Below are positions 1 to 64,000 of a stretch of 64,000 nucleotides of DNA, piece after piece; within the stretch, counting starts at the first letter, position 1, and each line of letters opens with the position of its first letter. The notes beneath the pieces were generated by a model that was not told where the DNA came from, made no database searches, and saw only the letters and a list, made by a program, of their open reading frames with translations. Source of the DNA: Cystobasidiomycetes sp. EMM_F5. Its lineage: Eukaryota. The DNA is taken from positions 372,001-436,000 of the forward strand of contig JBPGPT010000011.1 in the NCBI GenBank assembly GCA_051047955.1, written 5' to 3'. Made by a program: the position numbers and the translations under genes.

Positions 1-1119
1 TCCACAGTACCAAGACTGATTTGCTCGTTCTAGTTACTCGTACTACTTGCCATTCTCTGCTGGGGCAGCTTTCCGGTGTTCCGTCGACGCAACTACGAGG
101 TCTTTAAATGGCTACACATCGTCTCGGCTTTGCTCTTCATTCCATTCTTCTTCTTACATTGCAATCGGCTGCTAGGCAGTTGGGAGTATCTGTATGCAAC
201 AGCAGTATTGTATGGACTGGCCGTCATCGGACGCTTCATCTACCTTTTCCTACTCAACGGCGCTGGCATACCACGGGCGGAATGCGAGGTCGTACCCGGC
301 GGGATGGTGAAATTGAGAATCCGTTCCAACCCTATGGACAAATGGAGGCCAGGGCAGCACTACTTTATCAACTTTCTGACATGCGAGCCCTTTCAATCGC
401 ACCCTTTTACACTGGCCAACATTCCCACGCAAGTCGTTCGAAACGGTCACATACACGAACAGGAGATGGTTCTCATCATTCGCGAAGCAGCTGGTCTCAC
501 GCAGAAATTGAGGTCTAAATTGGAGAAATCACAAGCAAAGTCTCTGCCGGTACTCCTCGATGGACCTTATGGAGGTGTCGAAGCAGAGTTTTCGCAGTAT
601 GACAGCGTACTCTTGCTCGCTGGAGGTGTGGGAATTACCTTTATCCTCCCGATCCTCCAGGATCTGGTACACCAAGTCGAGCACCACTGCATCTGTAAAT
701 CCGTGGAGCTCATCTGGTCAGTACGAACTGCCGGTAAGTTAGATCCTCGTGTTGTGCTTGAAGGACAAGCTGAAACATTCACTACAGACTCTATCGAGTG
801 GATTAGGAATGAACTGGAAACGATCCTCGATGCCGCACCAAAAGGCTTTTTCAAGCTCGACATCCGCGTCACGCGGGAGGAAGTGGAGAAAGCAGATGAG
901 TATGACGAGCTGAAACCCGTCCGTGGGCGGATCGACGTTTCAGACAGGATACATACAGCGGCAGCAGACTGCCTTTCTCTAGGCGTAGCTGTTTGTGGGC
1001 CTGCGAGTCTCGTTTTAGACGCAAGAAACGCCGTTGCAAGTATCGAGAGCAACATCGTCAAAGGGAATGCAAAGGGCGCAAAGGATGTCTATCTGCACTC
1101 TGAAGAGTACTCGTGGTAG
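1..1119 (+). CDS. Ferric reductase (FRE/NOX-like transmembrane component), 3' part; 5' end lies outside the window
   Basis: Heme-ligand His pair (WLHIVSALLFIPFFFLH), FAD motif HPFT, VLLDGPYG, NADPH motif LLAGGVGITF, CGP and terminal HSEEYSW; in-frame intron 734-787 (GTAAGT...CAG). Confidence 0.93.
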
Positions 1120-1394
1120 GTAGCGGGAAAGCGGGAAGGAAGTCGCTGGGGGAACTGTGCATATCGTTCATTCATCAAGAGAACGTAAGTAGTTACTGCA
1201 TCAGCATAGCACAGACGTAGCAAGCAGCATAGTACATAGTCTCCCAATCAATCACATTCACTCGCTCTGAATGTCTTGCTCTCTTTGCGTTTCTGTCGAT
1301 TTTTCCATCCCGATCAAAGCAAGCCTGCCTGGAATTGAATGAGAGCCCGGAGCCCGACTGGCAAACCAGGTCACCATACACATATCTGCAAATC

Positions 1395-2159
1395 ATGGCT
1401 AGAGGAGGAAAGGCAAAGGGCGAGCCAAAGCAGCGCAGCGTCAGTCTACGCGGAATCTATGCCAGAAATCGTCGACGGTCCAGGACATGCTCGATCAGTG
1501 CTGCCAGCTATGCAACGAGAATATTGCAGAGGGACAGCAGCGGGGAGCTGGGACTGTTATGGAGACGATACTGGTACAATACGTCGAAAGAACCGAAGTA
1601 CTGATTTGTTTTGTGTCGGGAACTGACAGGCGCTCAACGAGGTTGTGACGAGGGACTACTCCATCAACCTGCACAAGCGGACAAGAGGGCTAGGATGGAA
1701 GCACGTATGTTGCTTTAATTTGATACGCGATGTCGGTGTATTCTGACGCAAGACTATCCTGTGTAGCGTGCACCAACAGCCATTAAGGAGATTCGCGAAT
1801 TCGCACAAAAAGCAATGGGCACAAAGGATGTCCGAATCGATCCCTCCCTCAATGCGGCGACGTGGCAGTTGGGTATCAAGTCTGTGCCAAGACGAGTACG
1901 CGTCAGATTGTCCCGTACGTCGCCGGATGCCCCACCTTTTTTCAAGGAAATAGAACGACGGGCTGATGATATCCGCGCTGAATAGGCAAGCGTAATGATG
2001 AGGAGAATGCAAAGGAGAAGCTCTATGTCATCGCTTCTGCTGTGCCAGGTGTTACTTCCTTCAAGGTGAGATGTCGCCTCGCCAAATAATTTGGCCGGCT
2101 GTACTGACGAAGACTCTACTCAGGGCCTCCTGACTCAAGTCGTGGAGACGGAGGAATAA
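1395..2159 (+). CDS. RPL31: 60S ribosomal protein eL31 (multi-exon)
   Basis: Manual splicing gives [32 protein letters not shown]...[29 protein letters not shown]...[31 protein letters not shown]...; TAA at 2157-2159. Confidence 0.95.
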
Positions 2160-2564
2160 GCATTTCGACAGTACCACTTTATCACCACCCCTCCATCCTG
2201 TCGACCGCATCGCCGTATCGTTGTAGTTTTATGCCAGTGCGAGCAGACAATTACAATCAGTCGGAATGCCTTCATGATTTCACGAGGCTAGGGCTGATCC
2301 AAGCGGTCGAAAGTGGTGCATGGATCAAATAAGCTGACGGGTACGGAACATGCAATACACTCCATGAATGACGCAGGCCGCCGTGCTCTCCGCTGTGGCG
2401 AATGAATGGATGGCACGCAGATGAAGAGGGGTGTTTGCGCAGGCTAGCTTTCTCCAACATTAAACATATCCAAAACATTCATGAAATGCACTATGCTGAA
2501 GTGTCGTAGACGTAAGGCTGAAATATCCGACTATTCCGTGGAGTATCGACGCCCTTGTGCTGTA

Positions 2565-4482
2565 TTATTGCAGAATGCGGGTGACGAGACCAGTTCCGAC
2601 AGTCTTTCCACCTTCTCTCAAAGTGAAGCGCGATCCCTCCTCGAGCGCAATCTCATGCACCAGCTCACCCTCAAGTTCAACATTGTCACCGGGCGAAATC
2701 ACCTTTTCGTCTCTGCCCTCTACGTCCTGCGGGAATGTGAGCGAGACTGTGACGTCTGACGTTCGGATAAAGAGCTGTGGTCGGTAGTTATTCATGAACC
2801 TGCATTGCAAAAGAGATCGATGAGCATGAAGACGAACAACGTGAGAAATGTGAATGCAAACTGACGGAGTATACCGCCCTCCCTCGTCCTTTGTCAAGAT
2901 GTAGAGCGACGCCAAGAATTTCTTCACTGGCTTGATGGTTCCTGGCTGAGCGAGAATCATACCACGCTTGAGCTGTTCCCTCTTGACACCTCGAAGGAGT
3001 GCTCCCATGTTATCGCCCGCTTCGCCTCTGTCCAATTCCTTGTGAAACATTTCAATGCCAGTCAATGTCGTCTTGGTGTTGGCTCCTAGTCCAAGGATCT
3101 CAATCTCCTGTCCCTTGGTAACTGTTCCTCTCTCCACTCGACCAGTAACGACTGTTCCTCTCCCTGGAATGGAAAAGACGTCTTCAACAGGCATCAAGAA
3201 GGGTTTCTCCATCTCTCGCTGGGGCTGATCGAGCCAGCTGTCGACAGAGTTCATCAACTCCTTGATGCTGTTTACGCCAATCTCTGGCTGCGTGCCGTTG
3301 AGCGCGTGCAGGGCCGAACCCTTTACAATCGGCGTGTTGTCGCCGTCAAATCCGTAAGTGCCGAGGAGATCCCGCATTTCCATCTCGACGAGCTCCAACA
3401 TTTCAGGATCGTCAACTGCATCGACCTTGTTGATGAAGATGACGAGCTTCTGAATGCCGACTTGACGGGCCAAGAGCAGATGCTCCCTTGTCTGGGGCAT
3501 CGAGCCGTCGGTTGCGGCGACAACAATGATGGCTCCGTCCATCTGAGAAGCACCGACAACCCTGTCAAAGGCATACAGTCAGACAAGGTTCGCTAAATAC
3601 GTCCACAGCCCAGCTTGACAGCTTACATGTTTTTGATGAAGTCCTGATGTCCCGGGCAGTCTACGTGAGCATAGTGCCTCTTCTCGGTCTCGTACTCTAC
3701 ATGCGCGGCAGAGATTGTGATACCTCTTGCGCGTTCCTCGGGAGCCTTGTCAATCATATTGTAGTCGACAAACTTGTTTATCCCGTTCGCCTCGGCCATC
3801 GTCTTTGTGATTGCGGCTGTGAGCGTCGTCTTGCCATGATCGACGTGACCTGTCGATAGTAGTGATAGACAACAGCGCAGAGAGTCCTATCAGCGTGAGT
3901 TCGGCAGGTATGGTTGTTGCCACAAATTTACCGATGGTACCAATGTTCATGTGCTGAGTGGATGAAAGAGGAGGGGTCAGTCAAAGCATTGCAAACACTT
4001 GAATTTACGATCTACATACCGGCTTGCTTCGCGAGAATTTTTTGGACGCTTCAGTAGCATATGTGCTTTTTTGGACGGTCCATTTGCGAGAGGCTTCGAG
4101 TGATGACGGGCATGTAGACACTCAGCGTGTTTCGCTTCAACCTTGAGACACAACTCACGAGGCAAAGCGGCTCTTCTGACGCCAGACACGCGAATCGCCG
4201 GACTGACATTTGATTGTCTGAGAGAAGCAAAGTTTCGAGCTGCTGGGACTGGCAACGGCAGAGAAAGCGAGTCAGTCCGAGGTCTGACGCAGCTTGAAAG
4301 ATGGATATATAGTCCAATGCGCAGTCCACATTGCTGCGACTGAATATGGCCTTTGATTCTCCAAATTTCACTGCGCATCGGGGGGGATGTGGCTACTGAC
4401 CAGCTACTGCGCTCGACGATGAGCCTGCCCGAACGAGGCTGGCGACGTTGGCTGTGCTGCGAGCTGCAGATGTGCGTAGCAT
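2565..4482 (-). CDS. TUF1: Mitochondrial translation elongation factor Tu
   Basis: [65 protein letters not shown]-terminal Arg/Ser/Ala presequence [20 protein letters not shown] from ATG 4482; several introns. Confidence 0.95.
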
Positions 4483-4628
4483 GATGGGCAGATTGTCAGA
4501 AGATTGGAGTGCAACTTGGCTTGAAGGTTGCCCAAGTCAATGATCAGTTTTGAAAGACTTGGAATATCAAACTTCAGACCATTATCAACTGAGCGCCAAC
4601 CCGCATTACCAGCTCACACAGCGTCACT

Positions 4629-5144
4629 ATGAGGTGAGCTTCAATTTAGTTACAAGGCGCCGTGCTCGATGCCAGCTCACAGAGACCTCATCGTCGACAG
4701 TCAATACGCCAATGTTCCCAACTCGGAGCTCGACGAGGACAAGATGCGGCAGCTGCAGGAATATGGTGGGGTGCTGTTGTCGATTAAAGAGATTAGCCTG
4801 ACATCCCATTCGCGCTCCCAGAACTCAACAATGGCCCGCTGTCCGTCCTGCAGACCGCCGTAAAGAACCATTCCCAAATCCTAGTTGCGTTACGGAACGG
4901 GCGGAAACTGCTCGCAAGAGTGAAAGCATTCGACAGACATAGCAATATGGTGCTCGAGAACTGCAGGGAAATGTGGACGGAAATCCCAAAGGGCAAGGGC
5001 AAAAAAGCAGTGAACAAGGATAGATTCATCTCAAAGTTATTCCTCAGAGGGGATAGCGTGGTGTTGGGTAAGTTGTTCGCACGTACGTATCACCTCGCAT
5101 GTTGCTAACGGCCGGTCTGCTCTTCAGTCCTGCGAAGTACGTGA
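4629..5144 (+). CDS. SMD2: Small nuclear ribonucleoprotein Sm D2
   Basis: Spliced [50 protein letters not shown]...[18 protein letters not shown]; 5-nt first coding exon ATGAG|GTGAG. Confidence 0.95.
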
Positions 5145-5259
5145 TGTAAAAGTGATGACTCTGGCCTTGATGTAGCAACAACGTGCAGTGCAAGCAAAGA
5201 AGCGGACTGCTTCGATTCTTACTCGGCTGGGTTCTTACGTATCTCAAAGAGTCACTCGG

Positions 5260-6595
5260 CTATCCCCGGTTCATCCTGTTTCCTTCACCCCTCTTGTGCT
5301 CGTCACGATAGGCATCCCATTCCCGCTTCTTCGCCAGCCCTGCCTCCTGCCTCGCATATCCACCCGCATTATCCTCTTCCTCTTCATACGCTCGCTTATC
5401 CTCCTCCTCCTGCACAGACTCTTCTGTATTCTTTGCCCCTCCACCTTGCAAAAAGTTACCACGCTCCATCTCCATGTCCAAGTATTCATCCACGCTCATC
5501 GTAGGCAGACGATGCGAGTATCCAAAGACTGACTTCTGCATGCGTAATCGCGTGTCGAGCTGACTGCCAGACCCGGATGGCAATATCGTAAACGGTCTCA
5601 ACGGTCGGCCCTTTGCATCAATCAGGCGATGGGCGGGGTTGGAAGACCCGCTCGTTGTAGCAAGTGGCGCATCCAATCTCCACGTAGCTTCTTCCTCCTC
5701 CTTTTTCCGCTCTCGTGAGTCCTGTAACAACGCACCATTGCGATGCGCAGACGGCATCTCACTCATATTGGGAGCATTCTGTAGTAATTCAATCTCTTGA
5801 GACATGGACGACAGCTCGTTGTACGCCTTCAGGTAGTTGTATGTAATTTGTGCGAGAATGAGAGGACGAGCAACTTCGTCTTCTATGTCTGCCGGATCGG
5901 TATTGACACTGCCCGAGGCGATGGAAGCAGAGGATTTGCCGGCCATGTTTGCGTTCATATGCTAGAAAGAAAAGGTCGTCATTCAAGTCAATCGCCCGAG
6001 ATTGGGTCGAACTTACTTCTATTTGTGCCTTTATGCGACGCTCCTCTTTGAATTGCGCAATCTTTGCCTCTCTCCTCCGTGTCGGATCGTTACTCGCACT
6101 CCCATTGACCATATGTAACTCTTTCCGCTTGTTCAAGTCGACAATATCCAGCGCTTCCACGCTGCTAGTGTACCGTCCGAGTGCCTCTTTTGCCGTTTCG
6201 AGCACCGTTATCCGCGTCTTGTAATCCTTTGTCCGCCGTTGCAGCTCTAGCATGGCGGTATAGAACGGAACGAGGAGGCATCGCAGTGTGGGTGTAGATA
6301 CTTCGCTCAACGACTCGTTCAAGCTGAATAGCGCGAGGTGGGAAATGAGGGAAGCGCACAGGGAGAGATGGGAGAGGAGTTGTTCAAGTTGAGCTTGCTG
6401 CGCTGGATTCGTCGACAGATCTGGTGCTTCCAGTATTGCAGCTGATGCGGCGAGCGTCTGGACGAGCAGACTCGATAACGTCACTTCGTCCGTGTCCATG
6501 TTGGAGTCCATCAATAAGCCATTATCATTGCCCGTGGCAGTACTGCGAGCATGACCATTGCTGCTGCTGCCACTGGCTGTAACGTCGCCTTGCAT
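5260..6595 (-). CDS. TAP42: TAP42/alpha4 (IGBP1) PP2A-family regulatory subunit
   Basis: LFSLNESLSEVSTPTLRCLL, DPTRRREAKIAQFKEE, GRPLRPFTIL, VFGYSHRLPTMSVDEYL, REWDAYRDEHKRGEGNRMNRG; one intron near 5960-6016. Confidence 0.92.
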
Positions 6596-6722
6596 GGTCA
6601 ATTGGTGGAAGAAGAGATACAAGCCATGTACTTCGAATTCGAAATAGTGGCCCACTTGGATGCCGGCAAGACTGGCTTGTCTCACTCCAACTTCAGCACA
6701 TATTTGAGTGCTATACTGAATA

Positions 6723-9203
6723 ATGTCCGATATGATGGACTTTGACCCGGCTGCGTTTGGGCTGCCATCTGGATTTGGCGCAAAGAAGGGCAATAACAAA
6801 CCGAAACAGGCTGCGTTTCATGAACGTACAAAGCGAGTGGACATTGCAAAGGAGAATGGGGATGGAATTGCAAAGGATGTCAGAGAGCTGGGAGTGAGCA
6901 GAGGATTGCTTCGCGAGAGACATCGCTCGGCTGACATGCTCTTCGTCGTAGAATGGTGAAAACAATCAACAAAACGAAGCAGATCATGGCACAGTCCAAG
7001 CCGAAGCTGGGCCGGGACCATCAAGTCTGCTGAGGAAACAGAATGGCAACCAGGATCCTCGAGAAACAGAAGATGATGCAGAGCCCTCGCCGCAGACCGA
7101 GTCAAAGGAGCAACCCGGTCCTGACGACGCAGACAACGATGACAATAACGAAGCGGAGGATGATGAAGACGCACCCGACACAGACTATTTTCCGGTGTCG
7201 CACGAGATTATAATGAAGGATCATACAAAAGCAGTGACGGCGCTGTCAATAGACCCGCCTGGTGCAAGAGTCGTGACGGGGTCATACGATTACGATGTCA
7301 AACTATGGGACTTTGGAGGTATGCAGGGGGATTACAGGCCTTTCAAGACTATAGAGCCCTATCCGAATTACCACGTGAGTGAGGACGGCTTCGTTACACA
7401 CTTGCGTATATGCTAAAACCCCATCTATAGGTGCACGATGTAGTCTGGGATTCCACTGGCGCAAACTTCATTGCCGTTGCTGGAACTCTGCAAGCCAAGG
7501 TGTACGACCGTGAAGGCAATCAATTGTATGTGATGCTATGCATCAGAAGCGCGCCGGTGATAACAGTCTGACAATCATCAAACAGAATGGAAACTACGAA
7601 AGGCGACATGTATATACGCGACATGAAGAACACATCGTTAGTCTAAATTTGCAAAAATATGCCATCCACTGATTCGGTCGGAGTTCAGAGGCCATACTGG
7701 ACAAATTACTTCAGCGTCATGGCACCCGAAAGACGCTGGCAAGTTCCTGACATCATCATATGACAGTACCGTTCGGTGCGTATCCGCTTCGCTGTTCCTT
7801 GTGTGTCAAATGGCTGATCAATCGTACACACCAGGATGTGGGACCTCAAGGAGCTGATGAAGTGCACGAAAACAATCGTGCTCAAGTCGAAAGACCGCGG
7901 GAGCAGAACGAAGATTACAAAAGCGCTCTATTCAGACGATGGACGCAATATCGCTGCGGCTGCACAAGATGGGACTATAAATGTCTGGGCGACCAACAGC
8001 AACTTTGCTAGACCGAACGCAGTACGTCGCGTGTGTAGACTGCTTGATTGTGTAAACATCTGACTTGCGAGCGGCGCGACTTTGCAGACTGCAGAAAATG
8101 CGCATGAGAAAGGCACAGAGACGTCTGGCTTGACATTCTCGTCGGATAGCCGGACGTTGATTAGCAGAGGAGGTGATGACACTGTCAAGCGTAAGCGATT
8201 CGTTTACTCTGCGCCTGCAGTCAGCTGGCTGACGCCAAGCATAGTCTGGGATATTCGAGCATTCAAGAAACCCTTGGCTGTGGCTGCTTCATTGCCGTCG
8301 CGGAATGTCGAGACGAATGTCATCTTCAGTCCAGATGAGCAGTATATTTTGACTGGAACTGCCGGTCCTATGGCTGGACTGGTTCCTGGCAAAGAGGTGG
8401 ATGTCCGAGGCAAGCCTGGCGGTCGCGTAGTCGTGCTAAAGCGAGACAATCTCGAACTCGTCAAAGAGTTCAGTAAGTACCAGCCGCTGAGCTAATATAC
8501 ATCGCGCTATGTGGTGCTGACTGTCACGCCGCAGACATCTCTCAAGGCAGTGTTATTCGCGTAGCTTGGCATAATCGAATCAACCAAATTTTGGCTACTA
8601 CTTCTCTCGGTGAAATACATGTCCTGTATTCTCCAAATCTCTCAGTAAAAGGAGCAACGCTCGCTGCCGGTCGCGCGCCCCGAGCAAGGCGGGCAGTGGA
8701 CGACTACGACCCGACAAACGGACCAATCATCACCCCACATGCGTTGCCCATGTTCAAAGACCAAACATATGACGTGTCAGACTCTGGGTATGCAGGCAAA
8801 CGGAAGCGAGAAGTTGGCAAGAATACGATTCTGAAATCCAGGAAACCGGAACCGCCCGTCAAAGGTCCAGGCTCGGGAGGCAGAGTTGGAGAAGCAGCAG
8901 ACAGACATGTTATTATGGGCATGATCAAGGGCGATATTCGAAGTGAGGACCCGAGAGAAGCATTGTTGAAGTATGCTGCCAAAGAGGGAGATAAGCAGTG
9001 GACTTCAGGTAGGTTGGGGTGACTCTCTTGTATGCGACAATGGCTGAAGACTGTCTCCGCGCCGTACAGCATGGGGCAAAGATCAGAAGACGTGAGTACC
9101 GAGCATATTGAGTATCGCGGCGGGAACTGACCTTGGAACGATAACCAGAATATTCGATACGAGGCCTATTCCAGAAGACGAAGAGCCGCAAAACGGCAAG
9201 TGA
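6723..9203 (+). CDS. WDR70: WD40-repeat protein of the WDR70/GAD-1 family
   Basis: FPVSHEIIMKDHTKAVTALSIDPPGARVVTGSYDYDVKLWDFGGM, SRGGDDTVK, IITPHALPMFKD, RKPEPPVKGPGSGGRVG, EDPREALLKYA; many short introns. Confidence 0.88.
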
Positions 9204-9593
9204 AGGGCTGTATACGGTGCATGTTGTTGTATAATGCAGGTTGCCTCGATATGTTGCACTGTCAAGAAGTACACTCTGTCCCCACACGCTAAAATGACGC
9301 TTAGAACAATCCAGCTCGACATGCGTATCGGCCGAAGAAGACCGTCTTAAGCAAGCAATATTGCTTACACGCACGTTACGCAACCACCTAAATCTGCTTA
9401 CACGAAGCTTATGCAATCACCTAGTCAACGTCAATACCGTTGTGAACGGCTCAAGATTTCGATCCCGGACGCTCGCAGGTGGCCCTCGAAGGGATCATTC
9501 AGCAGTCATGGCCGATATTGTCCCTCGAACAATATAAATTAGCCCTGCGTTCACTATGTCATTCCTACATCCTGACAGCTAAAGTCCACCATC

Positions 9594-11273
9594 ATGAAGA
9601 TCGTCGTCCGCCTCCTCCGTGTGTCCTGAGGTCAAACAAGCAGTTGTGCTGACTCTGACGAAATTTCCAAAAATTCTACAGCCAGTGACCTGTGGACGGA
9701 GGTGTCGTGCTCGCCGCAATCGTCAGTACTGGAGCTGAAACTGCGACTGCTGCGACACTGGAACATCATTCCCGTTCTTCCTGCCAGCGATGCCCGACTC
9801 GATGTGCCGTCGTATTCAAGGCGACCTCCCGTACGTATCACTCGGGTCGTGGTTCAAGGCAGTGTCGCTGAAGCCGGATTCAGAATGGTATACCCTCAGG
9901 ATCTGGCAATCAAGGACATTCGAAACGAAACAGCCTCTTGGGCGGAGCGGCCGACCATGAGCCTCTCTTAGCAGCGTACAGGGCTGCCGTCGATGTACTC
10001 GTCAGATACTCTTTCCACCATCTCTGCAACGGTTGTTTCCTGGACGATACTAGATCATTATCTTCCGTCTGCGTGGAGTACGATATTTTACTGGTGAGCT
10101 GCCGACCGCAATTTTCCGGACTGTCAATGCGATTACTGATAAGTTTGGGTTACTCAACAGCTACAACCACGGTACAATGCTATCATCCTCCCTCTGGACG
10201 CATGGAGCCAGCCTTTCCTACACTTAGAATGCCTCTTCCACCTTCATTCGTCCAAAACTGGCCTGCCGCCGAACAGGATATGGAAAACATGCACTGCAAC
10301 AGTCTACGATGGGCAACTTTTCATCTTGCGCAAATCCTACCTAGCCATTCAAGCTCAGCTGCCTCCGCTCGCTAGCGACATTGTGCAAGATGGGGATGGA
10401 ACCCCGTCTCTCTGGCTAGAAGTGTCACTCAACGACGGCACTCGCCTCTCCCTCAAACCATCCAACAAAGGATTGTGGCTGACTTTGCTAGCCTGTCTGG
10501 GCCCAGTAAGCCGTCAAAAAGTTTTGAACTACGCTACGCGTACTTACAAGTGCGTGTCATGACCAGGACGGGCTGATCTCCAATTCGACGGCAGCGAAGG
10601 CCACATCTGATCGAAGGACTGGACGTGCGTATAGTAGCATAGATTGACATGTTATTCATACTGATGTACACTTCGTGTTGCCAGTCATACAGCGCGCCAT
10701 TCGGTCGAATGTCGACTCTTGGGCCGATGCCCGTAAGGTGACTGACGCAAAAGATGATACGGACAACCCAACGTACTTCTCTGTTATAGATCTGCAAAGC
10801 GCTTCCAACATTTCGGCGGATCGGAATCGAGTTCACACAGACAAGCCGATCCCTCCACTTTCGTTACCGCGGTCAGCTATATAATAACGGCAATGTGAGA
10901 TCAACCACTGAGCTGTTTCTTCGAATGATGCAGTCAGAAGTCTAGTCCGCCGCTTGAAGAGCGAAAGGTCAGGCGAGCAAGAAGCTTCTCTACCCCGACG
11001 ATACACACTCTACAATACGAATTACAGCCGGACATCAAAGTGTACGATGAATCATCTAAGCGCTCGCCAGCTGTGTCCGTAGACGGTGGGCATGTCATTG
11101 TCGAGCCTGTCAATTTCGGGGACGAGAAGGATGGTGCTGTGGCAGTCTTTTCCGAGGCCAAAGATGTCGAAATACCCGTCAAGGCTGCTCGAAGAATTAC
11201 TGCCAGGCTGGATTATGAGGATACGCGCAGGCGTGTCAGACGATGGTGTGACCCGGACAGCGATTCAGAGTGA
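9594..11273 (+). CDS. Uncharacterised multi-exon protein with ubiquitin-like N-terminus and PH-like domain
   Basis: Spliced MKIVVRLL/PSDLWTEVSCSPQSSVLELKLRLL...NGCFLDDTRSLSSVCV (Ubl-like), then IWKTCTATVYDGQLFILRK...LEVSLNDGTRLSLKPSNKGLWLTLL (PH-like); canonical splice sites; TATAAA near 9533. Confidence 0.55.
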
Positions 11274-11489
11274 GATTCGAGAAGGGCAGTAGGGAGACTA
11301 TGGCAGTTGGATCCATCCATTCGAGTAATTCTTGTTATACGCATAATGCCATTATTACGATGCAACGCATAATCTGATTTTGAGCAGTCCTTGATTCGAA
11401 GCTTGCCGACGCATGTCGTTGCCACTTGACGGACGCACACCTGTCAATCTGTACAAGCACTGCTACAAATACACAAACGATAAATATGA

Positions 11490-12093
11490 ATGGCATACCT
11501 GATACTTCTGCGCCTCAGCAAGCTGCAGCGTCGCCTCCGTACCCGCCTCGACGTGGAAGCACTTTACCGCTGGACAAGATGGGCGAGTGCAATAGAGTCA
11601 GTGGGACACTTCCATACAGCTCTGAGCGAGCAGAGGATGTACTGACTGGCATGCAACGATATAGGCTGCCCAGATCGACGGAACGCTTTATGGAACAGCT
11701 TCAGGCTTCCTAGGCGGCTTCTTCGGCTATCGCTTCCTGAAGCTCAACAAGAACATATCGATGCTTTCGGGTCTAATGCATGTTCTAACAACCTGCTACA
11801 GTGACCACACTCTGACTTTATGGTCGGTCTGGTTAAAACAGGACTGGCGTTGTTGCTGGATATGTCGTCACACAACAAGCTCTCGTCACGAGAGTCGCAA
11901 AAGCGGAAGCGGAAGCGGCTGCACAGCAGAAGTCAAGAGACGAGAAGTACAGTGTAAGTCTCGACATTGCATCAAAAAGGTGACAATTGAAATGGCTGAA
12001 ATATTGTCAATAACCGGATGCCAGCTAAATCGCTTCGAGGGCGGTCACGGCGGTCTTGAGGATTTACACGACAAGTATGCAACGACAAGGTGA
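11490..12093 (+). CDS. Small membrane protein with Gly-rich hydrophobic helices, function unknown
   Basis: Spliced MAYLILLRLSKLQRRLRTRLDVEALYRWTRW/AAQIDGTLYGTASGFLGGFFGYRFLKLNKNISMLSG/..TGVVAGYVVTQQAL...DLHDKYATTR; first intron needs a GC donor. Confidence 0.65.
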
Positions 12094-13880
12094 TTTGTTA
12101 ACCGAGCAGGCTATGTAGGCTAGGTCCAGGCTGATGAAAGTGGAAACTGTGCAGTGGCGACCACTGAGTCCCGATAAACGCGTGCCGGACACGCGTAAAG
12201 TACGGACGTCACGCTGCCGGTTGTGCGCCAAACCAGATAGCTATCGCTCGAAGTCGGAAGGCAGACCGTAACGCCTGGGAAGCCCTGATGTCCGATCCAA
12301 TATGCTGCGCATCAGTCAGCTTCGCGCACAGTCTGCCTAGTGCTTGCGATGCGAATGTCGGCCTTTCCAGATGGCTGGTCGAATTCGATACCGCAGCATT
12401 CCGCCCTCGCATCGCCTGTAAGCACGGAACAAGGCCAGAGCTTAGATTAGTTGTCTCGGAACAGCTTGACGGTGAGTCAAAAAGCGGTAACGGCTTCGAC
12501 TCCAGTGCGCCGGCGCCTCCGTCTACTACAAAACAGTCTCCGTCGGCGTAAAAGCGTACACACAGTCACAGAGGAACGGTTACATGCACTGTTGACATAC
12601 ATTATTATGAGCCTGACGCTCTTTCTCGCAACGTTTTGATGCGGTCTCCATCACATTGCACGAGCGGAGATTTCTCAATCTCATGTCAGCGTAAAACTGA
12701 CTTTGGTCTCGACCTAAATTGCCTCATCACAACCATAAGCACGCACTTTCGTCACGTTACACGAGTTGCGATCAAGTGCACCCTTTCCGCCATCCAGGCC
12801 GGCCAAACCGATGTACCGTAGCGGGGCGTAGTTTCGTTTGGTCAGCCCTGCCGTGATGCTGACGCTGATGAGCGGTCTCGTCGCTGACGAGGCGTGAGAA
12901 AAGCTTAGAGTAAAAATCAAAATCAGAAGAAAATCGACGCCCGGAAATTGACTGGGTCGTAAAGGGGAAATGAGAGATGCAAGTCTTTCCCTTCTCTCCG
13001 CTGATTCGCGACGCACTGCAAACAGCGTGCAGCTACCGACTGCAGGCGTGCGTTATCAGGGTTCTCGTCGGCCGTTGGCACTCAAGACACTCCGCTCATC
13101 ATCGAGATCTAAATCAGCGGCACTGACGGTGAATATGTCGGACAAAAAGACCCTTTCCCTTTAAGGTTGCGAAGGCGCGCTGACGACTCATCGCACTTCG
13201 CAGCTGGAATTGTCGCCATTAGACAAGCTGGCACACCCCTATGTAATTGGAGAGTCGTGGTCAGAGTGATCTTTTGTGAGCTTCAGCTTCCTGTGAGGAC
13301 AGCACTCGCTGACAAATCCGTTCACCTGCGCTGATATCGCGACCTTCTCGGTCCAGACCTGGACTGAATTCCGTCCTTCGTCATTGCCGTACGACGATTT
13401 CTCGTCAGTATTTCTCCGCTCCCGTCTCTCACTATACAGCTCCGAGATATGGCAAACTTCTAGTCGCTCGAGAAGTAAATGCAAACTCCGTTGACAGAAA
13501 CCCTGACGAAGTTACCTTCTTAAAACCAAGCGTAAGTCTCTTCCGCTCACCAGTCCCGTTCGCCCGTTCGGAACAGCACGGAAAAAGGTCGTGCGTCGAT
13601 AGCCTGCCTCTTGCCAGCGACCATGACGTGCTCCGCATATCAGCCAAAGTTGCTGTGACGAGATTCACTAATTTCAATTATCTCTTTCCTTTTGCCCAGC
13701 ACCGTCAAAGCATTTCTTTTGCCAAGTCTCGCTCAACCCAAATCGCGGAGACAGACTTCATAACAGTTCTTTGAAGCGGTAAGGGACTGCTCGCGCATCT
13801 TAAGATTTTCTCTACCTACTCACTGGCTGTCTCCACTCACCAATATTTATTCCGATTTGAAGCCTTGTTTCTCCCACATC

Positions 13881-15316
13881 ATGGATCCTTTTGACCGCCC
13901 TTCCTCGAGGAGCGGCTCTCGACGATACTCTACGGCTGGGGCTAGTCTTCCACCTCTTCCACCGCTCGACCTGTCGTCAACCTCATCCTACCGTCTGCCA
14001 CCTCCTCGTACTACAGGCTTTTTAGCTTCGACGCAAGACCACTTTTCGCCATACATGGGCACTCGCAATCCAGCCCCATCTCCCTCGTACTCCTCATCCG
14101 GCTATGGCTTTGATAGCCCGTACGGCTCTACTCAACTACCGCCGTTGCGTAACATTCCTCGACCCTCTAGTCCTTTGCTCAGTCCAAGGCAGAGAACCTC
14201 GACTCTGGGCTCCAGTGGATCGTTGGGACACTCATATGGTAAGCCGAATTTGTGTGCGTACGCTCAATCCTTTGACTTATGTTTGCACCTCCCAGAACCA
14301 CCAAGCCTCGGTAGTCTGTCCCTTGGCTCGTCTTCGGGCCTATATGGAGAAAGTAGCCTGCACAGACCTTCCACTTCACGCTCTCGCTCAACCCACAGCG
14401 ATGTTTTCTCCTCGCTCGGTCCATCGGATCTTGGCATGTCTAGATCCTATTCCGATCCTGACGGTTTTAGCCTCGGGCCACAAACAGCATCTTTGGCTGG
14501 TCCTACTCGCACCCGTGGCAGCAGCAGTAGCTTTGCTGGTGGTACCCTGAGTGCTCTGTCGCCACCTCTTACAAGCACCGGGGGCAATTCCCACGCAAGC
14601 AGAGGTATCCGCAAATTCTCCAAACGTACCACTTTCTCTCCGGCACAGCTCAATGAGATGGAGAGTCTTTGGTCCCAGACAGAGTATCCCAGCATCGAGC
14701 AGATTGACGAGTGTGCCAAGAAAGGTGATCTTTCGCCAAAGCAAGTTCGCACCTGGTGAGTTTTCAATCGCTTTCCCGGCTCGTTGCGAAGCTGACTGCG
14801 TATATACACGGCAGGTTCGGCAATACTAGACAGGCCCGCTTGGCTGGAACTCGTCGAGAAGCCAGACAGTCCCCCTTTCCAGGTCGTAGCAGACGCGATA
14901 CGTTATCCGTCTCGACAGCACCCCTCTTTTCACGCTCCGGCAGTATGAGCTCGGGATCTTCGCTCGGTGGCGCATCTGGCAGTGCAAGCCTTCCACCCTT
15001 AGCTCCTCTCCCTCTACTGAGTACTACAAGTCGAGGCAGTGGTAGCAGCAGTGCCTTTCCAGCTCCACTATCCAGCGGTTATGGTAGTCTAGGCATGCCT
15101 TCCGTATTCGCAAGTGCACCTTCACGTAGCCGCCGAAATTCCACTGTCGGCTTCGCAATGCCAGGCAGTTCTCTATCCGGCATGCCTTCCTTCTCGGACT
15201 TCTCTTCAGGCTTGTCTTCGTCTGGCGGCTCTTCCGGCTTCGGTTCTAGCGGCTCGAGCCTGTATCCTTCTGGTCCCACCCGCTACTCTGGCTGGCCAGG
15301 CGACGAGATGCGGTGA
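13881..15316 (+). CDS. Homeodomain transcription factor with Ser/Pro-rich flanks
   Basis: KRTTFSPAQLNEMESLWSQTEYPSIEQIDECAKKGDLSPKQVRTW/FGNTRQAR; intron 14756-14814 splits the helix-3 Trp codon. Confidence 0.88.
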
Positions 15317-15811
15317 CTCTTGCTTCATCGCTCTTATCATGCTGAAGCCTTGACACATAATACAACTATGGGCTACAGCATCCAATTCTTGTAGTACGCC
15401 TGCCACATCACGACATACATAGCGGATTCCGTAAAGCACAGCCACTGTCGCTTTGAATCCAAATCTGGGCAGAACAACGCCTTTGATTATCTTCTCAAAC
15501 TACTCCTAATCCACCAGTGCACATCTTGCGCCCGTGCACGGCAGCAAACACGGGGATCTGGCTATAATCCCAGCAGATTCTCTTTTTCATTCGCACAGCA
15601 ATATAGTACGAACAAGCGACACCCAAATTGGCTACTGAAATACCTCCTAATCTTGTGTAAGAACCCTTCTCTCGCCAGTACTGCTTTCGACGCCTGGTTG
15701 CGTGCGAAAGCCTGGCCTTGAGCGAATCATCATATTTTCTTCTCCTTTCTGTCGAGCCTGACTGCAACTTTGTAGGCTAGTGTTTTGCAAGTAGCTGCTC
15801 CAGTCCATGCA

Positions 15812-18800
15812 ATGCTGCTTCATCAAAGACTGCCTTGCCCGCGACCATATGATAACTACGCGGATAGCCGACCTTGCCACACTTCGAGTTGCGCATTATC
15901 GTTCGCAGATGTATGGGCTCGCCCATTTGACCTGCCAAAAGCTGAAACGACCTACAACTATGCAATGCATGGCGCTGACAACAGACATGCCCCCTCTGTG
16001 GGCAGTCGAGGCGGGGACAATGTGGACAATCTTGAGCTGACTGCGCCCGGCATCAACTACGGGAAATCTGCAATACATGCGCTCAATAATGAAGCTGGAC
16101 AGCTCTATAATGGAGCAAGTCAGGATAACATCAATGCAGGCCATAATAAGCCAACCACATCCGCCGTTCAGAAGAATATCGCGTTACCGAGACCCCCGGC
16201 TACGCCCACTGCGTATAAGAATCCAGACCAGCAGCTACATGTCGACCGTCGTGTATCCTCCGTCAACTTTGACAAACCTCTGCCGGCGTTTCCAATGCAC
16301 GAGTCGCCTGGCCGGCCTGCGCAAGCATTCGCACGTGCACTACATGGCTTTGGCATCATAGACGGCAAGGCGACACTGACAACCGCAACATGGACGCCCC
16401 GAATAAGTACGCAAAATATAGACGAAGCTCCCGCATTACCAGAGAAGCGTGTACTTCGTCACGATTCTACGACTTCCGTACGTCGCGTCAGGTCGTACGG
16501 AGATCTTTTGTCTTCGAGCAACGCACCGCGCGTGCCTTCGACATGGCAAGGCTCGTCGGATATGTCAAAGTCGTTGTCGGCAGGCCATTCGCTTGACGTC
16601 CACCCGACGCCTCAGCAGCAGGCGACAACCCAAATGCGAGCGTTGACGAAGAGAGCGTCTTCTGCGTTACTCAGAAGGCCTTCTTCAGCCAATCTCATGC
16701 ATGTCGATGCAATTGAGCACTCTCGAGCTGTCGGTACAGAGACTGCTCAAACAGCTGCAGTCGCTGCCGCACCGCTGAGCGTATCTTTCGCTATTCCTCT
16801 AGACGATCAGTCGACAACGCAGCAAACGCCGTCAGACAATGTATCGCACAATAGCCGCATGCGCAGACGCTCAAGCTTCTTCGGTCTTCCCGCGTTTCTC
16901 AGAGGAAAACCTAAGGATGTGGCTCTGCATCCGCAGGCTGGCAATACAGCGCACTCGATGGAGCAGCTGGGTAGTAACCTGCTCGATAACGATGCTGCTC
17001 ACACCCGGAATGTATTACAAAACTCCACCGAAAGACATGCTCCTCATCACGATCAAGCACACTCTCCTCCACATACACCCCCGGTTGCTTCACCATCAGT
17101 AGACAAATCCGGTCGTCGATTTTTCTCTATACCCTCCTTTTTCCGCTCCGCCTCCGCCTCTTCAACGCCTGTACATTCGAATTTCCCGTCCCGACCTGTG
17201 ACACCAGATAATACAACAAACACGACTCTGTCCGAGCAGGGTGGTCTGGTAGGCAATCGTTCAGCTTCCCAGCCAATCTCTATTCCGCGCCTGCCCAGCT
17301 TGGACACGTTATTTGCACCCGCTGACCACCTTGACCACGGCATGTTTGGTCATGGTGCAACTGGACAGCCGAGGCGCAATCGCGCAGATACCGCAGAGAG
17401 CGCACAAAGCGTGTATCTGTCAGCCATATCTTCGTCTCCCCTCCGTGAAAGCTCTTTGCCTTCCGACTTTGCAAAACTGGAAAATTCAGATGTTGAGAAG
17501 ACATTCCGCCTTGGGACCAGCGTATCTAACCCATATAGCCCAAATTCGAGTATGCCGGCTTCACCCGCACAAGCTCGCAGTCCGAGCGATCGACCATCAT
17601 TTGTTAGATCGCGTTCATCGAACAGTGTAAGTGGTACGCACTCCCCCTCATCTCCAGCAGCGGCACCATCGTCTCCCTCCCCGCTCATTACCCTGACGCC
17701 ATCACTCACTGCACAAGACCTTGATGCAACAGTGGAGAGTCCTCACCTATTGGAAAGTCCCAAGACATTGGAACTGCCGGAAGGAGGTTTGTACCCAAGT
17801 GGTCCATCAGTCCGCTTTTCCATTGGGTCCAGACGCGGTCGAGCTGGAAGTATGGGGTCCTCCTCACCGACACAGAGTGTGGTCATCGATGCCCCATCGA
17901 ATACGAGCGGAGCCAAAGCAGTCGCCATGCTGAAGCTGCGACGCCGGGCCAATACTGCTGGCTCTTCTTTCTTCGGTTCTACATCTTCCAGTCCAGTCTC
18001 GCCGTCCGATCCAGATACTCTTGAAGCTCGCACAATGCGTAATGTGTCATCATCTCGCTTGTCAGCGTTGTTTTCGCCTCAGGCATTGCTTGCGCCTTTA
18101 TCATCGCCATCTCCGTTACTGGATGGGCTGCAATCGTCTGTGAGGGAAGATAACGGGTCTGTTATTGTCAGTATGAAATTGAGTTGCCGCACTGCTCCCA
18201 TTGCTGACAATAACCTCAGCCGGAAAGGCGCAGCTTCAGTCCAGGTAATCGGAAATCGGGGTCGAGAAGTCGCAGCACATCGAATGCTGATCAAAAGGCA
18301 CGCGGCACGGTCATCCACCCCGCGGAAGGAGATACACCGGCTGTCTATCTCGAACGCCTTCGAAATGCTTGTCCGATCAGCGAAGTCGGCGGATTACTCG
18401 CCAGCGTGTAAGAGACGGCTCATACGTGACTGCAAATACAGGCTGATCTAGTTTGAATAGTGCCGACAATATTCACACGTCCACCTTGACTTTATTCATG
18501 CAAGATTTTAGTTTTGACGACATCCCGATTGACATTGCGTTGAGACAGCTATTACTCAAAGTCCGCCTCCCTCAAGAGACTCAACAGATCGATCGTCTGA
18601 TGCAGGCATTTGCCGAAAGATACAATGAATGCAATCCAAAGCTTTTCACATCGCCAGGTCCGTTGCGATTTTGAAGTACGGCTTTTTGCTTCGAATAATT
18701 GTTGATTCACTGTGTTCAGATCAACCATACATCCTCGCTTTTTCGATGATCATGCTACATACAGACGCCTTCAACAAGTCGAATAAACGCAAGATGTCGC

Positions 18801-20736
18801 GGGCGGACTACGTGAGAAATACTACGATTGAGGGTATTTCTCCGAATCTGCTCATAGTAGGATATATTGACAACGATAGTGAACTTATCTGACCACAATT
18901 TATGCGCACAGTATATATATGACAACATACTTGCCACACCGTTCGTTTACGCGGATGCGTGAGTCATCACGTCCCTGCTGCAAAGCCATCCCGCTAACAT
19001 ATACACATTCACAGAGAACTTGATCATACTGGCACTCACGTCCAACGCGGTGTAGAAATCGCCAGTCCGTCGAACAGTGTCAGCCTTGGCTCATCCCTGC
19101 CTCTCCGCAGCAAAGTCAACGTGTATCAGCTGATGGCGGCGGGCGAGCTTCCAAGTCATCGCATCGATATATCTTCTCTTATTCCATATAAAAGTACGTC
19201 CACGCATCTCCCAATTGGCGCTGGCTGAAACATAGGCTAGATCCCTTCACATACAGCGGCACAGTCTCGTTTTTCGATTGCAGTGCCTTGCATAGACGTT
19301 ATCTACAAGCAAAGTCCCTGGACATCTCGTCGCTACATCCTGCCACGCTGCAACCGCCTAACGACACTCAGACCGTGGCCATGGTCAAGACTGGGCTACT
19401 AGACTACAAGGATGATCTTGCTGAAGGAGGCAAGAAAGCTAGTGGGCGCAAATGGAAGACCTGCAGCGTCATCCTTACGCCGCAGCACCTCCTAATCTAT
19501 GTTCGTGCTGACTATGTACCGCATACAGCAATAGCTGATTTATTTCGTGCCTGAAGCATAATCGTCTCGTTAGCACGCTTTTGCAGGAACAACTGGCGGG
19601 CGGGAACAACAACATCATTGGTCAAAATTCCTTAGCGCTATCTCCGGACATCGATCCGGACGCGATATATCCACTCAAAAGCACAATTGGATTGTACGAC
19701 TATTCGTACAAGAAATACCCCCATGCTTTCAGGTTTTTGCGCTCCGATGGCTCTCAGATCTTGTTCCGTGCGGCGGACAACGATTCGCTCAACGATTGGA
19801 TAGCTCTCGTGAATTATGGAGCCACCCTGTCCACAGCGGCAGTGCCCCTGAGAAGCCATCAGTCAGCTGCTACTCCGGGAACTACCGATGATTCTGCTAC
19901 ACGGCCGCTGGTCTACAAGGCTGCGACGGTCCTTGGGCCTGTGCTTCCGCGACTTGGTACAGAACCCGAAGGCGAAGTGGATGAACTCGGCTGCTTGTCA
20001 AACGCAACCAAAGGATCTGCTGTTTCAACCACAATATTCGGCGCCCCTCACGAGCTCAGAAATACAGCAAAGCCGACGTCGCGAACCTCGCGCGAAGTGC
20101 TAATCACAGTCAGTTCAGCTCAGCTGTTGCATAGGGCGTGATGTAGTAACTGCTGAGTGATTTGCGCAGGCATACGTCACTCGACTCGAAACAGAGATCG
20201 AAGCGGAACAGGGCGAGCTCGCTATCTGCATGCGAGACGTGAAGCTTCTCTCTATACTTGTGCCGTTAACGCAGGCCACACGTCAGCGACTTATGCAGGC
20301 CGTGCTTCCCGCAGCGCAGCGGGTCAATGGCATCCGCCAGACTATTGTCAAGCTAGTATGTTACCGGGAGTGCCTACGCCGAGAGCTTCTCGCGGCGAAA
20401 GTGGTGAATCGGAAGCCGCAAGTAGACACGAACGAAGCAATGCAAGACGGACTCTCAACTTCGACGATGCTAGAACGCGCAACCTCTGGGGACGAAATCC
20501 GAACAGTTCGATGCGAATCACTATCCATACGCCGATCACTGACGGCGAATGTCACTGAAAATGGCAGCGTGCATTTTTACGCCTCTGTGGAGACGCCGAA
20601 TGCGTTCGGCCCGCTCGCGATGCGACCTCACTCTCCCCTCATATCGCCCACGAGTTTCACGACGGTTCAGGAGCGGTTTGACGAGGTTTCAGACGACGAC
20701 CTGTATCTTGAAGCAGAGCAGACGATACTTGCTTAG
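15812..20736 (+). CDS. Sec7-domain plus PH-domain Arf guanine nucleotide exchange factor (Syt1-like)
   Basis: PIDIALRQLLLKVRLPQETQQIDRLMQAFAERYNECNP, PYILAFSMIMLHTDAFNKSNKRKMSRADYVRNT; PH: KTGLLDYKDDLAEGGKKASGRKWK...LNDWIALVNY; long disordered N-terminus; start uncertain (15812 or 15965). Confidence 0.88.
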
Positions 20737-20887
20737 GCGTGAGCTTGTCAACAACAATACAACATGTCAATGAAGTCTACGTGTAGCATATGGACGTTGA
20801 ATAGATGTTAGGGCAGAAGTGTTTCGATTCACCTAGCCCTGTTGTTGTCACTTGTGCGCAGCTACAAAACTCGACAGAGCGAATTTT

Positions 20888-23593
20888 TTATGGGCTGGGA
20901 ACGTGCTGCAAAGCCCGCTCAACGTTGTCTGCTAAACGCCGAAGGCTTCCTGAGGGGCCGGGAACCAGCCCAACTGCCGCCATCTCGGTCAACACTTGCT
21001 GAGCGTGACGCATCTGACCTTTGCTGACTAGACCTTCCAGCAGAGCTTGCCAGACCCTTAAAGGCACACGTTCGGTGACGGACACCATCGAATCGGCGCC
21101 GTTGTCGACCAATTCGACCCCATTTACGGAGAAAGTCTGTCGCCGCCGCTTTAGGGCGCGATATGCGTTAAAGTAGCGCATTGCCTCGTCAAAATTATCG
21201 AAGGAGATGTGTGCGCACATTAGAGCGCTGTAAGCAATGCGATTCGATGGTACTTTGGCGTTCTGCATCTCGGTGTGAAGCTCCTCGGCTAGCTGGAGAT
21301 ACTGCGGGGTGTGGCGTAGTACGGCAAAATTTGCAAGGCCTTGTACAAGAGTCGTGTACGTAACCTCCGTTGGGCGGGCATGTGTAGGCTGCGGTGAGCG
21401 TGAGGTAGAATTCTGCATGTCGCGGAAGAGCTTAATTGCTGCGTGTAGTCCAGCAGGATCGCCCTCGTTGTGGCTCTTCTTTACAAGGAAGTCGATCATC
21501 GTTCCGAAAGTGACCACGTTGGGTTGAACACCAAACGATTCCATAATGGCGTGTACACTTTCGACTGCATTACTAGCACCAGCCCGCAGTAGGGCATCGA
21601 GAACAGTGGTAAAGGACACCACGTCTGGAACAAGCTTGAGCTCCTCAATGAGTTTGATTGTCGCTGACAGACCCTTCAAGTTGTGCGTTTTTGGTCTTGA
21701 ATAATACCTTAACAGGATATTGACGGTGTAGATATCCGGCGCGACGCCATATTCGCCCATTGATCTGAGGAACGTCATGGCAACTTCCGGCGAGTCGTTC
21801 CACAACAGGCCATTTATTACCACGTTAAAGAATCGCACCGGAAGCTGAGTCCGGTCGTTCTGATTGAACTTCCTGTCGGCCAATAGCGCTTGTGCGCATT
21901 GCAAACCCTCATCGTATCGGTTCGCGCGGAAGTAGGTGTTGACGAGGATAGACCAGCACACTGAATCCGGTTCTACACCAGTTTCTTGCATCTTATCAAA
22001 TGTCTGCCGAACTGCGTCTGGATTTCGCTGTTGCGACAGGCCATGGAGCAGACCAGTCCAAGTGATCACGGGAGGTTTCAGACCAAGAGACTGTAGAAAT
22101 TGGAAGACGGAGTCTGCATCCTGATTTGCACCATTATGGATGAAAGTATGTAGGAATTCGCCAGCTAGAGCTGGCGTGAAGTTTGCCGGCAATTTGGCGT
22201 TGGGCAGATCAATTGACACTCCTTCAGGTAAAGCGAAGTTGGAACTTGAATTCGTTTCATACCGGCTCCGGGAGGCTGTACTCGTATTATGGACTGTGGG
22301 GCTCAGCGCGTCGCTCTGCGCGAGCACGTTGGCCTCTCGCTCGGTCCAGTCTATGGTCATCCAGGCATCAGCAGGATTGAGTGGTGCCAAAGCTTCTCGA
22401 CAAAGTCGCCACATGTCATGAGCTGCTGCACTATTGCGCCGCTCTCTCCATCTCGCGCAAGCGGTCTTCAAACCTGCCTGTCCAGCTCGAAGCCAGATCT
22501 GCACGAGCCTCATTTGTGAACACCACCATGACAACCGTTCGCGCTGCTCATCGGATGATCCTTTTTGATTAGCAATCAATGGGAGTATGTACTCGTACGA
22601 CGCTTTGTCATGATACTTCTCCGGAACTGCAAAGTACGGCATGAGAGTCCTTATGAATTGCAGCAAAGCTCCTAGCGGGTGCGCTTGTCCCGCTTGCCCC
22701 GCTAGAAAGTGGGCTGCAAGAATAGACGCGAACAGGTCGTTTGATAGTTCAACGCGGTAGCGTGAAGCGTCCGTCCGAGGTCGCAGGCGGCCACACTCGG
22801 TAATGAACGCATTCCAGAACGAGAAGATGCGTTCGAGGGCGGAAGCCGATAGGTTGCTCCGCAAACTTTTCATTATCCATTGCGCGATTATGGAGTGGGA
22901 TTGCAATTCGACTTCGCGCATTGCGACGGGGACTAGTATAGACGATTTAATGTCATCCCAATCTCTTGCGAGAACGGCATCGTCGAGCTGCATCAGCAAT
23001 CTCACCATCGCTTCCGAGTGCTGAAAGTCGAGCTCTCTTTGCTTTTGTCCGTCGCGATGTAGCGCCGTCCATCCTGACAGAGCAGTGTGCCAGTCATCCT
23101 TAGCGAGACCGCGCAAGACTTTTCGAACATTGTCATCAGTCTCGGAGGAGGAGCCTGTTTTGTTGATATTCGAATCTTTCGGACTCAGCAGACCGCTCGA
23201 CGGTGGCTCGACCAGACTTGACGGACGCGGAAGTGACCCAAGGCGATGCAACTGCTGCAGAGCATCCGAGCCTCCGTAGTCAAAGCGAGGTAGCGGCACT
23301 CTTCTGCCTCGCTGCCCACCGGACGACGCCAATTTGGGTCTAGCTTGAGAATGCTTTGGGCTACGCTGCGAGCGGGCTTGGTGCGATACCTTGTTCGCAG
23401 GCTGAGACGAGCTCTCTGCAGGTCTGGTCTCGGAAGCTGCCGTTACATTTGACCGTCTTTCTGGCTGATAATGTATTGTCCTTGACCACGGTGGGCAGAG
23501 GAAATCGAGAAAGAGCGGGCCAGCATAGCTTATCGGAAGCAGAGACGGCGACAGACAAGCGCATCTTGCTTGCCGGAGCAGGTTTGGTCCCAT
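20888..23593 (-). CDS. Pentatricopeptide-repeat (PPR) protein, probably mitochondrial
   Basis: Intronless 901-aa ORF with tandem PPR motifs (PPVITWTGLLHGL, EPDSVCWSILVNTY, APDIYTVNILL, VPDVVSFTTVLDAL, QPNVVTFGTMID, PTEVTYTTLVQGL). Confidence 0.9.
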   Translation of the reverse strand: MGPNLLRQARCACLSPSLLPISYAGPLFLDFLCPPWSRTIHYQPERRSNVTAASETRPAESSSQPANKVSHQARSQRSPKHSQARPKLASSGGQRGRRVPLPRFDYGGSDALQQLHRLGSLPRPSSLVEPPSSGLLSPKDSNINKTGSSSETDDNVRKVLRGLAKDDWHTALSGWTALHRDGQKQRELDFQHSEAMVRLLMQLDDAVLARDWDDIKSSILVPVAMREVELQSHSIIAQWIMKSLRSNLSASALERIFSFWNAFITECGRLRPRTDASRYRVELSNDLFASILAAHFLAGQAGQAHPLGALLQFIRTLMPYFAVPEKYHDKASYEYILPLIANQKGSSDEQRERLSWWCSQMRLVQIWLRAGQAGLKTACARWRERRNSAAAHDMWRLCREALAPLNPADAWMTIDWTEREANVLAQSDALSPTVHNTSTASRSRYETNSSSNFALPEGVSIDLPNAKLPANFTPALAGEFLHTFIHNGANQDADSVFQFLQSLGLKPPVITWTGLLHGLSQQRNPDAVRQTFDKMQETGVEPDSVCWSILVNTYFRANRYDEGLQCAQALLADRKFNQNDRTQLPVRFFNVVINGLLWNDSPEVAMTFLRSMGEYGVAPDIYTVNILLRYYSRPKTHNLKGLSATIKLIEELKLVPDVVSFTTVLDALLRAGASNAVESVHAIMESFGVQPNVVTFGTMIDFLVKKSHNEGDPAGLHAAIKLFRDMQNSTSRSPQPTHARPTEVTYTTLVQGLANFAVLRHTPQYLQLAEELHTEMQNAKVPSNRIAYSALMCAHISFDNFDEAMRYFNAYRALKRRRQTFSVNGVELVDNGADSMVSVTERVPLRVWQALLEGLVSKGQMRHAQQVLTEMAAVGLVPGPSGSLRRLADNVERALQHVPSP

Positions 23594-23704
23594 TCAAAGT
23601 CGGTCAAGGAGAAAGAGGCCATAGACAGGTTGCGATACAGCAAAGTTACAACAACTCGGCGCGATAAATGACATGGGCTGTGGAATACCCAGACTGGACA
23701 CAAC

Positions 23705-25733
23705 CTAGTCCCACAGCTTGATAAGACCATCCCATCCTCCGGTGACGACTTTTGACTGTAGAAGGGTGCCTTCTCAGCAGTGCGGGACACAACGCAAAAC
23801 ATCTCACTTACAGTCTCGTGCGGCAGCCATGTGTGAGTAATGACTGCCTTGCTATGCGCTTGCAGTCTTTTGAGTAGCCGGCCGGTCCGGAAGTCCCACA
23901 TCACCAGTGACCCATCGCCCGTGCCCGACGATATGAATTTCCCGTCCGGGCTGAAGCCAACTTCACACGCATATCCTGCTACCGTGTGCCCTGCAAAGCG
24001 CTTCTTACGGTTTTGCTTCAATTCCGGCGAAGAGTATATAAGAATTTGATTATCGAGCGATTGCATCGCGAGCCATTTATTCGACGGGTGCACTCCCACC
24101 GCGGGCACACTGTGCATGTACGGCTCGGCGATGTACTTGATGACGACTGGGATACCAAAGTCCCACGCTCGTATTGACTTGTCGTCCGATGTTGTCACAA
24201 AGCGCCGATTCTCATCGATAAAGGTGATCGTGCTGTGTGAGACAAGTTTCAGTAGATATAACGAGATGCACAACGTCCTCGACGCATGCTTACTTGACAG
24301 GACCCAAGTGCTGATCGTACTCTTGCTCAATCTGGCCAGTTCGAGCGTCATACTGGACAATCTTCTTGTCACTCATGCCCGCCAAGAATATATCTTGCTT
24401 GTCCTCGTCAGGATTGAACTTGACACAGAACGGGATCTTGCCGTTCGAAAATGCCTGCACACACTGGCCAGTCTCCGTGTCCCACATCTTGATATGCCGA
24501 TCATAGCCGGCGGATAGGAACCTCGTTCCAGCATTATTGAAGCTGACATCTCGCACCGATTGGGCATGGCCCATAAATGTACGCAAACATTTGCCTTCGT
24601 GGTATACATCCCACAGCTTGACTCGGCTGTCCATAGAAGCTGATAGCATGAGATGCCCGCTCTTCGGGAACAGACGTACGGCGTTGACGGCTTTTGTGTG
24701 CCCTGACCAGGTGTGAATACAAGCTTTCGGCAGATAGCATTCTTGCGAGCCAGCCTCGCCCCCCAAATCCACATCGACGTCTCGAGGTATGTGCATGTAC
24801 GTGCGTCCTTGGTAGTCGTGCATAGATTTGCCATGAAAGACACTCTTCTCCTCGCCGAAACCAACCTCCTTTTGGCTCTTGTCGATAATGACAGCTTTTC
24901 TGGTCCGTTGAGCCGGCAAGACGTACTCTTCCTCCTCTGGTATCAATGGCGCGACCATCTCATCTTTCCAACCAGCCCAAGGGCCCATGTAGCCCTTTGT
25001 CATTTTCGCCTTGTCGTCCGCTCCTTCGGCTCCCTCTTCGCCTTCTGGCTTTTCTTCATCTGGATCGTCAAAGACGCCCAGTTCGCCTTTCCCTTTCCGC
25101 TTTCGTTTCATAGACTTGACTTCACTCCGCGATGGCCGATAGTCACGCAAGCTTAGTCCATTCTTGGCTGCTGCTGCGTCCATGTTGCCTACGTAGGGCG
25201 TAAGAGCGGATTCCCCGCCAAGGATAGAAGGGTTGTTTGCGTATTTGAGCACGTTGAAGGACATTTCCTGATTCTTAAAGTCGACATCAGACATGGCTTG
25301 CTGTTCTACGTGTCCTGTGAGCGTATTGTAGGATTTCCCCAGCCCGGCTCCACCTGGCCCTCCGCGCAGATGTCCAAGAACGTTTTCAGGCCCTTCTACA
25401 GGTCGTGTCATGTCTTCGTAAGTCAGGTTCAGATTCATGAGCGTGTCTGTCGGCCGCAGGATCAGCGATGTTGTGGGTTTGGAAATGTCCTGTTTTGACA
25501 GTAATTCAAGCGTGAGCCTATGGAGCATTACGACATTGACAGGGTCGACTGACCTCGACCAGAACATCAGGATTAGTTGACTGTGTATTGCTTTTGGGTC
25601 CTGCAGAGGTCGACGTTGAAGCCTCCGGCAGTTCATGACTGGACTGCGTCAGGCTCGCCAACCCGAATGCATCCACAGCTGCTGCCGCCTCGATAGCAGA
25701 CTCATCATCGTAATCATCCTGCAGCGTGCTCAT
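23705..25733 (-). CDS. PRP17: Pre-mRNA splicing factor PRP17/CDC40 (WD40)
   Basis: HGKSMHDYQGRTYMHIP, CYLPKACIHTWSGHTKAV, FPKSGHLMLSASMDSRVKLWDVYHEGKCLRTFMGH, QEYDQHLGPV, KKRFAGHTVAGYAC, GWDGLIKLWD*. Confidence 0.95.
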
Positions 25734-26168
25734 AGTTTGGCAGATATGCTTGCAATTGATGCAGTTGCCGCAAGATCAAGCGAAAGTCGACCACTTTCAG
25801 GATTGAAATGCGCTTGCTTCTGCTCCAGAATGCTCATAAGTTACTATATCATGCCAGCAATCCCGTCAGCAAGTGCTCGTACATGCTGCCACTGCCCTTT
25901 CGGCGGCCTTGTATGCTGATGCCAACTTGCCCATTTTCTCGTTGGCTCTGCAGTTGGTTTCGATTCTGGCTCTCCAATACGGAGCATCAGATCAATCTAT
26001 AACGATACATACTAATACTGACTTTACAGCTGACCGGGCAAGTCGGTAGTAGGCTTTGGAAGCCCGGACGGAGACCGTTCCATTGACCAAACGTTGCGAT
26101 TGACGGCCACCATTCTGTGAAGCTGACGCAGGACTACTGGCTGACGCGTTTGCCGCGTGTTCTGGACA

Positions 26169-28250
26169 ATGCGCAAAGATATGGTTCAACAGGCGTCCCT
26201 GATTATTGGGGCCGTACTACTATGCATACGCCTATATCAAGAATATACCCTTGTCGACTGCAGGAGTCCATACCATCGCTCAAGTCACAAACGAAGATGC
26301 CGCATGTACGTCTCTCAAGGACCAAAGGCATACTGGCGGCAAAGTCCACCACCGTCTCCGAAAATCGATTCAACAGGTAAGAGAAGTTTGGAGTCCTCAT
26401 CGTGGTACGGCAATTCCACCTTGGTTGGTCAATCGCCCTACGATTTCTTTCCAAGATCTTTACGAACAGGCGAGAAGAAGACACGCATACTCTTCCTCCT
26501 GGATTTTGATGACTACCTGAAACGCATGAATTCACATTCTTACGAAATGTAGTTTGAAATAATGATTCAAGCGAGTACAGGGATATACTCACGCGTGATC
26601 CAATTCCAGAGTCGACGCGGCACTTCAGCATCCTCGAGTAGAAGCCGACGTATGGGGGTTGGGGTGGGCCGGATGGGATGCCGGCACCACTATCTCGCAG
26701 AATATTGAAAAGCGCATCGTACCTGGTACTACACACCCAGTAGGATGCGGCTATTAGTGAGTGTACCTTGAGAATGGCAGGACAACCTCTCATACAATTT
26801 AGCAGTGACTTCGTCTGGTCATTCTCAAATTACCCTAGCAAACGGTCAAAGGATGTTGATACTCTACGCTGCGACACGATACATGTACATCAGCTAGGCG
26901 ACTGCCACTCGGACGAATGCATTGGGGCAATCTTTGACCAGACGGGAAATGTGAGTACTGGTTGATGAACCCGATGGCATTATTCCGAGCCAATGCTACT
27001 TGTGCAGATTACCGCGTCCAAGTATGTGCAGACTCGTTCGGCTTGTCTCCTTTCTGCGGCTGACGTGGAGGCAGATATGCATTCGAGTTACTCGATATGA
27101 TGCCTCACGATCGACTCAAGGAGAAGTATCCGCAAATGGACATGCAGGTGGGCAAATCAAATACCATCCACTGTGTCATAGCTTGTTGACCGGCGTGACA
27201 AGCTCTTTACTCATTCTCCGGATGCCGCCAACCCATGGGATTACTTCCCGCTTTCCAATTGGGAGTTCAAAGAAAGTGGGGCGGTCCTCTTTGGTGCAAT
27301 TGAGCAGCGATTGTACAAGCTCAGGTAAGATTTAGTGGGATTCTGGCTTCTGGCGTGAATTTTATACTCTCCTGCTTTCCAGATCAAGAATCGGCACAGC
27401 TATGCAGCAAAACAGGACATTCATCACCAAGTATTCGCACCCTGGATTCTACATCAATCGTAAACGCACTGGCAAGCCTCCGGCGACTTACGAGCCGAAT
27501 CATGCATCTTATGCGCCACAGATCCGGCTTAGGCGCGCCTTTGCAGAGGGGATGAGGAATGCCCAGATATGCGTCTTCGACTCCAGCATCCTCAAGAAGG
27601 CTATCCGCAAGTATGCTCAGGCTTTCCTGTCTGGCTGCGTGGTCGCAGGAGATTGTGAGTGACAATGTCTAGAACCTCACGACCTGCTCACGTTTCAAGC
27701 CGACCCTTTTGCATGGAAGTACCCACGGAACAAGAAGCAGCGTTTCGGGATTTCATGATTGTTTTAAGACCGGAAGCAAGCATCGATGAGATCAATGAAA
27801 TAATCTATAATGCTCTCATGGACCCACTTGAATTACAACGCAAAGCTCTCGCTGCATTTGCATACGCTCGCGAATACCTTACCAATATGCGAAAGGTGGA
27901 CATAATGATCTCAGATGTGGAGAAGTATAAGAAGGTAAGCAATTTAAAGGCAACTCCACCCTGCATTATTAACGAATACACGTATGCTGTGTTATAATCA
28001 AGGGAGTTCGAGGCTATTCTGCAAGTTCTTATTCGTGCTACGTATGTGTATTTTGGCTGACTGGAAGTCGATTCTTCAAAATCAGTTTGCATACCCCTTT
28101 TCGCTCAATTGTCGACAGTACTGGAAATTGACAGTGCCGTGGTGCAACAACGGCATGAATGAGTATCGCCCCCGATATCCTGCTTCACCACCTGTGTATA
28201 AAGGGTCAGGTAATCAGACAAGGGACATTGCACGTGGGAACGGTCATTGA
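26169..28250 (+). CDS. Type II membrane glycosyltransferase-like protein (GT-B / CgeB-like C-terminus), multi-exon
   Basis: N-terminal TM (ASLIIGAVLLCIRLY); RILFLLDFDDYLKRMNSHSYE, DVWGLGWAGWD, AFAEGMRNAQICVFDSSILKKAIRKYAQAFLSGCVVAGD, LQRKALAAFAYAREYLT; start uncertain. Confidence 0.6.
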
Positions 28251-28338
28251 CTTTAGGGTGATGACGACATGACAACGGTTGCTTTAGAGTACGAAATGTC
28301 TATCGCTTGGTCGCACGATGTAGACGCTACCAAATTTT

Positions 28339-28759
28339 TCAGTCTCTCCAAGTTCTTATAACTTCAGCAGACATTGTATCGTTTTCGTCAGAGCGTTTGA
28401 CTTCCACCTGATGGTCTCGACGCCAGGCGCGGAAGACTGGCGCCTTCTCCGTGTCCTCATCAGCTGGTGCTGTCGAGGCGGGAGAGGCAGTTGCCTGCGT
28501 TGAGGTGGAGGTTAGATTCGGTAGATCTGCAACGATACGCTTCTCTAGACTGTCGTTGGATTGTCGATTAGCACGGATGAAGCGATCGCTGTCTCTCCCA
28601 GCAACCTGACAAGCACGTAACATTTGTCAATTGATACTTCGAGAAGGTAGCGGGTGGCCTTACTGAATTGGCGTGCGCATTGGCCCCGCAATCGGTTGAG
28701 CATAGTAGTATAGCAGCAGAACCTGCGACCAGGAGGACCAGCTTTGCAAGACCGAACAT
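28339..28759 (-). CDS. Secreted Kex2-processed repeat peptide precursor 1 (about 120 aa, two RxW cores)
   Basis: Signal peptide MFGLAKLVLLVAGSAAILLC; phase-0 intron 28606-28663; ...LEKR IVAD...DEDTEK APVFRAW RR...KR SDENDTMS AEVIRTW RD*. Confidence 0.75.
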
Positions 28760-29750
28760 CTCGACCGCGACGTTATGTGACTGCTGTTGGAGACTTTGAC
28801 GGTGATTTTGACAAAGTGACAGCTGATGAGGCCTAGCGTAGATTACGGATTTTGAGCTAGAAGGTGATGACAGTAAGCGTCGAGCGAGAGTGCAAAAGCA
28901 TTCGGAGTCGACATACCCTTCGCAATATGTGCTCCCGCAACACCAGTACCGTATTTGTCGAAAGTTGCGACCTTTAGACATACTTCGTCAACATGCGCGT
29001 CATCAGCAACCGCACCTAGGCAACTCGACCCCACCCGACGACCGAACCGTGAGAGGGTTCTGTTAAAGCTGCAGTTGTTGCGTCAAGAGGGTGCGAAGAA
29101 ATAGCGACTGAAGTGACGCCGCGACTGGTCGGTCAGGCTTGGGTGCAGCTCGAACACCCTCGACACGGCGTCACCCGCCATGGCCCTCGGCACCGTACAG
29201 CTCTCTTTCACCGTCGTCAGCGGCTCGTCAGCCATCACCTAATCACTTTGGTCAGAGGAATTCGGGGCGGCCCGACTTCGCAAGACGGTCAGCTGTGTGA
29301 GACATGGCCCGGGTCATTCAGCACGACAGAGGGGGACATCGTCTTAGAAAAAGGCAGCTGGTTGGAGGCTCAGTGCCGACGTGGTCACTACAGCACAGTA
29401 GTGGACAGACGGCTGACAAGTACGATAAACCATATATCGCGACTTTGGTTTGCGCAATCTGCGTTCATTCCGCCTATAATTTCTCCGGCTAACGTGACGC
29501 ACATGCACTGCGACTCGTGCATAACGACTGAATATTGACAGTCCGCATCCGTATCTCGTACATCCTTTGATTCTCGACTGTCGGCCGCCGCCCATACGTT
29601 CTCACTACCCTTAACACCCCTACTAAGGTTCAGCACCGCATAGGCGGTGAGACTCTGTACACGAGATGTCTCCAATGTATGCTATACATTTGCTAGCACT
29701 GTTTTTCGCTGTCTTCTCGAACCAATTTCGTTTTACGAAAGACACTCGAT

Positions 29751-30985
29751 ATGAGCAATTCCGGATCATCGAGGAACCCGACACAGGCTTGGACAGCCCC
29801 GAGATACGTATCACCCTGGACTTGGCTGCTTCCCGGAGGATTGGGTCAGCGGGCCCCACCAGACGAAGTCTTATCTGACAATTTTCACTACAATGTGAGT
29901 TGTTCGTTTATTATCCACATTCATCGTCGTCTACTGAGTGCTCCTTGTCTGCCACAACAACAGCTCTACCTCGCCATCTGTCTAGGCGAGCCGCTTCGTG
30001 CTGGCCAGCCAAGTCCACCTGAAATTTTCGCGAGACTGCATGACGAGCAGCTTACCCATCCAAACGACGTCCATAGGTTCTGGAGCATAACCAACAGAAC
30101 GCGTGCTTTCAATGTCGAGTGCGAGCGAGACGGATTAGATGGTGCCTATGCAGATATGCTCGCGCAATCAGCACACCTACCTTTCAACGATTACAGGGAA
30201 ATGATTTCGACAATGGAGGGTCATGCCATCATTTTTAATATGGGCGATAATGAACGCACTGCTCTGCGGACCTTGGAATGCCAGAGGATAGCTATCGAAG
30301 CCGTACCACAACATTTGAGCAGTCTGACAGGCTCAAACCGCGCAGGAGTACGACAGGCAGCCATTAGGTTGTATCGAGAGATGTGCGCAGTGGTGCAGGG
30401 TCCATCAATGGTAAGCGACTTTGTGTACGCTCTTAGTATGATAATATGACCAGTGACATTGTCAGGCCAATCCCACAGGACGGTCGGTCCGTTCGGATAC
30501 AGTGAGTCGGTAATATAATTGGCAAGGGACATTCTAACACAATGTACGCTATGTGACACTCGCAGAGCGTGAGTGCTCGATCGTCTCGGCATAGACCAAC
30601 ATCCTCCCTAGGATCGGCGTCCGAAGCTGTAGGACGGAATGAGCGAGATCTACGGCGTCATAGGCGGACATACAGCGAGTCAGCTGCCTCATCCATGAGG
30701 GTTTCACCAGATCGCCAGCATCGAGACTCTAGGTATCGCCATCATGGACCTACACTACAGCCGTCCGCCTCCGCCTTCCGGCCTGTTGGTACTCAGCATA
30801 AGCAGGCATACCCGCTACCACGTCAAAACGGCAGGCAAGTTCATGAACGCCGAAGATTTCAACGGCAACAACAGCGAAGCAGAGATGATAGTACATCGAG
30901 AACAATAGTTGATCTCCTACTTTGTCTGAACACGTTCTACAACGTCTGTTCCCGCAGCCGGAGTATGCGGTCTCCAAACGGGTAG
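29751..30985 (+). CDS. Unknown-family paralog A (4 exons)
   Basis: WTAPRYVSPWTWLLPGGL...NFHYN/LYLAICLGEP...LRTLECQRIAIEAV...LYREMCAV; introns 29895-29963, 30411-30465, 30502-30565; homologous to the next two genes. Confidence 0.75.
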
Positions 30986-31561
30986 CAAAGTTTCTCTGAC
31001 AAGCGCATAATTTTCGCCTGCACCCGCCAAGCACAGCCACTCGTACGGCAAAAGCGCGATGTACAATCAACTTTTTTTGGCAGATGCTGAAGCCGGACCA
31101 TAGTCGACTGATAGCTCCTGCATGATTCACGTAAATGTCTTACTCAGTGCCTCGACTGAAGGGCGGAAGTTGATCCTTTCGATTGTCGCTAATACGTTTG
31201 CACCGCCATCATGTTGCGTACAGTACTAAAGACGATGCCCGGACGCTAACAGTTTGGAGTACACGATGATGCGCCTTCTGTGCCATTTTTAGACCTTGCG
31301 CTGACAACTTTTGGAATTGCATCAGACCTATCGACGTCGGCTTACTGTCATTCGAAGTGGACCAGCACCGCAGTGGTCGGCAGTACGCCCGGCTAGCTGC
31401 CCTCCTTGCCTTTGGCCGTCGCACACCGCCGCACATAGCTGAGGCAAGTCACTTCTACTCTGACGTGGTCGATGCTCTCTGCTTTCAGTTGCTCCAGCTG
31501 CAATCCACTCCCGGTACAATTCCATCTACGCAAAGGTATCTTCATAGGTATTACCGATTCC

Positions 31562-32842
31562 ATGTCGAGCTCGATGAACGGATGGACGGCGCCAAGACAC
31601 GATCGAGCGTGGACTTGGCTCCTTCCAGGAGGACTAGGAGAAAGAAACCCGCCGGGTGTGATGCCCCAAAATTTTCATTACAATGTGAGTCGCTGCAGTA
31701 TGTCACAAGATCAACAGCTGATCAACACTCCCTCTGTTATCCAGCTGTTCATGGCTATTTGCATGGGCGAGCCGCGTCGCCTTCGACAACGGAGTCCGCT
31801 TGAAGTATTCAACATACTGCATGAGCAGCAGGCAAATGTCCCGGATAGCATGTTCATACATTCGGACATCTGCGAAAGGACCAGAGCCTTCGTAGACGCC
31901 TGCGGACTTTCCAGATTGGATCACCAGTATGCCCGAGTTCTTATGCAACAGCACGAGGTTTTCCGCGATGTTACAAGCTCCCTACCAGAGGCAATACACC
32001 CAGAAGTGCTAATATCTGCCAGACCTGGCTCATACGCTGCCTTGCGGAGTTTAGAATGCCAAAGGATGGCTATTCAAGCAGTGCAAGGTTTCATTGCTCG
32101 AGTGGACTCTGACAGCAGAACCGCACGCAACGCGGCCGCTGCTTTATTCCGCGAAATGTGTGCAGTAATTCCACGCTCAACGAGAGTGAGTTTACAGAAT
32201 TGATTGGCTGGAGCACAAAATCTTGCTGTGCAAAGCTAAATTTGAATGAACGCTCAGGGCAGTCTGTCAGAACATGTGAGTACGCTGGGATGCAGTCAGC
32301 TATCGGCGAATACTCCTTGTGAATCGTGCTGACATTATGATACTGGCCTGCAGGAGCGCCACAACAGACGACCGACACATAGGCGACACCGCTCTGTAAT
32401 AGTCGAAGAGGTGCGACAGAGGCAAAGAGAGCGTATTCCAAATCGACACAGGCGGACGAGAAGCGAATCTAGTGTTTCGTCAGCGAGTGCAACAGCCTTA
32501 CCATGGCATCGAGAAACCCAATATCGCGGCGAGACGCAATCCCAAGGCGATGGTTTCCTCCGGCCTGCCTCGGATGGCAGAGCTTCGCAAGTCATGCAGC
32601 CTGTTGGTGTCCAGCACACGCAGGCGTATCCTCTGCCTCATCGCACTTACCGAGCCGACCATGGTCGTAGCAGACATCGTGCACGGCAACATCGCGATCG
32701 TCGCGATGATCGTGCGGCAGCGAGACAGATGGAGGGACTGTTGTCGTGTCTCACAGCCTTTATTAACGTGTATTTCGACAGGATGGGCGAAACTGCCTCA
32801 CGCACAGAAGGCAGACGTTCACACCGATCTATTGTTGTCTGA
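31562..32842 (+). CDS. Unknown-family paralog B (4 exons)
   Basis: WTAPRHDRAWTWLLPGGL...NFHYN/LFMAICMGEP...LRSLECQRMAIQAV...LFREMCAV; introns 31685-31744, 32186-32257, 32276-32353 (18-nt microexon between the last two). Confidence 0.75.
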
Positions 32843-33229
32843 ATCCGGTAGGATTACTCATGCACCACACTGCTGATTACTGCACTCCTCGTACAGTCGC
32901 TAAAGGGGATAATGAAATGATGACAAGGTGCTACGGCCGTGTGACGAATTTTCGGACACGCGCCGAGGATGTGGTGTAGCTCCACACTCTTTCGCAGGGA
33001 ACAGTAAGTTGCGGTGCAACCACGCTGGAAGCTTGCCGAAAAGCGGCGACATCTATCTCACCATGAAAGGTCTAGCTGTGTCGCTAATAGCATGCAGTCT
33101 GACTAGGGGGGCACAGGCCATAAAGCCGAAGTGCGCTGGCAAGATTGTCTTCCTTCTTCATCCACTGTCCCGGTTTGCCATTCGCCATCTGCGTCTCTGC
33201 TCACACCCAGCTGTCGCTCTCGTACCGCG

Positions 33230-34405
33230 ATGAATCACATACTCCATCCTCACTCTGTTAAAGGTAACGCCTGGTCTGCACCGTTACATCAGAGAAAATG
33301 GGTATGGCACTTGCCAGCAGGTCTGACACCTGATGGAGATGACCTTTTCTATTACAACGTGAGGCTTTCGGCCCGACTCCCCAACTCAGTCACTTTGACG
33401 TACTGACTGGGGTGTGCATAGCTCTATCTGGCGTTGGCTCTTGGCGAGGAAGAGCACTACAAGTCCGACCACATCCACCCCCACAAATTATTTTCGGTAC
33501 TCAGTAAACAAGAAAAGCGAAATCCACATTCATACCGTGTCAGTGGATTGAACATGGCCTTCGAAAATTTCAAGGATAGTTGCCGGAAGGACGGGTTGGC
33601 TTACACCTATGCCTGTTTCGTGCGTTATAGCCATCAGCCGCCGTCCGGAGCAGCCTGGCCGGAAGAGTCAACAAACGAGGACCGCGAGAAGGTGATCTCT
33701 GCAGTGCAGAATGCAACTGCTACATTGGCGAAATTTTTCTGCCAGAAGACAGCTATTCGGGCTGTACAAAATTTCCTGATGCATTCGAGCAACGGTAATG
33801 GAAAGTCGCGGACCGCAGCGAAAGCGCTATACAAGCGAATGTACCTTCTTTATGCTCATGCATCAGCTTTCCACAAGGTATGCACCCTGCCGGTATGTTC
33901 AACGACCACGTCTGACCGCATTGAAATTATGACAGATCGCCATTTACTCAATTCCGGGATTGCAAGCGACGGTAGGTAGTATTTGATGTTTCGAGGCATT
34001 GCTTAAAATTAGCGTTCACTTGCTCAGCAGATGTCCGGCGCAACCGCGGATGACAGTGGTCCGCTGGCACAAGATTCGACAACAGTAGTGCGCTTTCGCC
34101 ACTCTCGGACTGACAAAAGTGGCACGCATAGGCCTCTTGGAAACGAACCGCCAAGATCAGCCATGGTCGCTCAGTCCGTGAAACAAGGCAGGCCAGACCC
34201 AGGCCCAGGCCCAAGCATGTCGATAACTCCCGGCGGATCATCGTTTATCGGTAAAGATGGTCGCCAGTCCCATAACAACATGCAACTTACCACGACGGCT
34301 CCGAAGCATCTGAAAAAGCTTTCGTCCGCCCTCAGCCTGAACGTCCCAAATTCTCTCCTGGGAAAGCTTATGCAGAAGACCCTCGCTGCCCGTTTGTATA
34401 CCTAA
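33230..34405 (+). CDS. Unknown-family paralog C (4 exons, most divergent)
   Basis: WSAPLHQRKWVWHLPAGL...FYYN/LYLALALGE...FFCQKTAIRAV...LYKRM; introns 33359-33421, 33878-33935, 33972-34030. Confidence 0.7.
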
Positions 34406-34784
34406 CGATTACGAACGATGGTTTCATACCTAAGCGCCTTGCAAGACAACTGGCTCGTCAGTCTGAGCTCAGAGTCAGGATGATTCCTACATACTGTCTG
34501 CACATACCAATTTTGTTAATCGCGGTTGATGCTCTTCATAACATCAGCATTGGCGGATCGCAAAATGATTAAGCAGACAAGTACTTGCTTTCCTCGCGTG
34601 CATATTGTTGATACTTGCTCATGGCGACAAATAGTATCGTCTTTACCGTACACTCAAATCGCTCTGTGACCCCTGATGACGATCACAACAGCAACGACAC
34701 TAAGGAAGACTGCCCTCAATGGTACTAAATGAATTTCGAAAGCAAACGCGGGAGTCTTCAGTAAATCCTGCTCAGTTTATATGC

Positions 34785-37700
34785 TCAAGCATATTTGCGT
34801 TCAGCGAGTTGACAAGCTTCCAGCAGGACTCGCTGTCCCCCGTTTGCTATCCTGTCGCGGATGATGTAGATCAATTCATCACGGCTAAGGGGAATAAATA
34901 TATGGTCAGATCGGTAGTTGTCGGAGAAGTAGACACTCACTCCGTAGTACCAAACTTAACATCCACGGTACAGCTAATATGCTCAGCAATGGCTTCCATA
35001 GTTTGAGAGGCCATCTCTTCTCCAGTGAGCTCGAAAGTCACGGTGAATTCCGAACGCGAAGTAGGACAGTATACTCGTACCGCAGCGCGGAGAAACGGCG
35101 CAGGCCGTGATTTCTTGGTGTAGACTGAGAGTGCTACTGGGTAGCGGTGCGTTACCAGGATGAGCTCCTCTCGTAATTTGCGGGCGTTTGTCCATAGATG
35201 GCCGATACGGCGCAGCAAGTGCTGTAAGTATGGAACTTTTAGATGAAACGCCAGCAAGACAACGTAATCACTGGTCACCTTTGCTTGCGTGCCCACCGCT
35301 TCTCCAATATGGCTGTCCAAACGATCGAACAAGAATGCGGTCAAGACTCGGCGAGTCTCGTCCAAACGTGAGGTGTCGAGCAAGTTTGCTTCGTAATCCT
35401 TTATGACGCCGTTACCACCCAAAACAAGGGTCAAGGAGATTTCTTTACGGTGCATCAGTTCGATACGGGTAGAGTCAAGACGAGTGAGTGTCCAGCTTTG
35501 CGAAGATTGCAGAAGATCGTACTCTTCCAGCAGTCTGTACATTTCACCTTGCGTGTAAAACCGGACTTCATCGCATACTTTCGAAACCTTTGCGATGGCT
35601 TGTCGATGCGTATCAGCTGTCTTGACAAGCTCATCAGTCTTTGCCAATAAGTGTCCAAGGTGAGACTGTGCTTCGACATTGGCTCTTCGGAAGTCTTCGA
35701 GTGATGCACTGAATGCGACAATCTCGTTAGTATGCAGTACAGGGAGAAGATTCTCATGAATCAGCTCACTTCTGCTCCGCAATGGCCGCTCTCAGCTCCC
35801 TGGCATGCTCGACGTCTACTGTATCCAGCTCTGCTTGTTTCTGTTTTTCGCTTTCGAGCTCGGCTCGCAGCGCAGCAGCGCGACTTCGCAGGTCGGGTAA
35901 CACAGCTTCCACATTCTTCCGCGTTTCAGCAACGAATGCATGATCCGATTCTAGGCCGGCTATGTTGGGTTTCAAAACAGTCTCGACGAGCTCGCTCATG
36001 ACATTCGAGCGGAAATTATACCACTCATTGCGGGTCGTGAGGCGGCATAAGGTCTTTGTGAGCTTGAATTGAGTCTGCAACACCTAGATTAGCCTGACAT
36101 CAACACAAAGAGTGAACACGCTTACATCTAGTGCAGCGCGCTGCGAGTCACTGGCATGTAGGTATTCCGAGAATATGCTGGGCGCATCATCGTTGGCGCT
36201 GTCCTCGATTTCATCAATCTGCTGAGAGTTGTTACGGAGGTGATCCCGAAGCTCTCTCGCCATCTGTTATCAGGCAAGGGGAATCGCACAACAACAAAGC
36301 CTTGTCAGCCCGCCGTGCTAACAAGCCAGCGTAATCAGCACGTACCATACGATAAGCCTCGATGACGGGGATGATACTTCCGCTAGCGATCAGCTGATCA
36401 GCCAATGTCGGTTCCCGGTTCTCAGAACCTCCCTCGGCTGCTGCGTCGATGCCGTCAGCAGCAAAGCGGGAAGCGATCAAGCTTTTCCGAGCTTTATGAG
36501 CACCACCAGCTTGTGATGCAGAGAGTAGCGTGTCCATGAATTGCACATCTGTCATCTGCAGGAATTGCTCGAGCGTCATTGACGGCGAACCTTCTTCCAC
36601 AGCGGCATCAAATCCCTCCGACATTGGTGCATCGCTCGTTGGATGTGGTGTTGCAAGCGGCGGCATGACCGCATCAGGGACATTGTGGTTCAGAGCAGAC
36701 ACCAGCGGTATACTGGCACCTCTACTGGCGGCTAGTGCCCCCGTAGTAGGGATAGGTGAAGCGGGTTCCTCCACTTCTCTTCCGTCAGCTTGCATGACTT
36801 CAACGCTTGACATGCGCTGCATTGACGGGGTAAGACCACTGGCAAATGCGGGTACATTACGTGCTCCCGGTCTGAGCTTTTTGGTCGGGGATTGCGATGC
36901 AGCTCTTGTTGGCGAAGCAGCTCGCTTACTAGGAAATTGAGCGGGGGTATTCTGAATCAAAGTCGGCGCGACAGCATTCTGACGACTGCTTGTAGTTTGC
37001 AAGAGGGCTCGACCTGGACTTTGTGGGGCTTTGGCAGCTGGCGCTGGGATACGAGATGCAATCTGGCTAGATCGAGGAGCAGGAGCGGGTATCCGACCAG
37101 GACTACGAGAGGGGAGAGCTGACGCACTTGGCGTGGTGGAAGTGCTTCCAAAGACATCTTTCGGATTTGTTGAGGAGGATAGATCGAACATATTACCCGT
37201 GATTCGTTCGGATGGAGCGAGGGTCTGTGCGCTGAGGGATGGCAAAGACACGGAGGAAGCCAGCGATTGTCTCCTCTTCAAGACGCTCTTGATGGGACTC
37301 GGGGATCGACCAATTGATAATCTCCTTGCATCTGAACTATCGAGCACCATGTTTAATGACGGCTTTTCGGGCGTGCCACTCGTTGCGGGAGCGGTGGTCG
37401 CGACGCTTTCGAGAGGCGTAGGATGCGCTATACTCAATCGTCGCGACTGAACAGAAACCGCAGAAGTCAAGACAGATGCATTTACGAGTTGCATGTCCTG
37501 AGTCTCGTCATCTTCCACGTCATTACCGTTACCGGTTGTCGTGTCTCCATATACCATCGAAGGCTCTTCTGCCAGCTCTGGAACGACACTCAGACGAGTC
37601 GCACGAGGCACGAAGACGGGTGCGGGGAGCGGTTCATAGATCTGCCCTTCTTCGTTTCGTGTTTCCCAAGGTCCGTGCTCAGGGGGTCCGTGCGCCGACT

Positions 37701-39717
37701 CTTTGATAGATTGCGGCGCGGTCACTTGCGTAGACATGTCCATTGTCGCCTGCGACATCCCACCATCATCCTCGTCTTCGTCGAGGAACGCCAGAGCCTG
37801 CTCTCCCAGAGTCTTCGTCAGAAGTGCTCGTTTTGCAGCTTCGGTACTCGGACTGCCATCCAGCACATTCTCCACACCTTCCGTCTCTTCGCTTGCAACT
37901 CTCCCAAACACCGTCGCAAAGACGTTGGACATCCTTCTCGTATCCTGCACGACGCTCATATCCATTTCCCCATCTTCTGTCATTTCAGACCTATCCGCAT
38001 ACTCTGCTGCACCAGATAGCGCTGGTGGTGGACCTGTAAACACTCCGTCATTCTCCTTGTCGGCATTCAAGTCTGGCGAATGGATGTTCCGGAAGGCATC
38101 GTTGATGCCACTTGTCGATGAAGCGGTTGCGGTTGCGTAGAATGCCAGCGTTCCATTTCTAATCTTTTCGGATCGTGCCTTTTCGATAGCTTCTTCGTCG
38201 ATCCCTTCGCTGCCTAGCGGAACTGCATATTCGCGGGGTGCGTCTTCATCACCAACGACATGCGACTCGTCTTGGGTCGTGTCGGGCGAGTGTGCTTCTG
38301 CAAGTGAAGGTCGACCAAAGAGATGCGTACTACTCGCAAATGCACTCGTCACATCGTCATTCCCACCCGGTGCCGATCCAACCAGATCCATCCCGCTCTC
38401 ATCCAGTCCGTCATCCGTCAAGGCCATACTCTGCTCTTGCAGGCTCTCTGCTTGTGCCACTGCAGTCTGCCACGACACCTGCGTAGACGCCTGATTAGGG
38501 GATTGTCTCGGAAAGATAAAAGCGGCCTTGAATGCCTGTGTCGTCTCCTCGCCATTGTCGGTATCGACAATAGACATGTCGACGCCTTCTTCAAAAGTCG
38601 TGTCGCTAATCATTGGAAGGTGCGAGACATCTACTCCCTCAGACAATGCACGTACTGGGATGTCTGTAGACATGCTCTCTGCCATGGTCGCCGTGTTTGG
38701 CATACTGCTTCGCCGACGATGGCCATTGGATGCTACTCCACGAATAGAAGAGCGGCGGGATCGAGGAGATCGTGAAGATGTCACTGAGGGACTGGCTAGA
38801 ATAGGGTCGGCACTGCCGAGGTTGAAGGCGGCTGGCGGATGGAATGGCGATGTCAATCCGGAGAGTTGGAGATTGGCTGGCAATTGCGGAAAGGGTGCAG
38901 CGTTGCCTGGTGAAACACAAGTTAGCCGAGATTGCGGTGTTTAACCTAGACAAGTGGTGTCTTGTGCTCACTTGCATCATCCTCGTCTGCGAGATCTTTG
39001 TCTTTTGTAAATTCTCTGCAGGACGCGCGATACCAACATTCAGCCGCGAGTAACCATCGTTCGTATCTGGAATCCCACCTCATCTGCGCAGTCGGAGCAA
39101 AACTGACTCTCCTGCTCTGTCTTCTCGTAGTGTTTGCATTTTCCGCGTCTGCTTCGTCGTTGCTCTGCGCTACTCCGGTGTTGCCCAGTATCGCTGTCGC
39201 CAGAATTCCGGTATACTCGTGCAGTGTCGCCGTGTATGCGTGCGTTGTAGTGTCATTTTCGTAGGGTCGATATAGAGGGTATGTTGCATCGTCTATTCCA
39301 TGTATCCCAGACTGGCTGGCCTTGAGGATCGATTTGCGTGGAGCCTGCGAGTGTATATTGTGTTAGTCGAGTTCTCGTTGATGGGCGGTATTTCCATCAA
39401 ACGTAAACACACCAGACTCCGCCGAAGCCGTTCTGGGGGGTTAAAAGGACGTGGAGGGAGGAGTATGGCACGATGATATGGATGATTGGTTTATTGATTG
39501 AGGGATAGATTGCAATGACCACCGTCAGCCACGTCGACGTCCATGTATATCTCCACCCACTCCTCGGACTGAGCACCACCCCCTTTCCCTCTCCCTGCTC
39601 CCTCTGCATCTCATCCACCCCGCTCATGCTCTTTGCCCTCCTCTTGCGCAGTGCATGGTCGGGGATGTTGTCCCTCTCCGTCCAGCCCGCCATGGCCTTG
39701 AGGGGCGATCGGGACAT
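34785..39717 (-). CDS. SPC105: Kinetochore scaffold Spc105/Spc7/KNL1
   Basis: PP1 motifs APRKSILK (near 39320-39345) and SRRVSFAP (near 39100-39120); MELT-like repeats (GMDLV, EMDMS, TMDMS); Spc7 domain MTLEQFLQMTDVQFMD...QTQFKLTKTLCRLTTRNEWYNFR; coiled coil; start at MSRSPLK inferred. Confidence 0.88.
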
Positions 39718-39747
39718 TTGGGCGGCAGAGGGAGAAGATGCAGAGAC

Positions 39748-39819
39748 CCGTTGAACGGAAAGTGTCTCTACGACCGTTGGGCGTGTCTTTCCGAGCGTCC
39801 ACGAGGAGCCGTTGAACGG
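39748..39819. promoter_or_regulatory. Cluster of palindromic CCGTT-G-AACGG (Myb/MSA-like) sites upstream of SPC105
   Basis: CCGTTGAACGG at 39748-39758 and 39809-39819, plus CCGTTG at 39774-39779, 30-100 bp upstream of the inferred ATG. Confidence 0.45.
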
Positions 39820-40189
39820 TTCAGTGACAAAGTGTGCCTGATCGAGTGTTTACTGATTATGTAAGCGAGGAGTGACTCTGGACATGTCTCCTTCTTAGGA
39901 CTCCTTCCCCCTTCGCGCTGACTAAGAGCACTCTGCAGCCTGCTGACATGTGACTCTGACAGCATCGCCGTCGCTGCATCCGGCGATGTCGAGGCAGTGG
40001 AGGCAGTGGAGACTCAATCTATGTATCGCTGAAAGAGTGTGGGGGGAGTCTGCATACGTACACACTGACCAACACACACTCACACACCCTGCTAGATGCA
40101 GTGGACATCTCTGCAGCCGGATCTGCCAGGTGACTAACTGACACCACATCGATAGACGCGACAGACGCGACTCGACTCGCAGCTCGTGC

Positions 40190-40837
40190 ATGGGTCGCGA
40201 TTCATCACGCTCCTGCGGGCGACGCACAAACCTCGCAATCCTCTACGCCATCGACATTGCAGTCGTCGTCTTCATCTACCTCGCTACCGACAAGGCCTAC
40301 GGGACGGGCCACTTTAGCATCTTTAAAGGGACAATCACCCTCGAGGACTCATACAAGATTGTAGGCATATCCGGTGGTCCAATCGCAGGTCCGATCAACG
40401 AAAAGAGGGAGTTTTACCTCCTCCTCCACCGCATAGCAATGGCCGAACTGGCAGCCGTATCTACAATCCATACCATCGCTGAATTCGTAGAGTACTACCG
40501 ACGCAAAAAGTATGGAGACGCAAACTTTGAATCATCCGTATGGGCAAACGTCTTTGGCGTACTCTACTTTGTCGGATGGCTCTACGCGCTCGGCATATCC
40601 GCAGTAGGGTTTGTCATTTGCGCAATAGACTACTCGCACCAGTACCTCCACACCGACAATGACTTTAAAGGTGTGTCAGTGTCGCCAAAGGAGGGGGCTC
40701 AGTTTGCAGCAGTAGCGTGCGCACTCCTCCTCATCGGGGGGCTGTGGCGCATCATTGCCAGGGGAACTCACCAAAACGGAACGGCAAAGAGCGGTGCCCA
40801 TGAAGCAGACGAAAAGGCAGTCAGGATAAACATGTGA
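40190..40837 (+). CDS. Tetraspan membrane protein T1 (SUR7/PalI/claudin-like topology), intronless
   Basis: 215-aa ORF with four hydrophobic segments; aligns over its full length with 41615-42294; both end EKAVRINM. Confidence 0.8.
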   Translation: MGRDSSRSCGRRTNLAILYAIDIAVVVFIYLATDKAYGTGHFSIFKGTITLEDSYKIVGISGGPIAGPINEKREFYLLLHRIAMAELAAVSTIHTIAEFVEYYRRKKYGDANFESSVWANVFGVLYFVGWLYALGISAVGFVICAIDYSHQYLHTDNDFKGVSVSPKEGAQFAAVACALLLIGGLWRIIARGTHQNGTAKSGAHEADEKAVRINM

Positions 40838-41614
40838 CGGGGATGGATCGTCAATGTCCTTTTCGCCCTTGTCTAGTGAAGACAGCGCAGCATGGTCTCG
40901 GACAACTGTTTCTGCCCGCCGTGGCAGATCTGTGGAGCCGATACCCGTCGCGCTAAACCCGTCACAGGAGCTCACACGATGGAGACGACGATGCTTGAGT
41001 CATACCCTGTTGACTCGACCTCTTTTCAGCTCTCCATGACGGTAGTTGTCGAGACACCTTTGAGAGCAACGAACAGCAAATTTACGCGCATGCTAATCCG
41101 AGCCTCGCTACGGGACAGCCGTCGGTGACCCAGAGGCGGTCAGCAGTGGAGCAAGCTCACGTAGCGCTTAAGAACGCTCGAGGTTTCCGCCTCACTTACA
41201 ATCTGTAAATAGGTGTCCAGCCCGTAATATACGTATTTTTCAGTCGACAAGAGAACTGCTCAATGATATCCATTGACGAGGCGAATCACTAACGAGCGGT
41301 AGCTGACAGTAAAGAAACATACACTTTTCCGTTACCCGAAGGCCGAACACAGCACCCTTTCATGCTCCTCGGACAAAGTGCCAGCACCGCTCGTCGAGTG
41401 TCGCTTTCGTCTGTCACACCGCCTGAAAGATGGGAGGTTGTGCTTTCAACCTGTCTTTCGCTTGTCAAACTTTAGCGCAACGATATTTGGCATGCACCAG
41501 AGCTGTCTCGAAACGTGCGGACCCTGCTGGCCATCACGAACACGCTCTCTTGAAAGACCTCCTAACGCATCCATCGAATCGACACCGTAGTACGCGACGA
41601 GGATCTACCCTTGT

Positions 41615-42294
41615 ATGGGTCGCAGGGTCAACCTCGTCATCCTGTATGCTCTGGATATAATTGCCGTTTACTGCATTAAGCTGTCGACCGAAAGAGCTTA
41701 CGCTACTGGACATTGGTCCATCTTCAAGGGGACTATTACTCTTAATCAGACCTACAAGATTGTCGTAAGTGGCCTGTCAATCCATCCGAAGCATATCAAG
41801 TGATGACACCCCAAAATCAGGGCATCTCAGGCGGACCTATCGCTGGACCCATCAACGCCAAACGAACTGATCTGTTGCACAAGCACATGATTGCTATATT
41901 TGTGCTGGCTGGTGTTTCCTCGCTCCACACTCTCGTCGAGCTTGCCTACTACTACCGCGGGAAGAAGGTCGGAGACACGCACTATGACTGGTCATGGTGG
42001 CTCTCTGGAGTCGTTGGCGTGGCATACTTTATAGGCTGGACCTACGCCGTCGTCATATCTGGCTTTGGATTCATCATTTGCGCTCTCCAGTTTCTGCACG
42101 ATAAAGCGGGCGTAAATAACTCTTTTAGTGGATTATCAGTGTCGCCTCAGCAGGGAGCACAATTTGCAGCCATTGCATGCGCCCTCCTTCTCGTTAGTGG
42201 TGTGGGCAGAGTCGTCGCGACGTGCATCCGACAGACCGGGTCATCGAAAGCAGATCAGGACGTGGAGGAAAAGGCCGTGCGTATCAACATGTAG
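41615..42294 (+). CDS. Tetraspan membrane protein T2, tandem paralog of T1, one intron
   Basis: MGRRVNLVILYALDI...SIFKGTITLNQTYKIV/GISGGPIAGPIN...GAQFAAIACALLL...EKAVRINM; intron 41765-41820 (GTAAGT...CAG). Confidence 0.8.
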
Positions 42295-43065
42295 CCAGTG
42301 GCATGCACAGTCAGCTTGTGGTTGAGAGTATTCAGCTTCACATATACCGCGTATACGTAATATTCAGTCTATACTGTCTTCCGACTGTAGCGCCAGTCTA
42401 TGCATATGAGCCTTGCATTGTCCGGTTACCATCTTGACCAGGCTCTCAGCCATAATGTATAAGCATGCATTCATTCTCCCACGCCCCGTTATGGATTCTC
42501 CCGCTCTTTACGCCTCCTTTCCACGCTCCTCCTGTCGCGAACCTGACGCGCCCCGCTCATGATCTCAGTCCGAGGGGTCTTCATTTGCCAAGATGTAGAA
42601 CTTTTGCAATGTGGCCTCGCTGAGGCGTAGGTGACCTGCACGCCTTTCACCTAGGACGGTGATTGAAAGACATCTCGACGGTACGATATCCGGTCAACGG
42701 CTTGGGTGGTAGCAGTATCAAACGCAAAGGGCGACGCCTCGAATCCCCAGTACATCCAGGGCTCGACGTTGGGTTGGTTGCGGCGAGAGGTCGCGCGTTA
42801 CAGGGTGCAGGCAGAGGGTCTTGGTGACTGAGGCGCAGTCCGAAATCGTAAGCGGGGTTACATTTTCGCGGCCTTTTGCGAAGCGCTGAGATTGCACGTT
42901 CATTGGCTGTATCCTCTCCTTTGCAAAATTCCGTCTCATCGCAAAGACTCAATATCACGCTCCTTCATCTCCCGCCGTCAAATCACCGTCAATACTCCGA
43001 CCCTCGCTGTCAAATCCCAGCGGTCACCTGTGTCGACAATCAAGATCTCACACGTCTCAGCAGCC

Positions 43066-43871
43066 ATGCGTAGCTTTCCCAGCCTATGGAGCACTGTCAC
43101 CACCGCGACAGTCGTCTTCCTGGCCTGTTCGAGTGTCGCAGATGCCGTATGGGTCGATTTGCTAGGTCTGCGCATTCGAGCGTACTGACATACTTTTTGC
43201 TCTTGCAGCTTGATAACACCAACAACAACAACAACGAGATTCGCATGATCAGGATGCGCAGAGAATCCAATCAGGATGTACAAGAACGCTGGCTCTTGTT
43301 TGGAAATGGATCGCCAAGCCGCTCGTCAAGCGTAACAACCGCACAAACTGTCATTGGAAGTCCATCATCCGTCTCTACCGCTTCGACTGCCTCTTCGACG
43401 TCTTACTCGAATGACAACAACGATGACACTGAGAAGGCTGCTGCTTCTCGATACTGGGCTCGGATGAATGAGGCAGACCATGACGACCGCCGACATGGCG
43501 CTGACATGGACGGAGCGGACGACTCTGATACCGAAAAGGCCTGGGGTATGAGGTTCTGGAAGCGTGTCGTCTTTTTTGGCAAATCGCAAGGAGGACACAA
43601 GAGTGGAGAAGCGTCGCCGGAGCAGAATTTTGGTATGGAACGGTACTGGGCACGCGATAACGGCGATGACGAGGGCGCCACCGAAAAGAACTGGAGTCTC
43701 GGCAGATGGTGGGCAAGACGTAATGATGGTGACGCGCAAGCCGCCATCCCGCTACGCAAACGCATTCTGTTTGATAGCCCATCGAGTGATCAAGCACATG
43801 TCGACGAACCTGCTTCCAACAGCGGAGACGATCGCGATACCTCGCAGGCATGGGCTTATCGGGCGTGGTAG
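43066..43871 (+). CDS. Secreted Kex2-processed repeat peptide precursor 2 (about 247 aa, five RxW cores)
   Basis: Signal peptide MRSFPSLWSTVTTATVVFLACSSVADA; phase-0 intron 43147-43208; repeats DTEK-AAASRYW-AR, DTEK-AWGMRFW-KR, PEQ-NFGMERYW-AR, ATEK-NWSLGRWW-ARR, DTSQ-AWAYRAW*. Confidence 0.85.
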
Positions 43872-45652
43872 CTCTTCGACTGGGTAGTAGGCCAGCAATT
43901 TGGTGAGTGTAGCTGACACTGCTTGTAAGGTTATTTCACAACGCTGACGTGATGGATCAAGCAACAGACATATGCAGCTCTTCAGCGTATTGCAGTCGAC
44001 CGACTGAATGCGGTGCCTTTGCAGCAGGTCTGCAACGAACGCTGGCTGCATCTTGTCGATTTCCACAGGTCCATTCTGGACAATTCATGTTTGGCGTTAT
44101 CTGGCAAAGGTTTGCAAAGGGGAAGTGAAAGGGTCCCAGTGAGCAATGGACAATTTATCAATCTATTTCGTATTCAATGTTGGGTGCAGCATTGCTGTCA
44201 ACTTTCCCCGGATCATATGCTCGAGCCATACGTGACCAAGCTCTTTTGCGTCAGAAAAGTAACATTGATTGCTGCTATGGTGCTTAGTGTGCGATTGATA
44301 GGTTCATGAGAATACTAGACTTCGAGGTTATGCGACGCGTTGTTTACAAAAAATGTCAGGCACTACAGTCTGCGTCTGAAGAGCATTGCTGCGCTTTGCG
44401 GATCCCGCACACAGACTGCGAATATGCTGTGCTGAAGCGACACGGTGCACCTTCCTGTAGCATGGTGTGCTCTCTCCGACATTCTGCTTGGGCGTGCTCG
44501 TCCTTCCATGCTCTGCTCAGCTGAGGTGAGATGGCAATGTTATCAGCAGCCCGGAGCCAGTCGTCATATGCCTGCCTGCTTCACATCGTCATCGCAGTCG
44601 TCACTATACGCATCGATGAGATATCGAAGCTCGCGCCAATAAACCAAGCTGGGGTCAGTAGTCACTGTCGCGCGATTCCGGACCCGAATCGAGGCTACCA
44701 CGAAACGGCGTCGCGATAAGTGTGACCAGCGATTTGGTGACACGTACACCGTAGCTCTTGGCTAGCATTCGTGGAGTACGTCAGTGGTGCAATGTGCAAG
44801 ATACGTGTGCGAGCGAAGTCGTACGGCCTCGCGTGCATAATAGCTGCCTGGCCAATTGCAAGGCCTGCCAACGACAAGGGAATAGCAACTCAAGAGGGAC
44901 AAGAAGAAGTCGTATTTCCGCGTACTTTATATTTCAGCAAGCACCCATCAGGAAACAAACTATCTTATTGCTCAGCGGGGTAGACTTCGGACCCAAAAAG
45001 GCGGAATACGAGCATGAATACCAATTGCAATACAGAATTTGAACGGCAGACTGATTCTAACGCGAGGCATTGACGTACAGAGTGTAAATGGTGTTACACT
45101 GCCAGTATTCGAAGCCATGATTGTGTCCACCGCCTCGCACACCTGCACGTTTCGCGCCCTTCGACTTGGCAGGCTGCTACTCGCGGTGAGGCTGCTGACT
45201 AGCTGTCGGCATAAGCTCTGGGCTGCTGACACCGCAAGAGATAAGGAAGCAGAGGGTCGCTGATATCGGCCAAAAGAGGAAAGCTACAGCTGCTTGGGAC
45301 CGCCACGCGGACTCAAAACATGTCTGTGCCTGGGAATAGATGGCACCAAAATGGAAACTATACAGGACAAGCCCTGGCGCGTAGACGGTGCACAGAGGCC
45401 CGCGAGCATTTATCTCACTCGTACAGAGTCAGGGATTGGAGGCCAGGACTTCACACGCTCAACTTTGCTGTGCTCCCGAGCAAAAAAATGTGCAAATCTG
45501 GCGGCTAGCCCGCATGAAATTCTGCCGCTGGCGCAACAGCCAACCTGCAGGCGTTGGGGCAGTGGGCGATAGTTCTTGCTTTCATTCTCTTACCACCTCG
45601 CTGTACACTCTACATCTACTGGACGCTGTAGGCACCTGACAAACCTGCCAAC

Positions 45653-46232
45653 ATGCGCTTCCTCATCACACTCGTTGCAATCTCTGCGTTCATCGCTTCG
45701 GCCAGTGCGACGTTCTTCCCGCCTTCACCGCCGCAATCAACGTGAGTGCAACCAGCTGCAAGTCGCATGATTGTTCCGCCATGGCTGACAGTAATTACCC
45801 ATTGCAGCACCACGAGCAAGTTCGTTTGCCCAGATGATAGGCGTTCCAACGTGGCCGACCGTGCCCCCATTGACTCTCTAAACGTCGTCGGAGTCAAGCT
45901 CATCTGCACATATAAGGGCTTCACTAGCTTTGTTATCCCACGAACGTGCACGTACGAGATTTTGCTAGACGGTAGCCTCATCCTGGATACAGATCAAGGT
46001 GAGGCGAGATTCCAAGCGTTTCTTGCACTTTATTTGTTTCTGACTTGTTAAATTCTTCAATGCAGGCCAATGTGCCCTCAAGGCCGACACTGTCGTCTCG
46101 CAGCGCCGCAAGAGAGCTGCTCGTCGTGCTGCCGAGCATGCTGCCCGCGCACCCAAGGCCTCCATCGACAGCTACACAGACAACATGAGGGCGATGGCAC
46201 GTGTCAAGATGGCCCGCAAAGCGAGGGCGTAG
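45653..46232 (+). CDS. Small secreted Cys-rich protein with RRKR site and basic C-terminal tail
   Basis: MRFLITLVAISAFIASASA signal; FVCPDD..LICTY..TCTY..LILDTDQ/GQCALKA..QRRKRAARR..MARKARA*; introns 45742-45807 and 45999-46065. Confidence 0.78.
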
Positions 46233-47133
46233 ATGGAGGTGGACAATTTCGGGGCAAGTGATATCCTCTTTATAGTGCTTCTGTCGCTCTTCGGTATTCT
46301 CGAAGATTGGTGTTAATGGCCTTTTTACGTACAAACTTATAGATGATGTGGTTTAGGCTCATCCCCTGCTTGGATATAATGCGGTGTTATCAGATAGACA
46401 GAATAGTCGTTAATGAATCTTAGGGGTCTATGAGCGATAGTCTGCGGGCTTTTCGACTTCATCTGCCAGTATAAGATGCTGCCGTCCGTCCGGACTCCAA
46501 GAGCACACCCCCCGACCAACACACAGCACTGCGCTGATGTCGAATAGAGCGTAGCTACAGTCCGTCGCCTTTCATTTTGTCCTTGCAAATGTCCTTGATC
46601 TCGAGGCCAAAGGAAGCCTTGATTGAGAATGCAAAGTTGGGGGATTTTGCTTGAAATAACGGGGACAGACGCGCAACTTATGAGCAGCAAAGGCGACAGT
46701 ATGCAATGCTGAGAGCTGCAACATAATCGATGCCCGCACAGCAAACACCAGCCTGGTGCTCAGCATAAACCCCCGGCAGCCGCAACGCCAGGACCAGCAA
46801 TCACTACCGAGGCCGTCGCAGTCTGAGCGCAGAAACGCAACTGGGCAATCGCAGTCCAGCAGAGTCCGCGCAGAATACCATTAGGGCGTATAGGGCATTC
46901 ACTATCAACACTGGCCATTACGGTCCAGGTCGCAGCATTGCAGCTCGAGAAAGAGGGCCAAAAGGCACGTCCAGACGGGCACCTCCGACGAGCAAAGACT
47001 TGGGCCTTTCCAGCCAACAAAACACGGTATACGTGCTGCACTTTCGACAAGTACTCGCACTGGTGTATCTGCGTCGGTCATTGCATCCAGTCGCGCTTCC
47101 TGCAAGCCGCGAATCTCTCGATAATCCGCCAGC

Positions 47134-50100
47134 ATGCCGCTCATCAAGCGGAAACCCGTAACGATGGTACCCCCACCGCGCGGGCTGTCGAATGGGACCC
47201 TCCCAGCAGATACGCCCGTCTTCCTCCTCAAGGCGACAGGCGAGATCTTTGTCAATTACGCGTGAGTCTGCTTTTAGCCACCGCTGTCCAACCCAGTTTC
47301 CCACCAGTCTCCGGGTCCCCTACTCGAGCCACGATTTTACCCAGACAAGACATCGGGCGGACCACTATCGGCAGACTACCTCCTCCAAGATGCTCCCTCG
47401 CACTCCCTCGGCTTCTTCAGTGCTGACTATGTCTCTTGTTGACCTTGTTCTCCTTGCCGTTCTAATCCGACTTTTTGTGACGCGCCGAATGCTTCAACAA
47501 AATCCAGAGATTACGCCGACCGCATGACGTTCTACCTTCAAAAGACATTCGTATGCGAATACTCGGGCAAATCAGGACTCGACTACTTTGAAGCTCTCGA
47601 CCACGAGTACGAGGAAAGCCAAAAGACCCAGGAAAAGTTTCCAGACGTAATCAAGCCAAAAGTGCTACGAGCTTGCCAATATCGTAAGCTATATAAACAT
47701 GACTACTTCTATCTCTTTAATACTCGTTCGCTGACTATACTGCTCGTTTGCGTCGTCTCTCGTAGAGGTCGAAGGTCGTCAGGATAAGCTTGGTGACGCT
47801 GCATACGACCGCTTCCACGACCGCTTCTTTCTTGGGGAGAAGGTCATTGTACACAATATTCCAAATTCCTTCAACGAGTCACAAGCTCAGTAGGCTCATC
47901 ATCTCATTATGCATACACCGCTCGTCTGACGCATACATTGCCTCTTTCATCTCAGATATTACGGCATCATCACAGAAGTACAACCGCCTCTACGCGTAGT
48001 CAATCTGGCCATGGCTGCTCTCAAGATCCGTGTATCGGAGGCGGGGCGTGATCCTCTTTCCCTGCCTAAACAGTATGGCGTCGGGGACGCAACGAACGGC
48101 TTCTGGCCTCATCGTCGTAACGTAGAGGTGGACGCCTTCGCTCACTGTATTGGTTCCAGGATAGAGATCGACAAGGCTGAAGCGGACCGACAGGATCCAC
48201 CTTCGCAGTACATCTACACTGTCCGACTGATGGAAAATACGCGGTTTCAAGGCACAGAAGTCCGAGTCTTCAGCACGAGCTTGACCAGAGACCGGCAAAC
48301 ATGGAATAAAAATCTGATTCGACGGTATATAAAGGAATCGATGGCGAGAGATCCGGCCGTAGGTTCGCCCTGGCTCGTCAAGCATAAGCTCGCGAGGTTG
48401 TACAAGATTCCCATGGAGCAGCCGGAGGAAATGCGTCGCAAGAGCGCGGTCGTTAGAGACGAGCTGCTCAGAAAGCGAGCCAAAGGATTCGTGTCGAAAC
48501 GCGAATCAGATGGGGACCTACTTCTTCCCAAAGCGAAGCGCATGAAGTGTGAGTTTGCCAATACTGTCCCTGTGTCTTTTGTCTCGCCTATAACACATAA
48601 TGGTTGAACGCAGCGGAATCATCCCCGTCATTTGGCATCGACACAATGCCAGGCATGCCACAAATGAAGATCGATACAGCCGTCTCGACTATACCGCTCC
48701 GAAAGCACACGAAGTACCCAATGGAAGATCTCGACCTTGACGCTCGTACCATCTTGGATGGAAGGATACTCCGAAGCAAACATAGCGAACTACCACCCTT
48801 ACCTGTTCGCCCTCTGCCACAGAAAAGTCTACCTGTGCCTCAAGAACACTTTGAGCGAGTTCTCCTGTGCTATAATCTGCTCAATTCATTCGGGTAAGTC
48901 AACGTCGCCAACATCACATCTCGCTTTAAAGCTGAGAAGATAATTTGCCAGCGACGCTCTTCACCTTTCCGCTTTCACTCTTGATGACTTTGTCAACGCA
49001 CTGATGCACTCGACTTTGGAACCGCGCTGTGTCCTGCTCGGGGAGATACACTCTGTCTTGTCGTGTAACATTGCTGCCGAGAACTTTCGCGTACCTGGGA
49101 CAACTACTGCCAATATGGAGAACATGCCGCAACTGCTCGCCTCGTACGTTGACGAAGATGGCATGTCTGTCGAAGAGCGTGAGAAGTGGGTACGAAAAGC
49201 TCTCGACTATTCGAGAGGCTGGGATCGGAAAGCCCGACCGAGAGCTGCAGATGGCAGAAAAGGTTGGGAATGGCATCTATGCGGCGTTCTCACCCAGCGT
49301 GGTGGTCTTGAAACGATGGCAACGCTTCCTACTGTGTTCAGGCATATCTTCACAGCCGAAGCTGGCTCCGGTGACGAGGATGAACAATCTGAAGAAGGCA
49401 GCGCCGACGAGACCAAAGTCAGCAAGCGCGACACATCAGTCGATGATATTACAAAGAAGGAGGAAGTAGATACGGCAAATACTGAGACAAATGACGTGCA
49501 TCCAGTAAAGAAGGAAGATGAGCCTCAGATCAAAGACGAACACGAAGATGATACGAAGATAAATGCGCCAACAAATGGCAAGAGTCTTGACAGACGAACG
49601 TGGCGTGAAGTCAAGAATCCGCCTACGGAGGAGAGATATCTCACGTTAGATCTTTCGCTCAAACTGGACGTTCTTATCGGATTATGCGAGATGAACCTCT
49701 TGACCAAAGCATTCCGTACATATCTCGATGAATGCGAAACTCGCTTGACCGATGAGCGCAAGGAACGCGCCGACATCAATAGGGAGCGAAAAGAGCTGCT
49801 CGCCGAGAAGGCTGCTTTGAATTCAGCCAAGAAGCCCAAACAAGATGCCAACGGTGCGGTCGGCATCTCTCTTCCAGCCAACGGGGCGCAAGCGAGCGAA
49901 CCAGCTTCTGCTGCGGCGACACCGCTGCTCAATGCTGCGCGAGCTGTCGACGATGACATGACCTCGCTATCTATCGCACCGTCTGAACGCGAAGAGTCTG
50001 CCGATATCATGCCGTCGTCGAGACAGCCGTCCTCGTCACCCTTACCGGATCTGGAGGACAAGGAGGAAGGAAACGACGATAGCGGGACCAAAGATGGCAT

Positions 50101-51061
50101 GGATCTCGACGAGGACGATGAATTGCAAGCCGGCCGCCAATCTTCCGCGGTTGCGGATCAGGAAGTTGCCAGCGACGTCGATGAATTGGAATCGTCTGCT
50201 GATGAAGCCCCTATTCCGCCCGTCCGGGAGGTGAAGAAGTCGACACCTCGTGGCAAGAAAGCTGTCGCTCCCAAGGCACCTGTTGACAGACGTGTCGAGC
50301 TAGAGGAAGAGCTGGAGCTGAACGCCCAGAAGGAAGACTTGTTTGATCGCGACTGGAGAAGATTTAGGGAGGTCGCGCGGATACGACCGCTAGGATATGA
50401 TCGATTTTACCAGAGGGTGGGTCGAGCATAACATAGCGCATGCATTTCCTAAGTATCTTATTTACAGTACTGGTGGTTCGACGGCGTAGGATCACGTCAT
50501 CTTATCGCGTTGGATGGTAGCATCACCTACCAGACGGGCCGACTCTACGTCCAAGGACCATCAAAGGAGGACTGGGCTAGAGCATGTACCGACGTGGGTA
50601 GTGGGGAGATGGGGCTCGTTATTCGAAGGCAAAGAGAAGAAGGTCATGCCGTCGGTCTTGGAGTCGATGAGTGGGGATACTACGAGACGGAAGAAGAGGT
50701 GGGTCCACCTGAACACCGTCAATGCCGGGACCTAATAGTCGCACCGACAGCTGGAAGAGCTTTTACTATGGTTGAACAACAAGGGCAATCGTGAGAACAT
50801 GCTGCAAAAAGCCCTCATCAAGTGGAAAGACTACATCGTAGGCGGGTTCAAGAAGCGTCAAAGTGTGAGCTTGAAGAGACGAATCTTCGGCTGAACCGTC
50901 CTAAAGTTGTCTCTTGTCAGGATCTTTCGCAGTCTGAAGACCCTGCCAATGGTGGTCTGCCTTCAACACGCCGAACACGCGGGACCAAGGGTGGGACTTC
51001 ATCAGAACAGCCTCCCGCTCTGCACTATCTGGGGTACGAAAATACACTCGCTCAGAGGTAG
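47134..51061 (+). CDS. ITC1: ISWI complex subunit ITC1/ACF1 (WAC, DDT and WHIM domains)
   Basis: MPLIKRKPV...VFLLKATGEIFVNY/..RMTFYLQKTFVCEYSGKSGLDYFEAL (WAC), KYPMEDLDL, DDT-like LLCYNLLNSFG..LSAFTLDDFVNAL, RIRPLGYDRFYQR/YWWFDG, WGYYETEEE. Confidence 0.9.
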
Positions 51062-51346
51062 AGTGGTAGCGCTGTCTTTCGTCGTCGAGTATCAGTACGT
51101 GCCTCTGTGTCGACCAACGTCGTTGCACAATCGTTATCAGTCAACGTCTGTTGTTGCCACCCGAGATAGACAGGCAGAAGCCGCATTGGAAAGCAAGTCG
51201 CGCTGTTTGCTACTCGGAACACAATACTCGCAGTTATACTGATATCTTTGTTACGAAGCTGTTGTTCTTTGCGTCAGTCGGACTTGTCACCGGGTCCCTT
51301 CCGCCTGCTTGCTTCTTGACCTACTTCACTCCGGATCCAGCGGAGC

Positions 51347-54090
51347 ATGAGACGTACTGCAATACCTGTTCAGCAAGGTCGACAAGGGCAACTGCAGCAG
51401 GCTCAGGCCGGTCTTCTCAAATCATCGCTCGACGTGAGTTGTTTTCGAGGTTTGAAGGTGGAATTGGCTGATGCAATGCTCTACAACGATACCGCTCGTC
51501 TTTCGTTGATCCTCCGCGCCTGCCTCTATTGCTCTACAATGCCTTCTGCATTCCGTTCAATCGCCGCTCACTACGCGCACGTCAAATTGCTGTTCATAAT
51601 CACAGATAGTCTGGTCATACTCTCGCTCTCAGGCATTCTTTGGAAGCAATCTACCATCCTCACCGAGCTTCGTACAGCGGTATCATCGTTTCGGCGCAGT
51701 AGACGAAAGCGATACAGAGGAGGAAGCCCGCGAGCAGAACAATGGAAATAATAGAGGCGCAGCCGACACGACAACCGAGGATGATGAAGACGAGGAGTAC
51801 GACGAGGACGAAGACGAAGGGGACGAAGAAGAATGGGTGACTGGGCTAGATTCCGGCGGAGGATCAGGGGAACCGCTGCCTTGGAATGCATCAACATCGC
51901 AACAAGCTAGAGCTGGCAAGGGACGGCGGCGTTCCAGCACGAGACAACGTCACAAAGTGATGCCGATGCTGCGAAGCACCGCGGTCGATAATAGACTTCC
52001 TCCAGATACATCGCTTCCGGCAACTCTGCCTGGCTTCGCACAGCGGGACAGCGCGGCGTCATCTGTTCCAGTCACTCCACCCAGTATGGACGACGAACAG
52101 GCTCTCGTCACGCCTCCACCACTGAGCGAACGTACGCCACTCCTCCATAAACAGCTAGGACTTGAAATTCTGGACGTGCCAAACCCAGATACCCGTTTAT
52201 ACGCATCATCTCCGCCTGATCAAGTGCCGTTTCCTCGTCGCTCTACGCAGCTGAAAGGCGGCCGGCGCAAGTCTAGTAACGCTCGTCGATTGTCTGTCAA
52301 CGTTGCTCGACAAGGCTTGTCCACTTCTGGACAAACGTTGTTCAACGCCATAAATGTTTTGGTTGGTGTGGGCATTCTGGCTGAGCGTATGTCGATTAAC
52401 GTATCCTGCACTTTCGAATCTGCTGATTTTGGTTGCGTCCCCAGCTCTCGCCTTTTCACAAGCTGGCTGGGTGTTGGGCGTCACCCTTCTCTTGTTTTAC
52501 AGCGCACTCACCAATTATACTGCGAAAATACTTGCTCGTGCTTTAAGAGACGATGCAAGACTCATGACATATGCCGATATTGGTGCCAAGGCATTCGGTG
52601 GAAGAGCTCGCACTTTTATCAATCTGCTGTTCTGCCTGGAAATATCGGCTCTTTGGTATGCAGCCATTGCCAAGATACGCAAACGACTGACTGACAGTGT
52701 AAATCGTTATAGTGTTGCGTTGCTTATTTTACTCGGTGACTCGTTGTCGATTCTCCTTCCGCTACCACCGAATGCCTTCAAACTTATCGGCTTTGCGATG
52801 TGAGTTTGTATGCGCATTACATCCCTTTCTCTGCGGATGACTGAGCCATTGTCCTTCTGTAGAATCTTCCCCACTTTGTTCCTACCATTGAGATATCTGT
52901 CTATAGCCAGTCTCATTGGGTGAGTTCGTCAAGATTCAGCTTGCCAAACTCAGCTAAACTTTCCTGTGGTACAGCATTACATCCGTCGTAACGCTAACCA
53001 TCACTGTATTCATCGATGGATGCCTCGCACACACTACGCCTGGCAGTCTTCGTCACCCAATGCCAACGAGTATTGGGCCGAACTGGCGCGAACTGCCGCT
53101 AGCTTTTGGCCTAATAATGAGCGGTGTAAGCTAATCTGCAATGGCCTGTGTGCTTCAGCTTCAGCTAATAGTAGTCATACGGCAGTTTGGAGGACATGCT
53201 GTGTTCCCGTCGCTTGCTCGGGATATCCGAGACCCGAAAGATTTCAACCGCGTGTGCGATCTCGCATTCCTAATTTCAACTGCATTTTACCTATTTATGG
53301 GGACAATCGGCTATCTAATGTAATTAATGCTCTTTCGCGCGGCAATGCGCTTGTGGGGCTGATGCAGTCTTGATTCCTAAACAGGTTTGGCAATACCGTT
53401 ACGGACGAGGTTACAAGAAATGTTTTGCGCACTCCCGGGCTGCCGAGAGTGCTCAACATTATCGCGGTATGCATGGTTGCTGTTACGCCTGTCTGTAAAT
53501 ATTCGATCTCATCTACGTAAGTATACGAAGCTGTCACAAGCTTCACGCGGCTAAATTGGCGCTGCGAATCCAGACCACTTGAAAGTACAATCTCCTGGTT
53601 ATTGGGAGTTGAGGAGCCATCTTCGCGCCTCTTGGTCAATAGCGGGTCCAGCATCAAGAGCAGCGAGGAGAGTGCTGTGCCCGGCTCTGGCTCGTACTTC
53701 AGCTCCGGTCATGACCGCTCAGGCTCAACCGCCCGTGCCGTGCAAAGTAGTTCAGAGCCGAACCGCTCGTCTATCATTCAGCCTCTCGCAGACATCAAGC
53801 CTCAGAAGAAGGTTGTCGTTCGTCAGATCGTCAAGGTCATAACGTCTGTCTCAATCCTCGGAATCGCCATCTTCGTTCCATCGTTCGATAGAGTGATGGG
53901 TCTGCTGGGGGCCTTCTCCGTGTTCCTAATATGCGCCATCGGTCCGCTTGCAGCCAACCTTGCGCTGCATCGACGATACATGAGTCGTCTCAATATCTGC
54001 AGTGACGTCGTTCTCCTCCTGGTCTCGGTCGCTATGGCTGTCTCTGGCACAGTTGCAGTGTTTCTCCCTAAACAAAGTCAAGCAGTATAA
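51347..54090 (+). CDS. AVT1: Vacuolar amino acid transporter of the AVT1 (AAAP/SLC32-38) family
   Basis: ERTPLL dileucine motif, STSGQTLFNAINVLVGVGILA, FSQAGWVLG, LMTYADIG, FGGHAVFPSLARD, PSFDRVMGLLGA; start codon uncertain. Confidence 0.85.
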
Positions 54091-54287
54091 ATGCCAGCCT
54101 TGCAAGCACTGTAGTCCCGTGTTTGTCACGAACAGCATGTAGCTCTAGTTTCAGCATCTTGTTCGCAACGATTGAAAGGGTTTCCAGTGGCGATGTGCAG
54201 CACTTTACGAACGGGTTCGCCCAACGGCAAGCCTCCGACCAATGCTTTGCATTTCTGCCCAAGATATTGCTCGTATAATGCAAAGTC

Positions 54288-56644
54288 ATGGCTCTGCAGC
54301 GTCCGCCAGTCCATCCATACGTCCGGCAGCGGCAGAATGCTGGCCCTCCCAGCCAAAACTCACATCACCAGTCAAAACATGCAACACAATCCCCTGTAGC
54401 TGATGCTGACAGCAGTTATAATACCCATATCAGTACGAAGGATTTGCGGGACAGTCTGCTGCGAGCGGATCCATTCGAAACACGGAGTGTATCGGAGCCT
54501 GTTCTATCTACGGCGCACTTGGGTGTCCCCACACTAGACTTACCTAGCGACGATGACCGCCGTATTTCGGATCCCTATGCGTCCGACGATGGCCGCTCAT
54601 CTCCTGGCTATTTGGTTCACTCGAACAACGTGTCCGACGACGAGCATGACGACGACGAGCATGATTTTGACGATCAAGACAGCCAGGATGCGTCGCCGTT
54701 GATAACAAAACATTCATCTACCTGGAGCGATCGTCTGCCTGGTTCAGCGTACACCTCGCATTATCAACGGCTGTACAAATCGGCTCTAGAAGAACTACAG
54801 AACCTGGAACTAGTGAGTGGTAGGCCCGTTGCCATCATTCCCTCACGGTCTGAACATTCTCGTGCAGCACGAGTTCATTGAGAGAGCCAGCAAAAATCTA
54901 AACGAAGTTCAGTTTGAGACTGTGCATCGCAGCTCCACCTACCCCGAATATTTTGGCAAACCAGATATTCTCACTTACTGCGAAGAGGTGGATCCCTCTC
55001 TGATGAACTCCCAAAGGCTTGTAATTGACGTCTGATATTCTTCATACAGTGGCTTTGTGCTTTTGCGGACCACAAATTGCCGAAAGACCTGGTCTCTACA
55101 GAAAAGCCAAGCAAGCTATCCCTGACGCGGTCGCGGATCGCAATCGAGCGAATCTACGTGTTGCTACCTCCCGAAACACTTGATCGCCTCTTCTCCGGCG
55201 AGCTTGCGGCGCTTTACAGATGGAAGAATCCACTCAAGACTGGGAAACTCGCGTTGGTAAGCAGCATACTTTACCGCATCAATAGCGACATGTTGATACG
55301 GAAGTGGCAGTTCACTTTAGCACTGTGGTACTATGACCAGTTGCCTGCCTCTTTCTTTGCGTTCATAGTGTATCAAACGATGAAGCGAAAGCTATATCCT
55401 CCTTCTCCTGCGGAAGTCCGCCGTCAATTAGCGAATCGCAAGGCTAGATCTAAGGAGGCAGAAGATCTAGGCAGTGATTTCTACGCGCAAGGGCAGGTGT
55501 CGCAGCTGTCAAAGTCAATCGCTGCGTCCGCAGGTATAGCTGCAATGATGGGCGGCTTGGCTGTAAATCCTGCGCCCAATGACGCGCTGTTAGCGCCGGA
55601 CGACGCAAGCTCTGGATTTCGCTTCGGACGCAAGAAGAGGCATCGTGGGAAATATGGCATGTATAAGCTATCTCGAGAAGTTATTGATCGCTTCGGTCCG
55701 TCGATGCAGATGGTTCTGCTCGACTTGGCAGACTTCTGTGAAAAGGTCAAAAAGTCAGTCACGAAAATGCGTCTTGCCGGAAAGCGCTAAATTTCATTAC
55801 AGCTTGCTACTATGGAGACGACCGAAGGCCACCAAGCAAAGCCTTGTCCTCATATCCGCATGGTGCATCTATGTTTCGGTATTGTCCGGCCATCTGCAGC
55901 TCAAGTTATTACTGCTGTGGGCATGGGCTCAGTTCTTCTTCGTTTGGGCTTGTCAAGAAAGGTATCCTCGATACCGTAGGGCTATGAATCCACTTTGGTA
56001 CGTTCAACTCGCGCGTATTGGAATAAACTGATCAATAGAACAGGTGGTTACTGTGGAATGTTCCCAATGACGTGGACTCTGCGCTCGAGATCTTACAGGA
56101 ACGAGCTCAGACGAGTGAAATGAGTAGTTCCCATGCCGCATCGTCGCTCTTGTCCCCGGAACGGCCATCGCATTCAAGGCGGAGATCAGTAAGATTCATT
56201 CCGATCGACACGAGGCGAGAGCCAGGATCCTGACGTGTTTCAAAGTCCAGTGTTCTTTCTATTGCAAGTCTATCTGGAGTATCTTCTGATGACGTGCTTG
56301 CAGAGCATTTTGCTGTGTACCGCGGGATCCCGGGTCGTCTGCGCTTTACCGCGAATGAACTTGCATTTAACGCGGCCAAAGGATTCCGAACGCTGTCTTC
56401 TAAGCTATTAAAGAGAAAAGCTGGCGGTCCCAGCCCTCCTGAGAAGTCTGCAGTGCTGTTCAAAGCAGCTATGTCGGAAATTTCTGCTCTTAAGAAGGTT
56501 TCGGGGATCGATATAGGCGTTTTCGATAATCAAGGCTTGCTTATCTCATTCGTCGACGGTCGAAACATACACCTGGGAGCTGTCATGCGCAGAAATGAAG
56601 CATTTGCTTTTCTGCTAGCAAGGTCGGGTTTGCCGCCGCTGTGA
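54288..56644 (+). CDS. Conserved fungal membrane protein with central TM region (DUF3292/Pex24-like) and C-terminal PH/GRAM-like domain
   Basis: LYRWKNPLKT, DLADFCEKVK/..LLLWRRPKAT, hydrophobic helices, YPRYRR, VPND, FAVYRGIPGRLRFTANELAF...VMRRNEAFAFLL. Confidence 0.6.
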
Positions 56645-57059
56645 CCGCTAAACCACGTGATCGAGAATGGTCAACTCTTTGAATCAGGACCTAAAGCGCT
56701 CTTCGAACGCAAGAAACTCGTATCAGGCGATTCTCTGCAGAAGGTCTCATGTTCCTATGCATCCTCAACTCCTGAAGAGCTTGCTAACAACGCTCGGAGC
56801 GCGCTGAAGCTGGTCGGATGTTCACGGATCAACTAGATGTTGACCCAAGCATTGATCGAACAAATGACCGGCTCTCAGGGGTAACAAGAAGCACCGAAGT
56901 CTGGAGAAAGATGTCGCTTCTTGCCTCTGCACGGCAGGTTCTGCGATTCTTTGAAAGAATCTAACCTCTCTCAGGCACAGGTGCCGACTAAGTGGCTGCA
57001 GGATCAGCTCAGCGACAGACTCCGCTCGATAGCGCTGGGGAAACGCCAAATCCGCGAAC

Positions 57060-58163
57060 ATGCATACTATACTCCTTCAGGCATCTATTCTTGCTGCGAT
57101 CTTGGGCTCGGCTAGTTCCACCCCTCTTCCGCTCCGGCAGCGCGAAGTAACAAATCAAATCGCGGAGAACAGTCGCTCTCGCCCGGTTTCCAAGAGGCAG
57201 AACATAGTACGGGGTGCGGTGTCTACGGTGACAGTCAATCCTGTGACACGGAGTGTTACTAATACGCAAGTGGTGCTAGTCACTGCCACAACGGTTGCAA
57301 CAACGGTCAAGCAAATAACATTCACACAGTATGGGACAGCAGCAACAGGCCAAGCTGCGTCTTCATCATCTCGTTCTCGCTTGATGTTCACTCCCAAATA
57401 TCCCGCAACATCTACGTCACCGTCGTCTCCGCAGTCTCAATCTACAACACCAGTCCCGCAATTCACCGCGAATACTCCTACATCTACATCGCTGACTCAG
57501 CCGACGTGGAGTACTTCTCAGCAATATACCTGGTCGCCGTCTTCCAGTTGGTCGGCTCCGGCGTCTTCGTACCTCCCAACAACGACTAGCTCGTCCGGTT
57601 TGGCGATACCTACGGACGTACAAACCGTATTCTATCCAACTCGACTTACATGTGAGCCGCGAAACGAGGAGGCTCGACGACTTGATCGCTGAGTACAGTG
57701 TATTTGCAGGGTATCAACCCGGTCTAGGTGCTTGCGGAATGTGGAATGACCAATAGTACGTTGCATACATCGGAATGCCTTCATCCGGTTGAGCTGACTG
57801 TAATCATCATCCAGCGATCTTATTGTGGCTGTCTCGCAAACGCTGTTCGATAGTTATCCCGGAGCCAACTATTACGATCCATACAACAACGGAGCATGCA
57901 ATCGGCAGATAATGATAACGTACAACGGAGTCTCCGTTGTGGCATTTGTAGAAGATTCATGTCCTGGATGTGGAATATGGGATCTGGGTGAGTCCTTTCA
58001 GGTGAAGGCGGTTTTGACGTTGCTGAAATTTGCGGCATGTGCAGATTTGAGCCCTGCCGTCTTCCAAGCCTTGACACCGTCACTAGATACTGGTGTCTTG
58101 ACTGGTGCTACTTGGCAGTGGACGAATTACGTGGGAGCTGGATCCAGACGGCGGCGATCGTGA
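57060..58163 (+). CDS. Secreted RlpA-like double-psi beta-barrel (expansin/loosenin-like) protein with Ser/Thr linker
   Basis: Signal peptide, KR propeptide site, S/T-rich linker, PGLGACG, VAVSQTLFD, CNRQIMITYNG, VEDSCPGC, DLSPAVFQAL, TWQW. Confidence 0.88.
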
Positions 58164-58322
58164 GACAGCTACGATGGACGATCAGTATCAGCAGTGCCCA
58201 ACATTCAGTGTATAGAATAACATAGGGATAGGATATTACGACAATGACGGACTCTGTTGCTTTCTCAATCTAATGTATGCTAGACAACTGCACTTAGCTT
58301 ACAATTTCATCTACATTGGAAT

Positions 58323-59732
58323 CTACGGCGCGAGACTGCCGGCGCCGATTGTGCCTTCCAACTCCTTCTGTGCGCCATCCATGCGGTGCTCATCGAAGGT
58401 GTCGCCGCGCTTCGGCTTATCGTTTTTCGGCAGGTGCGCAATCTCGTCGTGCAGAAATGCTTGTACGTGCTTCCAGTAATCAGGCGCTACGCAAGTGTCG
58501 TTGTGCGTACCAAACTCGAACTGATGCAGAGTCTTACGACGGCTGGTACACAATTCGTGCAAATGCAAGAATTGAGATGGCGGCACGATTTCGTCCATGG
58601 AGCCGCTCAAGAAAAGGGCGGGCATATCAGTCGGAATTTTCGCGACATCTTTGTACGATTCCCTGTGTGATGAATTAGCATCATGTCTTCAGCGTGTAGT
58701 TACAGGTAGCCCGCGTACCATCGGTCTTTCAGCAAGCCCAACCATATATACGGCGATGCTATCGGCATAGCTGCCAGTGCGACCGATGTCTGCAGCAGTA
58801 CTTAGGCGATTCATTGATTCCAAGATTGCGGCTTACCAGACTCATGAAAGTGTTTTCCAGTATTAATCCGTTTACGCGTTCCGGGTTGGACGCTGCAAGA
58901 TTGATGGCAACCGCTCCGCCTAAGCTTTGCCCGTATAAAACAACTTTTGTATCCTCAAGCAACGGATGTGACCTGATGTAATCAAGCGCTAATGAAGCGT
59001 CCCCCTTGATTCCCTTTTCTGACGGAGCTCCTTCTGATAACCCATACCTGCACAAGCAATCTAAGTCAGCTGGGCGGCGCAGCGGAAATTGTAAGCTAAC
59101 CCGCGATAAGAGAGCATAAACACGTTGCATTTGAGACGGTCATAGAATATGCGTGCAAAGGGCAGCCGATGACCCTTTTTAGCATACAAGCTTCAGAAAC
59201 GAGCAACAAACGTTTGGTGACATTGGCCTCACCATGTTACCAGCATTTGCGTGAAGGAACAAGATTGTTGGCCGTTTCTTGGCTTCTACTGCGCACGCCT
59301 CTTTCCCTTGACTGGCGCCCTGAAGCATGAGGAAAGCACGTATCTTCAGCTTGTCTGGCGTTTCGAGGGTGAGATCCTCGTAAACAGAGATGCCATGCTT
59401 GTCTGGCGTTGGCACGTCTGTCCTGCTACCGCTAGGAGCGTAAGCCGGGTATATGAGATACGATTGACCGCTATACGATATTTTTGGATTCAAACGAAAG
59501 GTATCAATGTCATGACGAGACCTGAGAAGCAAGCCTCCACATACAAGTATCTGCGACTCGAACATCAGCTGGGGCCACAAACAGAGTTACATCGATGCTG
59601 CACTTACAGCGCCGTGCCCAGCGTTACGAAAGCGCCGGCAGCAAGTTTAGCAACTAGAGGTGCGCTGGGCAGTGTCCTCGTAAACGTCGACCATATCATC
59701 AACCTGAAGCGATCCGGGTCAAAGTTCTCCAT
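58323..59732 (-). CDS. BEM46: BEM46/ABHD13 alpha/beta hydrolase
   Basis: QSYLIYPA, TILFLHANAGNM, YGLSEGAPSEKG, LYGQSLGGAV (nucleophile), LILENTFMS, LFLSGSMDEIVPP, GTHNDT. Confidence 0.92.
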
Positions 59733-60203
59733 TGTCTTGCGGGTGTACGTATGCCCTGCTCGATGTTGGCAAGGATCTGATAAGCACTAATGGTCGTGTA
59801 GCCAGCGGACACGCGGAACTGCTGAAAAAGCACATGTGTCCTGTGAGAGCGACCTAGCTGATCCATTGAGTCTGCGGCTACATACACGCTGTCACGGCTA
59901 AGCAAATATGATACATGAATCTGCAGTCCTTGACGTGATCTGCTTTTAACGGATAGCCTCGTGAAAACGCTACGAATGGAGGATCATCGTGCGCTCTTTG
60001 AGATCATTGAGAGAGGGAGAGCACAAAGAGTACTTTGCACGCTGCTAGCTGAGATTCTGCATCGGTATGCTTTCTTCGGTGTGTGTACTCCGTGTATCGG
60101 AACGTCCTCGTGTTTCCAAACGCTGTTGCTGGGTATCGAAATTGACGGCCACTTCGTCAACGTCGTCGGCAGAGAACAGCGTCTCTCCCTCTCTCGCGAA
60201 TTC

Positions 60204-62518
60204 CTATTGATCAGTGGACCGGTAATTGCGTTCGTTACTCGGCGTACGCTTGTTTGAGGTGGAGTTATTGCGTTGTACCCCTGCAGCCTGCGGAGGTGAA
60301 GGTCGCCCGCCGAATACTTTGTTCATTAGGGTTGGCGAGTTCCGGTAGTCTTCGTCAGATAGCCTGGGCGGTTCCGTCAAGGATCGATCTATCCCGCTAT
60401 TGCCCGAGCGCAAGGGCGCTCGCTCTTCGACATCGTCTTGAGACCCAGCATCCTTGAATATATCGTCCTGAGATATTAATGAGTAAGTATGGGCATGACT
60501 CGCGCACATATCCCACAACTACACATACCATCTCCTCCAGCGGAATACCCTTTGTTTCTGGGAAAAAGAAGTAGACTACAATAAATGACAAGCAGCAGAA
60601 AAAGCCATGCAGAGGGTATAGTCGCCATTTTATGCGTTCTTGGAGAATTGGGGTTGCTTCGCCGACAACCCAGTTGAAGGCCCAGTTCGTGGCTGTCGAC
60701 AGGGAAACCCCCTTGACGCGGACCGAAAGAGGCATGATCTCTGGAGGATACAGCCATGGAATAGGACCCCAGCTAAATCCGAAGGCACTGTTAGGTCGAG
60801 TTTCAGTATAAGCGGTGTCGCAGAGCCTCGACCGGAGTATCGTACGCGTTGTATGCCACCACGCAAATCACGACTGCAGATGGTGTGATTGTCGTGTCGA
60901 GGTACATCCAGTATCCAATGAGCATCAAAAATACAGCCATGACGAGTGCGCCCGATAACAGTATGAAGCGGCGTCCCCACTTATCAACGACGTACCATGG
61001 CGGAATTGTCGACAATATGTATACGATAGCCTGCCAGAAGGCAAATCAGCAAGTCCCGATACAACTGCCGAGACGACACCGACATTTATGCCAGTCATTA
61101 GGATAGCATCCCTTCCTATCCATCCTGCTTGCTCGAAAACGAGCGGTGCATAGTATGAAATCACATTAATGCCATTCTGCAGTATGATCGTTTAGCCTTG
61201 ACGTCCGTCCGCAAAATGGCATACTACGCACGAGCTGCGCAAATGCTTGTGCAGACATGGCGATGAATACACGATACGTATACTGACGGAACATGCTAAC
61301 GTAGCCCGTGTTGCCCTTCGCACGCTGTGAATCAAGACAATCAGTGCGTTACTGTACATGCTCAGACCGGCGGACGCACGTCGATGAGGACGGCCTCCTT
61401 TATTTCCCGGAACTCGCGCCGTGCATGCTTGTTGTTTGGATCTCCTCCGCCGTACAAGTCTGCAATGACCTTCATGCCTTCTGCATCCTGGTCAGTATCA
61501 AGCAGCCATCTAGCATGCAGTATCTTCAGCTGCATTGCCTGCATGTCATGGCCGTTGCATACCTCGGCGACTCTGGAATGACCAAAGATCCGACAGCTAG
61601 GATGGTGCCAATCACGACCTGCACGCCCAAAGGTACTCGCCAGGACGCATTCGATTCGATGAAGGATGCAAAATAATCGATCCACTGTAGTCAGATATCC
61701 GAGTAAGATCTGGTTTATAGTAGAAGATATAAACGACGCGGAGACGCTTACTACCGAAGAGGCATAACCAACGATGTTGCCGGTGAATTCGATGCAGGCT
61801 AGCTTGCCTCTCTATGGTTGCACGCATTTGTCAGCTCGATTCTCAGGCCTGAGAGTGCTTGTATAACTAACATTATCTGCCTCAGAAATCTCGCTTTGAT
61901 AGACTGGAACAATCATTCTACGTATGTGCCGACAATATCAGCTATACCGCCGTGACCTCGACGGTGTCACGTACGATAAGAAACCAACTCCGAAGCCAGA
62001 AACAATTCGACCAAAGACCATGGTCTGGAATGAAGTTGCGAACGTCTGAATGGCACCCCCTACAGAGAAGATTATAGCACCCCAAAACAAGGTACGCCGT
62101 CTGCCAAAAATGTCGCCAATGCGTCCGGCGGCCAAAGACGTCACTGAGAGTTGAAGATGTAAGGATAAGTAAATCCCAGATTAGAGGTATGCGTACTGAA
62201 GGCTCCGATTTCCAATATTGCGACCATTGTACCGACTTCATAGCGAGTGGGGTTGTTGAAGAAAGCCTTGAAATAGGGCTGTATGTGCGATGCGGAAGTC
62301 AGTCATCATTGAGAATTGTATGTAATCATTATAGGCACCCCAGTGATGATGCCGCTCATGACACCTTGACTGCAAAAGGTGAGTGGGCGCAGTCAGCCGA
62401 TGTCACATTTAAGCACCCGCGATGCTTACTCAAAACCGAAGAGGAAAACTCCGAGAGACGCGAAACATGATACGGCGTAGAGTAGAGGCTGCCCGACCAG
62501 TCCCTTTGAGCGCTTCAT
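60204..62518 (-). CDS. MFS sugar porter family transporter
   Basis: FASLGVFLFGFE, GDIFGRRRTLF, VFGRIVSGFGVG, VPVYQSEIS, PESPR, NVISYYAPLVFEQAG, VDKWGRR, YPPEIMPLSVRVKG, FFPETKG; 3' end uncertain (possible extra exon). Confidence 0.9.
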
Positions 62519-63426
62519 TGCGCGTAGGCTTAGCCGACGGCTTCTGCTTGGAGAAGAGTGACAAGCGGATATCAGGACACCTTGCAATGAGCTGTGCAAT
62601 GTGGTTGTATTGATGAGTGTAGACCAGCTACAGTGTCGCAAATAGAGAACCCCGCTTGACGTTTCGAGAGCAACTTTTGGCGTTGTTAACAGTAGTTGTG
62701 GAATACTTCTGTCCAGGATATGTTCGCAGACTGGCAATCACAGTCTCGACACTGCCCATACACCCAAGATGTGATTGTCCAAGCGAAGGTGCATCAAAGG
62801 ACTCGCGGCTGCCGTCCTGTCGAGTTTGACCCAAATTGACCCAAGTCCAGCGAGACAAGGCTCGAGCTGGCGGTATCGCTGTTGGCGTGATGGGCTGTAG
62901 CCGCCTTGATTCAGAAATTGCAGAAGTTGCCAGGCGTCAGCCCAAGTAGTCAGACTGTCGGTCCTTTGGTCAGCGTACAGTCTACTTCGGAAGGCTCCAT
63001 GACAGCATGATCCACCATCTTTCGGGGATTTGCTATCAAATCTCATTTGTTTACACGCTGGATCACAATAGGCTGGATTAACTTCATGTGTGCGAGAAAA
63101 GCGTGGCTTCAACTGCCAGCCCAAACTCTACATCAACAACAAAGGTTGTAGAATGTCGCGTGTTTCATGATTCCATTGAAAGGGTAGGCGCAGCGACAGT
63201 GTGACCGATCAAATTCTGTCCTGTGCGACTCCTGGAATAAGCACCGCCGTCTTGAGCCTTCCGGTTTGTCCTTTCTCGCAACTGGCGATGTGTAGACTTA
63301 ATTGCTGCCGACACAGCTTGGCCGAATGTAGAGTTACCAAGCTTGTGGATATGTATTGCTAACCGCAAGGTCCTTCCGATATGTACATGGATGGATGGGA
63401 TAATCGAGAGGACGGTTTGGCGGAGG

Positions 63427-64000
63427 CTATCGTCCACGGGACCGGTACGGGCTGCGACTCCGACTGCGATGCCTGCGAGGATCATCCTCTGGCGTACGTG
63501 ACCTTCTTCTGTCATTGTAGCGATCTTCATCATAGGTTCGACGGGTAGGAGGCGGAGGAGAGCGAGATCGAGTCCTCGAAGGCCGTCTTTGCTCTTCAGT
63601 CGCCCGTCTTTCGTCATCCGGTCTAGCTCTGGACCGCTTGTACTCCTTTTCCTCTTTCCTGCGCCGTTTCTCTGCCCTTCTCGCTTGTCTCTCCTCTTTT
63701 GTCTCCCCGTCGCGCTTGCTTTTCGATCTGCTCTTCTTGTATGTGCCGTTGGCGATGGCCAGTTGACGTTCCTCCTTGCGCTGAGAAATGAGATATGCTG
63801 CCATAGGGTCGTCGGGATCGATACCGTCGTATAAATCGGCTTCATCCATGGAAGCGTCAGAATCGCTGGCAACATCATCTGAAGCAAACGCAGACGCGAG
63901 TAGAGAGTGATGGAGGGACTTTAGCAGCAGACTAGCAGCGAACACGCGAAGCAATCAACTCACTCATGAACAGCTCTGGCCTTGCATTCATTCGCTCAGC
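63427..64000 (-). CDS. C-terminal part of probable RBMX2/Ist3 (Snu17)-like splicing factor; 5' end lies outside the window
   Basis: MNARPELF exon, IDPDDPMAAYLI, GETKEERQARRAEKRRRK and RS-rich tail resemble basidiomycete RBMX2 C-termini; the RRM is not in the window. Confidence 0.55.

Follow-up and report, generated by a model that had tools for sequence, protein, structure and literature searches.

The window analysed here is a stretch of 64,000 nucleotides from Cystobasidiomycetes sp. EMM_F5 (assembly GCA_051047955.1, contig JBPGPT010000011.1, positions 372,001 to 436,000). It holds two small predicted genes, about 14 kb apart on opposite strands, whose products carry short modules around an Arg-x-Trp (RxW) motif. 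In the following we will refer to the two-module gene as gene A and to the five-module gene as gene B. Their features, in positions of the window, are:

28339..28759, minus strand: gene A, whole, two exons, predicted protein of 120 aa
28664..28759, minus strand: gene A exon 1, ATG at 28759-28757, 32 codons, beginning MFGLAKLVLLVAGSAAILL, signal-peptide-like
28606..28663, minus strand: gene A predicted intron, 58 nt, GTAAGG...TGTCAG, phase 0
28339..28605, minus strand: gene A exon 2, 88 codons plus the stop TGA at 28341-28339
28537..28584, minus strand: gene A basic N-terminal block RFIRANRQSNDSLEKR, terminating in an LxKR (Kex2-type) site
28462..28521, minus strand: gene A Ser/Thr/Ala/Pro-rich linker PNLTSTSTQATASPASTAPA, with an NLT sequon
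28417..28461, minus strand: gene A module 1, DEDTEKAPVFRAW, containing DEDTEK-APVFRAW, then RR
28342..28380, minus strand: gene A module 2, DTMSAEVIRTW, preceded by VKR-SDEN, then RD and the stop
28796..28809, minus strand: upstream word AAAATCACCGTCAA, gene A copy, 37-50 nt ahead of the ATG
42979..42992, plus strand: upstream word CAAATCACCGTCAA, gene B copy, upstream of gene B
43066..43871, plus strand: gene B, whole, two exons, predicted protein of 247 aa, about 14 kb from gene A
43066..43146, plus strand: gene B exon 1, 27 codons, signal-peptide-like, with C-terminal VADA
43147..43208, plus strand: gene B predicted intron, 62 nt, GTATGG...TTGCAG, phase 0
43209..43871, plus strand: gene B exon 2, 220 codons plus stop, with N-terminal block, Ser/Thr linker and five RxW modules
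within exon 2, plus strand: gene B N-terminal block RMIRMRRESNQDVQER, which aligns with the gene A block RFIRANRQSNDSLEKR
43422-43457, 43527-43559, 43620-43655, 43677-43721 and 43836-43868, plus strand: gene B RxW modules 1 to 5

The 120-aa protein that a sequence-only reading of this DNA had assembled from two open reading frames (ORFs) is recovered at exactly these coordinates, its two halves forming separate entries in the ORF list. Exon 1 of gene A has the build of a signal peptide, with K6 in the n-region, a hydrophobic core LAKLVLLVAGSAAILL spanning residues 4-20 (maximum mean Kyte-Doolittle hydropathy 2.59 over nine residues, 4-12, and 2.25 over 19) and a small-residue c-region, GANA/HA. 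Gene B begins similarly, with R2, a hydrophobic core (Kyte-Doolittle 2.43) and VADA. Both signal peptides were called heuristically, from hydropathy and from cleavage sites of the AxA or small-residue type. No in-frame ATG lies upstream of gene B; one is present upstream of gene A at 28981, and its use would bury the signal peptide, which counts against a secreted precursor.

Read without splicing, the frame of exon 1 meets a stop shortly downstream in either gene, and the module-bearing ORF by itself lacks a signal peptide. Frame-keeping GT..AG models are formally numerous (31 for gene A, 29 for gene B); a GTR.G donor occurs only in the proposed introns, and that of gene A is the sole model of its 31 which joins such a donor to a length matching the neighbouring introns (56 to ~70 nt), with which the introns of gene A (58 nt) and gene B (62 nt) are both comparable. 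Codon usage likewise favours the second exons, with log-odds per codon of +0.177 for gene A and +0.174 for gene B and negative values in all other frames. The score of gene A exon 2 is equalled by 14.8% of random stop-free windows of 88 codons and is supportive, not decisive, as coding evidence. Gene A is most likely a genuine two-exon gene, its spliced form being predicted.

The sequence-only reading had further taken gene A for a minimal paralog, with two modules, of the opposite-strand gene near 43 kb, and BLASTP and shuffled controls bear this out. The build is mirrored from end to end (signal-peptide-like start, predicted phase-0 intron, N-terminal block, Ser/Thr linker, modules), and the strings quoted in its favour, RFIRANRQSNDSLEKR-IV, RMIRMRRESNQDVQER-WL, DEDTEK-APVFRAW-RR and NDTMS-AEVIRTW-RD, are all present. 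Pairwise alignment gives a Smith-Waterman score of 86, where shuffled sequences average 34.6 (sd 6.0) and 0 of 2000 attain the observed value, and BLASTP of exon 2 against exon 2 returns a best HSP with E=3e-6 and a second with 3e-5. When the N-terminal block is taken by itself, 2 of 2000 shuffles attain its score; for the module region by itself, with the Ser/Thr linker excluded, none of 2000 do. In tblastn within the window each gene matches its partner and nothing else beyond low-complexity sequence with E of 7e-4 or worse.

The two loci share no long direct or inverted repeat, and a segmental duplication linking them was rejected. Nucleotide identity over the aligned codons is 131 of 264; for 17 of the 31 identical residues the two genes differ in codon, and five codons, taken from the two Arg codon boxes, encode the seven Arg of the modules. 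Drift in the DNA has left the conserved positions intact in the protein. Gene A is confirmed as a paralog of gene B beyond chance, and by its sequence appears to be an old, shortened and diverged one.

A further similarity lies ahead of the coding sequences, where a 13-nt word is found twice in the window against an expectation of 0.03; two matches arose in none of 100 shuffles. Its reading frame differs between the two genes, so that the word is not coding, and it is possibly a common 5'-UTR or promoter element. At relaxed stringency (two mismatches) the window contains 14 scattered matches that form no pattern.

Anchoring on RxW defines the seven modules (two in gene A, five in gene B), which are 15-18 residues long with cores of the form x4-5-R-x-W. 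No two cores are identical, and the modules differ outside R, W and the leader. It had been claimed that a DT(EK) leader and RxW are kept while the N-terminal residues of the core vary. The variable core and the RxW stand, the latter in seven of seven modules but as the anchor by which they were found; the leader is looser than claimed, with D-T in five, T-E-K in four and T in six of the seven. The pattern DT-x2-x(4-6)-R-x-W occurs twice in gene A and three times in gene B, either count being reached by 0 of 20000 composition-preserving shuffles, and when the whole window is translated in six frames, all five matches of the leader-plus-RxW expression fall within the two genes. A profile recovers only the seven modules (scores 21-30; next 6.8), a circular result, as it was built from these same modules. 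In the interpretation preferred below, the invariant Arg and Trp, together with the D-T-E-K-like leader, are the positions under selection and likely contact points for a processing machinery or a target.

A conserved feature absent from the sequence-only reading is an Arg within one to three residues after the Trp, found in six of seven modules and often as KR or RR (17 and 1 of 20000 shuffles). This Arg points to a Kex2-type convertase acting C-terminally of the modules. Dibasic sites are found at KR54, RR94 and KR102 in gene A and at RR44, RR121, KR145, RR197 and KR211 in gene B. In gene A, RR94 follows module 1 immediately and module 2 has KR102 ahead of it; of the four inter-module intervals of gene B three have a dibasic site, and the interval between modules 3 and 4 contains only A-R, with no KR, RR or KK. 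Against a precursor count the two gene B modules that are followed by A-R alone, which is not a canonical Kex2 site, and the last gene A module, which ends W-R-D without a cleavage site. The residues following KR or RR are IV, DH and SD in gene A and ES, HG, VV, ND and IL in gene B. The LEKR of gene A occupies residues 51-54 of 120, in the first half of the protein. The site in the pro-region of the ascomycete alpha-factor precursor MFalpha1 is LDKR, to be compared with LEKR in gene A and LRKR in gene B. Both latter sites match the preference of Kex2 for Leu at P4, Lys at P2 and Arg at P1 (PMC8528282).

The mature parts of both proteins are free of Cys and acidic (net charge -2 for gene A, -8 for gene B), and the whole gene A protein contains no Tyr. 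AlphaFold, run on the single sequences, gives no confident fold, with pLDDT 64 for gene A and 41 for gene B. In the gene A model pLDDT is below 50 over exon 2 residues 34-54, in the region of the Ser/Thr linker, and the two modules are paired as a beta-hairpin (residues 57-86, pLDDT 58-71), an arrangement that, if real, would speak for a small protein that stays intact and against cleavage.

Searches beyond the window returned no relatives. In the protein library, homologue searches found only the query itself, among 359 candidates for gene B exon 2 and two for gene A exon 2. Phmmer of gene B against 1.84 billion representatives retrieved itself and one protein of 1596 aa, which matched the Ser/Thr linker only (E=7.7e-5), and ESM Atlas, queried with gene B, had no usable match. 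There were no matches in the PDB by phmmer at E up to 1 or in Pfam for either gene at E up to 10. A metagenome scan with the A/B alignment gave 273 pattern matches and no confirmed relative, and one with the Spc7/Knl1 ORF between the two genes, seeking a syntenic contig, gave 99 and none confirmed. Cross-species conservation therefore cannot back the genes or the motif. Of six module hexamers looked for in the literature text, five are absent from every paper and the sixth ('ayraw') is found only within unrelated words.

The neighbours of gene A and gene B are housekeeping genes and two other local orphan families; a protein search with the neighbouring tandem orphan found only itself. The tandem orphans lie at 29.7-34.4 kb, and directly upstream of gene B, at 40.1-42.3 kb, is a tandem pair of genes for PalI/SUR7-like tetraspan membrane proteins. 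Gene content and intron form point to a fungal source. Rfam and tRNA scans of the window gave no matches. The Pfam scan took in 31 ORFs from the whole window, with a lower size limit of ~180 aa, and a further 100 from 25.5-48.5 kb, with a limit of 75 aa, a size range that small exons could escape. These 100 were drawn from 114 listed ORFs, the 14 omitted lying antisense within the Spc7/Knl1 ORF at 36.5-38.9 kb. The scan gave housekeeping domains only and no tailoring enzyme for ribosomally made, modified peptides (RiPPs) near either gene.

We infer splicing, secretion, cleavage and function of both genes from sequence, and our preferred interpretation, tentatively held at a probability of about 0.45, is that they encode Cys-free, disordered, secreted pre-pro-proteins which a Kex2-type convertase cuts into acidic peptides ending in RxW. 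The signal peptide, judged from hydropathy and AxA-type cleavage sites, would carry the protein to the ER, and a largely disordered mature part without Cys would pass through the secretory pathway, where the Ser/Thr linker and the NxS/T sequons would probably be glycosylated. Going by motif fit only, the convertase would cut the gene A product after LEKR, RAW-RR and VKR and the gene B product after RR, KR, LRKR and perhaps W-A-R; a Kex1-type carboxypeptidase, proposed on the same grounds, may then trim the basic tails. The expected products are acidic peptides of ~17-40 residues ending in hydrophobic-x-Arg-x-Trp, which could act extracellularly as signals, as modulators of the wall or surface, or as host-directed peptides.

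Alternatively, both proteins may be exported whole, as disordered effectors or wall-associated or surface proteins in which the modules are short linear motifs for binding to a host or partner protein or to a wall polymer, and the basic residues that follow Trp belong to the binding motif instead of marking cleavage sites. We regard this as somewhat unlikely. Intact secreted effectors with repeats are common, the modules vary outside R, W and the leader as degenerate binding motifs do, two of them are without a canonical dibasic site, the linker and sequons suggest a glycosylated extracellular protein, and the low-confidence hairpin of gene A pairs its modules. However, LEKR and LRKR are near-ideal Kex2 sites within disordered sequence of the secretory pathway, four of the seven modules have KR or RR directly after Trp (RAW-RR, RFW-KR), after one Ala (RWWA-RR) or, as KR, before the module (gene A module 2), and there is neither Cys nor a confident fold. 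In another alternative, additional cleavage after the leader Lys (TEK|A) by a yapsin-like monobasic protease would free Arg/Trp-rich antimicrobial peptides of 7-9 residues from an anionic propiece that neutralises them during export. An acidic leader precedes each core, and the cores after TEK are short, aromatic and, with the C-terminal K/R included, basic; they would be analogous to RW-rich antimicrobial peptides, and the site to those of yapsins; but TEK is present in just four of seven modules, the cores would carry merely +1 net charge after Kex1-type trimming, whole fragments bounded by dibasic sites are net acidic, and no evidence of cleavage at a single Lys was found, all of which makes such a precursor hardly probable.

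A RiPP precursor, from which RxW cores would be excised and modified at Trp or Arg by enzymes encoded elsewhere, with DT(EK) as the recognition leader, would account for a conserved leader joined to a variable core, and the signal peptide with repeated leader, core and basic site resembles ustiloxin-type (dikaritin) precursors as described in PMC7329392. Yet among the window ORFs scanned with Pfam none matches DUF3328/UstYa, tyrosinase, P450 or methyltransferase, while DUF3328 genes in that survey, where present, lie on average ~3 genes from the gene for the KEX2-processed repeat protein (KEP); gene A and gene B are 14 kb apart amid housekeeping genes, with no core of the Tyr-x-Ile type and no Cys for Trp-Cys links. 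We consider this origin quite improbable. Very unlikely too is that gene A is not a functional, spliced gene at all, being either two unrelated ORFs or a decaying, unexpressed partial copy of gene B. Its much smaller length, the 31 formally possible GT..AG models and the lack of a homologue found beyond the window would suit this, but its frame is intact from ATG to stop, signal peptide included, at ~50% nucleotide identity to gene B, an age at which stops or frameshifts would be expected in a dead copy. Moreover, motif positions are conserved through synonymous change, codon usage is of the coding type, the intron matches that of gene B in position, phase and size, and the upstream word is common to both.

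In a more far-reaching interpretation the two genes are the first members of an undescribed fungal peptide system with a combinatorial code, its invariant RxW C-terminus and D-T-E-K leader being read by a dedicated protease, a receptor or both. This we think unlikely. Here the variable four to five residues between leader and RxW would encode different signals instead of many copies of one peptide, and the tetraspan proteins encoded upstream of gene B could be the protease or receptor partner.

Several described systems resemble the two genes in part. The KEP class is defined (Le Marquer et al. 2019, PMC6339444; Umemura 2020, PMC7329392) by a signal peptide and repeats separated by Kex2 sites, and gene A and gene B share with it the ER signal peptide (called heuristically in both), short repeated modules, KR or RR at or between these and an unstructured, hydrophilic mature part. 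The KEP pipeline of PMC6339444 asks for a signal peptide, at least three internal repeats, KR/RR/KK between them and repeats making up at least 15% of the protein. By the number of repeats gene A with its two modules would be left out and gene B with five retained; KR/RR/KK stands between the modules of gene A and in three of four intervals of gene B, and repeat coverage exceeds 15% in both (~28% in gene A, 2 x ~17 aa of 120; ~30-36% in gene B, 5 x 15-18 aa of 247). The repeats of classic KEPs, as portrayed in these sources, are near-identical, whereas those of the two genes are degenerate. According to PMC7329392 a DUF3328 gene accompanies 22% of KEPs, on average ~3 genes away, so that most KEPs, like gene A and gene B, are without one. 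The strings DTEKA, RYWAR, RFWKR, RAWRR and RWWARR are absent from the supplement text, as available, of both surveys.

MiSSP8 of Laccaria bicolor and other DW[K/R]R proteins, as presented in Pellegrin et al. (bioRxiv 10.1101/218131), are secreted and unstructured with Trp directly before a KEX2 site, and MiSSP8 is cut by KEX2 in vitro. The products of the two genes are likewise small, acidic, unstructured and predicted to be secreted, have few or no BLAST homologues and include Trp followed by a dibasic site (RAW-RR, RFW-KR). The DW[K/R]R expression (four DW[K/R] units, 2-20 residues apart), as given there, finds nothing in either protein, as DW[KR] is lacking in both. Trp is preceded by A or T in gene A, while the residues in this place in gene B are R, Y, A, F, Y, N, R/W, A and A; in the modules this position is variable and the Arg two positions before Trp invariant, unlike the DW[K/R]R described for MiSSP8, whose units are the six-residue DSDWRR, against modules of 15-18 residues with a D-T-E-K-like leader.

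Precursors of the alpha-factor type (MFalpha1; PMC6339444) share the signal peptide, a pro-region ending in L-x-K-R and units bounded by basic sites; their near-identical peptides and X-Ala/X-Pro (Ste13) sites after KR, as outlined there, were found in neither gene, and nothing connects gene A or gene B to mating. The likeness to dikaritin precursors lies in the signal peptide and the repeated modules of acidic leader, short core and basic site; the DUF3328/UstYa or tyrosinase neighbour, Y-x-I core and gene cluster of dikaritins (PMC7329392) have no counterpart in the scanned neighbourhood of the two genes. Finally, Kex2-processed pro-domain (K2PP) effectors (Outram et al. 2021; PMC8528282) similarly have a disordered N-terminal stretch ending in LxKR or LxxR within the first half of the protein. 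They release a folded domain; in gene A and gene B the downstream part has no Cys, no confident fold in the single-sequence models and further basic sites.

Set against these systems, the gene A product looks like one more lineage-specific protein of the fungal peptide-precursor type. If the Kex2-type precursor interpretation is correct, a new core type, with a D-T-E-K leader and a core ending in R-x-W, would be added to the diverse secreted precursors that fungi process by Kex2-type cleavage, and gene A would be a natural minimal version with two modules, in which processing and activity would be easiest to assay. Taken together, the two genes illustrate how an orphan precursor may evolve, through an old duplication, loss of modules and fixation of a handful of residues, which are thereby marked as targets for mutation in functional work. 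Beyond its core type and the evolution of the pair, the predicted gene A product is a small secreted protein of the ordinary, lineage-specific sort. Gene calling in the prokaryote style split both genes or gave them a wrong start, and families of this kind would consequently be invisible in protein libraries built that way.

Gene A, a minimal gene with two modules, and gene B, its five-module partner about 14 kb away, resemble each other beyond chance. A module comprises an acidic, D-T-E-K-like leader, a variable core and R-x-W. The best BLASTP HSP (exon 2 against exon 2; E=3e-6, 19/43 identical) pairs LEKR-IVADLP...DEDTEKAPVFRAW of A with LRKR-ILFDSP...DDRDTSQAWAYRAW of B, and a second, collinear alignment (E=3e-5) covers 107 columns, reaching from the N-terminal block across two modules. 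Against shuffled controls, A and B reached a Smith-Waterman score of 86 (shuffles 34.6 +/- 6.0; equalled in 0/2000), so that, together with the BLASTP result, the paralogy claimed by the sequence-only reading holds. To rule out an effect of the Ser/Thr linker, parts were also scored separately: the score of the N-terminal block was reached by 2/2000 shuffles and that of the module region by none of 2000. A has two matches to the pattern DT-x2-x(4-6)-R-x-W and B has three (either count in 0/20000 shuffles); for R-x-W followed by Arg within 0-2 residues the counts are two and four, respectively (in 17 and 1 of 20000 shuffles). R-x-W triplets number seven in A and B together, each of them inside a module. 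When the 64-kb window is translated in six frames, the leader and RxW expression matches only A and B, tblastn returns only the reciprocal pair, and a seven-module profile, circular for the seven themselves, found no further module in the window (next-best 6.8 vs 21-30).

The gene models, and the neighbouring introns used for comparison, are as follows.

ATG at 28759, minus strand: gene A exon 1, 32 codons, MFGLAKLVLLVAGSAAILLCSTDCGANAHANS
28663-28606, minus strand: gene A predicted intron, 58 nt, GTAAGG...TGTCAG, phase 0
Ending at TGA 28341-28339, minus strand: gene A exon 2, 88 codons
43066-43146, plus strand: gene B exon 1, 27 codons
43147-43208, plus strand: gene B predicted intron, 62 nt, GTATGG...TTGCAG, phase 0
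43209-43871, plus strand: gene B exon 2, 220 codons
41766-41821: neighbouring intron, 56 nt, GTAAGT..CAG
At 29896 and 31686: neighbouring GTGAGT introns, ~60-70 nt

Indirect evidence suggests that both are real genes, predicted to be spliced into products of 120 aa (A) and 247 aa (B), with a hydrophobic N-terminus immediately before the phase-0 intron in each. Single-intron GT..AG models that keep the frame number 31 in A and 29 in B; among these, the proposed donors alone conform to GTR.G, and they alone yield lengths resembling those of neighbouring introns. Unspliced, exon 1 of either gene runs into a stop within 14-34 codons, and the module ORFs taken alone lack a signal peptide; the versions in the public protein library are accordingly mis-started. 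These are prokaryote-style calls at 43074-43871 (261 aa, its start lying in a wrong reading frame of B exon 1) and 28339-28623 (94 aa), and the true N-termini and signal peptides would thus be absent from the library. A codon-usage score, with 12 ORFs of the window (long or backed by Pfam) as its training set, gave log-odds per codon of +0.177 for A exon 2 and +0.174 for B exon 2 in the frames proposed, whereas each of the ten other frames came out negative; the score of A exon 2 is, however, equalled by 14.8% of random stop-free 88-codon windows. All three antisense frames over gene B (43365-43935, minus strand) are open for 128-186 codons; codon usage favours the sense frame, so that composition, and not the presence of genes, seems to account for them.

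The observation made on gene A from the sequence is confirmed in its gene anatomy, cited strings and similarity beyond shuffles: the gene is indeed split over two ORFs (28568-28981 and 28339-28623 in the ORF list), and every string cited for A and B was found. Its interpretation is upheld in part, for the paralogy and for the pattern of constraint; the enzyme or receptor that would read the leader and RxW is putative. Aligned codons of A and B share 131/264 nucleotides, and the duplication is old. Different codons encode 17/31 of the identical residues, and five codons (CGC, AGA, CGA, AGG and CGG) serve for the seven arginines of the modules, so conservation of the shared residues is at the level of the protein.

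Behind the signal peptide, A consists of a basic block (RFIRANRQSNDSLEKR, aligned to RMIRMRRESNQDVQER in B), a linker of Ser/Thr/Ala/Pro type, module 1, the spacer DHQVEVKR and module 2.

Module 1 of A: DEDTEK-APVF-RAW-RR
Module 2 of A: SDENDTMS-AEVI-RTW-RD

Aligned across both genes, the seven modules show an acidic run with D-T in 5/7 and T-E-K in 4/7, four or five variable residues, and R-x-W (the anchor of the alignment, hence 7/7) followed by [A/K/R]-R; in 6/7, Arg lies no more than 3 residues after Trp. The mature parts contain no cysteine and are acidic (net charge -2 in A, -8 in B); their N-x-S/T sequons number three in A and two in B. Single-sequence AlphaFold prediction gave no confident fold for either protein (pLDDT 64 for A, 41 for B); the model of A has a helical basic block, a disordered linker and both modules in a low-confidence hairpin.

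Kex2 prefers Leu at P4, Lys at P2 and Arg at P1 (PMC8528282), and LEKR (A) and LRKR (B) fit this preference. Further dibasic sites are RR94 and KR102 in A, and RR44, RR121, KR145, RR197 and KR211 in B. Together with the Arg after Trp, these sites make a Kex2-processed secreted precursor the simplest mechanism: the protein would enter the ER, be cleaved in the late Golgi at LEKR/LRKR and the dibasic sites, and have its basic tails trimmed, which would set free acidic peptides of ~17-40 residues ending in hydrophobic-x-Arg-x-Trp. We give this reading a probability of only about 0.45, because we infer every step beyond the sequence. Its main rival, serious if rather unlikely, is a disordered protein that is secreted intact and uses the modules as binding motifs.

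That A and B are RiPP precursors is improbable: near them, Pfam scans of 31 long ORFs window-wide and 100 further ORFs of >=75 aa within 25.5-48.5 kb (out of 114, the remaining 14 being antisense inside the Spc7/Knl1 ORF) detected no DUF3328/UstYa, tyrosinase, P450, methyltransferase or protease. An antimicrobial precursor, with anionic propiece and cationic core, would require a putative cut after the leader lysine, and we regard it as very unlikely. There is likewise little likelihood that gene A is a dead or unspliced copy: its frame is intact although nucleotide identity to B is down to 50%, which such a copy would explain poorly.

Among known systems, fungal KEPs (PMC6339444 and PMC7329392) have a signal peptide and repeats set apart by Kex2 sites, the same architecture as A and B; by the KEP criteria given there, gene B would pass loosely and gene A has fewer than the three repeats required. 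Of the specific analogues found, Laccaria MiSSP8 with the DW[K/R]R proteins comes nearest. In bioRxiv 10.1101/218131 these are described as unstructured, acidic secreted proteins of small size, in which Trp immediately precedes the KEX2 site, and as being cut by KEX2 in vitro; the DW[K/R] expression defining them there matches neither A nor B. The pair has one or two features in common with alpha-factor precursors, with dikaritin precursors and with K2PP effectors; it departs from the first two in other features, and probably from the K2PP effectors as well. The module strings are absent from the supplement texts of both KEP surveys and from the paper texts that were searched. Gene A looks like a new addition, confined to its lineage, to the large class of fungal secreted pro-proteins of the repeat type; its interest lies chiefly in being a minimal form, with two modules and constrained positions that stand out clearly.

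A 13-14-nt word, AAATCACCGTCAA, has two matches in 64 kb (0.03 expected), both 5' of the RxW genes.

28796-28809, minus strand: (C/A)AAATCACCGTCAA, 37-50 nt 5' of the ATG of A
42979-42992, plus strand: (C/A)AAATCACCGTCAA, 74-87 nt 5' of the ATG of B

It is read in different frames at A and B and hence is non-coding; it may be a shared regulatory or 5'-UTR element.

The gene content of the window, which together with intron form points to a fungus, is ordinary eukaryotic and includes ferric reductase, mitochondrial-type EF-Tu, TAP42, a homeodomain protein, a PPR protein, a WD40 protein, Spc7/Knl1, an Acf1/Itc1-like WAC-DDT protein and an amino-acid transporter. The homeodomain-containing ORF (13764-15316, plus strand) is followed by an 891-codon ORF (15776-18451, plus strand) without Pfam match. 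Two further local families, without Pfam match above cutoff, lie between A and B.

29697-30985, 31439-32842 and 33107-34405, plus strand: three tandem paralogous orphan genes, adjoining gene A and divergent from it
40142-40837 and 41591-42294, plus strand: two tandem paralogous membrane-protein genes, directly 5' of gene B

The membrane proteins share 49% identity (E=8e-58), and only the second gene contains an intron, the 56-nt one at 41766-41821. Their Pfam search yielded a weak DMT_YdcZ match at 20 bits, below cutoff, and the leads that scored highest in the Atlas, at 0.83-0.88 and so under the threshold, are PalI/SUR7-like clusters. For the orphans, Pfam gave no match and the protein library search only the query itself; compared in pairs, they are 40% (E=3e-49) and 28% (E=1e-12) identical. 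In all three, W-[TS]-AP...W-x-W-x-LP-x-GL...[FY]-YN closes exon 1 ahead of a GTGAGT intron, and a ...CQ-x-x-AI-x-AVQ... region is common to them.

Follow-up and report, generated by a model that had tools for sequence, protein, structure and literature searches.

We read the gene at 43066-43871 (+) of the window, the 64-kb stretch of DNA analysed here, as encoding a lineage-restricted, secreted, Cys-free and disordered polyprotein of 247 amino acids. With five diverged repeats ending in Trp, it would be an atypical, stand-alone member of the Kex2-processed repeat proteins (KEPs), with products that act as signals or are surface- or membrane-active, and it would not be a RiPP precursor. We put the probability of this reading at about 45%.

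The start codon (ATG, 43066-43068) and the stop codon (TAG, 43869-43871) lie exactly where the first-pass annotation had placed them. This ATG is the first in its own frame and stands in the context GCAGCCATGC. Read unspliced, it runs for 40 codons to a stop at 43186-43188, and the open reading frame that holds exon 2 has 265 codons; a candidate phase-0 intron joins the two exons into the 247-residue product (Table 1). In size class and in signals this candidate is like introns found in the window's conserved genes. The TAP42 intron at 6016-5962 (-), 55 nt long with GTAAGT..TAG, fuses two Pfam-supported ORFs in frame, and the junctions of Spc7 in the window are similar as well. Taken together, the locus has the look of a real fungal gene with two exons, whose small product would be secreted and unstructured, would carry five diverged Trp-ending repeats, and recalls known fungal peptide precursors only loosely.

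Table 1. Features of the gene, in window positions
Feature	Positions	Strand	Description	Basis
Exon 1	43066-43146	+	start codon and 27-aa signal-peptide-like N-terminus, MRSFPSLWSTVTTATVVFLACSSVADA	translation
Intron	43147-43208	+	62 nt, phase 0, GTATGG...TACTGAC...pyrimidine tract...TTGCAG	predicted from sequence
Exon 2	43209-43871	+	220 aa and TAG; 0 Cys; 172/220 residues of disorder-promoting types	translation
N-terminal piece	43209..43262	+	LDNTNNNNNEIRMIRMRR; ends in first RR site, 43257-43262	
Hydrophobic head 1	43284..43304	+	ER-WLLFG	
Ser/Thr-rich linker	43305..43409	+	35 aa with NGS sequon; likely a glycosylated spacer	
Unit 1	43413..43463	+	DNNDDTEK-AAASRYW-AR; core 43437-43457	
RR site between units 1 and 2	43488..43493	+	within spacer	
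Unit 2	43515..43565	+	ADDSDTEK-AWGMRFW-KR; core 43539-43559, KR 43560-43565	
Hydrophobic head 2	43560..43580	+	KR-VVFFG	
Unit 3	43605..43655	+	GEASPEQ-NFGMERYW-AR; core 43626-43649	
Unit 4	43668..43721	+	DEGATEK-NWSLGRWW-ARR; core 43689-43712 with NWS sequon; RR 43716-43721	
Hydrophobic head 3	43758..43775	+	(R)KR-ILFD; KR 43758-43763	
Unit 5	43824..43868	+	GDDRDTSQ-AWAYRAW, the protein C-terminus; core 43848-43868, then TAG 43869-43871	

The coding status of exon 2 was evaluated by codon usage. Its frame scored a log-odds of 0.213, compared with -0.331 to 0.001 for the five other frames, and is thus the coding one; the true frames of 11 control ORFs scored between 0.065 and 0.244. We therefore consider it improbable that the locus is a chance or decaying ORF, or the shadow of a gene on the opposite strand, even though all three reverse frames are open across it (128-186 codons), no homologue, Pfam family or RNA supports it, and its sole entry in the databases is an ORF called in prokaryote style on its own contig. 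Against such an origin speak a codon score on a par with the window's top-scoring real genes, with the other five frames near zero or lower, the length of the 265-codon ORF, a five-fold motif that survives synonymous codon changes, and the coherent model formed by the ATG, the signal-like peptide and the intron. Variation points the same way: in run X1, of unknown kind and from a near-identical strain, synonymous changes make up two of the three differences in coding sequence and the one indel falls in the intron, at low depth. This run contains 0.32 of the words, in four 151-nt contig pieces at a depth of 3-4, with cover absent at 43332-43453 and everywhere 5' of 43149; within the intron it differs from the window by a one-base deletion at 43194 and a substitution at 43201 (depth only 4).

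The N-terminus of the protein is signal-peptide-like, of the secreted type, as the first-pass annotation had proposed. By a hand rule, it has Arg at position 2, an uncharged stretch over residues 3-24 and A-D-A at positions -3 to -1 of the exon 1 end. Ranked by hydrophobicity, the top six 9-residue windows of the chain lie within residues 11-25 (Kyte-Doolittle maximum 2.43), and the protein has no further hydrophobic stretch. A single-sequence AF2 model of the exon 2 product gave no confident fold (mean pLDDT 41.3, 190 of the 220 residues below 50), so that the KR and RR sites of the chain should be accessible. Two N-x-S sequons are present, NGS in the linker and NWS in the core of unit 4.

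Exon 2 carries five copies of a unit with the consensus D-x-x-D-T-E-K-A-W-x-x-R-x-W-A-R, and all five cores and their flanks stand in the translation as the first-pass annotation had written them. The five-fold unit is genuine and far beyond chance. When the mature sequence was shuffled 100,000 times, at least five R-x-W occurred in 67 cases, whereas R-x-W followed by A-R, K-R or the end of the chain was seen five times in none, and the full unit pattern likewise in none. Nine of the ten Trp residues of exon 2 lie inside the cores. The units, of 15-17 residues, together take up about 80 of the 247 residues and are 38-47% identical to unit 1. Their invariant Arg is encoded in turn by CGA, AGG, CGG, AGA and CGG, and the conserved D, T and E also use different synonymous codons in different copies, which indicates old duplicates kept at the amino-acid level. 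The conserved segment is the whole 16-17-residue unit, including its acidic D-x-x-D-T-E half. The spacers are acidic, as had been noted from the sequence at the outset (net charges of -7, -4 and -5), and the Trp-rich ends are cationic (+1 to +3). In the 64-kb window, the unit occurs in this gene only; two loose matches to the core pattern, at 28966(-) and 21900(-), were rejected as belonging to unrelated frames.

A second motif, a basic pair followed by a hydrophobic run, was also reported to be interleaved with the units. It is indeed present three times, two copies fitting the strict pattern and the third being a shorter variant, and just one shuffle in 100,000 produced the strict pattern at all.

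The cleavage sites are less regular than the units. Exon 2 contains five KR/RR sites (RR 43257-43262, RR 43488-43493, KR 43560-43565, RR 43716-43721 and KR 43758-43763), a count not significantly above expectation (5 versus an expected mean of 2.59, P=0.096). KR or RR directly follows two of the four internal cores (W-KR and WA-RR) and A-R the other two, the consensus being A-R. The AR, KR and ARR that the first-pass annotation listed as basic sites after the cores are therefore there to the letter, but AR is not dibasic. On the N-side, the residues before the five cores are TEK, TEK, PEQ, TEK and TSQ, none of them with a dibasic site, and the stretch from unit 3 to unit 4 is also free of such sites. 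The residues following the five KR/RR sites are ES, HG, VV, ND and IL, and none of the five shows a STE13-type X-A/X-P signature. In-silico cutting at KR/RR divides the exon 2 product into six fragments of 18, 77, 24, 52, 14 and 35 aa, and a regular expression finds the unit in four of them, with 1, 1, 2 and 1 copies. Since the N-side P1 residue varies (K, K, Q, K and Q for cores 1-5), Kex2 alone would yield acidic peptides of 22-77 aa and not five heptapeptides. Release of the cores themselves as 7-8-residue products, as drawn in the first-pass annotation, is thus not borne out by conserved bounding sites on either side.

We compared this site map with the published KEP screens. Le Marquer 2019 required a signal peptide, no transmembrane segment, at least four KR/RR fragments, a common repeated motif (FIMO) in at least three of them, and repeats amounting to at least 15% of the protein (PMC6339444). 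Here, the hand rule gives a signal-like N-terminus and no transmembrane segment, the fragments number six, repeats cover about 80 of 247 residues, and the motif is found in four of the six fragments, by regular expression rather than FIMO and in units that are 38-47% identical. With its five KR/RR sites, the protein consequently would probably fall within this looser published screen. Umemura 2020 asked for at least three tandem repeats of at least 8 aa between KR/KK/RK/RR sites, no repeat above 100 aa and a positional repeat score greater than 0.6 (PMC7329392). The fragments between such sites, of 16, 75, 22, 50, 11 and 36 aa, lie within these size limits; with units this diverged, a passing score is doubtful.

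The protein thus shares with the surveyed KEPs a signal-like N-terminus, at least three motifs (five here), repeats above 15% of the length (PMC6339444, PMC7329392) and KR/RR sites between most motifs, and it lacks homologues, as do the 2560 of 7878 KEPs that are stand-alone (PMC7329392). It departs from typical KEPs, in which the repeats are near-identical and dibasic sites directly flank every core: its units are strongly diverged, its C-flank is A-R and not KR/RR, its spacers are long and acidic, one gap between units is devoid of a dibasic site, and its dibasic count is not above chance.

Closer parallels exist among basidiomycetes. Linear 7-8-mers with C-terminal Trp have been found there by mass spectrometry, the peptides QMRPPSW, QYKAPSW and (M/L)SGVAADW from alpha-pheromone-like KEPs among them, and cleavage after a single Arg has been observed for basidiomycete KEPs (PMC9769878). 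This removes the ground for regarding the present cores as a new, undescribed type, as had been suggested. Coprinopsis KEP 490115 and the KEPs of Pleurotus and Lentinula resemble our protein in having 7-8-residue, Trp-ended cores followed by a basic site. They differ in the regular KR/RR sites and the STE13 X-A/X-P before each core, which the present protein does not have, and they show no sequence relation to it; in the available text of that study, neither an R-x-W signature nor a DTEK pre-core is mentioned for them (PMC9769878).

In the processing scheme that we favor, the signal peptide would first be removed after A-D-A. A Kex2-type convertase, the kind of enzyme that acts at such sites in the late secretory pathway, would then cut the exposed KR and RR sites, and Kex1 would trim the basic ends, as it is established to do. 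This would give a short N-terminal piece, a piece of 11-14 aa and four acidic peptides with lengths near 22, 35, 50 and 75 aa. Every acidic peptide would bear D-T-E-K-A-W-x-x-R-x-W, in one copy or two, close to its C-terminus or right at it, and two of the four would begin with a hydrophobic head (VVFFG and ILFD). Weaker cutting after the single Arg of the A-R flank could trim them further to Trp-terminated peptides.

A precedent for products of this kind is Rep1 of Ustilago maydis, a secreted basidiomycete polyprotein that is cut by Kex2 into peptides acting at the hyphal surface. The repeats of Rep1 resemble one another and each is bounded by Kex2 sites. The predicted 35-aa and 50-aa products, which combine a hydrophobic head with an aromatic tail, are close in size to the Kex2-derived Rep1 peptides, with their few tens of residues (37 aa; PMC6339444). 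Similarity to Rep1 itself was detected neither by HMMER against 1.84 billion representatives nor by a word-based search.

Should this model of processing hold, a further lineage-specific secreted precursor would join a very large and diverse class with mostly unknown functions. Its unusual traits are the A-R flank in place of KR, the acidic D-T-E-K pre-core, and the alternation of long and short units with hydrophobic heads; they could help to show how far monobasic, non-canonical processing reaches in fungal peptide repertoires. On present evidence, the gene opens no new question, and it is a reasonable target for peptidomics.

The same features can be read without any processing. The protein could stay intact, or nearly so, as a disordered, O-glycosylated repeat protein that is secreted or associated with the wall. 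Its Trp/Arg units would then be short linear motifs that bind a polysaccharide, a membrane or another protein (a partner or one from a host), and the dibasic sites would be incidental. Conservation of the entire unit, acidic half included, extends beyond any core between sites and fits this well, as do the flanks, which are not kept as cleavage sites, and a dibasic count within chance. The 35-aa Ser/Thr-rich linker with the two sequons and the absence of a predicted fold are also in keeping with it, and repetitive secreted effectors and wall proteins exist in other fungi, Rsp3 reportedly being one such effector. Conversely, given a Kex2-type enzyme, five exposed KR/RR sites in a disordered protein of the secretory pathway are likely to be cut, as is established for such sites. 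Two KR sites lie exactly before hydrophobic heads and one exactly after a core, which looks positioned rather than accidental, and there is no known binding partner or host. We regard an intact protein as a serious though somewhat doubtful possibility.

Maturation by a protease other than Kex2 is a further option. Qsp1 of Cryptococcus neoformans, a short secreted basidiomycete peptide matured in this manner, is an 11-mer that starts with N-F-G and ends with Y-P-W, and its precursor is small and single-core. Our protein likewise has Trp at its very C-terminus, at the end of unit 5, and unit 3 begins N-F-G and ends Y-W, a resemblance too short for statistics. A serine protease of the cell wall has been described as freeing Qsp1 from the secreted pro-peptide, and Opt1 as importing it (PMC7537855, PMC6571750), and the non-dibasic flanks seen here would suit a non-Kex2 protease. 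However, the likeness amounts to three residues and a terminal Trp in one unit of five, picked out post hoc; neither HMMER nor the PDB sequences gave a significant relation to any other sequence; the N-side P1 is inconstant (K or Q); and five diverged cores in a 247-aa protein contrast with the single core of the Qsp1 precursor. We thus find it unlikely that the gene encodes a precursor with several cores for short autocrine peptides ending in Trp, matured extracellularly without Kex2 and sensed or imported in the way of Qsp1 (proQsp1, the Pqp1 protease and the Opt1 importer). Our expectation is just as low for a new multi-copy signalling precursor whose five cores become Trp-terminated 7-11-mers, through cuts after single Arg and after K/Q by an extracellular or wall-bound non-Kex2 protease, and serve as autocrine or quorum signals. 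If true, such a non-Kex2 multi-core precursor would match the single-core Qsp1 system as its polyvalent counterpart, in a lineage of fungi that has been sampled little.

The genomic neighborhood bears on whether the cores might be modified. The neighbors are housekeeping genes (Spc7/Knl1, a WAC-DDT-WSD protein and an amino-acid transporter) and two orphan membrane proteins. Pfam scans covered 148 ORFs of at least 90 aa between 26 and 62 kb, 36 of 56 ORFs of at least 110 aa elsewhere, 7 long ORFs and 10 neighbor ORFs; they left out 15 ORFs overlapping identified genes in other frames, and exons below 90 aa would escape them. Among the scanned ORFs of the 64-kb window, there was no Pfam match to DUF3328 (UstYa), tyrosinase, methyltransferase or P450, which argues against a dikaritin or other RiPP pathway. 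Rfam and tRNA scans of the window gave no matches, and an Atlas search with the TAP42 ORF returned kingdom-wide clusters alone.

The first-pass annotation had likened the layout to KEPs and to dikaritin precursors alike; the features of the KEP screens lend support to the former comparison, and the missing DUF3328 and tailoring genes among the scanned ORFs tell against the latter. As in the precursors of ustiloxin, phomopsin and asperipin, a signal peptide is followed by repeated short cores, some with Tyr, and macrocyclisation of the cores by DUF3328/UstYa might be imagined. In the known cases, DUF3328-dependent cyclisation needs Tyr (PMC7329392), a residue present in three of the five cores (AAASRYW, NFGMERYW and AWAYRAW) but not in AWGMRFW or NWSLGRWW. 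In the same survey (PMC7329392), the mean distance between DUF3328 genes and the KEP gene is 3.09 genes, whereas this gene has the neighbors listed above; its cores have no dibasic Kex2 sites on both sides, and they are not conserved motifs of the tetrapeptide type. A dikaritin-type precursor is, in our estimate, very improbable.

Homologues were sought in several databases. Exon 2 matched no Pfam family at E up to 10 and no PDB sequence at E up to 1, and the protein had no usable match in the ESM Atlas. A word-based search of 5.8 billion clusters returned one record alone (P0003), an unspliced prokaryote-style ORF call from the gene's own contig. HMMER against the 1.84 billion representatives found the protein itself and P0004 (E=7.7e-5), which we rejected as spurious: BLASTP aligned 47 residues at 34% with no Trp aligned, and the score had been multiplied by the ten repeats of P0004. 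A pattern scan of JGI metagenome proteins gave 578 stretches, none of which was confirmed. The degenerate DNA pattern for D-T-E-K-A-W-x-x-R-x-W hit one metagenome locus (L001), off-frame of an integrase-like ORF and hence a chance match. Other genes of the window calibrate these results. The neighboring membrane protein matches just its paralogue in the window and one sequence at 44% identity, and a 901-aa PPR protein of the window matches itself alone at E<=1e-10. The lineage is thus barely represented in databases, and the orphan status of the gene carries little weight.

Two short tandem repeats were also noted at the DNA level within exon 2. An AAC x7 microsatellite lies at 43215-43235, inside the N-terminal piece, and an 11-nt tandem duplication at 43488-43509 contains the RR site located between units 1 and 2.

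The mature part of the repeat protein (220 of 247 amino acids, encoded by exon 2) contains no cysteine and is built from disorder-promoting residue types at 172 of its 220 positions. Nine of its ten tryptophans lie within five short stretches, each ending in R-x-W, and the aligned units follow the pattern x-D-x-x-D-T-E-K-A-W-x-x-R-x-W-A-R, with the Arg and the last Trp invariant in all five and 38-47% identity to unit 1. When the mature sequence was shuffled 100,000 times, at least five R-x-W occurred in 67 shuffles, and neither five R-x-W ahead of [AK]R or the end nor the full unit pattern turned up in any. For the invariant Arg, the five units use the codons CGA, AGG, CGG, AGA, and CGG, and the synonymous codons of the conserved Asp, Thr, and Glu likewise differ between copies. 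Since conserved residues use different synonymous codons, the copies are old and held at the amino-acid level; this variation is the sole evidence of selection on the gene here.

The gene and repeats described in the first-pass annotation were confirmed, and the second, interleaved motif that it reported is also real: ER-WLLFG and KR-VVFFG match a strict hydrophobic-head pattern that just 1 shuffle in 100,000 contained at all, with KR-ILFD as a shorter variant. The two motifs alternate along the protein in long, short, long, short, and long units. A long unit combines a basic residue and a hydrophobic head with a spacer, D-T-E-K, and the core; a short unit has an acidic spacer and the core and nothing else. 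As had been proposed, the spacers are acidic (net charge -7, -4, and -5); the cores, counted together with their basic tails, are positively charged (+1 to +3).

The proposed boundaries were exact: on the + strand, the gene has its ATG at 43066 and its TAG at 43869-43871. This ATG is the first of its frame and has a purine at -3. TACTGAC is located 17 nt upstream of the end of the predicted intron, and with the 62 nt kept, a stop is reached 40 codons from the ATG. On sequence grounds, we infer that the gene is spliced. Conserved genes of the window have introns of matching size and type: a 55-nt GTAAGT...TAG intron (6016-5962, - strand) links two Pfam-supported halves of the TAP42 gene in frame, and junctions in the Spc7/Knl1 gene read GTACGT and GTAAGC. 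In a sequencing run (X1) with a near-identical strain, the predicted intron differed from the window by one deleted base and one substitution (depth 3-4), and the covered coding parts by three substitutions, of which two were synonymous and one changed Thr to Asn in the Asn run. The intron-confined indel fits the gene model, and at this depth could also be a sequencing error. The Asn run is encoded by an AAC x7 microsatellite (43215-43235), and the Thr-to-Asn change lengthens it.

Features of the repeat gene and its surroundings
Feature	Position	Strand	Remarks
Exon 1 of repeat gene	first 81 bases from 43066	+	encodes MRSFPSLWSTVTTATVVFLACSSVADA
Predicted intron of repeat gene	43147-43208 (62 nt)	+	GTATGG start, pyrimidine tract, CAG end
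Exon 2 of repeat gene	from 43209 (220 codons)	+	frame continues in phase
Spc7/Knl1	34.9-38.9 kb	-	
Two tandem paralogous small multi-pass membrane-protein genes	40142-40837, 41746-42294	+	just upstream of repeat gene, same strand
Three consecutive ORFs	45616-46759	-	124-140 codons, different frames, no Pfam match; downstream of repeat gene
WAC-DDT-WSD chromatin-remodelling gene	47.4-50.8 kb		
Amino-acid transporter			among neighbours of repeat gene

A codon-usage log-odds table trained on nine long ORFs elsewhere in the window gave the proposed frame 0.213 per codon, against -0.331 to 0.001 for the five alternative frames of the same DNA; in their true frames, the training ORFs and two neighbour ORFs outside the training set scored 0.065-0.244. 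Exon 1 alone scored 0.012 over 27 codons, a length insufficient for judgement. On the - strand, all three frames stay open across the gene (43365-43935) for 128-186 codons. Given codon-usage scores near or below zero, we regard them as by-products of composition, apparently that of an Asp/Gly/Ala/Arg-rich coding strand.

No relatives of the repeat protein were found in Pfam, in a word-based search of 5.8 billion clusters (besides its own record), in a HMMER search over 1.84 billion representatives, in the ESM Atlas and PDB sequences, or in two JGI metagenome scans. Its sole database record is a prokaryote-style unspliced ORF call on the same 288,731-base contig. A degenerate unit pattern had one metagenome match (positions 1303-1335, + strand, of the 4621-base contig L001), which was rejected as chance because it overlies an integrase-like ORF in another frame. 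As calibration, a neighbouring membrane protein matched just its own paralogue and one sequence at 44% identity, and a 901-aa PPR-repeat protein (20888-23593, - strand) retrieved just itself from the 5.8-billion-cluster collection (E<=1e-10). With these genes also nearly devoid of relatives, the missing homologues carry little weight; the source lineage appears to be hardly covered by public protein data. That the locus is not a gene at all is quite improbable, and the gene is probably both real and secreted.

Five [KR]R sites are present in the full protein (residues 44, 121, 145, 197, and 211); shuffles had a mean of 2.59 and reached at least five in 9.6%, so the enrichment is not significant. 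In-silico cutting at KR/RR gave fragments of 18, 77, 24, 52, 14, and 35 aa, four of them with one or two units. A dibasic site directly follows units 2 (W-KR) and 4 (WA-RR) only; units 1 and 3 are flanked C-terminally by A-R, and no dibasic site separates units 3 and 4. The cores are preceded by K, K, Q, K, and Q (AAG or CAG), which is therefore not a conserved basic site, and no X-A or X-P dipeptide comes after any of the five [KR]R sites. From this map, Kex2 alone would yield acidic peptides, tens of residues long, that end in a Trp-rich C-terminus; the five 7-8-residue cores first envisaged would need additional cuts at single Arg and at Lys/Gln. The main rival reading, which we consider rather unlikely, is an intact disordered repeat protein with predicted Trp/Arg binding motifs. 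A single-sequence AlphaFold2 model (mean pLDDT 41.3, pTM 0.20, 190 of 220 residues below 50) is consistent with disorder, although models built from one sequence are frequently poor. An 11-nt tandem duplication (CGCCGACATGG x2, 43488-43509) lies within the spacer bearing the second RR site.

The most likely mechanism, at a probability of roughly 0.45, is an atypical stand-alone polyprotein resembling Kex2-processed repeat proteins (KEPs). It would be cut at KR/RR sites, perhaps also at A-R, into acidic or cationic Trp-ended peptides. Of the published screens, that of Le Marquer et al. requires a signal peptide, four or more KR/RR fragments, a common motif in three or more of them, and repeats covering at least 15% of the protein (PMC6339444); that of Umemura requires three or more repeats, each of at least 8 aa, between KR/KK/RK/RR sites (PMC7329392). 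By our own pattern counts, the suggested KEP layout appears to hold for these numbers, although the divergence of the units makes a pass of the Umemura screen doubtful; it does not hold for anatomy, a regular core-site-core order being absent. The 2020 survey lists 7878 KEPs, 2560 of them stand-alone, and a DUF3328 neighbour in just 6.1% of basidiomycete KEPs (PMC7329392); orphan KEP-like genes that lack tailoring genes are thus common, and a new precursor of this type is plausible but ordinary for the class.

The kind of core peptide first envisaged has been described before: excerpts of an Agaricomycetes peptidomics study report linear KEP peptides (QMRPPSW, QYKAPSW, and (M/L)SGVAADW) that are likewise 7-8-mers with C-terminal Trp, along with single-Arg cleavage products, and those excerpts do not mention the R-x-W and D-T-E-K signature (PMC9769878). 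For the larger predicted products, Ustilago maydis Rep1 serves as a functional analogue, giving peptides of ~37 aa active at the hyphal surface (PMC6339444).

Extracellular maturation like that of the Cryptococcus quorum peptide Qsp1, which starts with N-F-G and ends with Y-P-W, is improbable; the repeat protein echoes this peptide in unit 3 (NFGMERYW) and in its C-terminal Trp, a likeness too short for testing. Qsp1 is excised from a secreted pro-peptide by Pqp1, a protease of the cell wall, and is taken up through the importer Opt1 (PMC7537855, PMC6571750).

Domain scans covered 148 ORFs of at least 90 aa at 26-62 kb, 36 of 56 ORFs of at least 110 aa in the rest of the window, and 10 neighbour ORFs of the repeat gene; of the other 20 of those 56, 5 were covered in a scan of 7 long ORFs, and the 15 left unscanned lie over identified genes but in a different frame. 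Among the ORFs scanned in the 64-kb window, none showed a DUF3328/UstYa, tyrosinase, methyltransferase, P450, or protease domain. The proposed new RiPP family is thus not supported, lacking any DUF3328/UstYa or other tailoring domain among those ORFs, and a dikaritin, a RiPP dependent on DUF3328/UstYa, is highly improbable.

The repeat gene sits in an unremarkable stretch of chromosome rather than in a biosynthetic cluster. The tandem membrane proteins are 49% identical, with a common motif GISGGPIAGPIN and a common C-terminus EKAVRINM; against Pfam, nothing exceeded the threshold (DMT_YdcZ 20.2 bits, cut-off 24), and the single outside relative found is a database protein (P0006, 44-46% identity) on a 1103-base contig. 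A functional link of their genes to the repeat gene is possible. The downstream ORF trio may be an intron-split orphan gene. Elsewhere in the window, an ORF at 13764-14759 (+ strand) carries a homeodomain at its end (Pfam E=9.3e-10), cut off there, presumably by an intron.
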